Shown here: in pieces, positions 1-64,000 of the stretch
Position numbering within the stretch: position 1 is the first letter of the stretch
Layout of the letters: every line of letters begins with the position of its first letter
From: Parcubacteria group bacterium
GTDB taxonomy: Bacteria; Patescibacteriota; Minisyncoccia; Phycocordibacterales; Phycocordibacteraceae
Direction: 5' to 3'
Assembly: GCA_028286605.1 (NCBI GenBank)
Contig: JAQBRE010000002.1
Span: forward strand, 326,011 to 390,010
Length of the DNA stretch: 64,000 nucleotides
Translations under genes and position numbers: made by a program
The notes under the pieces: model-generated
Told to the model about the DNA's origin: nothing
The model's database searches: none
Seen by the model: the letters and a program-made list of their open reading frames with translations, nothing else

Positions 1-1512
1 TTTACGAACGGTCAGGGATGGGTGAATCCAGGAACGGCTTCCTATCTATCTGGTACGGTAACTCCACCAGCGATTTCCGCAATTTCAGTCGGCTCAATCG
101 CTACCACAAGCGCGACGGTAGCATGGACCACCGACGTTCTTGGTTCGTCCCGAGTTAGTTACGGTCCTACATCAACCTATAGCGCTTCAACGACCCAGAC
201 TGATACGAGCCCGCGCGTTATGTCGCACAGTGTCGCTCTTGCTAACCTCGTCTCGTGTTCTACCTATCATTATCAAGTCGACTCTATCGGCGCATCTTCG
301 AACGAAGCTACATCGAGTGATCAGACCTTCACGACGACGTGTCCAGGATCGGTGGCCATTACGTCTTCTACAGCGGCTCCTATTACTACGGGTGCCGGAG
401 GCACACTCGTCTTCGGAAGTACCAGTGTGACCGTTCCAACCTCATACACTGGCACCACTACCAGCGCAACTTTTGCAGCACAGCAACTCGACCCTACGAG
501 CTTCTTCGCTGCGGCAAGCAGGCCTGTAGGAATGAGTTCTGTTGGTGGCTATGTTGTGGATCTCAAAGCTTTCGTTACCGCGACGACGACACTGAGCACG
601 TTCACTCATCCGATCAGCGTCATTCTTACCTACAACCCAAGCGATGTCGCACATATCGATATTTCTTCACTTCTGATATATCGCTACGATGTCGGGACAG
701 GATGGACTGCGCTTACTGGCTGCGTAACCGACACAGGAGCGCATACGGTTACGTGTCAGACATCCAACTTCTCGGACTTCTCACTCTTCGGAACAGCAAC
801 GGCTAGTACGCCGATAGCTACAGGCCTCACCTCATCAACGAGTGGTCGCACCTCAGGCGGCGTCACCTACGGCTGTAAGGACACGAATGCAACTAACTAC
901 AACGCATTCTCCGGAAGCAATCCTGCACTCTGCGTCTACGCGAACGGTTCAGGTTCTGCACAGTCGGGTAGCACTGCCAGCAGCGTATTCACTCGCGACC
1001 TCACCCTGAAGAGTTCAGGCTCCGATGTTACCGCGCTTCAGACGTTGCTTATCGCGAAGGGATACCTGGCAGCAGGCAACACCACCGGATACTTCGGCGC
1101 CATGACGCAGACAGCGCTTATGCAGATGCAAGCAGCTGTGGGTATCAGTCCTTCTACCGGATACTTCGGTGCCAAGACTCGCGCTGCAGTTGGTGGAACC
1201 ACGGTATCTGCTTCAGTGAACACCACCGCCGTTGCAACCGCACCTACAGGAACTACGGCTCCAGTATCCGGCTCATTCACCCGTGACCTCACCATTGCTT
1301 CGACCGGTGCAGACGTATCAGCTCTTCAGGCCTTCCTGAACGCGAACGGTTACGCCGTCGCGCAGACGGGTCCCGGTTCTTCCGGTCACGAGACGACGAT
1401 GTTCGGCTTTGCAACGCAGGCAGCGCTCGCGCGCTTCCAGACTGCAGACGGCATCGTTCCTGCTACCGGATACTTCGGCGCGAAGACGCGCGCGGCGATT
1501 TCGGGGAAGTAA
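1..1512 (+). CDS. Secreted cell-wall-associated protein with an FN3-like domain and C-terminal peptidoglycan-binding (PG_binding_1-type) repeats. The 5' end is probably truncated by the window edge, since frame 1 is open from nt 1.
   Basis: N-terminal pattern TVAWTT...VSYG...YHYQV is typical of FN3/purple-acid-phosphatase N domains. Two repeats of FTRDLT..G.DV.ALQ..L...GY....TGYFG..T..A match the PG-binding domain. The ORF has no stop upstream to nt 1. Confidence 0.6.
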   Translation, partial: FTNGQGWVNPGTASYLSGTVTPPAISAISVGSIATTSATVAWTTDVLGSSRVSYGPTSTYSASTTQTDTSPRVMSHSVALANLVSCSTYHYQVDSIGASSNEATSSDQTFTTTCPGSVAITSSTAAPITTGAGGTLVFGSTSVTVPTSYTGTTTSATFAAQQLDPTSFFAAASRPVGMSSVGGYVVDLKAFVTATTTLSTFTHPISVILTYNPSDVAHIDISSLLIYRYDVGTGWTALTGCVTDTGAHTVTCQTSNFSDFSLFGTATASTPIATGLTSSTSGRTSGGVTYGCKDTNATNYNAFSGSNPALCVYANGSGSAQSGSTASSVFTRDLTLKSSGSDVTALQTLLIAKGYLAAGNTTGYFGAMTQTALMQMQAAVGISPSTGYFGAKTRAAVGGTTVSASVNTTAVATAPTGTTAPVSGSFTRDLTIASTGADVSALQAFLNANGYAVAQTGPGSSGHETTMFGFATQAALARFQTADGIVPATGYFGAKTRAAISGK

Positions 1513-1516
1513 CAAA

Positions 1517-1538
1517 CGCGCCCCTGGGAAGGGGCGCG
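1517..1538. terminator. Bidirectional hairpin terminator between convergent genes
   Basis: 9 bp GC-rich stem cgcgcccct/aggggcgcg with a 4 nt loop. T-rich on the minus-strand side. Confidence 0.5.
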
Positions 1539-1562
1539 AGGCGTTATAAAAACTTTTGATCA

Positions 1563-1850
1563 CTAGGGATCAGGACTGCCGGGTTCGTCGGCGATAAACA
1601 GCTCCACTCGGTGAACCCATGGTTCTTGCGGAATGTCGCTCAGTAGTCCGAACACCTTCTCCCATTCTTCGTGCACGACAGATCCGGCCGTGCGCTCTTC
1701 AAGGCGGTGCTCGATATCTACGAATGCGTCAATGACGCGCCTATAGTTCGCTGATGTTTCCGGAATCCATAGCGAGGCAGTGTGGAGTCTTCGAAGAAGG
1801 ATGCCAGGCGATCCTTCGCGTGCATGAGCAATCGTTCGTGCGCTAAGCAT
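1563..1850 (-). CDS. Hypothetical protein (95 aa)
   Basis: ORF with non-biased composition and no recognised motif. It is co-directional with msrAB. Confidence 0.4.
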   Translation of the reverse strand: MLSARTIAHAREGSPGILLRRLHTASLWIPETSANYRRVIDAFVDIEHRLEERTAGSVVHEEWEKVFGLLSDIPQEPWVHRVELFIADEPGSPDP

Positions 1851-1985
1851 CTCTTCCTCCTTTCCTATTGTGAGAAGAACTCGTTCCTATTTTTTATAGC
1901 ACGCATATGCCTGTGCAAATGTGCATGCGCACCCGCAAAACAAAAGAAGCCAGACAAATGTCTAGCTTCAGGCGAAAGGGAATTA

Positions 1986-2210
1986 TTAGCGAGTGATGTT
2001 GGCGACGCGAGGGAGGGAAGGTTCAGCATTCATTCCGGAGAATTGAATAGCACTGGCTGCACCTGCGATCTGCGAGCCTACATTTGCTGATACTTCGCCG
2101 GCTTTCAGAAATGCGACGATCGTATTCTGAAGCTGGCTGAATATAACAGGAACGAGAAGCTGAAGAATAAGGATGGTAACACCGAGACCGAATGCACGAA
2201 AGATGGACAT
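1986..2210 (-). CDS. Small hydrophobic 2-TM membrane protein (74 aa), hypothetical
   Basis: Two hydrophobic segments (FGLGVTILILQLLVPVIF; GSQIAGAASAIQF). No motif recognised. Confidence 0.35.
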   Translation of the reverse strand: MSIFRAFGLGVTILILQLLVPVIFSQLQNTIVAFLKAGEVSANVGSQIAGAASAIQFSGMNAEPSLPRVANITR

Positions 2211-2333
2211 GGCGTGGTGGTTGTTTGATAAGCGTGGAATCTGGGAAGATTACACACGCGAAATTCGTACGAATTTCAACCGATCCTTTTCAAGCTCCTT
2301 CCGCTATATAGAACCTGCCGCTTAGGGCAAAGG

Positions 2334-2903
2334 TTACAGCCCCTTATCCTTCAGTAACTGAGCGTAGTGTTCCTGCACTTTCTGCAGCTTCGGCGCGATT
2401 ATCACCTGACAATATCCCTGCTGCTTGTTGTTCGCGTAGTAGTTCTTGTGATAGTCCTCGGCAGGGTAGAAGGTAGCGTCTTCTTCGATGGTTGTGACGA
2501 TCGGGTCGCCGTCCGGTGATGAATCACTCAACTCTTTTATGAATGCTTCCGTGTCTGCGCGCTGGTCAGGAGTCGTGGGGAATACGACGGAACGATACTG
2601 CGTGCCTATATCGTTACCCTGACGGTTCAGCTGTGTTGCATCGTGCGAGCCGAAGAAGACGGTGAGCAGATCTTTGTACGAAACCTGCGATGGATCGAAC
2701 TCGATTCGTATCACTTCTGCATGGCCTGTCGTACCGGTACAGACTTCCTGGTAGGTGGGATTCGGGGAACGTCCGCCGGCATAGCCAGGTTCCACGGATG
2801 TCACGCCTTTGAGCATCTTGAATACGGCTTCCGTGCACCAGAAGCAGCCGCCGCCGAATAGTGCTACCTCAGTCATGCTGGTCCTCTTCTTTCTCGAACT
2901 CAA
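2334..2903 (-). CDS. msrA: Peptide methionine sulfoxide reductase MsrA
   Basis: Active-site motif GGGCFWCTE near the N-terminus. Length 189 aa. Confidence 0.9.
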   Translation of the reverse strand: MSSRKKRTSMTEVALFGGGCFWCTEAVFKMLKGVTSVEPGYAGGRSPNPTYQEVCTGTTGHAEVIRIEFDPSQVSYKDLLTVFFGSHDATQLNRQGNDIGTQYRSVVFPTTPDQRADTEAFIKELSDSSPDGDPIVTTIEEDATFYPAEDYHKNYYANNKQQGYCQVIIAPKLQKVQEHYAQLLKDKGL

Positions 2904-3276
2904 GGCTCACCGAGTTGATGCAATAGCGCTTGCCGCCTTTGTCTGCAGGGCCATCATCGAACACGTGACCGAGGTGGCTATTGCAATGTTTGCAGAACAC
3001 TTCGGTGCGATGCATGCCGTGCGCGTCATCGGAACGGGTGCCGACGTTCTCGGCGACTGCCGGATCAGTGAAAGAAGGCCAGCCGCTCTTAGAATCGAAC
3101 TTCGAGTCGGATGAAAAGAGCACATTTCCGCAGACCTTGCAGCGGTACATGCCATGCTCGTGATTATCTACATAGATGCCTTTAAACGGGGCTTCTGTGC
3201 CGCCTTCGCGCAGAACGTTATATTCTTCGGGGGTCAGTTTCTGACGAATCTCATCTTCGTTCATAGGTTCATTCAT
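2869..3276 (-). CDS. msrB: Peptide methionine-R-sulfoxide reductase MsrB
   Basis: Zn-binding CxxC pairs (CKVCG...CKHCNSHLGHVF) and RYCINS catalytic motif. Overlaps msrA by 35 nt, forming an operon. Confidence 0.9.
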   Translation of the reverse strand: MNEPMNEDEIRQKLTPEEYNVLREGGTEAPFKGIYVDNHEHGMYRCKVCGNVLFSSDSKFDSKSGWPSFTDPAVAENVGTRSDDAHGMHRTEVFCKHCNSHLGHVFDDGPADKGGKRYCINSVSLEFEKEEDQHD

Positions 3277-3327
3277 GTGCTAATTATACCCCTGACAAAG
3301 GCCTCCCGATAGGCTAGGATTAAGGGA

Positions 3328-3810
3328 ATGACCCGCACGGCTCTCCTCTGCCTCCTCCTCGTGCTGACGTTCCTGGGCCTTGCAGATGCGTGGTATCTGA
3401 CACAGGCAGCACTTAATGGAACAGCGCTCGCATGCAGCTTTACCGGACTTCAGGCGCTCAGCGGATGTAATCAGGTTGCGCAGAGTCCGTTCTCTCATTT
3501 CCTTGGTCTGCCTCTCGCGCTTTACGGTGTCGTGTTCTATGTGGTGTTGTTCGTAATCGCTGCGGTTCTATTCGTCGTACACGCACGGATGCTGTATCGC
3601 GCGACAATCGCGCTCGGCATCATTGGGTTCGTACTTTCGTTGTATTTCGTGTTCCTGCAGATTTTCGTAATCAAGGCGCTCTGCGTTTACTGCCTCGCTT
3701 CGATGGTGATCGCGCTTTTTATCTTCTTCGTTACGTGGCGATTGTGGAAGCGCTTCGCGGTGGTGAAAGTTTCAGAGCCGGTCGTACCCACTGTGTCGAT
3801 AGTTTCATAA
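3328..3810 (+). CDS. Vitamin K epoxide reductase (VKOR) family membrane protein
   Basis: About 4 TM helices with a loop Cys pair (CSF...SGC) and a membrane-embedded CVYC redox motif. It is a functional analogue of DsbB. Confidence 0.6.
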   Translation: MTRTALLCLLLVLTFLGLADAWYLTQAALNGTALACSFTGLQALSGCNQVAQSPFSHFLGLPLALYGVVFYVVLFVIAAVLFVVHARMLYRATIALGIIGFVLSLYFVFLQIFVIKALCVYCLASMVIALFIFFVTWRLWKRFAVVKVSEPVVPTVSIVS

Positions 3811-3817
3811 TATTCGT

Positions 3818-4984
3818 ATGCAGGCACGACGCATCATTCTTCCCGCACTCTTGATACTGATGCTTCCGGCCTTTGCGAATGCCGCGACATTCGCCGAACA
3901 GAAGACGCTCGTTCTTTCTGCGGCGCCTCCGGATAACACGTACCTTGCCGGCGCAAGTGTAACGGTGAGTGCTCCATTGCCTGCTGATCTTTCAGCAGCA
4001 GGCGGCACTGTAACGACATATTCGCCGATTGGAGGTGATGCGCTTATTGCAGGCGGTACGGTAGATTTGCAGCAGGCCGTTGCAGGCGACGTGCGCGCGG
4101 TTGGCGGACGCATCATGATTGATGCGCCGGTGGCCGGCGACGTAGTCGCCGGTGGAGCAACGATAAACGTTTCTGCGCCAGCGCGTGATATGCGCCTGTT
4201 CGGCGTGAACGTGCAGGCAACGGGCGGTGCGTACGGACCGGTCACTATCTACGGGGCAGACGTAACGCTTGCGGGAAATTATGACGGTGATGTGGAGGTA
4301 ATCGCTTCAGACCACTTCACGGTTGGCCCGAATACGCACATTCATGGCGTGCTGAAATACAATGCACCTCAGCAGGCTGAGATTCCTGCATCATCCATCG
4401 TGGATGGGGGAGTAACGTACACGGGCTCCTACGCATACGTACCGACGAATGCAGAAGCGCAGAAGTTCGCGATTGCCGGCGCGGGAGTATTCTTCATTGT
4501 GCGGGCGCTTGCGGTGATGATAGCGGCCGGCCTCCTGGCCGGCCTGTTCCCGCAATTCAGCGAAGCGCTCGCCACACGCATATTCACGCGCCGCTACGCA
4601 CGCACGAGCCTGCTCGCACTTCTTGGCTTCGGCGTGCTTATCGCCACGCCCGTTCTTATTCTGCTTCTCACGGTTTCATTCGTGGGCGGCGGCCTCGCAT
4701 TACTGCTCGGTTCTGGGTATGTCTTCCTTATTTTCCTTTCCTACATATACACGGGCATTCTTGCGGGAGGCGCGCTTCGTCAACTAATTACGAAGCGATC
4801 CGCTACGCTCATCTCCTGGCAGGATGCTCTCGCCGGCACTCTCGTATTTTTCATACTCGGTAGCATTCCCTACTTAGGCGGCATCATCACGCTCATCGCA
4901 GTGTGTCTTACGCTTGGCTTCATGGTCTCTGGTCTATACTTATTCACATTCCGCAGGGATACCTCGTGGCAGGAATCACTCTAA
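3818..4984 (+). CDS. Membrane protein with N-terminal signal peptide, extracytoplasmic beta-solenoid-like G-D-V repeat region and C-terminal polytopic membrane domain
   Basis: Signal peptide LLILMLPAFANA. Repeats AGDVRAVGG / AGDVVAGG / GADVTLAG. Four C-terminal hydrophobic helices. Confidence 0.45.
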   Translation: MQARRIILPALLILMLPAFANAATFAEQKTLVLSAAPPDNTYLAGASVTVSAPLPADLSAAGGTVTTYSPIGGDALIAGGTVDLQQAVAGDVRAVGGRIMIDAPVAGDVVAGGATINVSAPARDMRLFGVNVQATGGAYGPVTIYGADVTLAGNYDGDVEVIASDHFTVGPNTHIHGVLKYNAPQQAEIPASSIVDGGVTYTGSYAYVPTNAEAQKFAIAGAGVFFIVRALAVMIAAGLLAGLFPQFSEALATRIFTRRYARTSLLALLGFGVLIATPVLILLLTVSFVGGGLALLLGSGYVFLIFLSYIYTGILAGGALRQLITKRSATLISWQDALAGTLVFFILGSIPYLGGIITLIAVCLTLGFMVSGLYLFTFRRDTSWQESL

Positions 4985-4996
4985 TTTATCTACTCT

Positions 4997-5470
4997 ATGG
5001 CACTACCAACCATCGGTTCTATCGCTCCCGATTTTACGCTTGAAGATCAAGATGGCGTAGAACATTCGCTTTCGCAATATAAAGGGAAATACGTACTCGT
5101 CTATTTCTATCCGAAAGACGACACTCCTGGCTGCACGAAAGAAGCCTGCTTGCTTGGCGAATATATGCCGGATTTCTCGAAGAGCGATGCGGTGATACTC
5201 GGCATATCTCCGGACACTGTTAAGAGCCATAAGAAGTTCGCAGAGAAGTACGGACTGAAGTTTACATTGCTCGCAGACCCGGAAAAGAAATCAATCAGCG
5301 CATACGATGTGTGGGGCCTGAAGAAGTTCATGGGCAAAGAATACGAAGGAGTATTCCGTACGTCGTTCCTGGTTGCGCCAGATGGAACCGTAGCTAAGGT
5401 GTACGAAAATGTGAAGCCAGAAAAGCACGCAGAGGAAGTGCTCGCAGACCTGCAGGAACTTCACGGATAA
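4997..5470 (+). CDS. bcp: Thiol peroxidase / peroxiredoxin Bcp
   Basis: FYPKDDTPGCTKEAC peroxiredoxin active-site motif. 157 aa. Confidence 0.85.
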   Translation: MALPTIGSIAPDFTLEDQDGVEHSLSQYKGKYVLVYFYPKDDTPGCTKEACLLGEYMPDFSKSDAVILGISPDTVKSHKKFAEKYGLKFTLLADPEKKSISAYDVWGLKKFMGKEYEGVFRTSFLVAPDGTVAKVYENVKPEKHAEEVLADLQELHG

Positions 5471-5472
5471 TC

Positions 5473-6141
5473 ATGGCTGAAGGGAAGTTCGAAGAACGAA
5501 AAGCGCGAGCGAAGAAGATGCTTGCGTACTTGAAGAAGGCGTATCCGGAACCGAAAACGGAACTCACCTACAAGACGCCGATACAGCTCGTTGCGAGCGT
5601 TATGCTTTCGGCACAGTCTACCGACAAGCGGGTGAATCTCGTTACCGATACGCTATGGAAAAAATATAAGACGGTGGACGATCTTGCGAATGCGGACCTG
5701 GCTGAATTCACGAAAGAGATTTCAAGCATCACATTTTATAGAAATAAGGCGAAGGCGATTATCGGCACCGCGAAGATGATCCGTAATGAGTTCGGCGGAA
5801 AGATTCCCAAAACGGAAAAGGAACTCGTGCTGCTTCCTGGCATCGCGTATAAATCTGCGCACGTGATCATGGGTGAGTTGCACGGCATATACGAAGGCAT
5901 ACCGACCGACACGCACGTGCGGCGTTTCGCGCTCCGTTTCGATCTTACCGACAGCAAAGACCTCACGAAGATTTCGAAAGATCTCGAAGCATTGATTCAG
6001 AAGTCAGATTGGAAATACGTGAACAACGGTCTGGTGTTGTATGGACGCTATGTATGTAGGGCGTTACCGCACCCGTGCGAAGACCATCCGCTCACCAAGA
6101 TCTGGCCGCCTGCCGCGCATCGCTGGCCCAAGGCGAAATAG
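5473..6141 (+). CDS. nth: Endonuclease III family DNA glycosylase (HhH-GPD)
   Basis: FYRNKAK, LPGIAYKSAHVIM (HhH) and DTHV motifs. Only 2 of the usual 4 Fe-S cluster cysteines are present at the C-terminus. Confidence 0.75.
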   Translation: MAEGKFEERKARAKKMLAYLKKAYPEPKTELTYKTPIQLVASVMLSAQSTDKRVNLVTDTLWKKYKTVDDLANADLAEFTKEISSITFYRNKAKAIIGTAKMIRNEFGGKIPKTEKELVLLPGIAYKSAHVIMGELHGIYEGIPTDTHVRRFALRFDLTDSKDLTKISKDLEALIQKSDWKYVNNGLVLYGRYVCRALPHPCEDHPLTKIWPPAAHRWPKAK

Positions 6142-6143
6142 CT

Positions 6144-6953
6144 ATGGAGGTTCGTGCATTCAGGAAAACTATATGGGATTTTTATAAGAAGCAGGGAAGG
6201 CATGATCTTCCGTGGCGAACGACGACGGACCCGTACAAGATCCTCGTTTCAGAAGTGATGCTGCAGCAGACGCAGGTGGAAAGAGTTTGCAGCTATTACG
6301 CAGCGTGGCTAAAACAGTTTCCGAACGTGAAGGCGCTCGCGGCTTCGCCGCTCGCCGACGTACTAACCGCGTGGCAAGGTCTCGGCTATAACCGGCGCGC
6401 GAAGATGCTGCACGATGCAGCAAAGGTAGTGGTACGAGAATACAAAGGAAAGATGCCGACCAATCCGGAACTGCTGGTAAAGTTGCCTGGCGTCGGCCCG
6501 TATACAGCGCGTGCGGTCGCAGCATTCAGTACGAATGCAGATGTCGTATTCATCGAGACGAATCTGCGCACCGTCGTATTGCATCATTTCTTTCCGAAGA
6601 AAAAGGTAGTGAGTGATGCAGAAATCCTTGAGGTTCTGACAGATGCCTTTCCTAAAGGAAAGGCTCGCGAATGGTATGCCGCACTTATGGACTACGGCTC
6701 GTACCTGAAGCGGAGCGGCGTAAGGGTGAATGCAAAGAGCAAGACGTATGCGAAGCAGTCTGCGTTTAGCGGCTCTGGGCGCGAAGCACGTGGTGCCGTG
6801 TTGAGAGAGCTTGCGAAAGGAGCGGTAACGCAGAAGCGCCTTGTTGGCTTGCTTGGTGATGACCGTACGGCACAAATCAGCGAGCAGCTTATGAAGCTGC
6901 TCGCTGAAGGGATGGTACAGAAAAGCGGCGTGCGCTATTCGCTTCCACGCTAA
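6144..6953 (+). CDS. A/G-specific adenine glycosylase (MutY)-like HhH-GPD protein without a NUDIX-like C-terminal domain
   Basis: LPWR...PY.ILVSEVMLQQTQV and GLGYNRRAKMLH, LPGVGPYTA motifs. The ATG at 6144 directly follows the nth stop. The longer ORF from 6075 overlaps nth. Confidence 0.7.
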   Translation: MEVRAFRKTIWDFYKKQGRHDLPWRTTTDPYKILVSEVMLQQTQVERVCSYYAAWLKQFPNVKALAASPLADVLTAWQGLGYNRRAKMLHDAAKVVVREYKGKMPTNPELLVKLPGVGPYTARAVAAFSTNADVVFIETNLRTVVLHHFFPKKKVVSDAEILEVLTDAFPKGKAREWYAALMDYGSYLKRSGVRVNAKSKTYAKQSAFSGSGREARGAVLRELAKGAVTQKRLVGLLGDDRTAQISEQLMKLLAEGMVQKSGVRYSLPR

Positions 6954-8143
6954 ACACGGTTCGCATCTACGTGCGTCATCTGGCGTACGGGGCGGAAACT
7001 GCGCACATGGGTCGCCGTAATCATGCCGACGAGCATCACGATTAAGCCCATGCATACGAAGAATATTTGGTATGTGCTGATAAGCAGGAAGATGCTGCCG
7101 ACAACCGGGGCAATCAGCGCGCTCAAGGGGCGCATCATGCGGAACACACTTACGGTGTCCGCGTCCCGTTCTGATACGCGACGGAAGAAATGTCCTTCAG
7201 TCATAGCCTCGACGAGCGCAGCACCGACGCGGCTGATGAACAGGATAAGCAAGATGATGAGGATAGAGGTACTTGCGGTGACGTACGCGATGAGTGCGAA
7301 TGCGGTGCCCATAATTATGAAGCCCGCAATGAGCAGCGCGCGATCACCGAGCTTCGTATCTGCAAGGATTCCTGCTGGATACTCCACCAGCACGAACGGT
7401 GCAAGCATAAGTGCGAATACCCAGCCAAGCTCGCTCCAGGGGATGCCAAGCACCGTATGCAGATAGAGTGGTATATATAGCTGCGCGAACTGATAGAAGG
7501 TCTGCAACATGAGCATAGATGCGGCGATGGCACGCAGGTCTGAATCTTTCATCACGTTGCGGATCGCTTCACGCGTACTGCTCTTGATCGCAGTGAGGCC
7601 GTGCGGCAGTTTCGCGCCAAACATAAGCAGGATGAATGGAACGAGCGAAAGGGAAGCGACGAAGAATATGCGGTCGTAGCGGTCGCCGCCATCCAGAAGC
7701 GTACCGATAATCAGAGGTGCCACGAGTAAAGCAGTATTACCTGCGGTGAGGAATGCAGTACGTATGCGGCCGGTCGAATTCTCATTCTCAACCGTTGCTT
7801 CAACGAGGATGTCGAGCTGATACGCAAGCAATGGTGCAATTGCGCAGGTAAGCGCGGCAAGTACGATGGCAGCGAACGGCGTCGGCGAAAGCGCAAGGCA
7901 AAGTAGTATGAATGCCTGCAGCAGACTGAAACCTAGGGCAAGCTGTTGTGCGCCGTATCTGCGCACGAGTTTCGGTATGAACGGAAATACTATCAAGGTT
8001 ACTACTGCGCCGAATGATATGACGAAGCCGGTAAGCGAGGCTGGCATGAACATGGCCAAATACGGGCCGAGCACGTACACGATAAGAAAGAAGTACGCAG
8101 ACGCGAAGAAATTACCGAACGAAAGTATCCGACGCGTGCGCAT
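6950..8143 (-). CDS. MFS-family transporter
   Basis: About 12 predicted TM helices in a 6+6 arrangement, 397 aa. Confidence 0.7.
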   Translation of the reverse strand: MRTRRILSFGNFFASAYFFLIVYVLGPYLAMFMPASLTGFVISFGAVVTLIVFPFIPKLVRRYGAQQLALGFSLLQAFILLCLALSPTPFAAIVLAALTCAIAPLLAYQLDILVEATVENENSTGRIRTAFLTAGNTALLVAPLIIGTLLDGGDRYDRIFFVASLSLVPFILLMFGAKLPHGLTAIKSSTREAIRNVMKDSDLRAIAASMLMLQTFYQFAQLYIPLYLHTVLGIPWSELGWVFALMLAPFVLVEYPAGILADTKLGDRALLIAGFIIMGTAFALIAYVTASTSILIILLILFISRVGAALVEAMTEGHFFRRVSERDADTVSVFRMMRPLSALIAPVVGSIFLLISTYQIFFVCMGLIVMLVGMITATHVRSFRPVRQMTHVDANRV

Positions 8144-8306
8144 GATTCACTCATTCTAGCATTCACATTCAATCCACAGGCTTTTGATATATTGTGCGCC
8201 TATGCGAAAACGTTTGAAACCCTGTGGTATTTAATTACATTCCGCACGAAATAGTTTATAAATTCTTTAGAATTACTTTATCTCCGTGCTGTATACTCGC
8301 GGAGCC

Positions 8307-8696
8307 ATGTCCTACGAAAAGAATTTTGATAGTTGGAATGAATCAAAGAAAACACTTGAGCACGGGCCTATTTTGCACTATGGTCATCCCGGCGAGGTGT
8401 GGTGGTGTTCTTTGGGAATTAATCTTGGTGTAGAAGTAGACGGCAGGAATGATAACTTCGAAAGACCTGTAGTGGTGTTGCGGACATATAATCGAGAATC
8501 TCTACTTGTCCTGCCACTTACCAGCAAAGAGAAGAATGACAGATTTCATCATCCTATTCACTTTGGGAAATACACGTCTTGGGCAAAACTTACGCAAGTT
8601 CGAGTTGTGAGCGCCAAGCGTCTTTTGCGCAAACTAGACTCAATAGATGAGAATGAGTTTTCCTTGTTAAGGAAAGCATGGATTGATTCTCAATAA
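8307..8696 (+). CDS. MazF/PemK-family endoribonuclease-like toxin paralog 1 (orphan, no adjacent antitoxin)
   Basis: GEVWWCSLG.N.G.E.DG...FERPVVVL....RESLLVLPLTSK matches the Kid/PemK/MazF fold signature (RP.lV.. / vP.TS). It sits in a low-GC islet. A TATACT -10 is 11 nt before the ATG at 8307, which suggests a leaderless mRNA. The track's GTG start at 8286 is also possible. Confidence 0.6.
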   Translation: MSYEKNFDSWNESKKTLEHGPILHYGHPGEVWWCSLGINLGVEVDGRNDNFERPVVVLRTYNRESLLVLPLTSKEKNDRFHHPIHFGKYTSWAKLTQVRVVSAKRLLRKLDSIDENEFSLLRKAWIDSQ

Positions 8697-8704
8697 TAAA
8701 CGAA

Positions 8705-8730
8705 TACCCGCAGAAATGCGGGTATTCTCG
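8705..8730 (+). terminator. Rho-independent terminator after mazF-like 1
   Basis: gaatacccgc-agaaa-tgcgggtattc hairpin. Confidence 0.55.
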
Positions 8731-8782
8731 AGGACCGAGCCCTAATAGACCTATTCTAACAAATCAGTGTCTGCTGCGTCAA

Positions 8783-10792
8783 CTAAACCCCGATCAGAAC
8801 GGGAATCACCATCGGTGCCTTGTTCGTGCGGTTGAAGAGGTAGCCGCTCACGACATCCGAAAGATTATTCTTTACGTAGTCGAGGTCTACCGGATTCATT
8901 CCCTGCGTGGAATCTTCAACGGTCTTCTTGATGAGCAGGCGTGCCTGATTGAGCAGGTCCTGGCTCTCGCGTAGATATACGAAGCCGCGCGAGATGATGT
9001 CCGGAGATTTGCGAAGCTTGCCGGTCTTCAGGTTAACGGTCGCGATGATGACGAACATGCCATCCTTCGCGAGTGCCTGACGATCACGGATAACCACTTC
9101 CTGCATGTCGCCGATAGCGAAGCCGTCAACGATGAGCGGAGAGGAAGGAACTTTATCCTTGTGAATCTCCATCTTCTCGCCATCGATGATGTCGATAACG
9201 GTACCGTTGTCTGCAACGACGATAGTGTCACGCGGACGTCCAGCCTGTTCCACCGCTTTCGCATGCGAAGCAGTCATAGAATAGTAGCCGTATGCAGGCA
9301 TGAAGAACTTCGCGTTGACCTTCTTGTTGATCCAGATGAGCTCGCCGGTGTTGCCGTGGCCTGTGGAGTGCACGTCGCTCGAGCGGTAATGGATGAGCGT
9401 CACGCCGTTGCGATACAGGTTGTCCTTCAGCGTCTGCACGGAGATCTCGTTTCCTGGAATGACCGAGGAAGAGAGGACGATCGTGTCGCGCGGATTGAGC
9501 TGGATGAACTTGTGCTGCTTCGTCGCGATGCGCATGAGCGCAGCGAACTGCTCGCCCTGGGCGCCGGTCGAAAGGATGACGATCTTATCGGGCGGATAGT
9601 CGGCCATTTCCTGTGCAGGAATGATCGTATCCTTCTTGATATCGATAAGGCCCGTCTTCTGTGCGATCTCGAGGTTCGTCTTGATAGAGCGACCTTCCGT
9701 CACGACTTTCTTTCCGAGCTTCTCGCAGGTCTCGATGATGTGGACCATACGCTCGAACTGCGAAGCGAACGTACCGATGATGAGTCGGCCGTGCACGTTC
9801 TTGATGATGTCTTCGAGAGTCTCGTGCACTTTGCGCTCTGGCATAGAGAAGCCGTCACGTTCAGCGTTCGTAGAGTCCGCGATGAAGAACAGGTTCTTCT
9901 GCGCAGCGAGAACGCCCCAGGTCTTCTCTTCAGCCGGCGTCGGAACGCCGTCATTGTGATCGAGCTTAAGGTCTCCTGTAACGACGACGTTGCCGTACGG
10001 AGTCTCGATAGCGATTCCCATGGAATCAGGAATCGAATGCGTTACGGCGAAGAACTGAACCTTGGTCGAGCCGATGGTCATGGTCTGACCAGCCTGCACG
10101 ACGACGAGGTTCGGCTTCGGTACGTCGGGATACTCTTCCTGACGCTTCGCGATCATCACGGCAGTGAGATTCTGCGTGTAGATCGGCGGATTGCCGAAAC
10201 GATTCATGAGGAACGGGATGCCGCCGATGTGGTCGAGGTGGCCGTGCGTGATGAATACGCCGCGGACGCGGTCTGCATTCTTTTCAAGATATGCGGTGTT
10301 CGGGAGCATGTAGTCCACGCCAGGATTCGCTTCCTCGGAAACGAACTGGAAGCCGACGTCGAAGATGAAGATGTCTCCATTGGTCTCGACGCAGAACATG
10401 TTGCGGCCCACTTCTTCTACGCCGCCGAGCGGAATGATGCGAACGACATTCGATGCCGGTGCGGCAGGAAAGTAGTCGGCAGTTCGCTTGGTGAGAGTCG
10501 GTGCGGGGCGACGCATGCGCATGCGGTCGCGGGATGAACCGTTGCGGCCGCCGGGGCTGCGTGATCCTTGCGGACGAGGTCCGTCGGAACGGGGAGCGCC
10601 TCCTTCGGAACGCTGGCCTTCAGGGCGCGGTCCATCAGGACGAGGTCCTCGTCCTTGGCCGCCACGACGTGAAGGACGGCGCGGACCCATAGATCGGTCG
10701 CCTTCAGTGCGTGCGCCTTCGGGACGCGGTGCGCTCGAACGGTCCTCGTTATTAGAGCGAGGTGCCGGAGCGGGTGCGGGTGCTGATGCCAT
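8783..10792 (-). CDS. rnj: Ribonuclease J (metallo-beta-lactamase/beta-CASP) with ~110 aa N-terminal Arg/Gly/Pro-rich disordered extension
   Basis: HGHLDHIGG motif and the beta-CASP/RNase J architecture, about 555 aa. The N-terminus is MASAPAPAPAPRS...RGGQGRGPRPDGPRPEG..., a low-complexity RGG-like tail. Confidence 0.85.
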   Translation of the reverse strand: MASAPAPAPAPRSNNEDRSSAPRPEGARTEGDRSMGPRRPSRRGGQGRGPRPDGPRPEGQRSEGGAPRSDGPRPQGSRSPGGRNGSSRDRMRMRRPAPTLTKRTADYFPAAPASNVVRIIPLGGVEEVGRNMFCVETNGDIFIFDVGFQFVSEEANPGVDYMLPNTAYLEKNADRVRGVFITHGHLDHIGGIPFLMNRFGNPPIYTQNLTAVMIAKRQEEYPDVPKPNLVVVQAGQTMTIGSTKVQFFAVTHSIPDSMGIAIETPYGNVVVTGDLKLDHNDGVPTPAEEKTWGVLAAQKNLFFIADSTNAERDGFSMPERKVHETLEDIIKNVHGRLIIGTFASQFERMVHIIETCEKLGKKVVTEGRSIKTNLEIAQKTGLIDIKKDTIIPAQEMADYPPDKIVILSTGAQGEQFAALMRIATKQHKFIQLNPRDTIVLSSSVIPGNEISVQTLKDNLYRNGVTLIHYRSSDVHSTGHGNTGELIWINKKVNAKFFMPAYGYYSMTASHAKAVEQAGRPRDTIVVADNGTVIDIIDGEKMEIHKDKVPSSPLIVDGFAIGDMQEVVIRDRQALAKDGMFVIIATVNLKTGKLRKSPDIISRGFVYLRESQDLLNQARLLIKKTVEDSTQGMNPVDLDYVKNNLSDVVSGYLFNRTNKAPMVIPVLIGV

Positions 10793-10873
10793 AGTAGTAG
10801 TTTAATTTAGAATAATTGGCGAAATAAACAGTGAGCAGCGGGTGACGCGAGGCGTCCGCCCACTACTTTCTAG

Positions 10874-12571
10874 TTACTTCTTCACGAAGATCGGCCACAC
10901 GAGCTCCTCGTTGCGATACCAGTGCGACACATCGTCGAACCGGTCTGATGGTGCCGCGACGTGATTCAGATGCACGCCACGCAGGCTGGCCGGTATCGCG
11001 TACACGAAGTCTGGCGTGTGCGTGAACGCGGCAGGGTAGTCGTTCGCGATTGTCGTGTTAAGCGTCGCAAGGTCAGTGAGATCAGGCGTCTGCGCGCTGC
11101 GAATCTTTTCGAGCAACGCATCCGTAGTCTTGCTCGAGTAGTCTGCGATGTTCAGGCCCGGGTCTGCGCGCTCCGCCGTATCCCAGAACGCATAGAGGTC
11201 TGGGCTCCGGCCTATGATTTCTCCGAAGAGGAGCGCGCCGTAGGCGCGCGGACGGATAACATTCTGCGTCAAAGAACTCGGATCCTGCAGCTGGATAGTG
11301 GTCGGAACGCCAAGCGCTTGCCAGTCTTTCTGTATCTGCGAAGCGACCGCTTTCAGTTCCGGCACATTGCTCGTGGTGAGCGGTACCGAAAGATTCACGC
11401 CAGCCTTGCTCCACGTTTGCGTACTGGTAGCGAATTTCCATTTTCCCGCTATCAATACCGTGCGCGCATCCGCGATACGCGTGCTTGCGTCAGGAAGTGC
11501 GATAGCGGGAACGCCATTGCCAGGCGGCACAGGACCGTTGATTGGCGTCGCATATCCGCCGAGCGCGTCACTTACGATCGCCTGGCGGTCGATCGCGATA
11601 GAAAGCGCTTCGCGTACGCTCGTGTCTGTAAATAGCGCATTGTTCGCAGGATTGAAGAAGACACCGAAGACTCGATCATACGGCACGCGAAGTGCACTCT
11701 TCGTCGCGACTCCGTACCCACTTTCAACGCTGCCGCTCTTGAGTGCTGCAGCGAGTGATTCCTGGTCTGCAAAGAATACCAGGCGCATGCCGTTCAAGTA
11801 TGCGCGGCTGGGTGCATATCCTTTGAATACGCTGAGATCATACGAAGCGATCGAGCCGTCTTTCGCACGAGCCACGTTCGATACTTCGAATGGCCCTGCC
11901 CCCACTGCATTTACCTGATAGTTCGAGAACGCGAATTCCGAATCTGAAACATTCTTCCATATATGCATAGGAAGAATGCCGAGCGTCGTGTCTTCTAGGA
12001 AGGGTTGATATGCCTTGGGCAGTGTGAAGCGAACCGTACGTGCATCTATCGCTTCTGCACGAATATTCGCCCAGTTCGCCAGCACGGGGCTACGTAACGC
12101 AGGATCTTGTGCCTTCGTAACCGTATACACCACATCGCTTGCTGTTACGGGCGTACCGTCCGAGAACGTCGCATTCGAGCGCAGTATAAAGGTGTACGTC
12201 TTTCCATCGGGCGAAACGGTATAGCTTTGCGCGAGTATAGGTACGAGCGCTCCGGTACTATCGTGGCCCATAAGGCCGGCGAAGGTAAGTGCCGTGAGGT
12301 CGCGGTCTGTATCTGAAATGGCAAGGATCGGGTTCACGAACCGTGGCGCTCCTACGATTCCTTCAGTAAGCGAACCGCCATACGAAGGTTCTGCTATAAG
12401 GAATCGCAATTCAATGCCATAGAGCGCGATAACGCACGCAAGCAGAACCAGTCCGCCAAGAACCTGCGCGATAAGGCGATCACCAGGTGAAAGGGCACGT
12501 AAGTAGCGAAAGGGAGAGGTCATGCTTTGCACAGAGGACACGGACAAAAGGGAAGCATAGCTTCCCGCCAC
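10874..12571 (-). CDS. ABC transporter substrate-binding protein, family 5 (oligopeptide/nickel type)
   Basis: N-terminal TM anchor, then an SBP_bac_5-like region (YTF.LR....FSDGTP.TA.DVV.T). 565 aa. No adjacent permease genes. Confidence 0.65.
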   Translation of the reverse strand: MAGSYASLLSVSSVQSMTSPFRYLRALSPGDRLIAQVLGGLVLLACVIALYGIELRFLIAEPSYGGSLTEGIVGAPRFVNPILAISDTDRDLTALTFAGLMGHDSTGALVPILAQSYTVSPDGKTYTFILRSNATFSDGTPVTASDVVYTVTKAQDPALRSPVLANWANIRAEAIDARTVRFTLPKAYQPFLEDTTLGILPMHIWKNVSDSEFAFSNYQVNAVGAGPFEVSNVARAKDGSIASYDLSVFKGYAPSRAYLNGMRLVFFADQESLAAALKSGSVESGYGVATKSALRVPYDRVFGVFFNPANNALFTDTSVREALSIAIDRQAIVSDALGGYATPINGPVPPGNGVPAIALPDASTRIADARTVLIAGKWKFATSTQTWSKAGVNLSVPLTTSNVPELKAVASQIQKDWQALGVPTTIQLQDPSSLTQNVIRPRAYGALLFGEIIGRSPDLYAFWDTAERADPGLNIADYSSKTTDALLEKIRSAQTPDLTDLATLNTTIANDYPAAFTHTPDFVYAIPASLRGVHLNHVAAPSDRFDDVSHWYRNEELVWPIFVKK

Positions 12572-12573
12572 TC

Positions 12574-12804
12574 TTATCCGAGGATAAATCCTGCTATAGC
12601 ACTGGCTACGAAGAGAATTGCGATGACTATCGTCGCATTGAATAGGAACTTCTCCGCGCCTCGGCGCTTATAGAAAGTCGATGCGAAATTATCACCTCCG
12701 AAGGCGCCCCCGAGGCCGGCACCGCGCTGTTGTAGCACGATACCTACGATTAGGAGCAGGGAGGTGGTGATTTCCGCGTATGGCAATATCGCCGTGAGTG
12801 TCTC
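12574..12804 (-). CDS. secG: Preprotein translocase subunit SecG
   Basis: LLLIVGIVLQQRGAGLGGAFGG motif plus a second TM helix. The likely start is the internal ATG (METLTA...). The track's ORF extends to 12870. Confidence 0.65.
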   Translation of the reverse strand, partial: ETLTAILPYAEITTSLLLIVGIVLQQRGAGLGGAFGGDNFASTFYKRRGAEKFLFNATIVIAILFVASAIAGFILG

Positions 12805-12850
12805 CATCTGTAGCCCGTAGGGTACCACATCAAGCGGGGTCCGAGCAAGC

Positions 12851-13201
12851 CTAGCGTTCTGGAGTATCAATCGCGACGCTCTTGCTTTCTCCGAGGCTTA
12901 TTGTCTTATCTCCTTCGCGTCCGAGAGAAATCGTTTGCCCTTCCGATGAGGGAACATTAATAGCGTGCGGCGCATCAGCCGAAGTCATGCCAGCCGTTGG
13001 ATTTACGTATTCAGCAGGCATTGTTGAAACAGTGGGCGTTGGAGGATGCTGTAGTCCGTGTGCCATTTCGTCAGCACTATGAACTATTTCTGCTGCGCCT
13101 ATGATTCCTGCCGCAGCGCCAGCAATCATTGCTCCTTCCCTTACGCCTTTCTTCTTAAACAAATTTTCAAAACCCATACAAATGTAATTACGATTATCCA
13201 T
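12851..13201 (-). CDS. Hypothetical protein (116 aa)
   Basis: ORF with N-terminal MGFENLFKKKG and a Gly/Ala-rich amphipathic segment. No motif recognised. Confidence 0.35.
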   Translation of the reverse strand: MDNRNYICMGFENLFKKKGVREGAMIAGAAAGIIGAAEIVHSADEMAHGLQHPPTPTVSTMPAEYVNPTAGMTSADAPHAINVPSSEGQTISLGREGDKTISLGESKSVAIDTPER

Positions 13202-13261
13202 TTATGATAACGTCCCACATTTAATTATCGGTCAAGAGGAGGGAAGGGTGGGGATAAGAAA

Positions 13262-13284
13262 AACCTCCGGAGTGTAAGTCCGGA
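13262..13284. terminator. Hairpin terminator downstream of membrane protein gene 13313..13726
   Basis: cctccggag-tgtaagt-ccggagg, with T-runs on both sides. Confidence 0.5.
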
Positions 13285-13312
13285 GGTCCTTTTCTGGAGG
13301 TGGCATGTCGCT

Positions 13313-13726
13313 TTAGTCGGTGCCGCAGCCGCCGACGATCTTGGGTTGGCTGCTCAACACGAAAACTGTTTGGAGCAGGCCAACCATGGCGACAACGCAC
13401 CAGGTGATGCGGAACATGTCCTGCCATCCGTTGAGGTAGAACTCGTTCTGAGTGTGGCTGGTGGTCATGACCCAGCCGGCCCAGATGGCCGTGAAGACTA
13501 GCATGACATTGACCAGGACCATCACCGGCTTCGCCAGAGATCCACGCTCGAGCATGTCCATCAGGAAATAGTTCCTCATGGCGACGCCGCCCAGCGCACA
13601 TACAGTGATGACGCCGGCCGGGAAGATCTCGAAGGAGTTGTCCGAAAGGACACCCCAGCGAACTGCCAGGACGGCGCCGATAAGCAGAGTAGCGAGGCCG
13701 AAACCGAAATGAACACGGTGTTGCAT
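13313..13726 (-). CDS. Hypothetical 4-TM membrane protein (137 aa)
   Basis: Four hydrophobic helices. The Arg-rich 173 aa ORF in the other frame (13221..13742) is rejected. Confidence 0.45.
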   Translation of the reverse strand: MQHRVHFGFGLATLLIGAVLAVRWGVLSDNSFEIFPAGVITVCALGGVAMRNYFLMDMLERGSLAKPVMVLVNVMLVFTAIWAGWVMTTSHTQNEFYLNGWQDMFRITWCVVAMVGLLQTVFVLSSQPKIVGGCGTD

Positions 13727-13845
13727 GGCTCGGTTCTCCCAATAGCCGTTGATTTGGACTGGATATACTATAGCACTATAATTGTGTATTTGTCAAGTTA
13801 AGCAAATAATGTGACAGGGAAGCAGAAGTACTATTTGGAGATATC

Positions 13846-13875
13846 AAATAATGACCAGATTTCTGGTCATTATTT
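13846..13875. promoter_or_regulatory. 30 bp palindrome AAATAATGACCAGA-TT-TCTGGTCATTATTT. Candidate operator, 178 bp upstream of groES.
   Basis: Perfect 14 bp arms. A near-identical copy lies at 56862..56901. No CIRCE (TTAGCACTC-N9-GAGTGCTAA) or HAIR element is present upstream of groES. Confidence 0.5.
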
Positions 13876-14052
13876 AGAGTTGACGAAATAGAACTATCTA
13901 CGCGTACAGGGCGATAAAACAGCTTTATTTGACGCGTTTCTTGCATCTTCATATACTTAGCCTACCTGTGGATAACTTTTTGAGGCAGGGAAGCGTCTTG
14001 CCTCAGAATCCACGCATTTACAAGCGTTCTTCAACTCCCTAAGAGCGTATTT

Positions 14053-14355
14053 ATGGCTAAAAACAAAGTATCTATTTCACCGCTTGCCGATCGCGTCGTC
14101 GTACAGCCGTTCGCAAAGGAAGAAATCTCTGCTTCAGGCATCATAATTCCTGACACGGCAAAACAAGATAAACCTGAAAGGGGTACGGTTGTCGCAGCTG
14201 GTCCCGGTAAGTTCGAAGACGGTGCTCGCTCCCCTATGACCGTTAAAGTCGGAGATGTCGTCCTGTTCAGCAAGTATGGATATGACGAAGTGAAGATCGA
14301 CGGTCAGGAATACTTTATCTTGGCTGAATCCGCTATCCTCGCGAAAATCGACTAG
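14053..14355 (+). CDS. groES: Co-chaperonin GroES
   Basis: 100 aa. Canonical sequence (VSISPLADRVVV...GIIIPDTAK...GTVVAAGPG). Confidence 0.95.
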   Translation: MAKNKVSISPLADRVVVQPFAKEEISASGIIIPDTAKQDKPERGTVVAAGPGKFEDGARSPMTVKVGDVVLFSKYGYDEVKIDGQEYFILAESAILAKID

Positions 14356-14404
14356 CAACTCCCCCATTCAATTCCCTTTTATTTCTTTTCATTTAATCCT
14401 TTAA

Positions 14405-16057
<1,653 letters not shown>

Positions 16058-16095
16058 AAAACTGACTTCCCTGCCAGACGATATATAAAATGAGA

Positions 16096-16122
16096 CCCCG
16101 CCGACCATTCTGGTCGGCGGGG
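16096..16122 (+). terminator. Rho-independent terminator after groEL
   Basis: 12 bp GC-rich stem ccccgccgacca/tggtcggcgggg, followed by a T-rich tract. Confidence 0.65.
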
Positions 16123-16336
16123 TTACTCGTTTGAAATAGTATCTATCGATACCGTACGCCTGAAGTAATCAGGCTGACAATGATAAAGAGCGTTGCAGCG
16201 ATGAATTTTGCAGCATAGACATGCATTAGTATCCCCCTGTTTTTACTTCCATAACAATAAATCCAGAATGCTTCTTTCGCAACGCTTGAACACCTTTGAC
16301 AACGGAGTATACTGACTGCATAACCAATCTATTCCT

Positions 16337-16903
16337 ATGATTACTCTCTACATCGTGCTCGGCATCATTGTCGTTATCGTTCTCTGGGTTATCGCTGCTT
16401 TTAACGGATTCGTCTCGCGCGTTAACCATACGAAGGAAGCACTTGCTGATATCGATGTGCAGTTGAAGCGCCGGTATGACCTCATCCCTAACCTCGTTGA
16501 AACGGTGAAGGGATATGCCGCACACGAATCTGCTGCGTTCGAGAATGTAACCAAGGCTCGCGCGGCAGCCATGGGCGCAAGCTCAGGCACTCCTGCTGAA
16601 AAGGCCGCTGCTGAAAACCAGCTTTCCGGCACACTTAAAACGCTCTTCGCGGTTACGGAAGCGTACCCAGACCTTAAGGCGAATCAGAACTTCCTTCAGC
16701 TTCAGAAAGAGCTTGGCGACACGGAAGACAAGATTCAGGCTGCACGCCGCTTCTACAACACCAACGTTCAGGACCTCAACACTGCACTCCAGTCTTTCCC
16801 TGGAAACATTATCGGTTCTTCGTTCCACTTCCAGAAAATGGATCTCTTCCAGCTCGATGCGACTGATTCTGCTGCTCGCGAACCGGTTAAAGTCAGTTTC
16901 TAG
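16337..16903 (+). CDS. lemA: LemA family protein
   Basis: N-terminal TM, then the LemA signature (NGFVSRVNHTKEALADIDVQLKRRYDLIPNLVETVKGYA). Confidence 0.85.
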   Translation: MITLYIVLGIIVVIVLWVIAAFNGFVSRVNHTKEALADIDVQLKRRYDLIPNLVETVKGYAAHESAAFENVTKARAAAMGASSGTPAEKAAAENQLSGTLKTLFAVTEAYPDLKANQNFLQLQKELGDTEDKIQAARRFYNTNVQDLNTALQSFPGNIIGSSFHFQKMDLFQLDATDSAAREPVKVSF

Positions 16904-16994
16904 GCTGCGTAGAAGCATTCTTCAGATTTTCTTTATCTCGTCTTGATATCTTTTTGAAGGCGAGCAAAAGCTTCGATTGATATACTGACAAGAT

Positions 16995-17273
16995 ATGATT
17001 AAAAAAGAACTCACACTCAAAAAAGACACTAAGAAAGAAAGCGAAATCGCAGCACTGGCTCGTATGGTAGCGAATGGATTTAACCATATGCTCGAAGTGA
17101 TGGACGAAAAATTTGAGGCAGTCGATAAGCGATTCGATAAATTAGAGGATCGCGTGGATATTTTAGAAAATAAAGTTGATGGAATTAGTGACCTTCTCCA
17201 CAGTGTGGTTATGCCGACACTTGAAGCTCACGACGGACGTATTAAACGTATAGAAAAAACAGCATTCGCATAA
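16995..17273 (+). CDS. Hypothetical coiled-coil protein (92 aa) in a low-GC islet between lemA and htpX
   Basis: Heptad-like region EVMDEKFEAVDKRFDKLEDRVDILENKVDGISDLL. Local GC is about 40% against about 57% in the flanks. Confidence 0.4.
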   Translation: MIKKELTLKKDTKKESEIAALARMVANGFNHMLEVMDEKFEAVDKRFDKLEDRVDILENKVDGISDLLHSVVMPTLEAHDGRIKRIEKTAFA

Positions 17274-17277
17274 AACA

Positions 17278-18189
17278 ATGGCTACCTTATACCAAGAACG
17301 ATCAAGCAATATATGGCGAACGGCATTCCTGATGGCGTTCTTTCTGGCCGTCGTACTTGGAATCGGCTATTTCATAGCGTGGTATTACAATTCACTGGCA
17401 ATCTTGATCGTGGCAGTGATATTTGCGGTGGCAATGAACTTCTGGAGCTACTGGTTCTCTGATTCGACCGTGCTTTCCATGACCGGTGCGAGGCCCGCCT
17501 CCCGCGAAGAATTCTTCGATTTCTATACCGTCACAGAGAATCTTGCCATTACGGCTGGTCTCCCGATGCCGAAGCTATATGTGCTCGACGACCCTTCTCC
17601 CAATGCATTCGCAACCGGGCGCAATGAGAAACACGCTGTTGTTTGTGCAACCAGCGGCTTGCTTGCTATGATGACGCGCCAGGAACTGGAAGGCGTTATC
17701 GGGCACGAGCTTTCGCACGTGAAGAATCGCGACATCCTCGTGATGACGGTTGCCGTGGTTCTTGCAGGATTCTTGGCTATTATCGCTGACATTTTCATAC
17801 GCGTTTCGTTCTGGGGCGGCGGTCGCGGCAATAATGATCGTGGTGGTAACCCTATCGTTCTTATCCTTGGTATCGTCGCGATAATCCTTGCCCCTATCGC
17901 GGCACAGCTCATTCAGCTCGCTATTTCGCGTCGTCGTGAATACCTTGCAGACGAATCGGGCGTATTGCTTACGCGCTATCCCGAAGGGTTGGCCTCGGCG
18001 CTTCAGAAAATCGGTGCGTATGCGCTACCGATGCGCCGCGCTTCGCATGCAACAGCTCATCTATTTATCGGGGACCCGTTCGGTGCTCAGAAGAGCAACT
18101 GGATCAACAATCTGTTCTCTACGCACCCGCCTATCGCAGACCGCGTTCGTCGTTTGCTCGGGCAGGCGTCTGCACCGGCAGCTGAGTAA
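17278..18189 (+). CDS. htpX: Zinc metalloprotease HtpX (peptidase M48)
   Basis: HELSHV (HExxH) zinc motif, 4 TM topology, and LemA-HtpX gene pairing. Confidence 0.85.
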   Translation: MATLYQERSSNIWRTAFLMAFFLAVVLGIGYFIAWYYNSLAILIVAVIFAVAMNFWSYWFSDSTVLSMTGARPASREEFFDFYTVTENLAITAGLPMPKLYVLDDPSPNAFATGRNEKHAVVCATSGLLAMMTRQELEGVIGHELSHVKNRDILVMTVAVVLAGFLAIIADIFIRVSFWGGGRGNNDRGGNPIVLILGIVAIILAPIAAQLIQLAISRRREYLADESGVLLTRYPEGLASALQKIGAYALPMRRASHATAHLFIGDPFGAQKSNWINNLFSTHPPIADRVRRLLGQASAPAAE

Positions 18190-18213
18190 GATTCGTGCTA
18201 TAACAATCCCACT

Positions 18214-18300
18214 GGAGGCGTCGCATAGTGGTCTAGTGCACCACCTTGGAAAGGTGGCAGACTCGAAAGGGTCTCGAGAGTTCGAATCTCTCCGCCTCCG
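18214..18300 (+). tRNA. tRNA-Ser (anticodon GGA), type II with long variable arm. CCA not encoded.
   Basis: Acceptor GGAGGCG/CGCCTCC, anticodon stem CCACC/GGTGG, loop TTGGAAA, T-loop GTTCGAATC. Confidence 0.85.
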
Positions 18301-18314
18301 CTATTGAGATAGAA

Positions 18315-18349
18315 AAAAGGAATGGCCCGCGAAGCGGGCCATTCCTTTT
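18315..18349. terminator. Bidirectional terminator between tRNA-Ser/htpX (+) and the dsbA-like gene (-)
   Basis: 16 bp stem aaaaggaatggcccgc / gcgggccattcctttt, with A/T runs on both sides. Confidence 0.6.
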
Positions 18350-18374
18350 ACTCGCAGCGTATTATCTTAGGTAC

Positions 18375-19082
18375 CTACCGCGAAATAAGTGCCACATCTA
18401 TTGCCTTTGCCATGTCTGCGTAGGCCTCTGCACCACTTATAAGCTGTCTGCCGATAACGAACGATGGAGTCGAATTGATTCCAAGGTCGCTACCTTCAGA
18501 ACGATCTGCACTAATGCGCGCCTCATACACCGTCTTATTTGCATTCGTGTCGTTCGTTAGCATAGCGAAATCCATACCTGGAATGCTTTGCGTTACTGAA
18601 CGAATATGAGCAAGGTTAGCATCAGCATTCAGAATATTTTCCTGAGGCTGAGAAGCGTACATTGCCTGGTGCCAGGCACCGAATTTATCCGGGTACATAT
18701 GCCACACCGCACGCGCATAGAGCGCGTCCATATCGGAGTCAGACCCTATGAACTGGAAGTCTTTGAAGACAATACGTATCTTCCCGGTATCCACGTAATT
18801 CTGGATTATTTGAGGAAGTTCCGTAGTGTCGAAGCGACTGCAGAACGGACATTGATAATCAGACCAATACGCCATTGCTATCGGCGCATTCGGATCGCCT
18901 ATAGTTGGCTCGTTCGTGGTGTTAATCTTACTAATTTCAACAGCGACGGATGGATTCGTATTCGGGTTCTTCATCGGTTGTGATGACGGTTCGCCCCGTA
19001 TATACATCACCCCTGCAATGAGAACACCTGCTGCAAGTACTGCGATCGGTGTTGCCACCTTCGCGAGTGCTGATAGATTCAT
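18375..19082 (-). CDS. DsbA-family thiol:disulfide oxidoreductase, membrane-anchored
   Basis: CPFC thioredoxin-fold active site and the DsbA-like context (YVDTGKIRIVFKDFQF). The likely start is MNLSALAKV at 19082 (TM anchor). The track's start at 19199 overlaps the next gene. Confidence 0.7.
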   Translation of the reverse strand: MNLSALAKVATPIAVLAAGVLIAGVMYIRGEPSSQPMKNPNTNPSVAVEISKINTTNEPTIGDPNAPIAMAYWSDYQCPFCSRFDTTELPQIIQNYVDTGKIRIVFKDFQFIGSDSDMDALYARAVWHMYPDKFGAWHQAMYASQPQENILNADANLAHIRSVTQSIPGMDFAMLTNDTNANKTVYEARISADRSEGSDLGINSTPSFVIGRQLISGAEAYADMAKAIDVALISR

Positions 19083-19125
19083 ATATTTGCATGCTACTAG
19101 TAAGTAATGACTGGAGCGGTATTCA

Positions 19126-19482
19126 CTAGTGCAGCTTTGGATGAAGGATGCCGTCAGAAAATAGTTGTTGCAGCGGGCTTCGCGGAAGATGCGAATCACA
19201 CTGGGGATAGAGCGGACAGAAGTATGAAATGAGCGCCAGAAGTACTATAAAAAGTTCGCTGATGAGCGCAACGAACAAGAGCGCCGCGAGCTGCGGTATG
19301 GAAGAGGCAAGCGCATGCTGCCAGGCGACGACGCTTTCACCAAGATCCTGGCAAAGTGCCGGTGCATTGCCCACGTTTGCGCACGATGCGACACGTGCAG
19401 ACACATCCGCGTGTACTGCAGCGTATCCAGCGAAAATACCGATGATGGCAAGTATGGCAGCGGCAGCAAAGAACCTTCTCAT
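19126..19482 (-). CDS. Small 2-TM membrane protein with two extracytoplasmic Cys pairs (C-X9-C and C-X5-C). Hypothetical, possible redox partner of the adjacent DsbA.
   Basis: TM1 FFAAAAILAIIGIFAGYAAV, loop SCANVGNAPALC, TM2, then CPLYPQC. Start at ATG 19482; the track's GTG 19509 would overlap ogt. Confidence 0.4.
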   Translation of the reverse strand: MRRFFAAAAILAIIGIFAGYAAVHADVSARVASCANVGNAPALCQDLGESVVAWQHALASSIPQLAALLFVALISELFIVLLALISYFCPLYPQCDSHLPRSPLQQLFSDGILHPKLH

Positions 19483-19484
19483 AA

Positions 19485-19820
19485 TTAGCGAGAAACCTTC
19501 GGGTGCCACTGGCTCGTCTTGAGGTCTACTTTCTCTCCGCGGAACTGAACTCCTTCTTTAACGAGGAGCTTCTTTTTCGTAGTGATGCCATCGCCATACG
19601 CGTAGCCAGAGAGTGCTCCGGTTGAACCGACGACGCGGTGGCAGGGAGTCGCCTTCGTATCTTGGTTGTGACTCATGACTGAGCCGACCGCACGTGCAGC
19701 GCCAGGGCGACCGGCAAGTTCCGCGACTTGGCCGTATGTTGCGACTGATCCTTTCGGAATGCTCGCAACGACGGCGTGAACCGTTTTTTGGAAGTTGGTT
19801 TGTGTGCTGTTCTTCATCAA
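19485..19820 (-). CDS. ogt: Methylated-DNA-protein-cysteine methyltransferase (Ogt/MGMT), C-terminal domain only
   Basis: PCHRVV active-site motif and winged-helix domain. 111 aa. Confidence 0.8.
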   Translation of the reverse strand: MMKNSTQTNFQKTVHAVVASIPKGSVATYGQVAELAGRPGAARAVGSVMSHNQDTKATPCHRVVGSTGALSGYAYGDGITTKKKLLVKEGVQFRGEKVDLKTSQWHPKVSR

Positions 19821-19865
19821 TTTAGTATATCAAATATGCTTTTATAAAGCTGGTATCATAGGCGT

Positions 19866-20369
19866 ATGTATGAAGGCGTAGACACCGCGCATAAAAGACA
19901 ATATGTCCGATACGGCATCGTCGCCTTCGTGGTGCTCGGCGCACTGGTCGGCTGGGCCTGGTATGCGCACCCGATGTCCGATAGTCATCTTTCCATATTC
20001 CCCACTGCTACCACCACGCCTTCAAGCGCCATATCCTATGAAATCGTTACAAGTACGGCAGATCAAGAAAGGGGACTAGGTGGTCGTGCGAATATTCCCC
20101 CTGATTACGCGATGCTTTTCGTGTTTCCGAAGGACGGAACGTACGGATTCTGGATGAAAGACATGCTCGCAACCATCGACATGATCTGGCTCTCGGACAA
20201 TGGAACGGTCGTGCACCTCGAGCAGAACGTCGCACCTTCAACCTACCCGCATGTCTTTTATCCGAACACGCCGGCACGATACGTCCTAGAGATGCGCGCA
20301 GGGCAGGCAGCCGCACGAGACCTCGGCATCGGTTCTAAAATTTCCCTTCCCTTGCCATACGGAAAATAG
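19866..20369 (+). CDS. DUF192-family protein (secreted/anchored)
   Basis: N-terminal TM, then a DUF192-like pattern (MLFVFPKDGTYGFWMKDMLATIDMIWLSDNG...YVLEMRAG). Confidence 0.55.
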   Translation: MYEGVDTAHKRQYVRYGIVAFVVLGALVGWAWYAHPMSDSHLSIFPTATTTPSSAISYEIVTSTADQERGLGGRANIPPDYAMLFVFPKDGTYGFWMKDMLATIDMIWLSDNGTVVHLEQNVAPSTYPHVFYPNTPARYVLEMRAGQAAARDLGIGSKISLPLPYGK

Positions 20370-20482
20370 ATTTCAAAGTGACCGGTATCCACAGTAAGAA
20401 TTGATGAAGCGAGGGTACAATTTACCTACGTCGACATAGCTCCACGTTCTTCGACGCCTATTATCTTTTAACCGCATCGCGT

Positions 20483-23332
20483 ATGAAACAGATCAAAAAA
20501 AGGGATGGTCGAGTCGTTGAATTCGAGCCGCTAAAGATAGCGGCCGCGATGCGGAAAGCGTTCGAGGCGAACAACACGCCGATCGCGGATGATGATCTGG
20601 ATCTTTTGATACTTGCTATAGAAGTCGATCTGGAATCCTCATTCCTCGAGTCCACTCCTTCTGTTGAATACGTGCAGGATACGGTTGAGAGAACGCTGAT
20701 GAAGGCGGGGCATCTGGATGTCGCGAAGTCGTACATCGTGTATCGCTATCAGCACGAGAAGATACGCGAAGCGAAACAGGAGGAAGTGCTCGAAAAGATC
20801 GAGGAGAATCAGCTCATGGTGAAGACACGTACCGGCCGCATGGTTGCGTATAGCGAAGATGAAGTACGGGCGAATCTTATGCGCCTGAAGGGTTTGAACA
20901 TGGAAGTGCTCGATATCGAGAACATCCTGGCGAACCTCAAGTACGAGCTCTATGAGGGAATGACGACGGACGAAGTGAGTCGTGGCCTTATCATGGTGGC
21001 GCGTTCGATGATCGAGCGCGATCCGGCATATTCTATGCTCGCCGCTCGCCTTCTCCTGAACAACTGGTATGGAGTCGTCTTCGGTGCAGATTTCGAGAAA
21101 GAGAAGCTTATCGATGCGCATGAGCGCGTCTTCGTGCGTAACATGACGCGCTTGGTGAAGGAGGGCGATCTTGATGAGCGCATGGCTGAATACGACCTCG
21201 GCAAGATGGCACGCGCGATGATCGTTCAGAACGATCAGCTCTTCGAGTACATGGGCCTTGAGATCATGTCGAGCCGTTACTGCCTTGAGGATCCTAAGAC
21301 GAAGAAGTCGCTCGAGACGCCGCAGATGCTCTGGATGCGCATCGCTATGGGCCTTGCTATCGCCGAGAAGAAGGAAGATCGCGAGCGCGTCGCTATGGAA
21401 TTCTATGATGTGCTTTCAAATTTCTATTACACGCCAGGCGGTCGCACGCTCTTCCAGGCAGGCGCGAAGAAGGCGCAGCTTTCGAACTGCTTCCTCAACG
21501 TCGTTCCGGATTCGCTCGACGGCATCTTCAAGTCCTTCAGCGACAACGCGCAGTACCTTAAGTGGTCTGGCGGTACCGGAACATCATGGAGCCGCGTCCG
21601 CGCGACCGGTTCGTTCATCAAGGGTACGGGTGTCGGGTCACAGGGACCTATCCCATTCCTCAAGATCGCTAACGATGTGAACATCGCCATCAATCGTTCA
21701 GGCAAGCGTCGTGGCGCAGGCTGTGTGTATCTGGAGAGCTGGCACCTCGATATCGAGGACTTCCTTGAGCTTCGTAAGAACACGGGTGATGAGCGTCGTC
21801 GTACGCATGATGTTAATACCGCGAACTGGATTCCAGACCTATTCATGAAGCGCGTCCGCGCGAATGGCGACTGGACACTGTTCTCTCCGGAAGAAGTTCC
21901 TGAGCTGACTGAAATCTACGGTGCAGCGTTCGAGAAGAATTATCAGGAATATGAGGCGAAGGCAGACCGCGGCGAGATCGCGCTCTTCAAGCGCATTCCT
22001 GCAGCAGACCTCTGGAGGAAGATGATCGGTATGCTCTTCGAGACCGGCCACCCATGGATTACCTGGAAGGATCCTTCGAACGTTCGCAGTCCGCAGGATC
22101 ACGCGGGTGTCATCCACAACTCGAACCTCTGCACGGAAATCACGCTCAACACTTCGGATGATGAGACGGCAGTGTGTACGCTCGGCTCGCTCAACTTCGC
22201 GCTGTTCGTTACTCCTGACGCGAATGGCGTACTTCGCTTCGACAGCGAGATGGTGAAGCGCGTAACGAAGACGGCAGTCCGCATGCTCGATAACGTTATC
22301 GACCTCAACTATTATCCGACCATCGATTCGTACAACGGGAACTCGCGCCATCGCCCGATCGGCCTCGGCGTACGCGGCTATCATGATGCGCTCTACAAGC
22401 TCGGTATCCGTTTCGACAGTAACGAGGCACTCGACTTCGCAGACGAAAGCATGGAAGTGATGGCGTATCACACGATCATGGCATCGAGCGAGCTCGCGAA
22501 AGAACGCGGCACGTATTCCACGTACAAGGGTTCGAAGTGGGATCGCGACATCTTCCCGCAGGACACGCTTAAGCTTCTTGAAAAAGAACGCGGCGAAACC
22601 ATCGCGATGCCGGAAGGCGGCAAGCTTGACTGGTCACCAGTACGCACGCACGTGAAAGAGTTCGGCGTTCGTAACTCGAACATGATGGCTATCGCACCAA
22701 CTGCATCGACGGCGAATCTCGTCGGTTGTATCCCGTGCGTAGAACCTATCTACAAGAACATCTACGTGAAGAGTAATAAGGAAGGCGAGTTCGTCGTGGT
22801 GAACAAATACCTCGTCGAAGACCTCAAGAACCTGAATCTCTGGAACACCGACATGCTCAACAAGATAAAGGTTGCAGACGGCAGCGTGCAGCAGATTCCC
22901 GAGATCCCGCTCGCGCTTAAGGCGAAGTACAAGGAAGTGTTCGAGATCGATGCGCGCTGGCTCATCGAGGCGGCTGCACGTCGCGGCCGTTGGATGGACC
23001 AGTCCCAGTCCCTCAACATCTTCTATTCAGGCACTTCAGGAAAAGAGCTTTCCGACATCTACTTCCTCGCGTGGGAGCGCGGCCTCAAGACCACCTATTA
23101 CCTCCGTACCCTCGGCGCGTCGCAGGTAGAGAAGGCAAGCGTTTCAACAGCCGAATACGGATCAACGCATACCCGCGGAACCGTTACGGCCGAAGCGATG
23201 TCTATTCCTACGCCGTCACCCATCGCTGCTTCAGTGGCGTCCCCGGTACAGCAAACCAAGTTCGATGCAGCCTTCCTTGCGAAAGTCGCTTCAGGCGAAG
23301 AGGTGGGTATCTGCGAATCGTGCGAGTCCTAG
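20483..23332 (+). CDS. nrdA: Ribonucleoside-diphosphate reductase alpha subunit (class I) with N-terminal ATP-cone
   Basis: ATP-cone (VVEFEPLKIAAAMRKAF) and catalytic-core motifs (NLCTEI, the C-terminal Cys pair CESC). 949 aa. Confidence 0.95.
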   Translation: MKQIKKRDGRVVEFEPLKIAAAMRKAFEANNTPIADDDLDLLILAIEVDLESSFLESTPSVEYVQDTVERTLMKAGHLDVAKSYIVYRYQHEKIREAKQEEVLEKIEENQLMVKTRTGRMVAYSEDEVRANLMRLKGLNMEVLDIENILANLKYELYEGMTTDEVSRGLIMVARSMIERDPAYSMLAARLLLNNWYGVVFGADFEKEKLIDAHERVFVRNMTRLVKEGDLDERMAEYDLGKMARAMIVQNDQLFEYMGLEIMSSRYCLEDPKTKKSLETPQMLWMRIAMGLAIAEKKEDRERVAMEFYDVLSNFYYTPGGRTLFQAGAKKAQLSNCFLNVVPDSLDGIFKSFSDNAQYLKWSGGTGTSWSRVRATGSFIKGTGVGSQGPIPFLKIANDVNIAINRSGKRRGAGCVYLESWHLDIEDFLELRKNTGDERRRTHDVNTANWIPDLFMKRVRANGDWTLFSPEEVPELTEIYGAAFEKNYQEYEAKADRGEIALFKRIPAADLWRKMIGMLFETGHPWITWKDPSNVRSPQDHAGVIHNSNLCTEITLNTSDDETAVCTLGSLNFALFVTPDANGVLRFDSEMVKRVTKTAVRMLDNVIDLNYYPTIDSYNGNSRHRPIGLGVRGYHDALYKLGIRFDSNEALDFADESMEVMAYHTIMASSELAKERGTYSTYKGSKWDRDIFPQDTLKLLEKERGETIAMPEGGKLDWSPVRTHVKEFGVRNSNMMAIAPTASTANLVGCIPCVEPIYKNIYVKSNKEGEFVVVNKYLVEDLKNLNLWNTDMLNKIKVADGSVQQIPEIPLALKAKYKEVFEIDARWLIEAAARRGRWMDQSQSLNIFYSGTSGKELSDIYFLAWERGLKTTYYLRTLGASQVEKASVSTAEYGSTHTRGTVTAEAMSIPTPSPIAASVASPVQQTKFDAAFLAKVASGEEVGICESCES

Positions 23333-23346
23333 TATACTGATAGCCT

Positions 23347-24381
23347 ATGCCAATCAATAAAGGCGCGAAGCCAGTCGACGTTAATAATCGCAAAGTAATC
23401 AACGGCGGTGATGCCGATGTGATGCAGCTCTATCCGATGCGCCACACGTTCGCGTGGGAAGCGTACAACGTAGGGAATGCGAATCACTGGTTGCCAACAG
23501 AGATCTCGATGCAGCGCGATATCGAGCAGTGGAAGAGCCCGACGGCTCTCACGGCAGACGAACGCCAGGCGTTCGAGACTGTCCTCGGTTTCTTCACCAC
23601 AGCCGATTCCATCGCTGCGAACAATGTCGTACTCGCGCTCTATAAGCACATCACGAGCCCTGAGTGCCGCATGTATCTCCTTCGTCAAGGGTATGAAGAG
23701 GCGGTTCACACGCACGCCTATCAGTACATCGTGGAATCTCTCGGCATGGACGAGAGCAAGATCTTCAACATGTATCGCGATGTGGATGCTATCTATCAGA
23801 AGGACAATCTCATACTTTCGCTGAACGAAGGCATCTTCGATCCTGAATTCAAGACCGGCACCTTCGAGAATGATCAGAAGTTCCTCGAGAATCTCTGCGT
23901 CTTCTCACTCATCCTTGAAGGAATCTTCTTCTACTCTTCCTTCGCGGTCATGTTCGGTTTCCAGCGCCAGAACAAGCTCACCGGTTCCGCAGAGCAGATC
24001 CAGTACATCATGCGCGACGAATCGCAGCACCTGAACTTCGGCATCAACCTTATCAATGCGATCAAGGAAGAGCAGCCGGAGCTTTGGACGCCTGAATTCC
24101 AGCAGCGCATCATCGATCTCGTGAAGCGCGCCGTTAAGCTCGAATACACGTTCGCAACAGAGGTGTTCCCGCGCGGCATCTTCGGCATGAATGCAGACGG
24201 CTTCAAGCAGTACATCGAGCACATCGCGGATCGCCGCCTCGAGCGCGTCGCTCTGCCTCTTCAGTACAATGTTGAAAATCCGTTCCCGTGGATGAGCGAA
24301 GCAGTGGACCTCAACAAGGAAAAGAACTTCTTCGAGACTCGCGTTACCGAATACAAGACCGGCGGCACGTTGAATTGGTAA
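23347..24381 (+). CDS. nrdB: Ribonucleoside-diphosphate reductase beta subunit
   Basis: Ferritin-like di-iron ligands (EEAVHTHAY; ...EGIFFYSSFA...; DESQH). 344 aa. Confidence 0.95.
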   Translation: MPINKGAKPVDVNNRKVINGGDADVMQLYPMRHTFAWEAYNVGNANHWLPTEISMQRDIEQWKSPTALTADERQAFETVLGFFTTADSIAANNVVLALYKHITSPECRMYLLRQGYEEAVHTHAYQYIVESLGMDESKIFNMYRDVDAIYQKDNLILSLNEGIFDPEFKTGTFENDQKFLENLCVFSLILEGIFFYSSFAVMFGFQRQNKLTGSAEQIQYIMRDESQHLNFGINLINAIKEEQPELWTPEFQQRIIDLVKRAVKLEYTFATEVFPRGIFGMNADGFKQYIEHIADRRLERVALPLQYNVENPFPWMSEAVDLNKEKNFFETRVTEYKTGGTLNW

Positions 24382-24402
24382 TTAACAATCTTATAGTTTG
24401 TA

Positions 24403-24432
24403 AGAAAAGCGTCCGGTGGACGCTTTTCTTAC
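24403..24432 (+). terminator. Rho-independent terminator after nrdB
   Basis: aagaaaagcgtccgg-tggacgcttttctta. Confidence 0.6.
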
Positions 24433-24448
24433 GTTATAATTTAATATA

Positions 24449-25111
24449 ATGTTCTCGAACTTCGAGCTACCGCAAAAAGTAATAGATATAACTGCAAGCA
24501 TCATAATCTTCGTAGCAATGCACGTGCCACTTTTGAGTCATGCTTTGCTTGCGGGACCAACTATTAATGAGCCTCAATATACTCAAATTGCTCATACACA
24601 GCCTGTAATTATTCCAACGCAATCAATTCAACCTGTTCAGCAAAAATCTCCCTCAGGTATGTCCAGCTCAACACCACAACAGGTTGGAGAGTTTACTGTA
24701 GTTGTAAACTGCAAAGACTTTAATCCTGTAAGTGCTATTATCTTAAAAAATGAATCGATAGTACAAACGATTTCTATTCTAGGTGCAGGAATAACGGGAA
24801 TTCATATGTGTGTACCAGCAGAAGTAAAGGATATTAATTTTGATAGCTATCCTGACTTTATGGTTCCATCTGATAATGGTAGTGGAGGTGCCACTTATGA
24901 TTATTGGCTATTTAGCTCAACAACACAGCAATTTTCGTGTCCAGAGGGAAATTATAGATGTGGTTTGATGAATCCAGAATTTGATTCAACGGCTAAAACT
25001 GTTATTAGTGTAGAACCGACTGGGGCAGGTCATGTCACTACAGACACTTATCGAATTCTTAATGGAAGGTTAGTTCTCTTGAAAGAGGTAAAGGAGAATG
25101 ATTACGAATAA
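24449..25111 (+). CDS. Hypothetical secreted/anchored Cys-containing protein (220 aa) encoded in a low-GC (~38%) islet
   Basis: N-terminal hydrophobic anchor and a Gln/Pro-rich linker. A TATAAT box lies 12 nt upstream. Local GC is far below the flanks. Confidence 0.5.
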   Translation: MFSNFELPQKVIDITASIIIFVAMHVPLLSHALLAGPTINEPQYTQIAHTQPVIIPTQSIQPVQQKSPSGMSSSTPQQVGEFTVVVNCKDFNPVSAIILKNESIVQTISILGAGITGIHMCVPAEVKDINFDSYPDFMVPSDNGSGGATYDYWLFSSTTQQFSCPEGNYRCGLMNPEFDSTAKTVISVEPTGAGHVTTDTYRILNGRLVLLKEVKENDYE

Positions 25112-25153
25112 TTTCGAAGCACGCCCGATTTATTTGTAAGCGAAACGCTCGCG

Positions 25154-26131
25154 GTGCGTCATACGTACTATAAAGGTATGGGTATATCACTTGGTTTCAT
25201 GAACATGAAGAAAATAATCTATGGATTCGTGGCTGTAGGAATGCTGCTGATCTCAGCGCCTGCATATGCGCAAACGGCTCCGAATACAGGCACAGGCAGT
25301 AGCGGCACATCAAGCAACTGGTCAGGCTATGCGGCTGCAGGAGGAAATTACACGGGCGTTAACGGAAGCTGGACGATACCGGCGGCATCTCCGATTTCGG
25401 GAACGAAGCTTTCAGCGGACGCCGCATGGGTGGGTATCGGCGGCCTCACCACGAAGGACCTGATCCAGGCAGGCACGGAATCAGAGGTACAGAACGGTTC
25501 GGTTATTTATCAGGCGTGGTATGAGGCACTTCCTGCTGGGCAAGTGCAGGTTCCGGTGACTGTTCATGCGGGCGATAAAGTGACCGTTTCTTTGAACGAA
25601 ACCTCAACGAATGTCTGGCATCTTATATTTACGAATACGACGACGGGAAATGCATACCAGACGGATATCAATTACAGTTCCTCGCAGTCTTCCGCAGACT
25701 GGATAGAGGAAATGCCGGTCGGGCAGTTCGGTACTACGTCTTCGTATGTCCCGCTCGATATGTTCGGTACGATCCAGTTCAGTAATGCGTACGACACGAC
25801 GAACGGAAACGTGCAGACACTTACGAGTGGAGGAGCGCTCCCGCTTACGATGATGAATACGAATCGTCAGGCGCTCGCTACACCTTCAAGTATCGGTACG
25901 GACGCAGAAAGCTTCAGCGTGGCGCGTACGAATGCGACGGTTTCATCGACAGAAGTATCGCAAGTAGTGCAGAGCAGTCGTGGTTTCCGTCGCGGTGGCG
26001 AGGGCGTGACAAGCTATACGCCTGGAACACGCTATGTACAGCACACGCAGCAGGTCATCATGCGACAAACGCAGCAGATCATAACCCGTTCGGGCAATAC
26101 GATAAGCGTTCAGTTTTATTTGAGTCGCTAG
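25154..26131 (+). CDS. Peptidase G1 (eqolisin / scytalidoglutamic peptidase) family homolog, secreted
   Basis: Motifs SSNWSGYAAAG, AAWVGIGG, DLIQAGTE (catalytic Gln), AWYEA, SADWIEE (catalytic Glu), in the order and spacing of fungal eqolisins. Signal peptide from MKKIIYGF (the ATG at 25205 is the likely true start). Confidence 0.7.
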   Translation: MRHTYYKGMGISLGFMNMKKIIYGFVAVGMLLISAPAYAQTAPNTGTGSSGTSSNWSGYAAAGGNYTGVNGSWTIPAASPISGTKLSADAAWVGIGGLTTKDLIQAGTESEVQNGSVIYQAWYEALPAGQVQVPVTVHAGDKVTVSLNETSTNVWHLIFTNTTTGNAYQTDINYSSSQSSADWIEEMPVGQFGTTSSYVPLDMFGTIQFSNAYDTTNGNVQTLTSGGALPLTMMNTNRQALATPSSIGTDAESFSVARTNATVSSTEVSQVVQSSRGFRRGGEGVTSYTPGTRYVQHTQQVIMRQTQQIITRSGNTISVQFYLSR

Positions 26132-26144
26132 ATCTCATTAGTTG

Positions 26145-26153
26145 TGGTATAAT
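26145..26153 (+). promoter_or_regulatory. Extended -10 promoter element (TGgTATAAT) for RNase P RNA
   Basis: TGGTATAAT lies 7 nt upstream of the predicted rnpB 5' end. Confidence 0.45.
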
Positions 26154-26159
26154 CCACAC

Positions 26160-26513
26160 GGACCGATCCAGACGACCGCTCCAAGATGCCGGAAGGCCTC
26201 AGGGGAGGAAAGTCCGAACACAGGCCGGCGGTTTCCGCCGGCAGAAGGGTAGCGGGTAACGCCCGTCCGCAGTAATGCGCGAGGTGCGAGCAGAGACGCT
26301 TTAGCGGAAACGCGAGAGCATCTGATTTCGGTCAGATGAATCCACTTGGTGACTTGTGGGGTGAAACGGCTAAATCCTTACTTCTGTGCAAGGCCGTGCC
26401 GGTAGTCTTTCGGGACATGCCGGAGCGCCGCTCGAGCCGGCTGGTAACAGCCGGCCCAGATAGATGGTCGTCCTTGCGCAAGCAGGACAGAATTCGGCTT
26501 ATCGGATCGGTTC
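26160..26513 (+). ncRNA. rnpB: RNase P RNA (bacterial type A)
   Basis: P4 halves GAGGAAAGTCCGAACAC and ACAGAATTCGGCTTATC, GGTAACGCC, GGTGAAA, GCTGGTAACAG. The 10 bp P1 pairs 26160-26169 with 26504-26513. Confidence 0.85.
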
Positions 26514-26524
26514 AAAAACATGAA

Positions 26525-26549
26525 GAAACCTACCCTCTGGGTGGGTTTC
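26525..26549 (+). terminator. Terminator after rnpB
   Basis: gaaacctaccc-tct-gggtgggtttc hairpin, then ttcgctttt. Confidence 0.55.
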
Positions 26550-26656
26550 TTCGCTTTTATATGCTCTGGTTTTCTATCCACATAGTTAGTATTGAGGTCT
26601 CGTACAGAACGTATACTTAAGAGGTTCTCTTACTAAGGGTTAATCCCGTAATTACG

Positions 26657-29116
26657 GTGTACAACAATATGCAAACAGAAACTGCTAAAACCGCGGTATC
26701 TGTCGCGCCTCACCCTAAGCGCTTTTCGTTCGACACGCTAGCCATATGGGCCCTCACGCTCACGATAGCTGTCGCAGCGATAGCGTTTATTCCGGTCGCG
26801 ACGATTCCGTTCCTTTATACGAAAGTGTCGATCATCGCCATCGGCGGTCTGATCGCACTCGTCCTCTTCGTGCTGGCACGCCTCACGCGTGGCAACATCA
26901 TCGTGCCTCCGATCGCACTGATCGGTGCGCTTTGGCTGGTGCCGCTTGCCTATGCGCTTTCGATGCTCTTCTCGGGTGTCGGAATCATGGCAGGCGCCTT
27001 CGGTATCGAGCTTGAACCGGATACGTTCGGCTTCATCCTCATACTGGCATCGTTCGCCACGCTTATCGCGTTGGTGTTCCGCCGCACGAATCATTACCGC
27101 ACCTTCTTTAAAGTCGGTGGGGTATTGCTCGCAATCACGCTTCTTTCGGAAGTTATCTTCGTTATCGTAGGTAAGCTTTCGCCAAGCACCGTCTCGCCGA
27201 CCGCGAACCTGATCGGATCCTTCACGGACCTCGGCATGGTGGTCGGTCTCGGCTTGATTTGCGCGCTCCTCGCTATTCGCTTCCTTGCGCTTACCTCGCG
27301 TGTTCGTATCGCGACGTGGGTGTTCGGAGCACTCGCGCTGTTCGTTCTTGCGTTGGTGAATGCGAAGCTTATCTGGATCCTCGTAACGCTCGTTGCGCTC
27401 GGCCTCTTCATCGAATCGATCATGAAGCGCCGTGGCCAGCCAGAAGATGAAGATCTTGATGGCGTGGCGACGCTTGAAGTGCCTACGGGTCGCGAAGCGA
27501 CCATGGGCGAATCACGCGCTCTTGCGCCTGCGCTCATAACTATCATCGTCGCCCTGTTCTTCATCATCGGCGGTAATACGATAGGCGCGGCGCTCTCGAA
27601 CGCGCTCGGTACTAACTTCATCGACGTGCATCCGTCTTGGCAGTCCACGCTCGCCGTTGGCAGCCACACGTACGCTTCTTCACCGCTCTTCGGATCGGGT
27701 CCTGGCACGTTCGGCGAACAGTGGCTCAAGTACCGTGATCCTTCGTTGAACGACACGATCTTCTGGAACGTAGACTTCAACTCAGGCATCGGCATGATCC
27801 CGACGTCATTCGTAACGACCGGTATTCTCGGCGTTCTTGCCTGGCTCGTCTTCATCGGCCTGTTCCTGTTCATCGGTATCCGCGCACTGCTATTCCGCAC
27901 GCCGGAAGACCCGTATGCTCGTTTCGTTTCTATCGCTTCGTTCGTCGGCAGCATCTATCTCTTCGTCGCGATGATCTTCTCGACGCCGGGGCCATTGGTA
28001 TTGCTCGTAGGTTTCTTCATGGTCGGCCTCTTCGTCTCGTCGCTTCGCTATAGCGGAACGCGTCGTGAATGGGGAATCGTCTTCGCGAAGAATCCGCGCG
28101 TCGGCTTCGTCATCGTGTTCGGTCTCACTATCCTGCTTCTGGCATCGGTGGTTGCGGCATACACGATCACTGAACGCTATCTCGCAGATGTTGCGTATGC
28201 AGACGGTTCTGCAGCGCTCGCGAAGGGTGACCTTACCGGAGCAGCGACCGATGTGAATCGCGCGCTTCTCTTCGCAAAGAACGATCGTACCTATCAGCTC
28301 GCTGCCGCTATCGGCATCGCGCAGATGAATAAGATCGCTGCAGACACGACGCTCGCACCGAGCGACGCCCAGCAGCAGTTCCAGGCAGCGCTTTCTTCCA
28401 GCATCCAGGCTGCGACGACGGCAGTGAACCTGGACGGAAAGAACTACCAGAACTGGGAAGCGCTCGCGTCTGTGTACCAGACCGTGGTGCCGCTCAATCT
28501 GAGCGGGGCATACGATAAGGCGAAGGACGCATACACGCATGCGATCGCGCTTAATCCTTCCAGCCCGGTTCTCCCGTACTCGCTCGCGCAGCTCGAAATC
28601 GCGCAGAAGAGTTACACAGCAGCGGAGACTGATCTCACGAATGCGATCAATCTGAAGCATGACTACACCGCCGCTATATTCCTCTTCTCGCAGCTCGAAG
28701 TGCAGCAAGGCAAGACGAAGGAAGCATTGCAGGCTGCAGAAGCTGCAGCAGTCTTCGCTCCGACTGATCCGAACGTACAGTTCCAGCTCGGCATACTTCG
28801 CTCGGGCAATGGAGACACGGACGGTTCTATCGTAGCGCTTATGGCAGCAGTGAAGGCGAATCCGCAGTATGCGAACGCGCTCTTCTTCCTCGCCGTTGAT
28901 TACGCGACTAAGAACGACTTTGCTGATGCGATTACGCAGCTCAATGCGATCGCAGCACTCTCACCAGCGAATGCGACCGCCGTAGCTCCAGACCTCGCGC
29001 AGCTCAAGGCTGGTAAGAATCCGTTCCCGCCTTCACGCCTCGGCGCGCTCGGCATCCCTCAGACTCCGATTCCAGACGCTACCAAGGCTCCTGCAACCGC
29101 AGCGAACCCAGGGTAG
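26657..29116 (+). CDS. Polytopic membrane protein (O-antigen-ligase/Wzy_C-like region) with C-terminal TPR repeats
   Basis: More than 10 TM helices, an extracytoplasmic loop GSGPGTFGEQW, and a C-terminal ~300 aa of TPR-like repeats. Adjacent to murJ. Confidence 0.5.
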   Translation: MYNNMQTETAKTAVSVAPHPKRFSFDTLAIWALTLTIAVAAIAFIPVATIPFLYTKVSIIAIGGLIALVLFVLARLTRGNIIVPPIALIGALWLVPLAYALSMLFSGVGIMAGAFGIELEPDTFGFILILASFATLIALVFRRTNHYRTFFKVGGVLLAITLLSEVIFVIVGKLSPSTVSPTANLIGSFTDLGMVVGLGLICALLAIRFLALTSRVRIATWVFGALALFVLALVNAKLIWILVTLVALGLFIESIMKRRGQPEDEDLDGVATLEVPTGREATMGESRALAPALITIIVALFFIIGGNTIGAALSNALGTNFIDVHPSWQSTLAVGSHTYASSPLFGSGPGTFGEQWLKYRDPSLNDTIFWNVDFNSGIGMIPTSFVTTGILGVLAWLVFIGLFLFIGIRALLFRTPEDPYARFVSIASFVGSIYLFVAMIFSTPGPLVLLVGFFMVGLFVSSLRYSGTRREWGIVFAKNPRVGFVIVFGLTILLLASVVAAYTITERYLADVAYADGSAALAKGDLTGAATDVNRALLFAKNDRTYQLAAAIGIAQMNKIAADTTLAPSDAQQQFQAALSSSIQAATTAVNLDGKNYQNWEALASVYQTVVPLNLSGAYDKAKDAYTHAIALNPSSPVLPYSLAQLEIAQKSYTAAETDLTNAINLKHDYTAAIFLFSQLEVQQGKTKEALQAAEAAAVFAPTDPNVQFQLGILRSGNGDTDGSIVALMAAVKANPQYANALFFLAVDYATKNDFADAITQLNAIAALSPANATAVAPDLAQLKAGKNPFPPSRLGALGIPQTPIPDATKAPATAANPG

Positions 29117-29128
29117 TACTATAGAGGA

Positions 29129-30811
29129 ATGGTTCGTGCATTTCTCTCGAAGCTAACAGCACCGGTACGCGGCCTGCATCAGGCCGCGTACTTGCTTGCC
29201 CTGCTGACGCTTGCATCGCAGATACTGGCGCTCGCTCGCGACCGCATATTCGCCCACACCTTCGGTGCGGGCGAAGTGCTGGACATGTACTACGCAGCGT
29301 TCAAGATTCCGGATCTGGTCTTCGCGATCGTCGCATCGCTCGTATCCGCATACGTGCTCATACCGCGCATCAGCGGCATGGATACGAAAGCTGCACGCAA
29401 GCTGCTCTCTGAAACCTCCTCATTCCTGATCATCGCAGGAGGTATCGTCTGCATCTTGCTTGCAGTCTTCGCACCCTTGTATCTGTTCCTGCTGTTCCCG
29501 ACGTTCGCGCATTCCGTGAACGCGCCAAGCTTCGTGATGCTCGTGCGCATCCTGCTGCTGCAGCCGATACTGCTGGGCCTCTCCGGCATCCTTGGCAGCG
29601 TTACGCAGATTAAGCGCCGCTTCGTTCTGTTCGCGCTTTCACCCGTGCTGTATAACCTGGGCATCATCCTGGGAACGGTGTTCCTGTATCCGAAGTTCGG
29701 CATCCTTGGAATCGGCGCGGGTGTCGTGATAGGAGCCATAGCTCACTTGTCATTGAATATTCCGATAGCGATAAATGCTGGCCTCATGCCGCGCCCGACT
29801 ATTCCATCGGTCAAGACGATTCTATCTGTAGTGCGCAGCTCTGTACCGCGTTCGCTCGCGCTTGGCATGGGAACCGTAACGACACTCGGCTTGCTTTCGC
29901 TCTCGAGCCGCCTGGGCGCAGGTTCGGTCTCGGTGTTTACGCTCGCTGGAAACTTGGAAGCCGTGCCGCTTTCGCTTATTGGTGCGGCATATGCAACGGC
30001 TGCATTTCCGGTTCTTGCGGAACAGCATGGAAAGGGAGAGAAGGATGCATTCCAATCCACTATAGGCGCTGCGGCGCGGCAGATAATCCTTTGGTCTTCG
30101 GTTATTCTCGTGCTCACGGTCGTACTGCGCGCACAGATAGTACGCGTGGTGCTTGGTTCGGGTGCCTTCGACTGGAACGCGACGCGCCTCACCGCAGCGA
30201 TCCTTGGCATCATGGTGCTTTCACTCATGGCGCAAGGAATCATCCTGCTTGCGGCGCGCGCCTTCTATGCGGCGCACCGTTCGTGGAATCCGCTTTTGGT
30301 GCAGCTTGCAGACTGCGGCATATCGGTAGCGAGCGCATGGGGCTTGGTACGGCTCGGTCAGGATGTGCCGATGGTGCGGTACTTCATCGAATCGCTCTTC
30401 CGCGTAAGCGATGTGCCTGGCGCACAGATATTGTTCGTTGCCTGTGGCTTCACGATAGGGCAGCTGATTATGGGTCTCGTCGCGCTTATAACGCTGCGTA
30501 CGGTTGCGCCCGGAACGGCGAGCAAGCTCATTCGCCCGATACTGGAATCATTCGGGGCGGCGCTCCTAGGAGGTACTGCGGCTTATGGCGCCCTCGCGCT
30601 GATGGGTAACATCGCGCCGCTCACGAAGCTCTACTACGTGGTTGCGGAGGGCGCTGTGGCTGGTATGGTAGGTCTAGCAGTGGCTTGTGCCGTGCTTTCC
30701 TTGCTTCAGAATCAGGAAATGCGCGAAGTCTGGAGCGCTCTTGCGAAGCTTCGCAACTTGCGCCCGCTCAAGCCCTACGCACCCATAAGCAATGACCAAA
30801 CCAATCCGTAA
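29129..30811 (+). CDS. murJ: Lipid II flippase MurJ (MviN)
   Basis: N-terminal LASQILALARDRIFAHTFGAGEVLDMYYAAFKIPDL signature. 14 TM. 560 aa. Confidence 0.85.
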   Translation: MVRAFLSKLTAPVRGLHQAAYLLALLTLASQILALARDRIFAHTFGAGEVLDMYYAAFKIPDLVFAIVASLVSAYVLIPRISGMDTKAARKLLSETSSFLIIAGGIVCILLAVFAPLYLFLLFPTFAHSVNAPSFVMLVRILLLQPILLGLSGILGSVTQIKRRFVLFALSPVLYNLGIILGTVFLYPKFGILGIGAGVVIGAIAHLSLNIPIAINAGLMPRPTIPSVKTILSVVRSSVPRSLALGMGTVTTLGLLSLSSRLGAGSVSVFTLAGNLEAVPLSLIGAAYATAAFPVLAEQHGKGEKDAFQSTIGAAARQIILWSSVILVLTVVLRAQIVRVVLGSGAFDWNATRLTAAILGIMVLSLMAQGIILLAARAFYAAHRSWNPLLVQLADCGISVASAWGLVRLGQDVPMVRYFIESLFRVSDVPGAQILFVACGFTIGQLIMGLVALITLRTVAPGTASKLIRPILESFGAALLGGTAAYGALALMGNIAPLTKLYYVVAEGAVAGMVGLAVACAVLSLLQNQEMREVWSALAKLRNLRPLKPYAPISNDQTNP

Positions 30812-32597
30812 TTTCAGCATCATCGCCCATATCGACCACGGAAAGTCTACGCTTGCAGACCGTATGTTGGAGCGTACCGGTACGATTGAAGCGCGAAAGA
30901 TGCGTGATCAGGTGCTCGACAAGATGGACCTTGAACGCGAGCGCGGCATCACTATCAAGATGCAGCCAGCTCGCATGCAATACAAGGCGAAGGATGGAAC
31001 TGAGTTCATTCTGAATCTTATCGATACGCCCGGGCACATCGACTTTGCGTATGAAGTGTCACGTGCGCTTTCCGCAGTTGAAGGCGTGATTCTTCTCGTG
31101 GATTCCACGCAGGGCGTGCAGGCACAGACACTCACGACGCTCGGTATGGCGAAGGCTGCGGGCTGCGTGATCATTCCGGTGATATCGAAGATAGACGCGC
31201 CTGCGGCGCGTCCTGAAGAAGTCTCCATGGAGCTCGCAGAACTCCTAGGCGTTGATATCGATACGGTGATGGCTGTTTCTGGCCGCACCGGCGAAGGAGT
31301 TGAGGCTCTTCTTGAAGAGATCATTCGGTTGGTACCAGCACCGCGTGCGAGCGAATCTGGCACAAGCGGTGATGCGCGCGCGCTCATTTTCGACTTTTCC
31401 TATTCAACGCATCGCGGTATCGCCGTGTATGCGCGCGTTTTCGATGGCACCCTTAAGAAAGGGGATCTGCTTCGCTTCGCTGCAGCAGGCACACGCTTCA
31501 CTGCGCTTGAAACAGGAATCTTCATGCCGGACGAAACGCCCACAGAAACGCTTTCCGCAGGCGAAATCGGCTACATCGTTACGGGAGTGAAGGAGGCAGG
31601 CGTTGTGGCGGTGGGTGACACAATCTACTCAGACCGGGCAAATATCGAACCGCTTGCGGGCTTCGACCGCCCGCGCCCCGTGGTATGGGCATCGGTGTAT
31701 CCAGAAAGCCAGGATGACCTTACGGCACTTCGTCAGGCGCTTGAACGACTTCGCCTTTCTGATTCTTCGCTTTCTTTCGAAGAGGAATCATCTGGCGTGC
31801 TCGGTCGCGGCTTCCGCTGTGGTTTCCTCGGCATGCTCCACTTGGAAATCGTTACCGAGCGCCTGAAGCGCGAGTTCAATCTTTCCCTCATTGTAACCAT
31901 TCCGACCATTGCCTACAGCGTTACCGATAAGAACGGAAAGAAGGAAACGGTATACACGCCGTCGAAATTCCCTATGTTCGGCGATATCAGCATGATTGAA
32001 GAGCCGTGGGTGAAGGTGGTGCTTATCACGCCACAGGAATCTCTCTCGGGAATGATCCAACTTTTCCATGATCACGAAGGCGCGGTGATGGACACATCGA
32101 CACACCTTGATGGTCGTATTGAGCTCACTGCCGAGATGCCTCTTCGCGAGCTTATGCGCGGTTTCTTCGACCGCGTGAAGAACGTTTCTTCGGGCTACGC
32201 ATCCCTTTCATACGAATTCCTTGATGAACGCGCGGCAGATGTCGTTAAGCTTGAAATATACGTTGCCGAAGAGCCAGTGCCTGCATTTGCGCGCGTGGTA
32301 TCGCGCCGCCGCGTCGTAACGGATGGCGAGAAGATGGTGGAGAAGCTGCACGAGATACTTCCGCGACAGATGTTCGTATTGAAGATTCAGGCGCACGCGC
32401 TCGGCCGCATCGTGGCATCGAAATCAATCTCCGCGCTGCGCAAGGATGTTACGGGATATTTGTATGGTGGCGACATTACCCGCCGCATGAAGTTGCTGGA
32501 AAAGCAGAAGAAGGGAAAGAAGCGCCGCGGCGCGCACGCCAAGATGGAAATCCCGCAGGAGGTATATCAGAAGATGGTACAAGATAGCGGGCAGTAA
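30792..32597 (+). CDS. lepA: Elongation factor 4 (LepA)
   Basis: IRNFSIIAHIDHGKSTLADR G-domain and the LepA-specific C-terminal domain. 601 aa. Confidence 0.95.
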   Translation: MTKPIRNFSIIAHIDHGKSTLADRMLERTGTIEARKMRDQVLDKMDLERERGITIKMQPARMQYKAKDGTEFILNLIDTPGHIDFAYEVSRALSAVEGVILLVDSTQGVQAQTLTTLGMAKAAGCVIIPVISKIDAPAARPEEVSMELAELLGVDIDTVMAVSGRTGEGVEALLEEIIRLVPAPRASESGTSGDARALIFDFSYSTHRGIAVYARVFDGTLKKGDLLRFAAAGTRFTALETGIFMPDETPTETLSAGEIGYIVTGVKEAGVVAVGDTIYSDRANIEPLAGFDRPRPVVWASVYPESQDDLTALRQALERLRLSDSSLSFEEESSGVLGRGFRCGFLGMLHLEIVTERLKREFNLSLIVTIPTIAYSVTDKNGKKETVYTPSKFPMFGDISMIEEPWVKVVLITPQESLSGMIQLFHDHEGAVMDTSTHLDGRIELTAEMPLRELMRGFFDRVKNVSSGYASLSYEFLDERAADVVKLEIYVAEEPVPAFARVVSRRRVVTDGEKMVEKLHEILPRQMFVLKIQAHALGRIVASKSISALRKDVTGYLYGGDITRRMKLLEKQKKGKKRRGAHAKMEIPQEVYQKMVQDSGQ

Positions 32598-32628
32598 CCT
32601 GCGCGCCGCCGCTTGCTATACTAGTTCA

Positions 32629-32982
32629 ATGGCAAGAAGGAGAGTCGTACCTGTTAAGGAATATCTGATCGCGGCAGCGCTCGCGCTCGCGCTGGTATGG
32701 CTCGCATTTCTTACGTTCGGTATCGCACGTAAGGAAGAGATCGCGCGTCATGCCGTGCAAGATACGCAGGCACAGCTCGCGCAGCTTAATGCACGTCGCG
32801 GAACGCTCCAGCAGAACATCAATGACCTTTCCACCCAGCGCGGCCAGGAAGCGGTGATGCGCCAGACGTACGGCGTTGCGAAACCGGGGGAGGAAGTCAT
32901 CATCGTGGTGCCTCCTAAGACGCCTCCGCCCGCACCGAAGCTCTCGTGGTACCAGAAGCTTTTGGTCTGGTTCGGACTTTAA
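32629..32982 (+). CDS. Septum formation initiator (FtsB/DivIC-like) protein
   Basis: N-terminal TM and a coiled-coil (LAQLNARRGTLQQNINDLSTQ). 117 aa. Confidence 0.5.
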   Translation: MARRRVVPVKEYLIAAALALALVWLAFLTFGIARKEEIARHAVQDTQAQLAQLNARRGTLQQNINDLSTQRGQEAVMRQTYGVAKPGEEVIIVVPPKTPPPAPKLSWYQKLLVWFGL

Positions 32983-33002
32983 TTCACGAGATGATATAAT
33001 CT

Positions 33003-33248
33003 ATGCATATGGACAAGAACATCACTATCTACAGCACCCCGACGTGTCACTTTTGCCAGATGACTAAGGAATTCCTTACGGAGCACAATATTCCTTACAC
33101 GGAATTCAACGTTGCTGCCGATATGGAGAAGCGCCAGGAAATGATCGAGAAGAGCGGCCAGATGGGCGTACCGGTTATTACCATCGGCGACGATCTCATC
33201 GTCGGATTCGACAAAGCGAAGCTTTCAGCGCTCGTTGGCGTTGCGTAA
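33003..33248 (+). CDS. Glutaredoxin-like protein (NrdH/YruB type)
   Basis: TIYSTPTCHFCQ CxxC thioredoxin-fold motif, then GVPVI. 81 aa. Confidence 0.75.
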   Translation: MHMDKNITIYSTPTCHFCQMTKEFLTEHNIPYTEFNVAADMEKRQEMIEKSGQMGVPVITIGDDLIVGFDKAKLSALVGVA

Positions 33249-33263
33249 CTGACGCGAAAAAGT

Positions 33264-33298
33264 AAAAACAGCCCCGACCTCCGGTCGGGGCTGTTTTT
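33264..33298 (+). terminator. Rho-independent terminator after the glutaredoxin gene
   Basis: 16 bp stem aaaaacagccccgacc / ggtcggggctgttttt. Confidence 0.65.
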
Positions 33299-33317
33299 AT
33301 GCTACGCTCGCAGTATC

Positions 33318-33389
33318 GTCCTCGTAGTTCAATGGATAGAACTCCGCACTCCTAACGCGGGAACCCAAGTTCGACTCTTGGCGAGGACA
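33318..33389 (+). tRNA. tRNA-Arg (anticodon CCT). CCA not encoded.
   Basis: Acceptor GTCCTCG/CGAGGAC, D-stem GTTC/GAAC, anticodon loop CTCCTAA, T-arm CCAAG-TTCGACT-CTTGG. There is one A-C mismatch at 31-39. Confidence 0.7.
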
Positions 33390-33435
33390 CCTGGAAGAGA
33401 AAAGTACCGATTTTCCCTGTGGTACGATATTTACA

Positions 33436-35295
33436 ATGGCTGATGAGAAGCTCCTAGAGCAGATACTTAAAGAGCGCGGTGCGGGAAAATCTGAAGAAGC
33501 CCTCCATGAGGAACTGAAGAAAGATGGGTGGCCTGAAGCGGACATTTACGGCGCATTTGCGGTGGCGAAGTTGCGCAGCAACCCCATGACCGCATCACGT
33601 CTTGCGCCCCCTGCGGTAGCGCCGCGCCGATCTAAGGGCAATCTGGTTTTCCAGATACTCATCGTTATCGTCCTGCTGGTTTCGGCACCGGCAGTATTCG
33701 GCTTCGTTACGGGTACGGTGCTTCCTGCGATCACCGCTCAGGCGAACGGTACCGCGACCAGCACGAGCCTCGCTACGCTCGGCCAATCCATCTTCGGTAT
33801 CGTGCCGCTCATTCCGGTAAAAGGTTCAGGTACGGGCTCGATCTTTTCGGCTCCTGCATCGAAATCAAGCGGATCGAGCGCGGCGGTATCGCACTCAACC
33901 ATAACTACGCAACCGACCGCGGCCACTCCTGCGCCTAACGCGGGGGCACCGATAACGACACAGACGCAAACCACTGTGCCGGTCGTAACAACGACGCAGA
34001 CCCCATTTTCTGTCCCTGATCAAGCGCCTGTCGTTACAGTTCCAAATCCTGTTGTTCCTGTTACTCCAGTCGTCACACCGCCCGTTGTACCGGTTGTACC
34101 AGTAACTCCTGTAACCCCGGTCGTACCCGTGGTGCCGGTCGTTCCTCCTGTCGCATCGCTCGCAACGGCGACAGATACGCCAAGCTTGCTTAAGGCATTG
34201 AAGGCGGCAAAGCCCGGCGACACTATTACGCTCGCTTCGAATACCTATTCAGGGCTTGGCACTATTGCAAACCTGAATTTCTCTTCACCCGTAACTGTTA
34301 CGTCGTACGATACGAGCCACAAGGCGATTCTTACGAATTTCAGCATGATGCGCGTTAACGGTCTAAGCTTCACCAACCTCGAATTCAGCAACCAAACTCC
34401 TACAGCATTTACGGTGAACACCTCGAGCTCGCAGAATATACGATTTGATTCCGATTATATCCACGGCTCGCTGGATGGTAATTCTGATGATGATGGCGGA
34501 GGTCTCGGCTTCCTTGATACCTCAAACGTAACGGTTTCGAATTCAACTCTTGAACAGCTTCGCCAGGGTATCAGCAACGGCGCTAATGTTACGCCAAGCG
34601 TTTCGAACATAACGATCACGGGAAATACTATAAAGGGAATGGAGAAGAGCGGTATGGTATTTGCAGGCGCAAGTAATGTTACGGTTACAGGAAACTCAAT
34701 AAGCGATATTGAGGTAGTACCTCCCGATCACCCGGATGGCATGCAGTTCTTCACGACCGGTACGACCGTTGCTGCGCATGACATTACCGTTGCGAATAAT
34801 GTGATCGTTAAAGGAAAGGGGCAGGCGGCGCAGGGCATTTTCTTCCGGGATCAGGTTGGAACGCTGCCATATCAGAATGTGCACATAGACAACAACCTTA
34901 TTATTGATACGGGATATGGCGGCGTGTATGCGGAAGGAGTCGGCTCAGGTGAATTGAGTGGTAACTTCCTTACCTCTGAACCAGGCTCAACAAACAATAC
35001 CTTCTTCTTGGTTCAGAACGGAGGTACTATTGCCGCAACTAATAACACTGCAACGGCAATCAGCTTTGATAATGTCACGAATCTTACGCAGTCGGGTAAC
35101 GCGACCACTACTCCGGTAACAGACCAAGGCTTGCAGGCGATGCGCGACTGGTCACAGAGCCATCCCGCAAGCGCAGCGCAGCTCGCGCCTTTCATCGGAG
35201 CGCTCAGCATCGCTGATTCCCATAGCATGCTTGCTTCGGCCGAAGCAGCCCTCGCCTCTGCACTGCACTATCTTTTGGGTCTGTTGCGATTGTAA
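33436..35295 (+). CDS. Single-pass membrane protein with a ~45 aa cytoplasmic N-domain, TM, Pro/Thr/Val-rich linker and extracellular right-handed parallel beta-helix domain (paralog of 44384..46483)
   Basis: The N-domain EKLLEQILKERGAGKSEEALHEELKKDGWPEADIYGAFAVAK aligns with the N-terminus of the 44384..46483 protein. TM NLVFQILIVIVLLVSAPAVFGF. Linker PVVPVTPVVTPPVVPVVP. PbH1-like repeats (ITITGNTI, VTVTGNSI, ITVANNVI). Confidence 0.6.
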   Translation: MADEKLLEQILKERGAGKSEEALHEELKKDGWPEADIYGAFAVAKLRSNPMTASRLAPPAVAPRRSKGNLVFQILIVIVLLVSAPAVFGFVTGTVLPAITAQANGTATSTSLATLGQSIFGIVPLIPVKGSGTGSIFSAPASKSSGSSAAVSHSTITTQPTAATPAPNAGAPITTQTQTTVPVVTTTQTPFSVPDQAPVVTVPNPVVPVTPVVTPPVVPVVPVTPVTPVVPVVPVVPPVASLATATDTPSLLKALKAAKPGDTITLASNTYSGLGTIANLNFSSPVTVTSYDTSHKAILTNFSMMRVNGLSFTNLEFSNQTPTAFTVNTSSSQNIRFDSDYIHGSLDGNSDDDGGGLGFLDTSNVTVSNSTLEQLRQGISNGANVTPSVSNITITGNTIKGMEKSGMVFAGASNVTVTGNSISDIEVVPPDHPDGMQFFTTGTTVAAHDITVANNVIVKGKGQAAQGIFFRDQVGTLPYQNVHIDNNLIIDTGYGGVYAEGVGSGELSGNFLTSEPGSTNNTFFLVQNGGTIAATNNTATAISFDNVTNLTQSGNATTTPVTDQGLQAMRDWSQSHPASAAQLAPFIGALSIADSHSMLASAEAALASALHYLLGLLRL

Positions 35296-35339
35296 GAATC
35301 GTAAAAGCGGCCCGTCTGCATATAATATAATTAAGCGAT

Positions 35340-35849
35340 ATGAATAAAACGAACTGGATTATCGCGATACTCGTAGGTATTGCGTTCGTGTGCACACTTA
35401 TTACGTATGCGGAAAGCCTTCATACTATGCCGGAAGCGCCGGCCGCTCCTGTGATTTCAACGACGACACAAACGAAACCGGTATCTACAACCCACACGCA
35501 GCCATCTTCCGGAGGAATTCTTATCCACACATTTGGCGATGTAACGCTTTCAGTAGGACAGACGGCAAAATTCAGCGATGTAACTATCGTGCCAGTAAGT
35601 ATCGATCAAGACAGTCGTTGCCCGCTCGGAACACTCTGTACGGTAGGATTCCAGGCAGGAACCGTAGAAGTTTCTACTCGTATTACTTCAGCTTCAGGTA
35701 CCCTCATACAAACGCTCGCACTAGGGAAGTCATTTACCATAGGTCATGATGTTATTACCCTTACGGGAGTAGAACCTGTAAAGCGTCGAGAGACGACCAT
35801 TCCTCAATCAAGCTACCAGCTGACCTTCAGTGTGGAACCGACTTCATAG
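35340..35849 (+). CDS. Hypothetical lipoprotein/secreted protein (169 aa)
   Basis: Signal peptide with Cys (IAFVCTLITYA), a Thr-rich linker, and a ~100 aa beta-rich domain with 2 Cys. Confidence 0.4.
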   Translation: MNKTNWIIAILVGIAFVCTLITYAESLHTMPEAPAAPVISTTTQTKPVSTTHTQPSSGGILIHTFGDVTLSVGQTAKFSDVTIVPVSIDQDSRCPLGTLCTVGFQAGTVEVSTRITSASGTLIQTLALGKSFTIGHDVITLTGVEPVKRRETTIPQSSYQLTFSVEPTS

Positions 35850-35917
35850 CTCTTGCGTGAAAAACCGAGTGGTATACTTAGGACATACCAAACTAGAAGG
35901 ATATATTCCCGCACACC

Positions 35918-36346
35918 ATGAAAACGATGATTCACCGCACCAGCCGCGCATTCTATGATCCTTCGCTCGGCATCTTCCTTATCCGCCTGATGGTTGGTCT
36001 TGTCTTTCTTTCGCATGGATGGGGCAAGGTAGTAGCGCTTTCGGCAACCATGATGATGTTCGTGCATCTTGGCATGTGGCCCGTCGTCGGCGTCTTCATC
36101 GGATGGCTCGAAGTGGTCGGCGGTCTCGCGCTTGTCCTTGGCGTCGCGACTCGTTTCTTCGGCATCCTGTTCGCGATCGAGATGCTCGTCGCAGCTATCC
36201 TTATCGGCGTTTCTCACGGCTTCGGCGCGGTTGAGTTCGAACTCCTCCTCGCCGTCTGTTCGCTCGGCATCGTCTTCATCGGTTCAGGCAAGTACTCTAT
36301 ATACAAGATGGAGCGTCACCTGAATCCAGACGTCGCAGCCGCATAA
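35918..36346 (+). CDS. DoxX family membrane protein
   Basis: LIRLMVGLVFLSHGWGKV motif and 4 TM. 142 aa. Confidence 0.75.
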   Translation: MKTMIHRTSRAFYDPSLGIFLIRLMVGLVFLSHGWGKVVALSATMMMFVHLGMWPVVGVFIGWLEVVGGLALVLGVATRFFGILFAIEMLVAAILIGVSHGFGAVEFELLLAVCSLGIVFIGSGKYSIYKMERHLNPDVAAA

Positions 36347-36355
36347 TATTCGTTC

Positions 36356-36688
36356 ATGCCCGAAGGGAGCGAAAGCGAATCAGAGATATTCGAACGGTTA
36401 GACGTATTGTCTGATCTTATCGAAGAGAATATAAAGCTCGCGCACGATACGAACCGTATCGTGCGCGACATGCGACGTACCGGGCGCATCGCGTTCTGGT
36501 TCAAAGTGATCCTGTGGATCATCGTGCTCGGTCTGCCGCTCCTGTTCATCGGGCCGATCATGCAGTACTTCACCGCGCTCACCGGGTACTCGATTCCGGC
36601 CGGTACGAGCGCCTTCGGCATACCTTCCAGCACCCAGATACAGCAGGCCGTAACGGAGTTCAAGGCGAAGAATACGGCTACGCCGTAA
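36356..36688 (+). CDS. Hypothetical small membrane protein (110 aa)
   Basis: Acidic N-terminus, then a single TM (FWFKVILWIIVLGLPLLFIGPI). Confidence 0.35.
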   Translation: MPEGSESESEIFERLDVLSDLIEENIKLAHDTNRIVRDMRRTGRIAFWFKVILWIIVLGLPLLFIGPIMQYFTALTGYSIPAGTSAFGIPSSTQIQQAVTEFKAKNTATP

Positions 36689-36728
36689 AGGTGAAATACG
36701 GCCCCTGCTATGGTAGGATAGCCGTATT

Positions 36729-36801
36729 GCTTGGGTAGCTCAGTTGGTAGAGCGCTTCCCTGAAGAGGAAGATGTCCCCGGTTCGAATCCGGGCCCAAGC
36801 A
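36729..36801 (+). tRNA. tRNA-Phe (anticodon GAA). CCA not encoded.
   Basis: GCTTGGG-TA-GCTC-AGTTGGTA-GAGC-G-CTTCC-CTGAAGA-GGAAG-ATGTC-CCCGG-TTCGAAT-CCGGG-CCCAAGC-A. Confidence 0.9.
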
Positions 36802-36805
36802 CCTG

Positions 36806-37906
36806 ATGATCGACATGGTCACACTTAATTCGATCTTTTCCTGGGCACGTCGATATGAACGCCATCTTTCTGGTATCGCATTCGTGCTCGGATTTATCGG
36901 CGATTTATTCACGTTCGCCGTACTGGATCTATCGCTCGCGAATCTAGCCTTCATCGGGTATCTTGTCGCTGCTGCATTTGCGACGTTTCTGGCACACGTC
37001 GTTTCTTCGCGCTTCAGCGAGCACGACGCGCTTTGGCGTCGTGCCACCTCTGCACTCGCGCCCCTAATAGTTAATTTCACGACGGGCAGCTTGCTTTCGG
37101 GTACGCTCATTTTCTATACGAAAAGCGCAACGCTTTCTGTCTCATGGCCTTTTATCGTATTGCTCGTACTTGTATTTCTGGGTAATGAAATCTTCCGTGA
37201 ATATCGCGCGCACCTTGCGTTCCAGACCGTTCTTTTCTTTTTTTCGCTCTACGCCTATGCGATATTCTCACTCCCGCTCATTCTTGGCCGTCTTGGCCCC
37301 ATGGTCTTTCTTGAAAGTACCGGAGCTGCAATACTCATTTTCGCATTATTCCTTGGGTTGCTCGCACTTGCAGGCTGGAGGCGCTTACAGGAGACACTCG
37401 TACCTATTTTGGGCGGTTCAGTGGTAGTTCTTATCATATTGGTCGGCTCCTACTTCACCTCGCTTATACCGCCGATTCCGCTCACGCTGCGCGATAGTGG
37501 CATCTATCACGATGTACAGCATGTAAACGGCGGTTACGCGCTCTCTACTGAGGCTGAACGTCCGTGGTGGCAGTTTTATGAGCCTGTGGTTATACATCAC
37601 GTTGCCGGTACGCCGCTCTACGCCTTCAGTGCCGTGTTCGCTCCTGGCGCGTTTTCTGCGAACATCATCCATGAATGGTCTCGCTACGACACTACGCAGA
37701 AGAAATGGATTCCGGAATCTACCGTGGCGTTTCCGCTTTCAGGCGGTCGTGCCGGCGGGTATCGCGGCTATTCAGAAATAACGAATGCGCCCGCAGGGAA
37801 ATGGCGCGTCTCTATTAAGACGATCTCAGGCCAAACCATCGGCCGCATAACGTTCACGGTCGTCGATTCTTCAACCGAACCAATCGTACACACCGTAACT
37901 GAATAG
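36806..37906 (+). CDS. Membrane protein with N-terminal polytopic domain and C-terminal extracytoplasmic domain (DUF2914-like architecture). Hypothetical.
   Basis: About 7 TM helices, then a ~130 aa soluble C-terminal domain. The track's start abuts tRNA-Phe, so the true start is probably a downstream ATG. Confidence 0.45.
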   Translation: MIDMVTLNSIFSWARRYERHLSGIAFVLGFIGDLFTFAVLDLSLANLAFIGYLVAAAFATFLAHVVSSRFSEHDALWRRATSALAPLIVNFTTGSLLSGTLIFYTKSATLSVSWPFIVLLVLVFLGNEIFREYRAHLAFQTVLFFFSLYAYAIFSLPLILGRLGPMVFLESTGAAILIFALFLGLLALAGWRRLQETLVPILGGSVVVLIILVGSYFTSLIPPIPLTLRDSGIYHDVQHVNGGYALSTEAERPWWQFYEPVVIHHVAGTPLYAFSAVFAPGAFSANIIHEWSRYDTTQKKWIPESTVAFPLSGGRAGGYRGYSEITNAPAGKWRVSIKTISGQTIGRITFTVVDSSTEPIVHTVTE

Positions 37907-37922
37907 GCGCGATAGATACGTA

Positions 37923-38016
37923 AAAAGCACTCTAAAAAGGGGCTGCGGAGCGTGACGACGCGAGCCGGAGCAAATTCCCAGCAGGGAATTATGCGTACCC
38001 TTTTTAGAGTGCTTTT
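37923..38016. repeat. Copy 1 of a ~95 nt conserved structured element. 19 bp perfect outer stem, enclosing a 56 nt core with two internal hairpins. Candidate structured RNA or bidirectional terminator.
   Basis: AAAAGCACTCTAAAAAGGG-[gctgcggagcgtgacgacgcgagccggagcaaattcccagcagggaattatgcgta]-CCCTTTTTAGAGTGCTTTT. The copy at 49740..49835 has the same 56 nt core with 5 substitutions and a different outer stem. Confidence 0.6.
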
Positions 38017-38023
38017 GAAGTGT

Positions 38024-38563
38024 CTAGGTAGACTTCACCTTCAGCTTCGTCTGACGGCTCTTATCAAGCTTCGGCATAACGATGGTGAGCAAACCATCCT
38101 TAGCACCCGCTGATGCATTGTCCACATCAACTTCCTGTGGAAGAAGGATGGTACGGGAGAATGAACCCCAGAAGAGTTCGCGTATAAAATAATCCTCGTC
38201 GTTCACGGCATCACGCTCTTCGCGCGAACCTTCAATAACAACCATATCGCGGCTAAGCGAAAGGCTTATCTCATCGGGACGAACGCCTGCGATGAAAGTG
38301 CGAATGACGATCTCGCCTGCGGTCTGATAGACGTCTACAGGAAGCTCGCCATCGCTCTGCTTTTCCTCAAGCGCGTTGATCATGGTCGCATGCGCTGGAG
38401 CTGGAGCGACGGAAGGAATAGAACCCATTGAACCGGTAGGAGAATTAGCCGACATTTTGCGGATGGGCTGCTGCTGCGGAACGAAATCGTCTTCGAACGC
38501 ATCGTAGTCATCCGAGATCGGAACCGATCCGGAGAGCCGTTCGAAGAAAGATCGTTTTTTCAT
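38024..38563 (-). CDS. Hsp20/alpha-crystallin family small heat-shock protein
   Basis: Alpha-crystallin domain with DGLLTIVMPK (the G-x-L motif). 179 aa. Confidence 0.85.
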   Translation of the reverse strand: MKKRSFFERLSGSVPISDDYDAFEDDFVPQQQPIRKMSANSPTGSMGSIPSVAPAPAHATMINALEEKQSDGELPVDVYQTAGEIVIRTFIAGVRPDEISLSLSRDMVVIEGSREERDAVNDEDYFIRELFWGSFSRTILLPQEVDVDNASAGAKDGLLTIVMPKLDKSRQTKLKVKST

Positions 38564-38584
38564 AGGAAATAGATAAGAGATTGG

Positions 38585-39298
38585 TTAGCAAACATTCTTC
38601 GTCGACTCCGCGTATCGGAAATACTTCAGGATCTCGAAGAGAGCGAAGAATACGATAGCGCCGGTCCAGACGATGAAGAAGGCGAGCAGGGTGTGCGAAC
38701 CGCCTCCACTGATTATAAAGAAGTTAAATACGGTGTGCAATGTGATTGCAAGGACAAGTCCGACGATCGCAGCGACTGCGCGCCATACCCGCGGCCATTT
38801 ATAGGAGAACGCGAGTGAGAATCCGATGACGGATGACGCGATAACGTGCAGAAGCGTCGAACCAACGAAGCGCAGGTTGTCGGTAGCGATTCCAATAAGG
38901 AATTGGCCGTCGCCGAACGGCTGAATAAGGAAAAGGGTATTTTCAAGCGCCGCAAAGCCGAGCGCGACGGTGAGCATATAGATAACGAGATCAATAGACT
39001 CGTTCACGTCGCGTCGCCACAGAACGAACAGGGCAGCGAGGCCGAACTTTACGGTTTCCTCGATAGCCGCCCAGGCAAGTATCACTGGGGTACCGTCTGG
39101 TAGAAGCGTCTGTGCGAGCGTTTCGAGCGGAAGCACCACTGGCACCGCGAGCATGCCGGCCATGAAGGCAACGGTAATCAGTGTGCGCGGTTCAGGGCAC
39201 CGCTCATCTTCTTTCAGGAGGAAGTGGAGCCAGATAAGCGCGGGCAGTATGCCGCCAAGAAAGGCATAGCCGAATGTCGCGATAGAAGGGACCATCAA
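38585..39298 (-). CDS. prsW: PrsW-family intramembrane metalloprotease
   Basis: EExxK (AAIEETVKF), FxxxEN (FAALENTLF) and HxxxN (LHTVFNFFI) motifs. Polytopic. Confidence 0.7.
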   Translation of the reverse strand: MMVPSIATFGYAFLGGILPALIWLHFLLKEDERCPEPRTLITVAFMAGMLAVPVVLPLETLAQTLLPDGTPVILAWAAIEETVKFGLAALFVLWRRDVNESIDLVIYMLTVALGFAALENTLFLIQPFGDGQFLIGIATDNLRFVGSTLLHVIASSVIGFSLAFSYKWPRVWRAVAAIVGLVLAITLHTVFNFFIISGGGSHTLLAFFIVWTGAIVFFALFEILKYFRYAESTKNVC

Positions 39299-39342
39299 AA
39301 TGATTATACAACACGCGGTGTGTCGTAATGCATGCTACGGCG

Positions 39343-41487
39343 CTAATTACTTGGCCAGCTGGCGACGATGAGCATACCGTCGTGTTCAGGAAGGCTCTGC
39401 CAGATCTCTTCAGTTACGAATGGCATGAAGGGGTGGAGGAGGATGAGGACGTCCTTCAAGAGGGCGCGCAGCGTAGCTGCGCGCGATGCAGCCGCTTCCT
39501 TATCATCCCCAAGAAGTATCGGCTTCGATTCTTCCAGAATACGATCCGCTAATTCCTTCCACGCATATTGATACATTTTGTCGGCAGCAAGATACATGCG
39601 ATACGCTTCCATATCTTTCGTTACATCTGCAGCTATATCGGCGAGTTCGGTTTTCAGTGCCATGTCCACTTCTGTGAGCGGCGCATCCAAATCTGCACCC
39701 TCGGTGCTCTCAAGTATGAAGCGCGTGATATTCCAGAGCTTGTTCGCGAAGTGCTTATAACCCTTTATCTTATCGTCTGAAAGTCGCGTGTCCATTCCGG
39801 GCGTATTGCCCACGACTATAGCCATGCGTGACGCATCAGCGCCGAACTTATCGATCATGACAATTGGATCAATACCGTTACCAAGAGACTTAGAGAACTT
39901 CTGCCCCTTCGCGTCGCGAATGAGGCCGTGCAGATAGACGGTCTTGAATGGAATATCGCCAAGCACGAACTGCGTCATAAGGATCATGCGCGCGACCCAG
40001 AAGAAAAGGATGTCGTGTCCGGTTTCAAGAACATCAGTCGGATGGAAGCGCGCGAGGTCTGGTGTTTCATCCGGCCAGCCAAGGGTTGAGAAGGTCCACG
40101 AGCCCGAAGAGAACCACGTGTCGAGCGTGTCTTCATCCTGTACCCAGCCATCGGTAGCCCAGTCTCCTTCAGGCGGTTCACCTACGGTTATTTCATCGCC
40201 GCGCGTCCATACCGGTACGCGATGTCCGTACCAGATCTGACGGCTGATGCACCAGTCCCGAAGATTTTCAATCCAGTGGTAATACGTCTTATCAAGATAT
40301 TCAGGAAGAATCGTTATTGCGCCAGAACGTACGGGCTCAAGCATAAGCTCCTTCAGTGATTTGTTGCCGCGCTCCTTGATCGGCTTATTCACATCGATGA
40401 ACCACTGCAGTTTCGGAAGAGGCTCGATAACGCCGCCCGTGCGTTCAGCCGTAGAGATGTTCTGCGTGATGTCTTCTTCGTTTTCAAGCAAGCCCTGTTC
40501 CTTCAGCCACTCAACGACTTTCTCGCGCGCTTCTCCGACCTTAAGTCCATTAAGTGGCCCAGCAACCATCATCTTTGCGCGCTCATCGATAACCTGCGGA
40601 TGCGGCAGATTGTGGCGCTCAGCGATTTCCCAGTCTATCTGTGAATGTGCGGGCGTAACGCCAAGGGCACCGGTGCCGAATTCAGGCTCAACGCTCGTAT
40701 CGCCGACGATCTTTATATGAAGCGGTACGCCCATGAATTCAAGATCGTATTCTTTTCCGATGAATTCCTTATAGCGAATGTCGTCGGGATGTACCGCAAC
40801 TGCCGTATCGCCAACCTTCGTTTCAGGACGGCTCGTGGCAATAGTGATAGGGAAGTCCTTAGAATATTTAAAGGTATAGAGTTTTCCTGCGCGCTCCTGA
40901 TGAACGATCTCATCATCTGAAATCGTCGTCTGGCCTTTCGGATCCCAGTTAACGATACGTAAGCCTTTATAGATAAGGCCGGCATCATACATATCCTTGA
41001 ACATCGTGTTAACGGCTCGGTTGCGCTTCTGGTCCAGGGTGAAGGCTTCGCGAGACCAATCGCAGGACGCACCCGTCGCACGGATCTGCATGCGGATAGT
41101 ATCGCGACTTTCTTCAACGAACGTGTCGATTCGTTTCAGGAGCTCTTCGCGACCAAGATCATGACGACTCTTGCCTTCGGCTTTCTGAACGTCTTTCTCG
41201 ACGCGCGATTGCGTAGCAATCGCGGCGTGGTCCGTACCAGGCAGCCAGAGTGCTTCGTACCCCTGCATACGCCTGAAGCGAATCATCATGTCCTGAAGCG
41301 TCATGCCGAGCATGTGGCCCATATGCAGAACGCCTGTGGCATTCGGTGGCGGCATCATGATGGTGAAGGGTCCCTTCGTGGCGTTCGGAAGATTGTCCGG
41401 GTTGAAATAGCCCGATTCTTCCCACATCTGGTAGATGCGGGTCTCGGTATCTGCAGAGTTGTACGGCTTCTTGAATTTATCAATCAT
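39343..41487 (-). CDS. valS: Valine--tRNA ligase (short form lacking C-terminal coiled coil)
   Basis: PPPNATGVLHMGH (HIGH region), KFSKSLGN (KMSKS), and editing-domain features. 714 aa. Confidence 0.85.
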   Translation of the reverse strand: MIDKFKKPYNSADTETRIYQMWEESGYFNPDNLPNATKGPFTIMMPPPNATGVLHMGHMLGMTLQDMMIRFRRMQGYEALWLPGTDHAAIATQSRVEKDVQKAEGKSRHDLGREELLKRIDTFVEESRDTIRMQIRATGASCDWSREAFTLDQKRNRAVNTMFKDMYDAGLIYKGLRIVNWDPKGQTTISDDEIVHQERAGKLYTFKYSKDFPITIATSRPETKVGDTAVAVHPDDIRYKEFIGKEYDLEFMGVPLHIKIVGDTSVEPEFGTGALGVTPAHSQIDWEIAERHNLPHPQVIDERAKMMVAGPLNGLKVGEAREKVVEWLKEQGLLENEEDITQNISTAERTGGVIEPLPKLQWFIDVNKPIKERGNKSLKELMLEPVRSGAITILPEYLDKTYYHWIENLRDWCISRQIWYGHRVPVWTRGDEITVGEPPEGDWATDGWVQDEDTLDTWFSSGSWTFSTLGWPDETPDLARFHPTDVLETGHDILFFWVARMILMTQFVLGDIPFKTVYLHGLIRDAKGQKFSKSLGNGIDPIVMIDKFGADASRMAIVVGNTPGMDTRLSDDKIKGYKHFANKLWNITRFILESTEGADLDAPLTEVDMALKTELADIAADVTKDMEAYRMYLAADKMYQYAWKELADRILEESKPILLGDDKEAAASRAATLRALLKDVLILLHPFMPFVTEEIWQSLPEHDGMLIVASWPSN

Positions 41488-41505
41488 TAGCTAAAATATA
41501 GCAAA

Positions 41506-41527
41506 AACCGCGCTTTTTTGCGCGGTT
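41506..41527 (-). terminator. Terminator after tsaD (minus strand)
   Basis: aaccgcgc-tttttt-gcgcggtt hairpin, with a T-run on the minus strand. Confidence 0.5.
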
Positions 41528-42742
41528 CTAGGATGCAGAGAGGGACAGGTTGCCGTTTGCCTTCAGTTCATCGATATCAGCGAAATCCTTACGAAGCCAG
41601 GAATAGAAACCAGCGATGGCGATCATAATGGCGTTGTCGCCGGTGAGAAAGGCAGAAGGTATGAAAAGAGAAACCTCAGGGTGATCCTGCGGCAGGCGCT
41701 CACGGAAGACGCGGCGTATGTGTGCGTTCGCAGAAACGCCTCCGCCGATAGCGAGCGTAAGCGCGCCGGTCTGTGCAAGTGCTTTCGATGCTTTTGCATA
41801 CAGCACGTCGCTTGCGGCATCTTCGAAGGCGCGAGCGAGCTGTTCCTTCTCGAGCTCAGTCAGTTCCTTTCCTTTCGTAAGATAGAGCACTGATGTCTTG
41901 AGGCCGCTGAAGGAGAAGTCGCAATCGTTCGTGTCGATCATCGGACGGGGAAGCTTGTATGGGTTTGTGCGGGAATCTTCGCGATCGCGTTCCGCAAGTT
42001 TAGACACCTCGGGGCCTCCCGGGTACGGGAGGCCCAGCATGCGCGCCACTTTATCGAATGCCTCACCGACCGCATCATCGCGCGTCTGGCCGATGAGCTG
42101 GTATTCACGCCACACATTCGCTGCATCCAGTTCTGTGTGTCCGCCAGAAATAAGCAGCGCGAGCAGCGGCATCTGTACGTCTTTCAATTCGTACGTACGC
42201 TCGCCTGCTTCGGTCAGGAGCGCAGAAAGCGTATGGCCTTCCATGTGATTCACGGCGATAAGCGGCTTGTCCCAAATAATAGAAAGTGCCTTAGCGAAGT
42301 TCACGCCAACCCAGAGCGCGGGCTCAAGGCCAGGGCCCGCCGTTACGGCAATCGCATCGATATCCGGAACTTCCATTTCAGAAACGGAAGCAAGGAACGC
42401 TTCGTCAAGATCAGGCTCGCGTTCAAGCAGCTTGGCGATACGCTCAGGCAGACCTTCTGCGAAGGTCTGCCTGTCTTCGCGCAGCATCTCTGCTTCTTCA
42501 AGCGCCGCTTCTAGTATGGGTACGAGATTCTTCGCATGTTCGCGCTTGGCGACGGCAGGAAACACGCCGCCGAATTCACGATGAATCTCGATCTGCGAAA
42601 GCAGCGCATTTCCTAAGATAGTGAATCGCGCAGCGTTCTCGTCGCCTTCGCATTCAAGGATAGCGATGGCCGTTTCGTCGCACGAGGTCTCAATTGCCAG
42701 CAGTTTCATCTTCGATAAGGGTCCACGGGAAGGGGCCTTCAC
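41528..42742 (-). CDS. tsaD: tRNA N6-adenosine threonylcarbamoyltransferase TsaD (Kae1/YgjD family) with a ~60 aa insertion
   Basis: N-terminus MKLLAIETSCDETAIAI and metal-binding His motifs. 404 aa against about 340 typical. Confidence 0.8.
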   Translation of the reverse strand: MKAPSRGPLSKMKLLAIETSCDETAIAILECEGDENAARFTILGNALLSQIEIHREFGGVFPAVAKREHAKNLVPILEAALEEAEMLREDRQTFAEGLPERIAKLLEREPDLDEAFLASVSEMEVPDIDAIAVTAGPGLEPALWVGVNFAKALSIIWDKPLIAVNHMEGHTLSALLTEAGERTYELKDVQMPLLALLISGGHTELDAANVWREYQLIGQTRDDAVGEAFDKVARMLGLPYPGGPEVSKLAERDREDSRTNPYKLPRPMIDTNDCDFSFSGLKTSVLYLTKGKELTELEKEQLARAFEDAASDVLYAKASKALAQTGALTLAIGGGVSANAHIRRVFRERLPQDHPEVSLFIPSAFLTGDNAIMIAIAGFYSWLRKDFADIDELKANGNLSLSAS

Positions 42743-43547
42743 GCGGGATAAGGAAACCAGATGCGCTCGGATGGCCGTTGCCGCCGAACTTCTGCGCGAT
42801 CTTGCTTACATCTATCGTGCCATCGCCGCGAATAGAAACGCCGTATCCGTTCGGATGCGCGGTTATCACGAGCGCGAACGGGCCCTTCTTGCGCGCAAGC
42901 TTATTGCCGATAAGTGATTTCATGGATTTCATCGGATGGCTCGATGCGAAATATATTTTATGGCCTTCGAATGATACGAGCTTCGCGTGACCAGCCGCCT
43001 CTTCTGCTAACAACTCGAAATATTCAGCGTAAATACGAGTCTTTTCGAAAAACGGTTCACGTTCGATAGGATCATCAAGCTTCTTTGCCATTTCGTCCCA
43101 TGATTCGAACGTAAGAGGATGTACTTCGAGATATGCCATCAGAGCTTTCGTGTCAGGAAGTGCGAACAGGAAGAGATCGTCATCCTGCACGTGAGCAAGC
43201 AGTGTTGGAAGGGGAGTTTCCGGATGAAAATAACGCCAAGCAATGCCCGCACCAGACAGTTCAGTTTCGTACACGTATTCAGGCATCGCCTGTATGACGT
43301 CAGCGACACCTTCGTGATGATCGAGCACCGTTACTTTAGAGGCGATTGATACGAAGTGATCCATATCTTCCTTCGCATAGCAGAAATCTATAAAATAGAG
43401 ATGCGCCCCCTCAAGACCTTCCTGCAAAGGAGTACCGCGATGTAGCGGGAAGTATTCAGCCGAATCACCGAACTTTTTCCACGCGGCATAAGCCCCTCCG
43501 AAGCCGTCGGGGCAGTTACCGTGATAGAGAATTACTGTGCGTCCCAT
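42690..43547 (-). CDS. DHH/DHHA1 phosphoesterase (NrnA-like oligoribonuclease / pAp phosphatase)
   Basis: DHH motif (VLDHHEG) and DHHA1 motif (GGNGHPSASG). The likely start is MGRTVILYHG. Overlaps the tsaD 3' end by about 50 nt. Confidence 0.65.
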   Translation of the reverse strand: MGRTVILYHGNCPDGFGGAYAAWKKFGDSAEYFPLHRGTPLQEGLEGAHLYFIDFCYAKEDMDHFVSIASKVTVLDHHEGVADVIQAMPEYVYETELSGAGIAWRYFHPETPLPTLLAHVQDDDLFLFALPDTKALMAYLEVHPLTFESWDEMAKKLDDPIEREPFFEKTRIYAEYFELLAEEAAGHAKLVSFEGHKIYFASSHPMKSMKSLIGNKLARKKGPFALVITAHPNGYGVSIRGDGTIDVSKIAQKFGGNGHPSASGFLIPREGPFPWTLIEDETAGN

Positions 43548-43577
43548 ATATAGGTTATAGCGCATTTCTGCCTAGTG

Positions 43578-43650
43578 TGCGCGGTGTAGGATTCGAACCT
43601 ACGACATCGTCAACGTCAATGACGCGCTCTACCAACTGAGCTAACCGCGC
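43578..43650 (-). tRNA. tRNA-Val (anticodon GAC). CCA not encoded.
   Basis: Reverse complement GCGCGGT-TA-GCTC-AGTTGGTA-GAGC-G-CGTCA-TTGACGT-TGACG-ATGTC-GTAGG-TTCGAAT-CCTAC-ACCGCGC-A. Confidence 0.9.
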
Positions 43651-43765
43651 ATATCGAACTGGAAGCAGAATAGCGCATCTCGGGGTTATCTTCAACATGA
43701 AGGGCGGTACTCATGTACGTGCAAAACTCCATTTGCGTTGCACGGAGGTCGTATACTATTTGTAT

Positions 43766-44317
43766 ATGAAAAACAATTACGCGTGGGCGATTATCGTGCT
43801 CGTTCTTGTAGTGGCAGCCGGAGCAATCTGGTTCATGATGAATAAGGCGAACGTTCCGCTTCCTGATGCCGCAACGACGGTTGGCACAGGAACCACCGGC
43901 GCAACTCATACCGGTACTGCAGGAGGAGTTAAGACGACTTCTTCAGGAACGGTGGTAACGACTGACACTCGTCCTAAGATCACGAGCATCAATCCTGCAC
44001 AGGGCAAGCCAGGCGCAGTTGCTCAGATCAAGGGTGTGAATTTTGACAGCTCGACGAACGTCATTACCTTCGGTCCTTCCAAAGGTCTTCATCGTGCGGA
44101 TGGTACTGCAGACAATCAGGTAGGATCACTTGCCTCATCGGATGGCACGACTCTTAGCTTCACGGTACCGACGACTCTCCAGAGCGGCATGCTCTGTGAC
44201 CAGTCCAACGTATGTAAGACCTATGGCACAGGTTCAATCGCAACGGGCGTATACGATGTTACGGTCATCAACAAGAATGGCCTCAGCAATACGTTCCCAT
44301 TCAGCGTCATTCAATAA
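43766..44317 (+). CDS. Hypothetical secreted protein with N-terminal TM anchor, Thr/Gly-rich linker and a beta-sandwich (IPT/TIG-like) domain
   Basis: MKNNYAWAIIVLVLVVAAGAIWF anchor, then TTGATHTGTAGGVKTTSSGTVVTT, then KITSINPAQGKPGAVAQIKGVNF. Start taken at the internal ATG. Confidence 0.4.
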   Translation: MKNNYAWAIIVLVLVVAAGAIWFMMNKANVPLPDAATTVGTGTTGATHTGTAGGVKTTSSGTVVTTDTRPKITSINPAQGKPGAVAQIKGVNFDSSTNVITFGPSKGLHRADGTADNQVGSLASSDGTTLSFTVPTTLQSGMLCDQSNVCKTYGTGSIATGVYDVTVINKNGLSNTFPFSVIQ

Positions 44318-44327
44318 TTAATCCTTT

Positions 44328-44364
44328 AAAAAACACGGCCTTGCTATGCAAGGCCGTGTTTTTT
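44328..44364. terminator. Bidirectional terminator between convergent genes
   Basis: aaaaaacacggccttgc-tatg-caaggccgtgtttttt. Confidence 0.65.
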
Positions 44365-44383
44365 AATACCCACCCACAAATAT

Positions 44384-46483
44384 CTAGAATAGATTCGCCA
44401 GGAACGTTCGTAACCAAGAAGCGAATACGCCAACCGAGGCAAGAAGGGAAGTGTGCGATACGACAGGAGCAATAGAGACCTGGCCCTGATATTCATAGGC
44501 GCCACGATCATAGGTTCCATCTGCGCCGCGAGTAACGCCGTATGCATCAACATTGTACGGTGAGCCGAGACTCACGCCTGGATTGAGTGGCGCACTCAGA
44601 TGGTAATCGCTCGTGAATACGTCAGTGCCGCTGCGAACGAATGGATCGGTACTCGAACCAATCTGAGCATTTGTATCATTCAGAGCTGCACCGGGGTTTT
44701 CGTCCACTGGAGTAGGAACACCGCTGGTTCGAACGTTTTTTGAGAAGTAATCGTTCGCGTGCGTTACGCCAAAGAAGCCGAATCCGTTACTTTGGTTGTT
44801 GTACCAGATATTGTTATAGACCAGATTGTTCGTGCCTTGTTCTATATGAAGCGCACCCACTGACGAGTTCTTCATATTCACCACGTCGTTGTTATAGAAC
44901 TGAAGATTATCCATTTCCTGCAAATCATTTCCCGTATGGTAGTAGTAGATGGTACTGACGCTGTCAGAGAAGATGTTTCCATAGATGCTCCAGTTCGTAG
45001 ATATTCCAAGATTAACTCCCGCGAATACGCCCGTCCCATTAATATCGTTCCAAATATTATTACGGAACGTCCAATTATCATTGGTTCCCTGTGAGGAGAC
45101 GCCTTCAGCATGATAGTTGGGGCAGATTGGATCGGTGTAGCCGGTGCTCTTCACGCCATCAATGGCATTATCTTCAATAAGAACGTTACTCCAATTGTTG
45201 AGATAGAATGCAGCACCGAACAAATTGTGCAGATAGTTGTCGCGGAAGGTGAAACCAGTTCCACCTGTCGTTCCGTTTATGCCGCGCATCGGGAACGTTA
45301 TGTCACCAGCATACGCGTTAACGTGCTCAATCGTGAGATTAGAGACCGTGTTAGTAAGCTGGAAGAGCATATGGAAGCCATTGCAGACTGGATTAGTCTG
45401 CGTAACGGTAATGCCGAAGCCGCTCGTCCAGTTTCCTGGGCCTCCCCCGGTTGAACCGTCAAGCACGTAGTACGGGGTCGTGTAGTTGAACATCGGGAAC
45501 GTGGCCGTTCCGGTTCCATAGGAAGAAATCCAGCCCGTATCAGTTCCGTGATTGCTCTGGGTGGCTTTCTTAACGGTTATTAGTGTACTGCCAGAGGCCG
45601 CATCGCTGAAGGTGTGGATGGCATATTCTGTTCCGGAGCCGCAGAGGTAATAGGTATCACCGCGCACCAATGATTTAGGAAGGTCGAGATAGGCGTTGGT
45701 CCAGTCAGCACCGGTATGTGTGCCTGCCGTTGCGTCAGGACACACATATACGAACGTAGGATCCGTAACCGTTGGAGTTACTGGCACTACCGGTAGTACT
45801 ACGGGAGGCTTATTGGATATCGGAGTAGGCGTAGGGTCCGGCGTCGGGGTAGGTGTGGGAGTAGGCGCTGGCGGAGTAACGGTGGTCGTTTGAGTATTCG
45901 TATCGGATGTACCGGTAACTGAAGAAACAGTATTCGTAACGGTCGAAATAATCGTGCCAAGCACGGATGTTGATACTGGCGTCGATGCAGGAGCCGGAGA
46001 CGGCGCAGAAGATACGGCTGGTGCAGGCGCGCCCGTGTTTGAGGAAATACGCGGAACGCTTGGCGACACATATGTGGATGGTGAAACTGCTGAATGTGCA
46101 GCAACAGGAATTTGAGGAGCAATACCCAAGAGGGAATAATCCTTGAGGCTGTCGCTTGCCTTGACGGGTTGTCCCTTGGTAGCAGGGATGATGACTCGCG
46201 TCATGAGTCCGTATGCTCCGGGTGCTGAAACGATGACAACCGCGATAAGTACTAACTGAAGGAAAATGCTCGTCTTGCTGTGCGCAGGAGCCCTTTGAAC
46301 CGAGGAATATTGGGTCTGTGAACGCAACGCGAAAGGTCCTGTCTGGATTTTCAGGATAGCAAATGCGCCATTTACGTCTTCCGCACTCGACCCTTTAGAA
46401 GTGAGGTCTTTAAGAATGTCTTCTTCAGAATGCCCTGAGGCCTGTTTCTGACGTATGGTGTCGAGAAGTTCCTGGCTAGCCAT
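44384..46483 (-). CDS. Single-pass membrane protein with a conserved cytoplasmic N-domain, Pro/Thr-rich linker and extracellular right-handed beta-helix domain (paralog of 33436..35295)
   Basis: The N-terminus QELLDTIRQKQASGHSEEDILKDLTSKGSSAEDVNGAFAILK matches the first paralog. TM IFLQLVLIAVVIVSAPGAYGL. Linker PTPTPTPTPDPTPTP. Repetitive N/G/T-rich beta-helix rungs (NNIWND, YGNIFSD, YNNDVVN). Confidence 0.6.
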   Translation of the reverse strand: MASQELLDTIRQKQASGHSEEDILKDLTSKGSSAEDVNGAFAILKIQTGPFALRSQTQYSSVQRAPAHSKTSIFLQLVLIAVVIVSAPGAYGLMTRVIIPATKGQPVKASDSLKDYSLLGIAPQIPVAAHSAVSPSTYVSPSVPRISSNTGAPAPAVSSAPSPAPASTPVSTSVLGTIISTVTNTVSSVTGTSDTNTQTTTVTPPAPTPTPTPTPDPTPTPISNKPPVVLPVVPVTPTVTDPTFVYVCPDATAGTHTGADWTNAYLDLPKSLVRGDTYYLCGSGTEYAIHTFSDAASGSTLITVKKATQSNHGTDTGWISSYGTGTATFPMFNYTTPYYVLDGSTGGGPGNWTSGFGITVTQTNPVCNGFHMLFQLTNTVSNLTIEHVNAYAGDITFPMRGINGTTGGTGFTFRDNYLHNLFGAAFYLNNWSNVLIEDNAIDGVKSTGYTDPICPNYHAEGVSSQGTNDNWTFRNNIWNDINGTGVFAGVNLGISTNWSIYGNIFSDSVSTIYYYHTGNDLQEMDNLQFYNNDVVNMKNSSVGALHIEQGTNNLVYNNIWYNNQSNGFGFFGVTHANDYFSKNVRTSGVPTPVDENPGAALNDTNAQIGSSTDPFVRSGTDVFTSDYHLSAPLNPGVSLGSPYNVDAYGVTRGADGTYDRGAYEYQGQVSIAPVVSHTSLLASVGVFASWLRTFLANLF

Positions 46484-46529
46484 GAAATTTCGTTTCCGGA
46501 TTCATGAGGAAATAATAGCACTAGTTTTG

Positions 46530-46601
46530 TGACTCCACGGGGAATCGAACCCCGATTTCAGCCGTGAAAGGGCCGCGTCCTAACCGTTAGACGATGGAGC
46601 C
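46530..46601 (-). tRNA. tRNA-Glu (anticodon TTC). CCA not encoded.
   Basis: Reverse complement GGCTCCA-TC-GTCT-AACGGTTAG-GAC..., anticodon loop CTTTCAC, T-arm CGGGG-TTCGATT-CCCCG, acceptor TGGAGTC. Confidence 0.85.
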
Positions 46602-46623
46602 TTCTGTGAAGGCGGCACCAGCC

Positions 46624-46659
46624 TATCCTAGCATTTTTGGGCCCAAAAATGCTAGGATA
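46624..46659. repeat. 36 bp perfect palindrome (TATCCTAGCATTTTTGGG|CCCAAAAATGCTAGGATA) in the divergent intergenic region between tRNA-Glu (-) and tRNA-Ser (+)
   Basis: Arms are exact reverse complements, with a GGGCCC centre. Confidence 0.55.
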
Positions 46660-46684
46660 CCAAGGTTCAACCAATTTTTACCCT

Positions 46685-46769
46685 GGAGAGGTGGCAGAGT
46701 GGTCGAATGCACCGGTTTCGAAAACCGGCGTACCGCAAGGTACCGGGAGTTCGAATCTCCCCCTCTCCG
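46685..46769 (+). tRNA. tRNA-Ser (anticodon CGA), type II. CCA not encoded.
   Basis: Acceptor GGAGAGG/CCTCTCC, anticodon stem CCGGT/ACCGG, loop TTCGAAA, long variable arm, T-loop GTTCGAATC. Confidence 0.85.
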
Positions 46770-46774
46770 CAAAT

Positions 46775-46804
46775 AATGAACGCCTGCTTCAGCAGGCGTT
46801 CATT
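46775..46804 (+). terminator. Hairpin terminator after tRNA-Ser(CGA)
   Basis: aatgaacgcctgc-ttca-gcaggcgttcatt. Confidence 0.55.
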
Positions 46805-46845
46805 CGTATCTGCTAGTATAGATAAATATCAGTTATTGCACTGTC

Positions 46846-47226
46846 ATGATCCAGCACCTCACTATTCACGTTAATGACATTGAGAAGAGTAAAGAATTCT
46901 ATCTCGAAGCACTGAAGCCGCTAGGTTATGAATTGATTAGTGATCATCCAGAATGGAAACTCGCCGGCATCGGGAAAAACGGAAAATCTGAGCTGTGGAT
47001 ATATGCAGCTGAAGGAGCAAAGCAAGTGGGGCACGTTGCGTTCGCAGCACTTAGTAAGGAGGAAGTGGATGGTTTCCATGCCGCAGCGCTTACTCATGGT
47101 GGCACCGATAATGGTGCGCCGGGATATCGCAAGGATTATGCTCCGAACTATTACGCATCGTTCGCGTTTGATCCGAGCGGTAACAACATCGAGACAGTGT
47201 TCATGGATCCCGATCCAACGATCTAG
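46846..47226 (+). CDS. VOC (glyoxalase/bleomycin-resistance) family protein
   Basis: MIQHLTIHVNDIEKSKEFY N-terminus with paired beta-alpha-beta-beta-beta modules. 126 aa. Confidence 0.7.
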   Translation: MIQHLTIHVNDIEKSKEFYLEALKPLGYELISDHPEWKLAGIGKNGKSELWIYAAEGAKQVGHVAFAALSKEEVDGFHAAALTHGGTDNGAPGYRKDYAPNYYASFAFDPSGNNIETVFMDPDPTI

Positions 47227-47232
47227 CGATTC

Positions 47233-47808
47233 ATGGTGACATCCGCCGAGTGGCTAGAACTTTTCTTGAACCTGATCGTCTTGGCCTTCGGATTCAAACT
47301 CGTGTCCGAAATAGCCCGCAACGGAAAGGTACCGCCTTTCATACGTACGCGTACCCTGATTGCGCAAGAGATCGCTGATGCGTTCGGAACGCTTCCGAAA
47401 GGAAGCGTCGTGTATGACCCTGGCTGCGGCGATGGACGAGTGCTTTTTGCTATCGCCGCGAAGAATCCGGGCGTGCAGTGCGTCGGCATCGAATTGCGCC
47501 TGTTCCCATACTTTCTGGCACTGCGTCGCCGCGCTGCATTCCTGCGAGAGTATCCGGAAGCGAAAGTCAGGGTTATTCGCGGCAACAGCTTCAAACAGGA
47601 TCTTTCGTCCGCAACGCATGTGTATACGTATCTTTATCCTGAAGTGCTAGATAGATTGTTACCTAAGTTCGAGAAAGAGCTTCACCCCGGCACTATACTT
47701 ATTTCGCTGGATTTCAAATTCTTGAAGAAGATATCAGAACGAATAATTCCGCTTGCGCACGCAGAGAAAGGGAAGCTGGGTGAAACGTTATATGTATACC
47801 GCTTCTGA
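47233..47808 (+). CDS. Class I SAM-dependent methyltransferase
   Basis: Motif I VYDPGCGDGR and downstream VGIELR. 191 aa. Confidence 0.65.
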   Translation: MVTSAEWLELFLNLIVLAFGFKLVSEIARNGKVPPFIRTRTLIAQEIADAFGTLPKGSVVYDPGCGDGRVLFAIAAKNPGVQCVGIELRLFPYFLALRRRAAFLREYPEAKVRVIRGNSFKQDLSSATHVYTYLYPEVLDRLLPKFEKELHPGTILISLDFKFLKKISERIIPLAHAEKGKLGETLYVYRF

Positions 47809-48487
47809 TTTTAAGGTAACGCCGAAGGAAGCAGTGCAGCTGCAGAAGCAGCTGCGTGAACAGGTGAAGCTCGTGCCGCTTGAGAAAGCGCCCGTACTGA
47901 TAGGTGGTTGCGATGTGAGCATGAATCGATTCGCGAAAGAAGGGTTCGCCGGCTTCGTTACGCTTACGTATCCCGAACTGGTACTCATCGATCATGCAGT
48001 GGTGAAAGATACGATTCCATTCCCGTATGTGCCGGGCTTGCTTTCGTTCCGGGAGATTCCGATGCTTGCGAAGGCATGGGAGAGGCTGAAAACGAAACCG
48101 GATGTATTGGTGGTTGATGGTATCGGTATTGCGCACCCGCGACGGCTGGGCATCGCGACGCATCTGGGGCTCGTGCTTGGTATTCCAACAATAGGTTGTG
48201 CGAAGTCAGTACTCACAGGCATATATGAGGAGCCGGGAAATGAGCCGGGTGATATTTCATATTTGTATGACAAATATAATAAAGAAGAGATTATCGGAGC
48301 TGCGCTCCGCACGAAGCGAAATGTGAAGCCGGTCTTCGTGTCGCCGGGGCACCTCATCACGCTGCAGGAATCGATCGATCTGGTGTATTCCTGCGTCCGT
48401 AAACATCGCCTTCCTGAGGCGACGCGCTTCGCTCATAATACGGTGAATGAGTACCGCATTGCAGATATGCAGCAGGTTGCTCTTTGA
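47792..48487 (+). CDS. nfi: Endonuclease V (deoxyinosine 3' endonuclease)
   Basis: GGCDVS..., DGIGIAHPRRLGIATHLG, PTIGCAKS motifs. Start taken at MYTASDF; the track's start at 47753 overlaps the upstream gene. Confidence 0.8.
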   Translation: MYTASDFKVTPKEAVQLQKQLREQVKLVPLEKAPVLIGGCDVSMNRFAKEGFAGFVTLTYPELVLIDHAVVKDTIPFPYVPGLLSFREIPMLAKAWERLKTKPDVLVVDGIGIAHPRRLGIATHLGLVLGIPTIGCAKSVLTGIYEEPGNEPGDISYLYDKYNKEEIIGAALRTKRNVKPVFVSPGHLITLQESIDLVYSCVRKHRLPEATRFAHNTVNEYRIADMQQVAL

Positions 48488-48579
48488 GGCGGGCCACGTA
48501 TACTGCGGATACAGGTCGAATCATTGCCAGCCAATCTTGGACTGGCCTTTGCTTTTGTAAGGGCCGTCTACCAAATACT

Positions 48580-48717
48580 ATGGATTCAGAAGAAGAAAAG
48601 ATCGTCGCCCCAGAGACCGAAGAGGCTGCTGAGGAAGGCGCGGAGGTTGTTGCTCCTGCAGAAGATGCAGAGGAAGCAGCTCCTGCAGCTGACAATGATG
48701 AGGAAGTTGCTGCATAA
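48580..48717 (+). CDS. Possible small acidic protein (45 aa, Glu/Ala-rich). Low confidence.
   Basis: ATG-initiated ORF MDSEEEKIVAPETEEAAEEG..., immediately followed by a strong terminator. No clear Shine-Dalgarno sequence. Confidence 0.25.
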   Translation: MDSEEEKIVAPETEEAAEEGAEVVAPAEDAEEAAPAADNDEEVAA

Positions 48718-48740
48718 GCAGTCGCACTCATCTCCAACAG

Positions 48741-48769
48741 AAAAGCCGCGAGCGAAGCTCGCGGCTTTT
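48741..48769. terminator. Bidirectional terminator (downstream of trxB on the minus strand and of the small acidic ORF on the plus strand)
   Basis: aaaagccgcgagc-gaa-gctcgcggctttt. Confidence 0.65.
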
Positions 48770-48790
48770 CTTATTCTCACCATTCTTTCA

Positions 48791-49714
48791 TTAGTGCATC
48801 TTCACCCAAAGGTAAATATCCTCGAGTGCCTTCACCGCGTCGCCTGCAGCGATATTGTTCTGATGATAGAGCTCGTCCGTGCAATCACCGGCTGCCCAGA
48901 CACCCTCCACGCTCGTGTGCTGATTCTTGGGGTCCGTCACGACGCGTCCGATCGCATCTAGTTCGACAAGGTCCTTTGCGAAGCTCGTGTTCGGTACGAC
49001 GCCGATCTCAACGAATATGCCTGTAACCGGAAGGGTAGTTTCTGCACCGGTCGTACGTTCCTTAACGACGAGGCCAGAAACGAATTTCTCTCCCTTCACC
49101 TCGACCGGTTCGCTGTTGCAGATCATATGCATCTTCGGATTCGAAATCAGCTTCTCCACCGTAATCGCATCACCCTTCAGCTCGCCGTGACGATGAATGA
49201 GCGTAACCGATTTCGCATACGCAAGCAGCTGCGCTGCGCTCTCAAGCCCAGCATTCCCGCCACCAACCACAGCCACGTCTTGGCCTGCAAAGATGGGCCC
49301 GTCACATGAGGCGCAGTAGGTGAGTCCCTTGTGTTCGAACGTGTCTGCGCCAGGCACCATAAGACGCCGGCGCGCAGCGCCGGAAGCGATGAGCACTGCT
49401 TTCGCGTCGAACGTATCTCCTTTCGTGGTCGTTGCGCGGAAACCCTCTTCAAACCGCTCCAGATGCTCTACACGGCTTCCTTCCTGTATAGATAGCACTT
49501 CGCCCGCATAGGTTTCCAAATGCTTCTGGAGGGACTTCTTCAGGTTCTCACCAGAAATCACCGGCGTGCCGATCCAGTTCTCGATACCCTCTGAAACCAC
49601 CGACTGCCCGCCGAATTCTTCTGCGACAAGAACCGTCTTCAATCGCTTGCGTGATGCATATACACCCGCTGCGACTCCTGCCGGCCCGCCTCCAATAATT
49701 ATCAAATCGTTCAT
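48791..49714 (-). CDS. trxB: Thioredoxin-disulfide reductase
   Basis: IIGGGPAG FAD motif, CASC redox-active disulfide, VVGGGNAG NADPH motif. 307 aa. Confidence 0.9.
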   Translation of the reverse strand: MNDLIIIGGGPAGVAAGVYASRKRLKTVLVAEEFGGQSVVSEGIENWIGTPVISGENLKKSLQKHLETYAGEVLSIQEGSRVEHLERFEEGFRATTTKGDTFDAKAVLIASGAARRRLMVPGADTFEHKGLTYCASCDGPIFAGQDVAVVGGGNAGLESAAQLLAYAKSVTLIHRHGELKGDAITVEKLISNPKMHMICNSEPVEVKGEKFVSGLVVKERTTGAETTLPVTGIFVEIGVVPNTSFAKDLVELDAIGRVVTDPKNQHTSVEGVWAAGDCTDELYHQNNIAAGDAVKALEDIYLWVKMH

Positions 49715-49739
49715 TTTTAAATTATATCAGGTACAGCAA

Positions 49740-49835
49740 AAAACACTCCGATAAAAGGGGCTGCGGAGCGCGACGGCGCGAGCCGGAGCAATTTTCCAGC
49801 AGGAAAATATGCGTACCCTTTTATCGGAGTGTTTT
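49740..49835. repeat. Copy 2 of the ~95 nt conserved structured element, located between the ftsZ stop and the trxB start
   Basis: AAAACACTCCGATAAAAGGG-[gctgcggagcgcgacggcgcgagccggagcaattttccagcaggaaaatatgcgta]-CCCTTTTATCGGAGTGTTTT. It has a 20 bp perfect outer stem. The core is identical to copy 1 except for compensatory changes. Confidence 0.6.
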
Positions 49836-49842
49836 GAGCTGT

Positions 49843-51117
49843 CTATTTCTTGTGGCGACGAAGGAAGCTTGGAATCGCGCCCCAGGTGTCGTCCTCTTCT
49901 TCGACGATAGGCGGCGTGATGGCCTGTGCGGTTTCGCGAGGCTTCGGCATTGCCGTTACGATAGGCTCTTCGCGTTCGCGGCGAGGAGGAAGGATAGGTC
50001 CCTCGTCTTCTGGCATTGGCATAGATGCTGGCGCTTCTTCGCGCGGTGCAGGGCGGCCGAGCACGTCATTGAAGATCTTTCCGCGGCTTTCTTCCTGCTC
50101 CTTCGCAGGCATCGTGAAGAGCGAGCGTTCGCCACCTGTGTATGACGCGGATCCATCCTGTTCAGGGAAACCGGTCGCGATGACGATGATGCGGAGCTGG
50201 CCCTTCTTAAGCTTCTCATCGCGCATGATACCGAAGATGACCTTCGCGCTCTTATCAACGGATTCGCCGATAACCTTCGCTGCTTCCTGTACTTCAAGGA
50301 TGCCGAGGTCGTCTGAACCTGCGACCACAAAGAGGATGCCACGAGCGCCGGTGATGGAAACATCGAGGAGCGGGGAATTAACGGCTGCTGCAGCGGCGTC
50401 CTTGGCACGGTTGTCGCCGTCTGCGATACCGATACCCATGAGCGCTGGGCCGGCACCTTCCATGATCGCCTTGATGTCGTTGAAGTCCGTGTTGATTTCA
50501 CCAGGAGTGGTGATGATATCGGAAACACCTTCCACTGCCTGACGAAGGATTTCATCGCAGAGCGCGAATGCATTCTTCGCGGAGGTCTGTGCTTCTACGA
50601 TAGAGAGAAGCTTGTCGTTAGGAATAACGAGATATGCGTCTACTTCCTTCTTAAGAGAAGCAAGACCGACTTCAGCGATCTCGGTGCGCTGTGCGCCTTC
50701 GAAGGTGAACGGCTTGGTGACGACGGCAACGGTGAGCGCGCCGAGCTCCTTCGCGATCTTCGCGACGACGCCTGCTGCGCCTGTTCCTGTTCCGCCACCC
50801 ATGCCGCAGGTGATGAAGACCATGTCTGAACCCTGAAGCGCTTCCTGAATCTCCTGACGTGTCTCTTCAGCGGCACGACGGCCGAGCTCTGGGTTCATTC
50901 CAGCACCGAGGCCCTTCGTGAGGTTCTTGCCGATGTGGATCTTACGCTTCGCGAGGCTGCGGTGCAGATCTTGCGCGTCCGTATTGATAGCGATGAACTC
51001 CACGCCCTTCACCTTGGAGTTGATCATGTGATTAACAGCATTGCCGCCAGAACCTCCACAGCCGACGACGCGGATGCGTGCGAACGTTTCGATTTCAGGG
51101 GTTACGCGCTTGGACAT
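49843..51117 (-). CDS. ftsZ: Cell division GTPase FtsZ
   Basis: GGGTGTGAAGVVAKIAKE tubulin signature. 424 aa with a C-terminal tail. Confidence 0.97.
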   Translation of the reverse strand: MSKRVTPEIETFARIRVVGCGGSGGNAVNHMINSKVKGVEFIAINTDAQDLHRSLAKRKIHIGKNLTKGLGAGMNPELGRRAAEETRQEIQEALQGSDMVFITCGMGGGTGTGAAGVVAKIAKELGALTVAVVTKPFTFEGAQRTEIAEVGLASLKKEVDAYLVIPNDKLLSIVEAQTSAKNAFALCDEILRQAVEGVSDIITTPGEINTDFNDIKAIMEGAGPALMGIGIADGDNRAKDAAAAAVNSPLLDVSITGARGILFVVAGSDDLGILEVQEAAKVIGESVDKSAKVIFGIMRDEKLKKGQLRIIVIATGFPEQDGSASYTGGERSLFTMPAKEQEESRGKIFNDVLGRPAPREEAPASMPMPEDEGPILPPRREREEPIVTAMPKPRETAQAITPPIVEEEDDTWGAIPSFLRRHKK

Positions 51118-51249
51118 AGGGGTATACGAAGAATGTGCCGGTTAGTCAACACATAGTACCAAATCCTTTAACAATGCAAACCTTGACGGGTTAATAGCCT
51201 GTGTTCGGGTTTATAAGCACTTTATCTCTTTTTAGTACGATAGAGGGCT

Positions 51250-51636
51250 ATGAAAAAAGATTTTAAAGGGTGGAATAAACAAAAAAGCGATATTGATGAT
51301 TCAGCACCACGACCATTCTTTCGTGAAGGTGAAGTATGGTGGTGCTCTTTAGGTGCGAACATTGGTTTTGAAATGGATGGAAAGAATGAAATATTCGAAC
51401 GTCCAGTATTTATACTTAAAAAATTCAATAATGAGACATGTTTGGTTCTCCCTACAACGTCTCAATCTAAGTCTGGACGTTTCTATTATCCATATATGAG
51501 TAATGGAAAGAAATTTGCAATTAATCTGTCACAAGTTCGACTTCTTGATGTAAAACGTTTGAGGCGTAGAGCGTATGTTCTGTCCCAAAAGCAACACAGT
51601 GAAATTAAAACTAAATTCATATCACTCCTTGAATAG
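51250..51636 (+). CDS. MazF/PemK-family endoribonuclease-like toxin paralog 2 (orphan), in a low-GC islet between ftsA and ftsZ
   Basis: GEVWWCSLGANIGFEMDG...FERPVFIL...ETCLVLPTTSQ aligns with the 8307..8696 protein over its full length. No antitoxin-sized ORF is adjacent. Confidence 0.6.
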   Translation: MKKDFKGWNKQKSDIDDSAPRPFFREGEVWWCSLGANIGFEMDGKNEIFERPVFILKKFNNETCLVLPTTSQSKSGRFYYPYMSNGKKFAINLSQVRLLDVKRLRRRAYVLSQKQHSEIKTKFISLLE

Positions 51637-51638
51637 AC

Positions 51639-51662
51639 GAAACCGCCCTTTCGGGCGGTTTC
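51639..51662 (+). terminator. Rho-independent terminator after mazF-like 2
   Basis: gaaaccgccc-tttc-gggcggtttc. Confidence 0.6.
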
Positions 51663-51780
51663 TCAGGGGCATGAAGCCGTATCAGATCGAAACTATGCAC
51701 TGCATAGAATCTCGGGGGCACGAAGGCCGTAATGTAGTTAGTATATCAGGCATCAAAATAGCGTCAACAAAAACAAGTTT

Positions 51781-51798
51781 GCCCCGCGTAAGCGGGGC
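51781..51798 (-). terminator. Terminator after ftsA (minus strand)
   Basis: gccccgc-gtaa-gcggggc, followed on the minus strand by cttgttttt. Confidence 0.5.
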
Positions 51799-51852
51799 GA
51801 GGCCGAAGCCATTTGTATCTATAGCTTAGCAAATGGCCAGGCAGGCAGTCAA

Positions 51853-53019
51853 CTATGGCATGAACTGCTTTATGAATCGTGCGAAGCCGCGTGTCAGATC
51901 GCCCATGACGTTTTTCTTCGGCGTATCGGTGTCTCCGGTGAGTCCCCAGAGCGCGAGACCATACGCGACTGCCCAGGTCGCGTCACGGATCTTCGTTTCA
52001 GAAGTGATGCGCATATCTGCAAGGCGCGACGGAAGGCTGAGCGTTCCTTTCGCAATATCACTGATCGTTCCCTGGCCTGCGCCGCCGCCGGAAAGGATGA
52101 TGCCGGCAGGAAGCGAGCCGTGACGATTGAGCGAACGAAGATGCTTCTCAATTAATTCGAACATCGTACGGAAACGAAGCGCGATTATTTCTTCGACTTT
52201 CTTTTTCGGATACATCGTGCCGGAAAGACGTCCGAGCTTGATGCGCTCCGCATCCTCAAGAGAGATCTTGAAACCGAGCGCGAGGTCGTCAGTGATATTA
52301 GTCGAACCGGTCTGGAATACTTTTACGGAAATGGGAAGGCCTTCATCGTAGACGACGATGGAAACGGTCTCGGCGCCGATGTTCGCGAGGACGCAGCCCT
52401 TCATCTTCTGATCTTTCGTAAGCGTTACGTACGAACCAGCAAGTGGGGAAGCCATGCGATCTATCACTTCGATGTCTGCGCCCTCTACGGCAGCGGTAAG
52501 CTGCTCTGCGTGCTGCGAAAGGCACGTAACGAACAGGAACTCACCTTCGAGGCGCGTACCCTTCATGCCGATGGGCGCGCCGAGCGTCTTCACGCCGTCA
52601 ACACGAAATTCCAAAGGAATTTCGTGCAGGACCTTGCGGTTCAGGAACTGAGGCTCGGCGGTACGTCGAGCCTCGTCACGCACCTTCTCCATATCTAAAT
52701 CGGTGATCTCCTGATCTGCGCGTGAGATTATCGTCTGGCCGCTTGCACGCGTCTCATCAAGTGACACGCCGCCCACTGCAAGGAAGGCAGACTTGATCGG
52801 CATGTGGATGATGCTCTCTGCCTGGCCCTTCGCGAGCTGAATGCTTTCGATGGCATCCTGCAGATCAACCACGTAGCCATGACGCAACCCCTGCGTCTCA
52901 CTGAGCCCGGTACCGATGATGCGTACCTGCGGACCCTCCTCGGTTATGACCTCTTCAACCACCACGACTTTCGTCTGGTGCGTGCCGATGTCAATTCCTG
53001 TTGCGATTCTTCGAGCCAT
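51853..53019 (-). CDS. ftsA: Cell division protein FtsA
   Basis: Actin-fold N-terminus GIDIGTHQTKVVV, and the SHS2 insert. 388 aa. Confidence 0.9.
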   Translation of the reverse strand: MARRIATGIDIGTHQTKVVVVEEVITEEGPQVRIIGTGLSETQGLRHGYVVDLQDAIESIQLAKGQAESIIHMPIKSAFLAVGGVSLDETRASGQTIISRADQEITDLDMEKVRDEARRTAEPQFLNRKVLHEIPLEFRVDGVKTLGAPIGMKGTRLEGEFLFVTCLSQHAEQLTAAVEGADIEVIDRMASPLAGSYVTLTKDQKMKGCVLANIGAETVSIVVYDEGLPISVKVFQTGSTNITDDLALGFKISLEDAERIKLGRLSGTMYPKKKVEEIIALRFRTMFELIEKHLRSLNRHGSLPAGIILSGGGAGQGTISDIAKGTLSLPSRLADMRITSETKIRDATWAVAYGLALWGLTGDTDTPKKNVMGDLTRGFARFIKQFMP

Positions 53020-53431
53020 GAGGAGAGGAGGAATTGGGTGTACTAATAAATCGGGAAAGGTATTCCCGTTCGTATCTATCCATTGTAGTGCCGTGTGGCA
53101 GTCCTTTCAAATGCAATAAACCGTGGATAAACAAAAAAGCAGTGAATGATGAGTATGAAAGGTCGTAATCCGGAGCCTGCTTCTTAGCTATTGTCGGACA
53201 AATGATGATTTCACCGGAGCGTTCTTTCTTCGTCGAACTGGTCTCATAGGAGAGCACATTCGGTATGTATTCTTTCTTGCGAAGCTGCTGATTCAATTTC
53301 TTCGCGCGAATCGTTCCGGCGAAGACGAGAGATATTTCCCACCCTGGAAGGATAGCGGCAGCGATTTTTTGATATGGCAAACCCGGCGCTGCGCGCCGGG
53401 TGAAATTTCGTACGTCAACCGTACTTGCCAT
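52991..53431 (-). CDS. ybeY: rRNA maturation RNase YbeY-like
   Basis: HGLLHLKGLPHG (H-x3-H-x5-H-like zinc motif) and VLSYE. 146 aa. Confidence 0.65.
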   Translation of the reverse strand: MASTVDVRNFTRRAAPGLPYQKIAAAILPGWEISLVFAGTIRAKKLNQQLRKKEYIPNVLSYETSSTKKERSGEIIICPTIAKKQAPDYDLSYSSFTAFLFIHGLLHLKGLPHGTTMDRYEREYLSRFISTPNSSSPHGSKNRNRN

Positions 53432-53439
53432 GTATAGGA

Positions 53440-53700
53440 TTACTTGCGGCCCTTCGTCTTGCGAGCTGCAGGGTCGATCTTGCCGAGCTTTACGAGCTGA
53501 TTGTATTCAGCGATGCGTTCGCCCTTAACCATAGCGCGCATGTGCTCTACGTTCTTGGACTTGCCACGAACGTAATAACGGGCAGCACGGAGGCCGCGGA
53601 CGATGTTGAGGCCCTGTGCACGGCGTGAGAAACGGCGAATAAGCGACGTAGCGCTTTCGTTCTTGCCGCGGCGGACTTCTACTCGGGTTGCTTTAGTCAT
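53440..53700 (-). CDS. rpsU: 30S ribosomal protein S21
   Basis: MTKATRVEVRRGKNESATSLIRRFSRRAQ... matches the bS21 pattern. The longer Arg-rich N-terminal extension in the track is rejected. Confidence 0.7.
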   Translation of the reverse strand: MTKATRVEVRRGKNESATSLIRRFSRRAQGLNIVRGLRAARYYVRGKSKNVEHMRAMVKGERIAEYNQLVKLGKIDPAARKTKGRK

Positions 53701-53753
53701 AATAGAGCGAACTGTAGCATAAATAAGCCTTTTTTGTCCAGAAACAGAAAACC

Positions 53754-53777
53754 CCTGAAGCGAATGCTTCAGGGGTG
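53754..53777 (-). terminator. Terminator after membrane protein gene 53796..54209 (minus strand)
   Basis: cccctgaagc-attcgc-ttcagggg, then ttttctgtttc on the minus strand. Confidence 0.55.
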
Positions 53778-53795
53778 CGGACAAGGAACCGTGGA

Positions 53796-54209
53796 TCAGG
53801 CGAGTTGCGGACAAAGCTCCTTGCGGATGTCGCCGTAGGCGCCGAGGATCGAAAGGCCGATCATCGACACCGTGACGCCGAAGACGGTGCCGCAATCGGT
53901 GAGGAGCTCCATCGGAGCCGTAAAGAACGTTCGTTCTTCGGGCTGCAGAGACAGGATGCCCCAGTGCAGGAGCGGCAGAAGGATTACCACGCCGGCAATC
54001 CAGCATGCCGTGAGCTTGAGGTTGAACCTCAGTCCATCGCTCCGGTTTTCGTGAACGCCCATCGAGGTGAGCAGGACCGCAGCGAAGACAGAGGCGAGAA
54101 GGCCGAAGGGGATCTCGATAGTGAGATTCCCTTGCATGCCGGCTCGCAGGAAGATGCTGTAGCAGAGCAAAGTAAGACCGTTGCTCGCCAAGAATGAACC
54201 AGTATTCAT
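53796..54209 (-). CDS. Hypothetical 4-TM membrane protein (137 aa)
   Basis: Strong SD (AAGGAGG, 9 nt spacer) and a consensus promoter upstream. Four hydrophobic helices. Confidence 0.55.
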   Translation of the reverse strand: MNTGSFLASNGLTLLCYSIFLRAGMQGNLTIEIPFGLLASVFAAVLLTSMGVHENRSDGLRFNLKLTACWIAGVVILLPLLHWGILSLQPEERTFFTAPMELLTDCGTVFGVTVSMIGLSILGAYGDIRKELCPQLA

Positions 54210-54249
54210 GTCAGTGGGCCTCCTTAGCCCGATTCAATTACCTGAAAAC

Positions 54250-54278
54250 ACTATACTCTTTAATATAAGTATTGTCAA
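54250..54278 (-). promoter_or_regulatory. Sigma-70-type promoter TTGACA-N17-TATAGT driving 53796..54209
   Basis: On the minus strand: TTGACAatacttatattaaagagTATAGT. Confidence 0.5.
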
Positions 54279-54290
54279 GTATATCGATCG

Positions 54291-55427
54291 TTACGCGACG
54301 ATCTTGAGGCGTTCGATGAGGGAATCCAGCGGGATGAAGGTTTCCGTGTGATTCGCGCGCTCACGAAGGATAACAGAGCGCTCCAGAGCCTCCTTACGGC
54401 CCATGATAAGCACGTACTGTGGGTTTATGGTGTCTACCAAGCGCATCTGCTCCGTAAGGGACTGTACGCCGATAGACTGAACCATCGGGATGCGTGCACG
54501 GCGGAGGTCATCGGTCATACGCATGCTTTCGCGCTTCGCTTCATCGCCGATGTGCACGAAGACGAATCGTGGCGTGCCGCGTTCCTTCGTTGCAGGAATG
54601 GTATCGCGTGAATCTACATTAATACGGATAACAGCGCCGATAGACGGCATGCTGCTCTTAAAGAAGAGCTTCGCCATATCGTTATAGCGAGAACCCCAGG
54701 CGGCGAGTTTCTCTTCCTGATGCACTTCGAAACAGGTTTCGGTCCACGAGGTGCCGCGCGAAAGAAGCTGTGGCGCAAGTTCGTACGGAGTGTCGGTCGA
54801 TTCAAGGTATTCAAGGACCGTTTCGAAATGCTTGCGGCTTACTTCGGAAAGATGATCGGTCGGGCTCGGCATGATGGCGCCATCCTCAGTAACAGCGAGG
54901 AGTTCCGCGGCTTCGAAGATGTCGCGCTTCGCGCAATTCACGCAGTTCTCGGGAAGCGCATTGCCGTGCTTGCGGAAGAACGTGTTCAGTTCGCGTGCGA
55001 ATCGGCCCCGTGTCTCTTTATCACCCATGCTGTTAATGCGAATAGTGAGCGGCCCTTTGCCAAGGTCCTGCATGAGCGCACGGACGGCACGGATAAGCAC
55101 GGCATCAGCGATCGCATGCTCTACGCCGAGCGCATGAAATTGAATGACGATCTGTTTCGGCGACGGACGGCCTGCGGCCGCATTCGTGTGCCAAAGAAAC
55201 AGCGGCTGCGCTGCGGAAGGCGTGAGTCCTGCGTCGCGGACATGCTTAAGGAATCCTGCTACTTCGCGCGCGTTCGGGTCGAGCGTATCGAGGGGGAGAT
55301 TTTCTGGATAGGGAACTTTCGAGGTGCTTTTCTTTCCTGCAGCGGCAGATGCGAGCGACGTGAATCCGTAATACGTGCCGATAGCACTCGTTCGCTTCAA
55401 TATGTCGTCTGGACGGAGAGTACTCAT
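54291..55427 (-). CDS. Histidyl-tRNA synthetase-like class II protein (HisS/HisZ family) with degenerate motif 2
   Basis: C-terminal HGTP anticodon-binding-like domain (PRFVFVHIGDEA...YVLIMGRKEALERSVILRE), GSRYNDMA (~GGRYD), QFHALGVE (~REFhQ.G.E). The FRYE-type motif is replaced by LWHT. Start MSTLRPDD overlaps the lepB stop (ATGA). Confidence 0.55.
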   Translation of the reverse strand: MSTLRPDDILKRTSAIGTYYGFTSLASAAAGKKSTSKVPYPENLPLDTLDPNAREVAGFLKHVRDAGLTPSAAQPLFLWHTNAAAGRPSPKQIVIQFHALGVEHAIADAVLIRAVRALMQDLGKGPLTIRINSMGDKETRGRFARELNTFFRKHGNALPENCVNCAKRDIFEAAELLAVTEDGAIMPSPTDHLSEVSRKHFETVLEYLESTDTPYELAPQLLSRGTSWTETCFEVHQEEKLAAWGSRYNDMAKLFFKSSMPSIGAVIRINVDSRDTIPATKERGTPRFVFVHIGDEAKRESMRMTDDLRRARIPMVQSIGVQSLTEQMRLVDTINPQYVLIMGRKEALERSVILRERANHTETFIPLDSLIERLKIVA

Positions 55428-55996
55428 TGCTGTGGCTGGTGTGAAATTCCTGGTAAGAGGCCGATCGAACTCAGTGGGAACAGGCGTACGTCTACACGAC
55501 CGATGATATTCTCGCGCGGCAGCGTGCCCCATGAGCGAGAATCGGAGCTAACGGGGCGATTATCCCCCATAACGAAGTACTGACCTGCGCCAAGCGTCGT
55601 GTCATTCGTGTAGGTAGCGTCTTCAGCGACCACATACGGTTCAGAAAGTTTCAGCGTAGCGCCTGCGGGGGTGATTATTGAAACAACACCTTCATTTATG
55701 CGAACTGTTTCGCCTGGCAAGCCAACAATGCGTTTGATCAGGAACTTATTCGGGTCACCGGGGAGACGGAATACGATAACTTCGCCGCGCTTCGGCGCTT
55801 CGAAGTGATAAATGAGTTCGTCAACGACGAGGTAGTCAGTATTCTCGAACGTGGGGTGCATCGATTCGCCTTCAACGACGAATGGCTGTGCAACGAATAA
55901 ACGGATGGGGACGACAATGATGACAGCAAGAATCAGGAACGTAAGAGTTTCCCTGAGCGCGCCACCGAGGAACTTCATGCACGCATTGTATTCCAC
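55424..55996 (-). CDS. lepB: Signal peptidase I
   Basis: Catalytic-Ser region (VVEGESMHPTF), FIKRIVGLPGE, GDNRPVSSDSR. 190 aa. Confidence 0.85.
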   Translation of the reverse strand: MEYNACMKFLGGALRETLTFLILAVIIVVPIRLFVAQPFVVEGESMHPTFENTDYLVVDELIYHFEAPKRGEVIVFRLPGDPNKFLIKRIVGLPGETVRINEGVVSIITPAGATLKLSEPYVVAEDATYTNDTTLGAGQYFVMGDNRPVSSDSRSWGTLPRENIIGRVDVRLFPLSSIGLLPGISHQPQQ

Positions 55997-56230
55997 TTTA
56001 TTCGCTCGTCAAATGTTCTGTATTCGTTTCATTATTTACGCACGCTACTTGCTGAAAGAGAATCTATTTTCTTATCAAGAATATCTATTTTCATTGATTG
56101 TTTCTGCGCATCTTCTCAGTATTTCGTGAGTAAAGAAAAATATGCACCGACTTGAGCTGCGTTTACGAATAACTCTTCAGTTTTTCTTTATCTCGGCTAC
56201 AGGCCCTTATGAATGCTATGATTCGGTGCA

Positions 56231-56830
56231 ATGGGATATGTACTGATAGGTCTTGGAAACCCCGGGGGTGAATATGCGAAAACACGCCATAATGCAGGCC
56301 GTATGGCCGTTGAGCTTCTCGCAAAGGAAGAGGGATTCCCTGAATTCACGTTGAAAAAGACCGCAAATGCGATGGTGAGCGAAGGAACGATCGGCGGCGA
56401 GAAAGTAACGCTCGTGCTGCCGGATGTCTCGATGAACCTTTCAGGAAAGGTCGCGCCATCATTCGTGAAGTCAAAGCCTGCTGCGAAGAAAATGATCGTC
56501 ATTCGCGATGAATTGGATCTACCGCTCGGCGTGATAAAGATGACCGTGCCAGGACGTGGCTCAGGCGGCCACAAAGGCGTTGAGAGCATCATGCGCGCGC
56601 TCAAGACTAAAGACTTCGTACAGATAAAGATCGGCATCTCTGCAGAGACAGCGAAAGGGAAGCTGAAGAAGCCAGCAGCAGGAGAAAAAGTAATCAAGCA
56701 CGTGATTGGAAAATTCAAGCCTGCAGAAGAAGCTACGCTCAAGGATACGCTTGCGCGTACGACTCAAGCAGCACGGCTTTTCATTACTGACGGCATCGAA
56801 GCGGCCGCAATGAAAGCGAACACGCGCTAA
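56231..56830 (+). CDS. pth: Peptidyl-tRNA hydrolase
   Basis: YVLIGLGNPGGEYAKTRHNAGRMAV N-terminal signature. 199 aa. Confidence 0.9.
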   Translation: MGYVLIGLGNPGGEYAKTRHNAGRMAVELLAKEEGFPEFTLKKTANAMVSEGTIGGEKVTLVLPDVSMNLSGKVAPSFVKSKPAAKKMIVIRDELDLPLGVIKMTVPGRGSGGHKGVESIMRALKTKDFVQIKIGISAETAKGKLKKPAAGEKVIKHVIGKFKPAEEATLKDTLARTTQAARLFITDGIEAAAMKANTR

Positions 56831-56861
56831 GTTTTGAGATAGTGCGGCACCTGATTTAGGC

Positions 56862-56901
56862 GAAACAAATAATGACCAGAATTCTGGTCATTATTTGTTT
56901 C
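56862..56901. promoter_or_regulatory. 40 bp perfect palindrome GAAACAAATAATGACCAGA-AT-TCTGGTCATTATTTGTTTC. Second copy of the candidate operator, upstream of the small membrane-protein gene 57008..57313.
   Basis: Shares 28/30 positions with 13846..13875. Lies about 55 bp upstream of a TTGACA-N17-CAGTAT putative promoter. Confidence 0.5.
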
Positions 56902-57007
56902 CTCGCATTTAGATGTTCTCTGTCTGGAACGATGTTGGAACCTTGTTTGACAAACACACTATTGTGTAACAGTATCTTTCCAGACCAAACAGGATCGGAG
57001 ACCCCCT

Positions 57008-57313
57008 ATGAAGATCGCTGCTTTTCTTGATCGTTGGAGCTATGTGGTAATCGGCGTCAGCCTGCTGACCGGACTCTTCATGCACTTCATCCTCTTCACT
57101 ATGTTGGACGGGGTCAGTTGGTATGTCGACGGGTTCTACTACTGCTCCACCAACTACTGCGAGCAGAACAAGTACTACTGGATGAACCTCGTCGAAGGAT
57201 CATTCTTTGTCATGCCATTCGTCATCGCCGCGTTCTTCATCTTCTACAAGCTGATCCGGCTAATTGATTCAGAAACACGTCGTATCAAGCAAAGCCTGTC
57301 CGTCACAAATTGA
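57008..57313 (+). CDS. Hypothetical small 3-TM membrane protein with a CSTNYC motif (101 aa)
   Basis: Hydrophobic helices and a Cys pair in the first loop. Candidate member of the same regulon as groESL through the shared palindrome. Confidence 0.4.
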   Translation: MKIAAFLDRWSYVVIGVSLLTGLFMHFILFTMLDGVSWYVDGFYYCSTNYCEQNKYYWMNLVEGSFFVMPFVIAAFFIFYKLIRLIDSETRRIKQSLSVTN

Positions 57314-57510
57314 CCAACCGTTTCTTCGGCGGAACGAAACCTAAACCCCTTCGTTTCGTGCGGAGGGGCGGTTTTCTTTTCTATAAATTGAGTACTGGGA
57401 TACTGGGATGATGTTGGAACTTTTCTGAAGTGGCGCAGACTAGGGATCGAACTAAAAGACAAAAGGCCGGAGCGAAGCTCCGGCCTTTTGTCTTTTGCAC
57501 CGTGCGTGCG

Positions 57511-58641
57511 TTACTTCTTCGCCTTCGGCGCGCCTGCGTAGGCAAGCGTCATGCGCTGATCCTTAGGCTCGAAGAGCGTGATCGTGAACGGATACGTCTT
57601 TCCAAGCTCGAGCGCGTCGCGAAGCGTCGCAGGGGATTCGAACTCGCTGATGTGCACCAATCCGGCAACACCTTCCTCGATAGAAGCGAGCGCGCCATGC
57701 TTGTTGTACTTGATAACGACGCCGTGCACCTCCATACCCTTCTTGTATCGGTCTGCAGCGGTCTTCCAAGGATTCTCCTTGAGCGCCTTGATCGAAAGGG
57801 AAACCTTTCCATCCTTGATCTCAATAACCTTCACGCGGACCTTGTCGCCGACCTTGAAGAGAGTGCGAGGATCCTCAACGAGACCCCAATCGAGCTCGCT
57901 GATGTGCACGAGTCCTTCAAGACCATGCTCGAGCTTAACGAAGACTCCGAAATCAACCGCGCCAGTCACTTCACCTTCAACAGTGTCGCCAACCTGGTAC
58001 TTGTCGATGAGAGAGCCCTTTTCGGTCTCCTCGTCGCCGGTGCGCTCGCTGAAGATAAGCTTTCCTTCCTTAGGATCAGCCGTGATGATGCGAACCTGGA
58101 GCGTCTGGCCCGTAAGCTTCTGCAATTCGCCGAAGATCTTGTCCTTATCGCCTTCCGGTACGCGAGGGTAGTGATCCTTCGAAAGCTGGGAAGCAGGGAG
58201 GAAGCCCTGGATACCCTGCCATGAAAGGATGAGTCCGCCCTTGTTAGCCTCATCAACCGTAACGGTGAAGACGCTCTGTGCAGCGATAGCCTGTTCAGCC
58301 TCGCCCCAGATAGCAGCCTGACGAGCCTCCTTAAGGGAAAGCTCGATATAACCATCAAGACCTGCGGGGTCTACGACCTTCGCGGTGATAGAGTCGCCCG
58401 GGTTCGTCTTACGAAGAACGTCTGCGGCGTTAAGATATTCGCGTCCGTAGATGATGCCGGCACCGAATGGGGGCAAGTCAACATAGAGGCGGCCGCGTAC
58501 CAATTCGATGATGGTACCTTCGACCAAATCACCCATCTTAGGCGGGGTGGCGATGTCATCGATCTTCGAGGCCATTGGATGGCTCGGATCGAGAGTGAAC
58601 GTAGGGACAACCACAGGGGCTGCCTTTACTTCTTCGGGCAT
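57511..58641 (-). CDS. rpsA: 30S ribosomal protein S1 (4 S1 domains)
   Basis: Four repeats of the OB-fold S1 pattern (GDLVEGTII; GDTVEGEVTG; GDKVRVKVIE; G.EVHGVVIK). 376 aa. Confidence 0.85.
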   Translation of the reverse strand: MPEEVKAAPVVVPTFTLDPSHPMASKIDDIATPPKMGDLVEGTIIELVRGRLYVDLPPFGAGIIYGREYLNAADVLRKTNPGDSITAKVVDPAGLDGYIELSLKEARQAAIWGEAEQAIAAQSVFTVTVDEANKGGLILSWQGIQGFLPASQLSKDHYPRVPEGDKDKIFGELQKLTGQTLQVRIITADPKEGKLIFSERTGDEETEKGSLIDKYQVGDTVEGEVTGAVDFGVFVKLEHGLEGLVHISELDWGLVEDPRTLFKVGDKVRVKVIEIKDGKVSLSIKALKENPWKTAADRYKKGMEVHGVVIKYNKHGALASIEEGVAGLVHISEFESPATLRDALELGKTYPFTITLFEPKDQRMTLAYAGAPKAKK

Positions 58642-58768
58642 ATTAGATAAATACAGGCTGCTTTTTGCGATAGGTACTGAACGCTTGCGCCTTCAGGGAT
58701 AGCCTATTCGCGTTCTTTTGCGGCCCGTGGAACTCAGGCAATATAACAGGAATAGGTATAAAAAGAAA

Positions 58769-58791
58769 GGCCCGAACACGAGGTTCGGGCC
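58769..58791 (-). terminator. Terminator after gene 58818..59822 (minus strand)
   Basis: ggcccgaac-acgag-gttcgggcc, then tttcttttt on the minus strand. Confidence 0.6.
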
Positions 58792-58817
58792 AGTTTGTTT
58801 TGTGGACGGAGCAGAGC

Positions 58818-59822
58818 CTACTTCTTTTTCTTCGAAGTGACTTGCTTGCCGCCGCTGGATGCGCCGCGCATGCCAAGGCGTTCTTGGCGATTCCGTTCCG
58901 CACGTTCGGCGAGTTTCGCCTTACGTTCGGCCGGAGCTCCTTTGCTGCTGGTCACGCTGGTGAAGCGCATTTCCGTCAGGCACAGCTGCGCCAGATCGCC
59001 GCAGTAGTTATCGCGGAAGTACTCGTACTCGAGTCCAGCCTTACCCAGAGCGTCCAGAACGTGCTTGCGCACGCCCTTGGTCAGCTTGCCGGCCTGCGCC
59101 TCCTGTTCCAGCAGATCGAAAACCTGCTGGAAGATCGGCGTGGACCGGATGCTCTTGATCGCGAGGATCGCAGCGAGCTGGTGATAGCCGGCATCCGCAC
59201 GCTTCACGCCTTGATCGGTCGACCTTTCAGCCGAGTTGATCACCGCGAGCGCGTGCTCGATGCGCAAGTTTCCTTGCGTAAGCAGAGGAAGCTCCACCAA
59301 CTTGAACTCGTCGCCGACACGCTCCACCCGACGGACGAAACCGTCTTCAGTGAAAATGTCAGCAAAATCGTTGACGTCGAAAGAGATCAGGATCTCCTGC
59401 GACGTTTGCTGGACGATGCTGCCGTTGGTGTCGACGCCGGCCCACAGGCGTTCTTTGGGCGTGATGCCCGCAGCGTAGCCGATGGTGACCTGCAGGAGCA
59501 TGGTCTTGTCGACGGTATGCGGACGAACGAGCAACGGGATGCCGTTGTCACGACCTTCCCACTCAATGGTGGCACGGCGCACGAAACCGACCTTGCGATC
59601 GTCAATTTCGTACACGCAGCCCCTGATGCCATCCCGGCGACGCGTAAAGCGCGAACCAGTGAAGAGCAGAACGGAGCCCATGGCGTGATTGAGTTCGAGT
59701 TCGAAGCCCGTCGTGAGCTTGCCTTCGAACGAAAGCTTGAAGCAATTCGATCGAAGGTTCGCATCCTCCTGTAAAAGGGCAGTCGGAGAAAACGAGGTGC
59801 GGCGAGTCAGTTGGTGAAGCAT
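58818..59822 (-). CDS. Hypothetical protein (334 aa) with a Lys/Arg-rich C-terminal tail. Possibly NA37/YejK-like nucleoid-associated protein; family assignment tentative.
   Basis: Coding on the minus strand is supported by its composition, terminator and neighbours; the antisense 324 aa ORF is rejected. Length matches the ~335 aa NdpA family. The tail is ERKAKLAERAERNRQERL...KKKK. No motif-level proof. Confidence 0.45.
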   Translation of the reverse strand: MLHQLTRRTSFSPTALLQEDANLRSNCFKLSFEGKLTTGFELELNHAMGSVLLFTGSRFTRRRDGIRGCVYEIDDRKVGFVRRATIEWEGRDNGIPLLVRPHTVDKTMLLQVTIGYAAGITPKERLWAGVDTNGSIVQQTSQEILISFDVNDFADIFTEDGFVRRVERVGDEFKLVELPLLTQGNLRIEHALAVINSAERSTDQGVKRADAGYHQLAAILAIKSIRSTPIFQQVFDLLEQEAQAGKLTKGVRKHVLDALGKAGLEYEYFRDNYCGDLAQLCLTEMRFTSVTSSKGAPAERKAKLAERAERNRQERLGMRGASSGGKQVTSKKKK

Positions 59823-59942
59823 AACTGCTCCTTTTCAAGGAATAGAGACGTGCGAAATGCTCGCCTTTCAGTTCCATACTAAATATAACACACAATAATA
59901 AAATATGTCAATACTTTAAAATAGTATCCATATAAATGAAAA

Positions 59943-59970
59943 CCCCCGCTCGCGTGATGCGAAACGGGGG
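59943..59970 (-). terminator. Hairpin terminator after the 47 aa ORF (minus strand)
   Basis: cccccg-N16-cggggg, with ttttcattt following on the minus strand. Confidence 0.45.
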
Positions 59971-60011
59971 CGCTTTCATAAGTCCGAAGACCTAAGAAAG
60001 ATTGTTGGCGG

Positions 60012-60155
60012 TTAGCCGCGGCCGAGGGCGTCGTTGCTCAGGCTGCCGGCGCCGGCGATGTTCTGGTTGTTGGCGATGTTGCAGTCCATATCGTTCCCAA
60101 GAGCCCTGTTGAGGCAGCGGGCACCGATCTGTTCGGTCATGGTGGCGATCTTCAT
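60012..60155 (-). CDS. Small protein (47 aa) MKIATMTEQIGARCLNRALGNDMDCNIANNQNIAGAGSLSNDALGRG
   Basis: Strong SD AGGAAGG 8 nt upstream of the ATG. Own extended -10 promoter and own terminator. No recognised family. Confidence 0.45.
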   Translation of the reverse strand: MKIATMTEQIGARCLNRALGNDMDCNIANNQNIAGAGSLSNDALGRG

Positions 60156-60209
60156 CAGAAAATCCTTCCTGGTTGGAACGTGCCCTCCTGTGTGGTAAGG
60201 CTCATATAA

Positions 60210-60236
60210 ACTATACCACGTAAGAATATTTGTCAA
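60210..60236 (-). promoter_or_regulatory. Promoter for the 47 aa ORF: TTGACA-N15-tgGTATAGT (extended -10) on the minus strand
   Basis: Reverse complement of 60210..60236 reads TTGACAaatattcttacgtggTATAGT. Confidence 0.4.
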
Positions 60237-60266
60237 TAGCAGTAAAATGTGGCCTCATATATAGGA

Positions 60267-60290
60267 AAACGCCCGTCAAAAAGACGGGCG
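60267..60290 (-). terminator. Terminator after the 56 aa ORF (minus strand)
   Basis: acgcccgtc-ttttt-gacgggcgt, followed by ttttcc on the minus strand. Confidence 0.55.
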
Positions 60291-60414
60291 TTGGAAGACC
60301 AGTAAACAAGAGGGGTGGGAGGAGGCGCGCTGAGGGGCGGTGCACCTCCTCCCCGGCTCGTCAGCTATCTACGTCCCTCGGGGGAAGGGGTGAGACTGCC
60401 AACGTGCCGTTCTC

Positions 60415-60585
60415 TTAAGCGCTATTGCGCGTGGTCATGTGGGTTCGACCCACAGTATCGGGATAGCTTCCGCGCGTACCGCGCAAATCCCTTGGGGTGT
60501 GGGCAGGGCTCTGCACACGCGTTTGCGACTGAATAGTGCGAGCGCGCTGGTGATGCTCTTCTGCCACCTTTTGATTATATGCCAT
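60415..60585 (-). CDS. Small basic protein (56 aa) MAYNQKVAEEHHQRARTIQSQTRVQSPAHTPRDLRGTRGSYPDTVGRTHMTTRNSA. Below the ORF-track size cutoff.
   Basis: Consensus SD AAGGAG 8 nt upstream of the ATG at 60585. A TTGACC-N16-TACTCT putative promoter. A 125 nt structured 3' UTR ends in a terminator. Confidence 0.4.
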   Translation of the reverse strand: MAYNQKVAEEHHQRARTIQSQTRVQSPAHTPRDLRGTRGSYPDTVGRTHMTTRNSA

Positions 60586-60879
60586 GTAAGGAACTCCTTA
60601 GAAACAAAACAACTGCCGCGAGGCAGTTCTCATTCAGAGTAACATATTTTGCGTTAGGGTCAAATGAAGAACGCCTCACTGAAAGTGAGGCGTGTGATGT
60701 GGAGGCGGGCGGGCTCAGTAAGATTTGGGATCGTTTACCTTCACCTACCCGCCTCCACGGAGACGAAATAACGGGTCTGTCCTCCTTTCAGTTAGAATGG
60801 AGTAACAGCGCTACAATACCACTATTTTTTGATTCGGGAAGAGCGCGTATACACCGTTCATGCTATAATCAAGGTACTT

Positions 60880-61521
60880 ATGGTTATCACCCACCACGGC
60901 GGCCAGTGCTTCAAGGTGACCTTCGGAGACTTCACGCTCGTCTTCGACCCTATCGCGAAAGGCTCATCGCTTCCGGGCGTACGTTTCGGTGCTGATATCG
61001 CGCTTGTCTCACGAAACCATGTAGACATGAATGGCATTGCGGAAGTTACCTACGGAGAAAAGGAACCCTTCGCTATCACGGGCCCCGGCGAATATGAAAA
61101 GGAAGGCATTACGATCCAGGGGTTCCTGACGAAGAGCGATTATGCGCTTGGAAAGGGTCAGGCTGAAGCTATTAATACGGTATATGCCGTGAAGCTCGAA
61201 GGAATGACGCTCGTGCACCTAGGTGCACTGGTGGATAAGACGCTTTCGCTCGAAGCACGTGAAGCTATCGATGAGATAGACGTGCTCTTCGTGCCGGTTG
61301 GCGGCGATGGCGTGCTTGATGCCGCTGAAGCGGCGAAAATCGCCACGTTCCTTGAGCCGAAGATCATTATTCCGATGCATTGGAGCGGCATGGGCGAAGC
61401 GGGTTCGCTTGAGACCTTTATAAAGGCAGCAGGCGGCGAATCTGAGAAGATGGACAAGCTTACGCTCAAGAAGAAAGATGTCGCTGAAAAAGACGGTGCT
61501 ATCATGGTGATAACTCCATAA
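60880..61521 (+). CDS. MBL-fold metal-dependent hydrolase (COG2220-like)
   Basis: MVITHHGGQCFKV N-terminus, and motifs HxHxDH-like (SRNHVDMNG) and VLFVPVGGDG...IIIPMHW. A TATAAT box lies 11 nt upstream, suggesting a near-leaderless mRNA. Confidence 0.65.
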   Translation: MVITHHGGQCFKVTFGDFTLVFDPIAKGSSLPGVRFGADIALVSRNHVDMNGIAEVTYGEKEPFAITGPGEYEKEGITIQGFLTKSDYALGKGQAEAINTVYAVKLEGMTLVHLGALVDKTLSLEAREAIDEIDVLFVPVGGDGVLDAAEAAKIATFLEPKIIIPMHWSGMGEAGSLETFIKAAGGESEKMDKLTLKKKDVAEKDGAIMVITP

Positions 61522-61526
61522 CCTCT

Positions 61527-61913
61527 ATGGCACTTTCACATCACATTGAGAACCTGCGCGCGAAGCCGCATCATGTGCGCGAGCGCATCGCGTTCGGTAC
61601 GGCAGCGGGCATAACAGTATTGGTCGGTTTGGTCTGGGTCGGGACGCTTGCCGCTACCGGAGCGCTTTCGCTTAAGTCTGATAACACGGTTGTGACTGAC
61701 GGTACGAATGGCTCGGGTGATGCGCAGAGCGCTATCGCGCAGACGCAGACGAACTTCTCGCAGCTGATGGGCGCCGTAGGCGCCGCAACGGGCGTTTCAA
61801 CTACCAGCGCGCCTGCGCTCCGCATCGTTGACGATGGTACGAACTCGACGCTCGATTCGAAGAGTGCTGCCGTCGCGACGAATAATTCGAATGCCTCCGT
61901 CATTCCTTTTTAA
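61527..61913 (+). CDS. Hypothetical membrane-anchored protein (128 aa)
   Basis: Single TM (AGITVLVGLVWVGTLAATGA), then a Thr/Ser/Ala-rich region. Confidence 0.35.
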   Translation: MALSHHIENLRAKPHHVRERIAFGTAAGITVLVGLVWVGTLAATGALSLKSDNTVVTDGTNGSGDAQSAIAQTQTNFSQLMGAVGAATGVSTTSAPALRIVDDGTNSTLDSKSAAVATNNSNASVIPF

Positions 61914-61932
61914 TACTGTTTAGATATTTTTC

Positions 61933-64000
61933 ATGGCACGCAAGAAAGAAGAACCATTGGCAGAGGGCGTCACGCCCCGCGTCAACATAATCGATCAGTC
62001 CATCACGACGGAAATGCGCCAGTCGTATATCGACTACGCGATGACCGTTATCACGAGCCGCGCATTGCCGGACGTACGTGACGGCCTGAAGCCGGTGCAT
62101 CGCCGCATCCTGTACGCGATGCGTCAGACCGGACTAACGCCGACGGCGAAGTTCCGCAAGAGCGCGACGGTAGTGGGAGAGGTGCTCGGTTCGTATCACC
62201 CGCACGGTGATGCTTCGGTGTACGACGCGATGGTGAAGCTCGTGCAGGATTTTACAACGCGCTATCCGCTCGTTGCCGGTCAAGGAAACTTCGGTTCTAT
62301 CGATGGGGATCCGCCTGCAGCGTATCGTTATACGGAAGCGAAGATGGCACGCCTCGCGGACGAGATGCTGCGTGACCTTGAAAAGGAAACGGTGGAATGG
62401 GCACCGAACTTCGACGGCTCGAAGCAGGAGCCGACGGTGCTGCCTGCGGCAGCCCCGAACCTCCTCCTTAACGGCGCGCTCGGTATCGCCGTCGGTATGG
62501 CGACGAACATTCCTCCGCACAACCTGCGCGAACTCATCGCTGCGACCACGCACCTCATAGATAATCCAGAAGCAACCACTGACGACCTTCTTCAGTTCGT
62601 GAAAGGTCCGGATTTCCCGATGGGCGCTATCGCCTTCAATCAGAAAGATATTCATCAGGCATACACCACCGGCCGTGGCGGCGTCGTCGTGCGTGGTGAA
62701 GCAGACATCGTAGAAGACAAGCGCGGCACGAGCATCATCATCACCTCAATTCCATATCGCGTTAATAAGGCAGACCTCATTACGCGTATCGCAGACCTCG
62801 TGCGTGATAAGAAGCTCGAAGGCATACGCGACCTTCGTGATGAATCTGCAGGGGATGATCATGGCCGCCCTGATATCCGTGTCGTCGTCGAACTGAAGGG
62901 TACGGCGCACCCGCAGGCTGTTTTGAATAATCTCTATAAGCACACCGAGCTCGAGAGCGCCTTCCACTACAACATGCTCGCGCTCGTTGATGGCGTGCCG
63001 CAGACGCTCTCACTCCTCGGGTTCCTCGAGAACTTCGTCGCGCATCGCCGCATCGTGGTGAAGCGTCGTACGGAATACGAGCTGCGCAAAGCGCAGGAAC
63101 GCGAGCACATCTTGCTCGGCCTTTCGATAGCGCTCGATCATATCGACGAAGTCATCAAGATCATTCGCGCATCGAAGGATGTGCCGACGGCGAGCGAGGC
63201 GCTCCAGAAGCGTTTCAAGTTCACTCCTATACAGACTGCAGCTATCCTCGCGATGCGCCTGCAGACGCTTGCCGGCCTCGAGCGCAAGAAGATCGAAGAC
63301 GAGCTCGCCGTCATACAGGCTGAGATAAAGCGTCTTCAGAAGATTCTTGCCACCGACAAGAACATCCTTTCCGTCGTACGCGAAGAACTCGTCATCATCG
63401 GCGAGAAGTTCGGTGATGATCGCCGTACGAAAATAGTGAAGGGCGGCGTGAAGAATATTTCCGTAGAAGACCTCGTGCCGGATGAGGAGTCCGTACTCGT
63501 ACTTACCGCAGGCGGCTACGTGAAGCGTACGAACCCTGATGAATACAAGATCCAGAAGCGCGGAGGCATCGGCGTCGTCGATATCGCGACCAAGGAAGAA
63601 GATGTGGTAACGCACCTTATCGGCACGTCTGCGCATAGCGAGCTCTTGTTCTTCACGGACTTCGGAAAGGCATATCAGATGAAGATGTATGAGATTCCGG
63701 AAGGACGACGCGCAACCAAGGGTAAGTCCATCATGAACTTCCTGCAGCTCGCTGCAGACGAGAAGGTGACCAGTGTTTTGCCTGTTCCTAAGGGAGCGGC
63801 TCGCGATGCGCTCGCCATATTCTTCGTTACTGCCGAAGGCGTCGTTAAGAAAGTGGAATCGAAGAACTTCGCGGATGTACGCCGTTCCGGCATCATCGCT
63901 ATCGCGCTTAAGGGCGGCGACAAGCTTATATCTGCAGAACTCTGCGCGAGCGAAGACAGTATTTCTATCGTTACGGCGCAGGGCCAGTCCATTCGTTTCA
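61933..64000 (+). CDS. gyrA: DNA gyrase subunit A (3' partial, runs off the window end)
   Basis: Translation MARKKEEPL...ITSRALPDVRDGLKPVHRRILYAM, AYRYTEAKMARLADEML (active-site Tyr region), and GyrA-box-like downstream motifs. No stop before nt 64000. Not in the ORF track because it is open-ended. Confidence 0.95.
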   Translation, partial: MARKKEEPLAEGVTPRVNIIDQSITTEMRQSYIDYAMTVITSRALPDVRDGLKPVHRRILYAMRQTGLTPTAKFRKSATVVGEVLGSYHPHGDASVYDAMVKLVQDFTTRYPLVAGQGNFGSIDGDPPAAYRYTEAKMARLADEMLRDLEKETVEWAPNFDGSKQEPTVLPAAAPNLLLNGALGIAVGMATNIPPHNLRELIAATTHLIDNPEATTDDLLQFVKGPDFPMGAIAFNQKDIHQAYTTGRGGVVVRGEADIVEDKRGTSIIITSIPYRVNKADLITRIADLVRDKKLEGIRDLRDESAGDDHGRPDIRVVVELKGTAHPQAVLNNLYKHTELESAFHYNMLALVDGVPQTLSLLGFLENFVAHRRIVVKRRTEYELRKAQEREHILLGLSIALDHIDEVIKIIRASKDVPTASEALQKRFKFTPIQTAAILAMRLQTLAGLERKKIEDELAVIQAEIKRLQKILATDKNILSVVREELVIIGEKFGDDRRTKIVKGGVKNISVEDLVPDEESVLVLTAGGYVKRTNPDEYKIQKRGGIGVVDIATKEEDVVTHLIGTSAHSELLFFTDFGKAYQMKMYEIPEGRRATKGKSIMNFLQLAADEKVTSVLPVPKGAARDALAIFFVTAEGVVKKVESKNFADVRRSGIIAIALKGGDKLISAELCASEDSISIVTAQGQSIRF

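Follow-up and report, generated by a model that had tools for sequence, protein, structure and literature searches.

We propose that the small gene separating ftsA from ftsZ in this stretch of DNA from a Parcubacteria MAG belongs to a toxin-antitoxin module in which an RNA restrains the toxin. From sequence, we judge it somewhat probable that the MazF-type product of this gene and a small RNA encoded convergently on the opposite strand form a module of type I-like (possibly type III-like) organisation. On this view, the plus strand encodes the first component, a protein that would be an endoribonuclease of the MazF fold extended by an additional helix at the N-terminus; the second component, a small structured RNA, would be transcribed from the minus strand towards the toxin gene, under a sigma70-type promoter of its own. 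The window, by which we mean the whole 64-kb stretch analysed, holds two members of the toxin family, at 51250..51636 (cassette 2, between ftsA and ftsZ) and at 8307..8696 (cassette 1), and no other copies.

The cassette 2 toxin gene (51250..51636, plus strand) encodes 128 aa and lies between the minus-strand genes ftsZ (49843..51117; 84-94% identical to FtsZ of relatives) and ftsA (51853..53019), as the sequence-only reading had described. The encoded protein matches PF02452 (PemK_toxin) at E 7.5e-10, its score of 39.4 bits exceeding the curated cut-off of 23.1, and also PHROG 9567, 'MazF-like growth inhibitor', with the N-terminus included in the match. An AF2 model (pLDDT 89.7, pTM 0.84) adopts the SH3-like barrel fold of MazF and Kid, and all of the top 50 Foldseek matches in the PDB are MazF-type toxins (MazF, YdcE/EndoA, MoxT), with S. 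aureus MazF at E 4e-7. A PDB search with the single sequence gave marginal matches only, and a profile search was required to align the protein to 4MDX. In this profile alignment, the invariant R51-P52 and near-invariant T70 correspond to R25-P26 and T48 of B. subtilis MazF, where R25 and T48 (4MDX) are the catalytic residues. Comparison of the window with L009, a relative whose FtsA is 91% identical and which has the same toxin gene at the same site, gave a dN/dS of 0.14, indicating purifying selection on the gene. We conclude from alignment and predicted structure that 51250..51636 is a genuine MazF/PemK-fold gene in which the catalytic Arg and Thr are kept. Immediately upstream, the toxin-proximal end of the insert (51208..51249, plus strand) contains TTTATAA (51210-16), ACTTTATCTC (51219-28), TAGTAC (51233-38) and a Shine-Dalgarno-like AGAGGG (51242-47).

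Both window genes had been described as orphans without an antitoxin. As far as proteins are concerned, this description stands. The spacers flanking 51250..51636, of 132 nt upstream and 216 nt downstream, have no room for a protein antitoxin ORF, BLASTP clustering of neighbours over ~85 family loci grouped redundant contigs only and yielded no homologous neighbour, and by Pfam the neighbours are housekeeping genes only. NCBIfam and PADLOC scans of both window toxin proteins gave zero matches. The description fails for RNA, since a conserved antisense RNA gene abuts each of the two toxin genes.

At cassette 2, this RNA is predicted to be a tandem of two modules (51631..51736, minus strand; module a 51736-51681, module b 51670-51631) that ends in a hairpin (51662-51639) abutting the toxin stop codon. 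We searched with two covariance models, R1 built from 15 sequences and R2 from 44, none of them from the window, L009 or L041. Modules a and b scored 20.2 and 25.7 bits with R2, 51687-51631 scored 29.1 bits with R1, and the folding z-score of the tandem RNA is -3.8. The predicted promoter (51740..51767, minus strand) reads TTGACG-16-TATACT with a TG extension, and has 10/12 matches in the promoter scan. Both hexamers are kept in L009, while the spacer has diverged. The tandem RNA is ~92% identical between the window and L009, as against 72% at the nucleotide level for the toxin gene. At cassette 1, the RNA partner (8694..8751, minus strand) scored 27.1 bits with R2 and 25.8 bits with R1, with a folding z-score of -3.5; the terminator scan reported its hairpin (8727-8702) and following T-run (GTTTATTATT / GUUUAUUAUU) on the minus strand. 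The predicted promoter of this RNA (8753..8782, minus strand; TTGACG-18-TAGAAT with a TG extension, 10/12 in the scan) abuts the stop codon of the RNase J-like gene at 8783..10792 (minus strand), with which the cassette 1 toxin gene is convergent. The two toxin genes had been said to have their own rho-independent terminators, but the hairpins after their stop codons (51639-51662 and 8702-8727) lack plus-strand T-runs, and the only terminators that the scan reported are on the minus strand.

A third, solo copy of the RNA lies directly after the ftsA stop codon (51771..51819, minus strand) and is the best covariance match in the window (R2 38.2 bits, E 4e-10; R1 22.2 bits). It is absent from L009. 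A minus-strand terminator was scored at 51798..51781; we considered it as a plain ftsA terminator and rejected this assignment, as the covariance models identify it as hairpin 2 of the third RNA copy. The hairpin and its T-run probably also terminate ftsA transcripts. A weak promoter-like sequence for the solo RNA (51823..51852, minus strand; TTGACT-18-TAAGCT, with only 3/6 matches in the -10) can be read from the sequence. Since the promoter scan did not report it, transcription of the solo RNA may come from ftsA read-through. The four window copies are the top four R2 matches in 128 kb (38.2, 27.1, 25.7 and 20.2 bits), and the next match scores 12.8. A search of Rfam (4227 families) with the window RNA and those of 12 family loci gave no match at the gathering score, and only chance matches below it; among these, a match to NsiR4 (23 bits, with 40 needed) was judged to be due to chance.

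The association of toxin and RNA extends across the toxin subfamily, for which a search at E<=1e-30 gave 577 clusters (50% identity); all 150 of the matches listed have the N-terminal helix. Downstream of the toxin gene in 76 loci, we detected 54 predicted antisense promoters with at least 10/12 matches, directed back towards the toxin; in 36 of the 54, the -10 ends 50-69 nt past the toxin stop codon. Shuffled controls gave a mean of 2.5 matches and a maximum of 7, and the other strand or upstream regions gave 7-9, unclustered. Most of ~80 family loci have such a sigma70-like promoter, ~55 nt and sometimes ~100 nt beyond the stop codon. The predicted RNA starts 5'-ACAAAUGGCUUCGGCC. It has A(C/U)AAAU as its 5' leader, followed by two hairpins: a short one, in most cases GGC-UUCG-GCC, and a longer one, also a predicted terminator, that abuts or spans the toxin stop codon. 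Both the sequence and the two hairpins recur in 39/39 parsed loci. Compensatory changes occur at 13/17 base pairs in an N-padded structural alignment, a count that leans towards structure because the alignment was fitted to each sequence's own predicted hairpins; this alignment was used since plain MAFFT misaligned hairpin 2, and the first covariance model was restricted to a homogeneous subset. The models found 58 matches in 332 kb of family loci, nearly all antisense and directly past the toxin stop codon, and a single weak stray match in a first batch of loci that was mostly ftsA-locus DNA without the toxin gene.

Conservation of the RNA is highest in the 5' leader and hairpin 1; the primary sequence of this 5' domain is strongly kept across toxins that are 40-50% identical and hosts with a GC content of 0.30-0.56. 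Most loci have a single module, and tandem modules occur in the window, L009, L019 and L002. In the tandems, the leader, hairpin 1 and linker are conserved and hairpin 2 is free to differ. In loci of the variant with a toxin terminator spanning the stop codon, the leader and hairpin 1 lie beyond the stretch of complementarity to the toxin mRNA. Prediction of pairing in trans between the 5' domain and positions -40..+100 of the toxin mRNA gave a mean z of +0.33, with no value below -2.

We consider one mechanism the most likely. The toxin mRNA would be complementary in cis, at its 3' end, to the RNA, so that the RNA would hold toxin synthesis down through duplex formation and RNase attack, a mode we infer by analogy with type I systems that have 3'-overlapping antisense RNAs. 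Loss of the RNA would then release the RNase. The convergent RNA is probably the antitoxin of the toxin whose gene it adjoins. Neither the conserved 5' leader and hairpin 1 nor the tandem duplication is needed by a purely antisense mechanism.

The two cassettes were previously thought to derive from duplication or mobilisation of a promoter-plus-gene unit. The cassette 1 protein (129 aa, plus strand; PF02452 E 1.5e-14, 54.6 bits) does align with that of cassette 2 (123 residues, E 7e-35), and the alignment takes in the N-terminal F..WN..K segment, as had been noted. The two are 38-39% identical, less alike than 86% of all family pairs, and each has a nearer relative elsewhere, at 70% identity (L009) for cassette 2 and 54% (L041) for cassette 1. 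We take the gene at 8307-8696, together with the RNA that accompanies it (8751-8694), to be a family member in its own right, only distantly related to cassette 2. The upstream motif on which the duplication had been based is real: the window has just two exact copies of the 10-mer ACTTTATCTC (8275-8284 and 51219-51228), which end 22 and 21 nt before the respective ATGs and each have TTTATAA upstream. The motif is not specific to the cassettes, since its 8-mer core TTTATCTC is also found upstream of pth (56187) and of a gene for a 92-aa protein (16932), and we rejected it as the mark of a mobile cassette.

We regard the toxin gene as an insertion because most relatives have an empty ftsA-ftsZ spacer. 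The spacer is at most 150 nt in 44/78 related species (~100 nt when empty), and the site is empty in L014 and L015, the two closest GTDB relatives, in agreement with the earlier view of the gene as an insert. Extra small genes are frequent in the ftsA-ftsZ spacer of the window's clade. The ftsZ promoter, which had been thought to be displaced, is retained (51153..51187, minus strand): GTCAAGG TTTGCA (-35 at 51180-51175), 16 nt and TGgTACTAT (-10 at 51158-51153). The insert lies upstream of this block, which has the form GTCAAnnTTTGCA-N16-TGnTAnnAT at empty sites and still adjoins ftsZ; homology to empty sites restarts at a cctgtgtt anchor (51198-51205). Across 12 loci, insert-bearing and empty alike, GTCAA..TT.GC does not vary, nor do the A and T of the -10. 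What looks like a disruption of ftsA-ftsZ is therefore benign, as ftsZ has not lost its promoter. We found no target-site duplication, which the sequence-only reading had proposed to look for, and no direct, inverted or terminal repeats around 51208-51852, nor was there a recombinase among the neighbouring genes; the hallmarks of an IS, MITE or integron cassette are absent from the insert. GC content is indeed low (0.36-0.39 over 51100-51500, against 0.53 for the 64-kb window). It does not mark a recent arrival, as the L009 gene has a similarly low GC3 (toxin genes 0.26 and 0.31, ftsA 0.64 and 0.54, for the window/L009 pair) even though synonymous sites between the two toxin genes are saturated (dS ~1.5), and the toxin gene is lower in GC than its flanks in 82/85 family loci.

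On these sequence comparisons, the insertion between ftsA and ftsZ is not recent. The module would have entered the site before the window lineage and L009 split, been held under purifying selection since then, and been lost later in the L014/L015 lineage, and the region 51208-51852 would be a resident module between the ftsA stop codon and an intact ftsZ promoter. A recently duplicated or mobilised, foreign low-GC promoter-plus-gene cassette that carries an orphan toxin and displaces the ftsZ promoter would fit the base composition, the shared 10-mer and the empty sites of most relatives. We consider it very improbable, given two copies only 38% identical, an L009 insert with saturated dS and equally low GC3, a retained ftsZ promoter, the lack of target-site duplication or terminal repeats, a motif core shared with host genes, and an RNA partner. 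A gene kept for so long by purifying selection at a housekeeping locus could instead encode a domesticated RNase, non-toxic or narrowly specific, that processes operon transcripts, for example, with the RNA serving only as a bidirectional terminator or insulator or as a regulator of flanking genes. Many family members lie 2-30 nt after a housekeeping gene and are seemingly co-transcribed with operons such as that for ATP synthase; the absence of PADLOC or NCBIfam toxin-antitoxin model matches and the clean loss of the module in L014/L015 would also fit such an enzyme. A terminator, however, needs no promoter, and the RNA has a predicted one that is strong, dedicated and at a fixed distance, and that opposes the toxin gene and, in many cases, the host operon as well. 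The RNA also accompanies the toxin across unrelated genomic contexts, the protein has the catalytic residues of active MazF toxins, and homologues on Campylobacterota plasmids and prophages are annotated as toxins. We therefore hold a housekeeping function to be rather improbable.

More serious, though still unlikely in our view, is the possibility that the same two components interact at the protein level, with the RNA neutralising the toxin directly in a type III-like manner or by substrate mimicry. A MazF dimer would then bind and perhaps process the leader-hairpin module, tandem RNAs would be cut into units, and the antisense overlap would be incidental. Direct binding would account for the strong conservation of the ACAAAUGGCUUCGGCC domain across divergent toxins and hosts, for an RNA that is still ~92% identical between the window and L009 although synonymous sites are saturated, for tandem modules (window, L009, L019, L002) in which hairpin 2 varies, for solo RNA copies without a toxin gene and for the lack of trans pairing with the toxin 5' region. 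The RNA leader also resembles UAC/UACA-type MazF recognition sites. The U of such a UAC site would nevertheless lie outside a single-module RNA, since transcription is predicted to start at the A of ACAAAU. Type III RNAs, moreover, are direct repeats encoded upstream on the same strand, whereas the RNA here is convergent, downstream and mostly of one module, and the only probable experimental relative has been described as type I. For these reasons we prefer control of toxin synthesis by a convergent antisense RNA.

MazF is the standard example of a type II toxin, and a 'solitary' mazF gene tends to be classed as an orphan. The MazF subfamily described here, which is common in reduced CPR genomes and counts 577 clusters at E<=1e-30, is consistently accompanied by a conserved small RNA gene and has no protein antitoxin. 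The RNA is absent from Rfam and invisible to protein-based toxin-antitoxin finders; hence, the annotation of such 'solitary' genes should change. The RNA is a testable antitoxin candidate for a MazF, and the pair offers a small, defined protein-RNA system for studying how RNase toxins are restrained. A bolder proposition, which we regard as doubtful, is that the subfamily (hundreds to thousands of 50%-identity clusters, centred on CPR/Patescibacteria) would be an unrecognised hybrid class of toxin-antitoxin system, with type III-like logic in a type I-like layout, in which the RNA binds the toxin directly as a substrate mimic and solo RNAs act as anti-addiction or immunity elements.

The toxin shares with MazF/PemK/EndoA proteins (B. 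subtilis EndoA, 4MDX; S. aureus MazF, 4MZM; E. coli MazF) the fold (TM to target 0.7-0.8), the positions of the catalytic Arg-Pro and Thr, the G.E..G loop and the Pfam family. It differs from them in the extra conserved N-terminal helix (residues 5-18, KDFxxW[NH]xxK) and a longer beta1-beta2 loop, and its loci differ from type II mazEF/pemIK in having a convergent small RNA gene and, in ~85 loci, no upstream MazE/PemI gene. Type III systems (ToxIN, CptIN, TenpIN) likewise combine an endoribonuclease toxin with a structured RNA, and some loci here have repeated modules. The toxin is not, however, ToxN/AbiQ, CptN or TenpN (its Pfam match is PF02452 only, and PADLOC gave none), and type III RNAs are multi-copy direct repeats, upstream and on the same strand, in contrast to the one or two modules found here, downstream and convergent. 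SymE/SymR of E. coli is a type I system with a non-peptide, nuclease-like toxin, and thus a precedent for an RNA-cleaving protein toxin under the control of a cis-antisense RNA; unlike the module here, its toxin SymE is AbrB-like in fold, and its RNA SymR overlaps the toxin mRNA at the 5' end. Similar in layout are the type I pairs txpA/RatA and bsrG/SR4 of B. subtilis, whose antisense RNAs are convergent and overlap the toxin mRNA at the 3' end. The candidate antitoxin here is likewise a convergent small RNA encoded in cis, with a predicted promoter of its own, and would share a bidirectional terminator or a 3' overlap with the toxin mRNA. Their toxins are hydrophobic peptides of less than 60 aa, as opposed to a soluble RNase fold of 128 aa, and the RNA here differs from theirs in having a sequence-conserved 5' domain and being able to duplicate in tandem.

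A studied relative may exist in Campylobacter. The cjrA/cjpT system of the C. jejuni 81-176 plasmid pVir was reportedly described by Shen et al. in 2016 (Mol Microbiol 101:909). The only annotated toxin of pVir 81-176, a MazF-like protein encoded at NC_008770 30634-31038, is a homologue of the toxin described here (34% identity, E 2e-7) and shares its N-terminal motif. No protein gene adjoins the pVir toxin gene, and a two-hairpin stretch can be seen by eye after its stop codon. Our CPR-derived covariance models miss this pVir RNA, as they do the RNA-like stretches of Nitratiruptor and L060, whose likeness is by eye only, and the T1TAdb paper mentions neither MazF nor CjpT. CjrA of C. jejuni strain 81-176 is an antisense sRNA that serves as the antitoxin in a type I system (PMC10470494). 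We regard cjrA/cjpT as the probable studied relative of our module, with the difference that it is plasmid-borne in Campylobacterota, whereas the module here is chromosomal and resides in a CPR bacterium.

The gene at 51250..51636 (+) lies between ftsZ (49843..51117) and ftsA (51853..53019), both on the minus strand, and encodes a 128-aa protein that is 100% identical to 'hypothetical protein JWM39_460'. The sequence-only reading of this region had described the product as MazF-like and as a paralog of the protein encoded at 8307..8696 (+). Both descriptions hold: PF02452 (PemK_toxin) matches the two proteins with E-values of 7.5e-10 and 1.5e-14, respectively, and they align with one another over 123 residues at about 38-39% identity. 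These are the only two family copies in the window. An AlphaFold2 model of the ftsA-ftsZ protein (pLDDT 89.7, pTM 0.84) shows a MazF-type barrel together with a C-terminal helix and, at the N-terminus, an extra helix spanning residues 5-18, and the best 50 Foldseek matches in the PDB are all MazF-type toxins (lowest E 4e-7). A profile search places R51-P52 and T70 opposite the catalytic residues of B. subtilis EndoA/MazF, R25-P26 and T48; W8, G35, N37, G39, E41, D43, G44, R51, P52, K74 and R103 are invariant across a 45-member family alignment. Comparison with the same gene in a metagenome contig (locus L009) gives a dN/dS of 0.14. We conclude that the toxin has the MazF fold, retains its catalytic residues and is under purifying selection. 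When 1.84 billion representatives were scanned in full with HMMER, 577 clusters matched at E<=1e-30 and 2041 did so at E<=1e-10; all 150 matches listed from that scan cover the N-terminal helix. Neither NCBIfam nor PADLOC has a model for this toxin family; PHROG 9567 ('MazF-like growth inhibitor') matches the toxin, N-terminus included. Plasmids of Campylobacter, Helicobacter and Nitratiruptor carry homologues too, as do CJIE4 prophages.

The placement of the gene is real and unusual, but several inferences drawn from it are not borne out: that the gene was duplicated or recently mobilised, that it displaces the ftsZ promoter and that it is an orphan. We retrieved ftsA loci from 80 related GTDB species, of which 78 loci hold both ftsA and ftsZ. 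The spacer is <=150 nt in 44 of these 78 loci and >300 nt in 27, with the longer spacers containing unrelated small ORFs (e.g. an XRE-type HTH gene) or nothing recognisable; the ftsA-ftsZ adjacency is therefore frequently interrupted in this clade, and the spacer is an insertion hotspot. Across L016-L093, its contents include an XRE-type HTH gene in L039 and L040, a metallophosphoesterase-like gene within 3.2 kb of inserted DNA in L017, a weak NYN-like ORF with a GC content of 0.35 in L064, and many uncharacterised ORFs. In the closest GTDB relatives, L014 and L015 (FtsA 91% identical), the spacer is empty, at ~107 nt, whereas L009 (FtsA also 91% identical) carries the same toxin gene, with 70% amino acid identity, at the identical site and in the identical orientation. 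A 39%-identical family member, likewise antisense to ftsA and ftsZ, occupies the spacer of L060 (FtsA 73% identical), and in L041 a family member sharing 54% identity with the 8307 protein lies just downstream of ftsZ. The L014 and L015 contigs break off at one and the same point, 18 nt inside ftsZ and exactly at the variable site, which is probably an assembly or scaffolding artefact. Given an FtsA neighbour-joining tree of (window,(L009,(L014,L015))), the simplest history would be a single gain before this small clade split, followed by loss in L014/L015, as judged from one gene.

Several observations argue against recent arrival. Synonymous sites are saturated between the window and L009 (dS 1.35 in ftsA, 1.5 in the toxin gene). 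The low GC content noted for the gene was confirmed (0.36-0.39, against 0.53 for the window), and its GC3 is equally low in both members of the pair (0.26 and 0.31, versus 0.64 and 0.54 for ftsA). Moreover, in 82 of 85 family loci the toxin gene has a lower GC content than the DNA on either side, with a mean gap of 7 points, in hosts with GC contents from 0.30 to 0.56. Low GC is thus a maintained property of the family rather than a sign of recent arrival, and its retention through saturated divergence implies selection for AT-rich codons, for which expression damping, self-cleavage-site avoidance and antisense constraints are candidate causes. Target-site duplications, looked for in the flanks of the insert, were not found there, nor were terminal repeats. 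Of all family pairs, 86% are more similar to each other than the two window paralogs are, and each paralog has closer relatives elsewhere, so the two do not represent a duplication. A further low-GC stretch (about 0.37-0.39), at 24449-25111 (+), codes for a hypothetical protein of 220 aa that has a hydrophobic segment in its N-terminal part and is not related to the MazF family.

The ftsZ promoter had been thought to be displaced by the insert. Immediately upstream of ftsZ, the empty sites have a block in common that consists of GTCAAnnTTTGCA, 16-17 nt, TGnTAnnAT and then TTGACTAA. This block is kept in the window (51153-51187, minus strand), L009 and L060, and homology to the empty sites picks up again at an 'aacacagg' anchor (51198-51205, plus strand), placing the insert at ~51208-51852, between the ftsA stop and an intact ftsZ promoter. 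A sequence shared upstream of the two toxin genes was also reported; indeed, the exact 10-mer ACTTTATCTC occurs in the window only at 8275-8284 and 51219-51228, ending 22 nt and 21 nt before the respective start codons. It does not, however, look like a mark of the cassettes, since its core TTTATCTC also lies upstream of pth (56187) and of a gene for a 92-aa protein (16932); this core could be part of a promoter or operator of the host. Two intergenic sites on the plus strand have CTTCAGnTTTTCTTTATCTC in common: 16916-16939, which precedes the 92-aa gene (16995..17273), and 56171-56194, which precedes pth (56231..).

The toxin gene had been called an orphan. Clustering of the nearest neighbours from ~85 family loci revealed no shared protein neighbour, consistent with the lack of a protein partner, but the toxin genes do have a companion. 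Their downstream spacers are long and carry a sigma70-like promoter in antisense orientation. With at least 10/12 matches required, 76 loci gave 54 antisense promoter matches, 36 of them with a -10 element ending 50-69 nt past the toxin stop and a smaller group ~100 nt past it; shuffled sequences gave a mean of 2.5 (maximum 7), and the sense strand and upstream regions gave 7-9, unclustered. The predicted transcripts share a 5' leader, A(C/U)AAAU(G/C)G, followed by hairpin 1, which is mostly GGC-UUCG-GCC yet covaries (GGAC/GUCC, CGAC/GUCG, GCC/GGC), and hairpin 2, whose stem varies and whose loop is often GCAA; the 3' end abuts or spans the toxin stop codon. In a structural alignment of 39 RNAs, both partners have changed at 13 of 17 pairs, more than in any shuffled or slid control, although this alignment was itself fitted to the hairpins predicted for the individual sequences. 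No Rfam 15 family corresponds to this RNA.

We built covariance models from 15 RNAs (R1) and from 44 RNAs gathered using R1 (R2), both excluding all window, L009 and L041 sequences. In 332 kb of family loci, R1 gave 58 matches at E<0.01, nearly all antisense and directly past the toxin stop; in the first locus batch, mostly ftsA-locus DNA without a toxin gene, there was one weak stray match. Neither model detects the Campylobacterota RNAs. We conclude that the family toxin genes are accompanied by a conserved, structured RNA gene, predicted to be independently promoted, that is tightly linked to the toxin gene and convergent on it. Among extra matches situated at a distance from the main toxin stop, some have no adjoining toxin gene (L139 3904-3961, L169 3891-3943, L117 421-471) and others follow additional toxin copies (L174 3801-3854, L129 3187-3245).

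A search of both strands of the 64 kb with R2, filters off, detected four copies, all on the minus strand; the next best match scored 12.8 bits (E 0.04), and R1 gave an agreeing picture. The best consensus match in the whole window is a solo copy at 51819-51771 (38.2 bits, E 4e-10), right behind the ftsA stop (51853-55, minus strand) and downstream of a weak promoter-like TTGACT-18-TAAGCT (51852-51823, minus strand). Its hairpin (51798-51781) and U-run probably also end ftsA transcripts. No such copy is present in L009; the one here may be left over from an earlier cassette or may serve as a spare 'immunity' RNA. A predicted promoter, TTGACG-16-TATACT (51767-51740, minus strand), precedes a tandem RNA (folding z-score -3.8) composed of module a (51736-51681; 20.2 bits, E 2e-4) and module b (51670-51631; 25.7 bits, E 3e-6), the latter reaching the toxin stop codon at 51636. 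From promoter to toxin stop, the window and L009 are ~92% identical, compared with just 72% for the toxin gene, and both promoter hexamers are conserved while the spacer between them has diverged. At the other toxin gene, the RNA (8751-8694, minus strand; 27.1 bits, E 1e-6) has its predicted promoter at 8782-8753 and a minus-strand terminator at 8727-8702. The rho-independent terminators previously assigned to the toxin genes belong to these RNAs' strand, as the hairpins score as terminators solely on the minus strand.

Family members occupy unrelated housekeeping contexts, including atpG/atpD, atpA/atpG, GAPDH/rpiB and pyrF/rpsM gaps, and sites beside RNase J-like genes. Those in the ATP synthase operon (L006-L008, L012/L013/L124), between atpG and atpD or atpA and atpG, lie in operon orientation, 2-10 nt past the upstream stop, with the RNA promoter firing against the operon; judging from this arrangement, these toxin genes are apparently co-transcribed with the operon. 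In L012, a 23S_rRNA_IVP-family gene also lies between atpG and atpD. RNase J-like (beta-CASP) genes adjoin MazF-like genes at three unrelated loci (window 8783-10792, minus strand; L001 2311-3687; L109), by chance or as a preferred site. Four short contigs (L122, L129, L132, L174) each carry two or three family toxin genes in tandem, and a LOOT RNA (RF03000, 75 bits) lies at 6577-6696 (+) of metagenome contig L134, 2 kb from a family toxin gene.

At this locus, a MazF-fold toxin and a small RNA form a module that has long been resident, and we infer that the RNA is the antitoxin. A serious rival to an antisense mechanism is that the RNA acts directly on the toxin protein, in a type III-like manner: the 5' domain is the best-conserved part of the RNA and is preserved in tandem-duplicated modules, solo RNA copies exist, and no pairing in trans between the RNA and the toxin 5' region is detectable. 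By gene layout, on the other hand, the RNA would be complementary to the 3' end of the toxin mRNA. In the variant represented by both window RNAs, hairpin 2 has no sense-strand U-tract, so the toxin mRNA probably reads through the entire RNA gene. We favour the type I-like antisense mechanism because of this complementarity, together with the resemblance to known systems described below. An RNA gene would stand in for the usual protein antitoxin across a large toxin family, a variation on known toxin-antitoxin logic that is readily testable.

The arrangement of the module is like that of 3'-overlapping type I systems. CjrA of C. jejuni strain 81-176 is described as an antisense sRNA antitoxin (PMC10470494). 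The only annotated toxin gene on pVir of that strain is a homologue of the toxin studied here, and the layout downstream of it is similar by eye. By this analogy, the toxin-RNA family probably has one studied relative.
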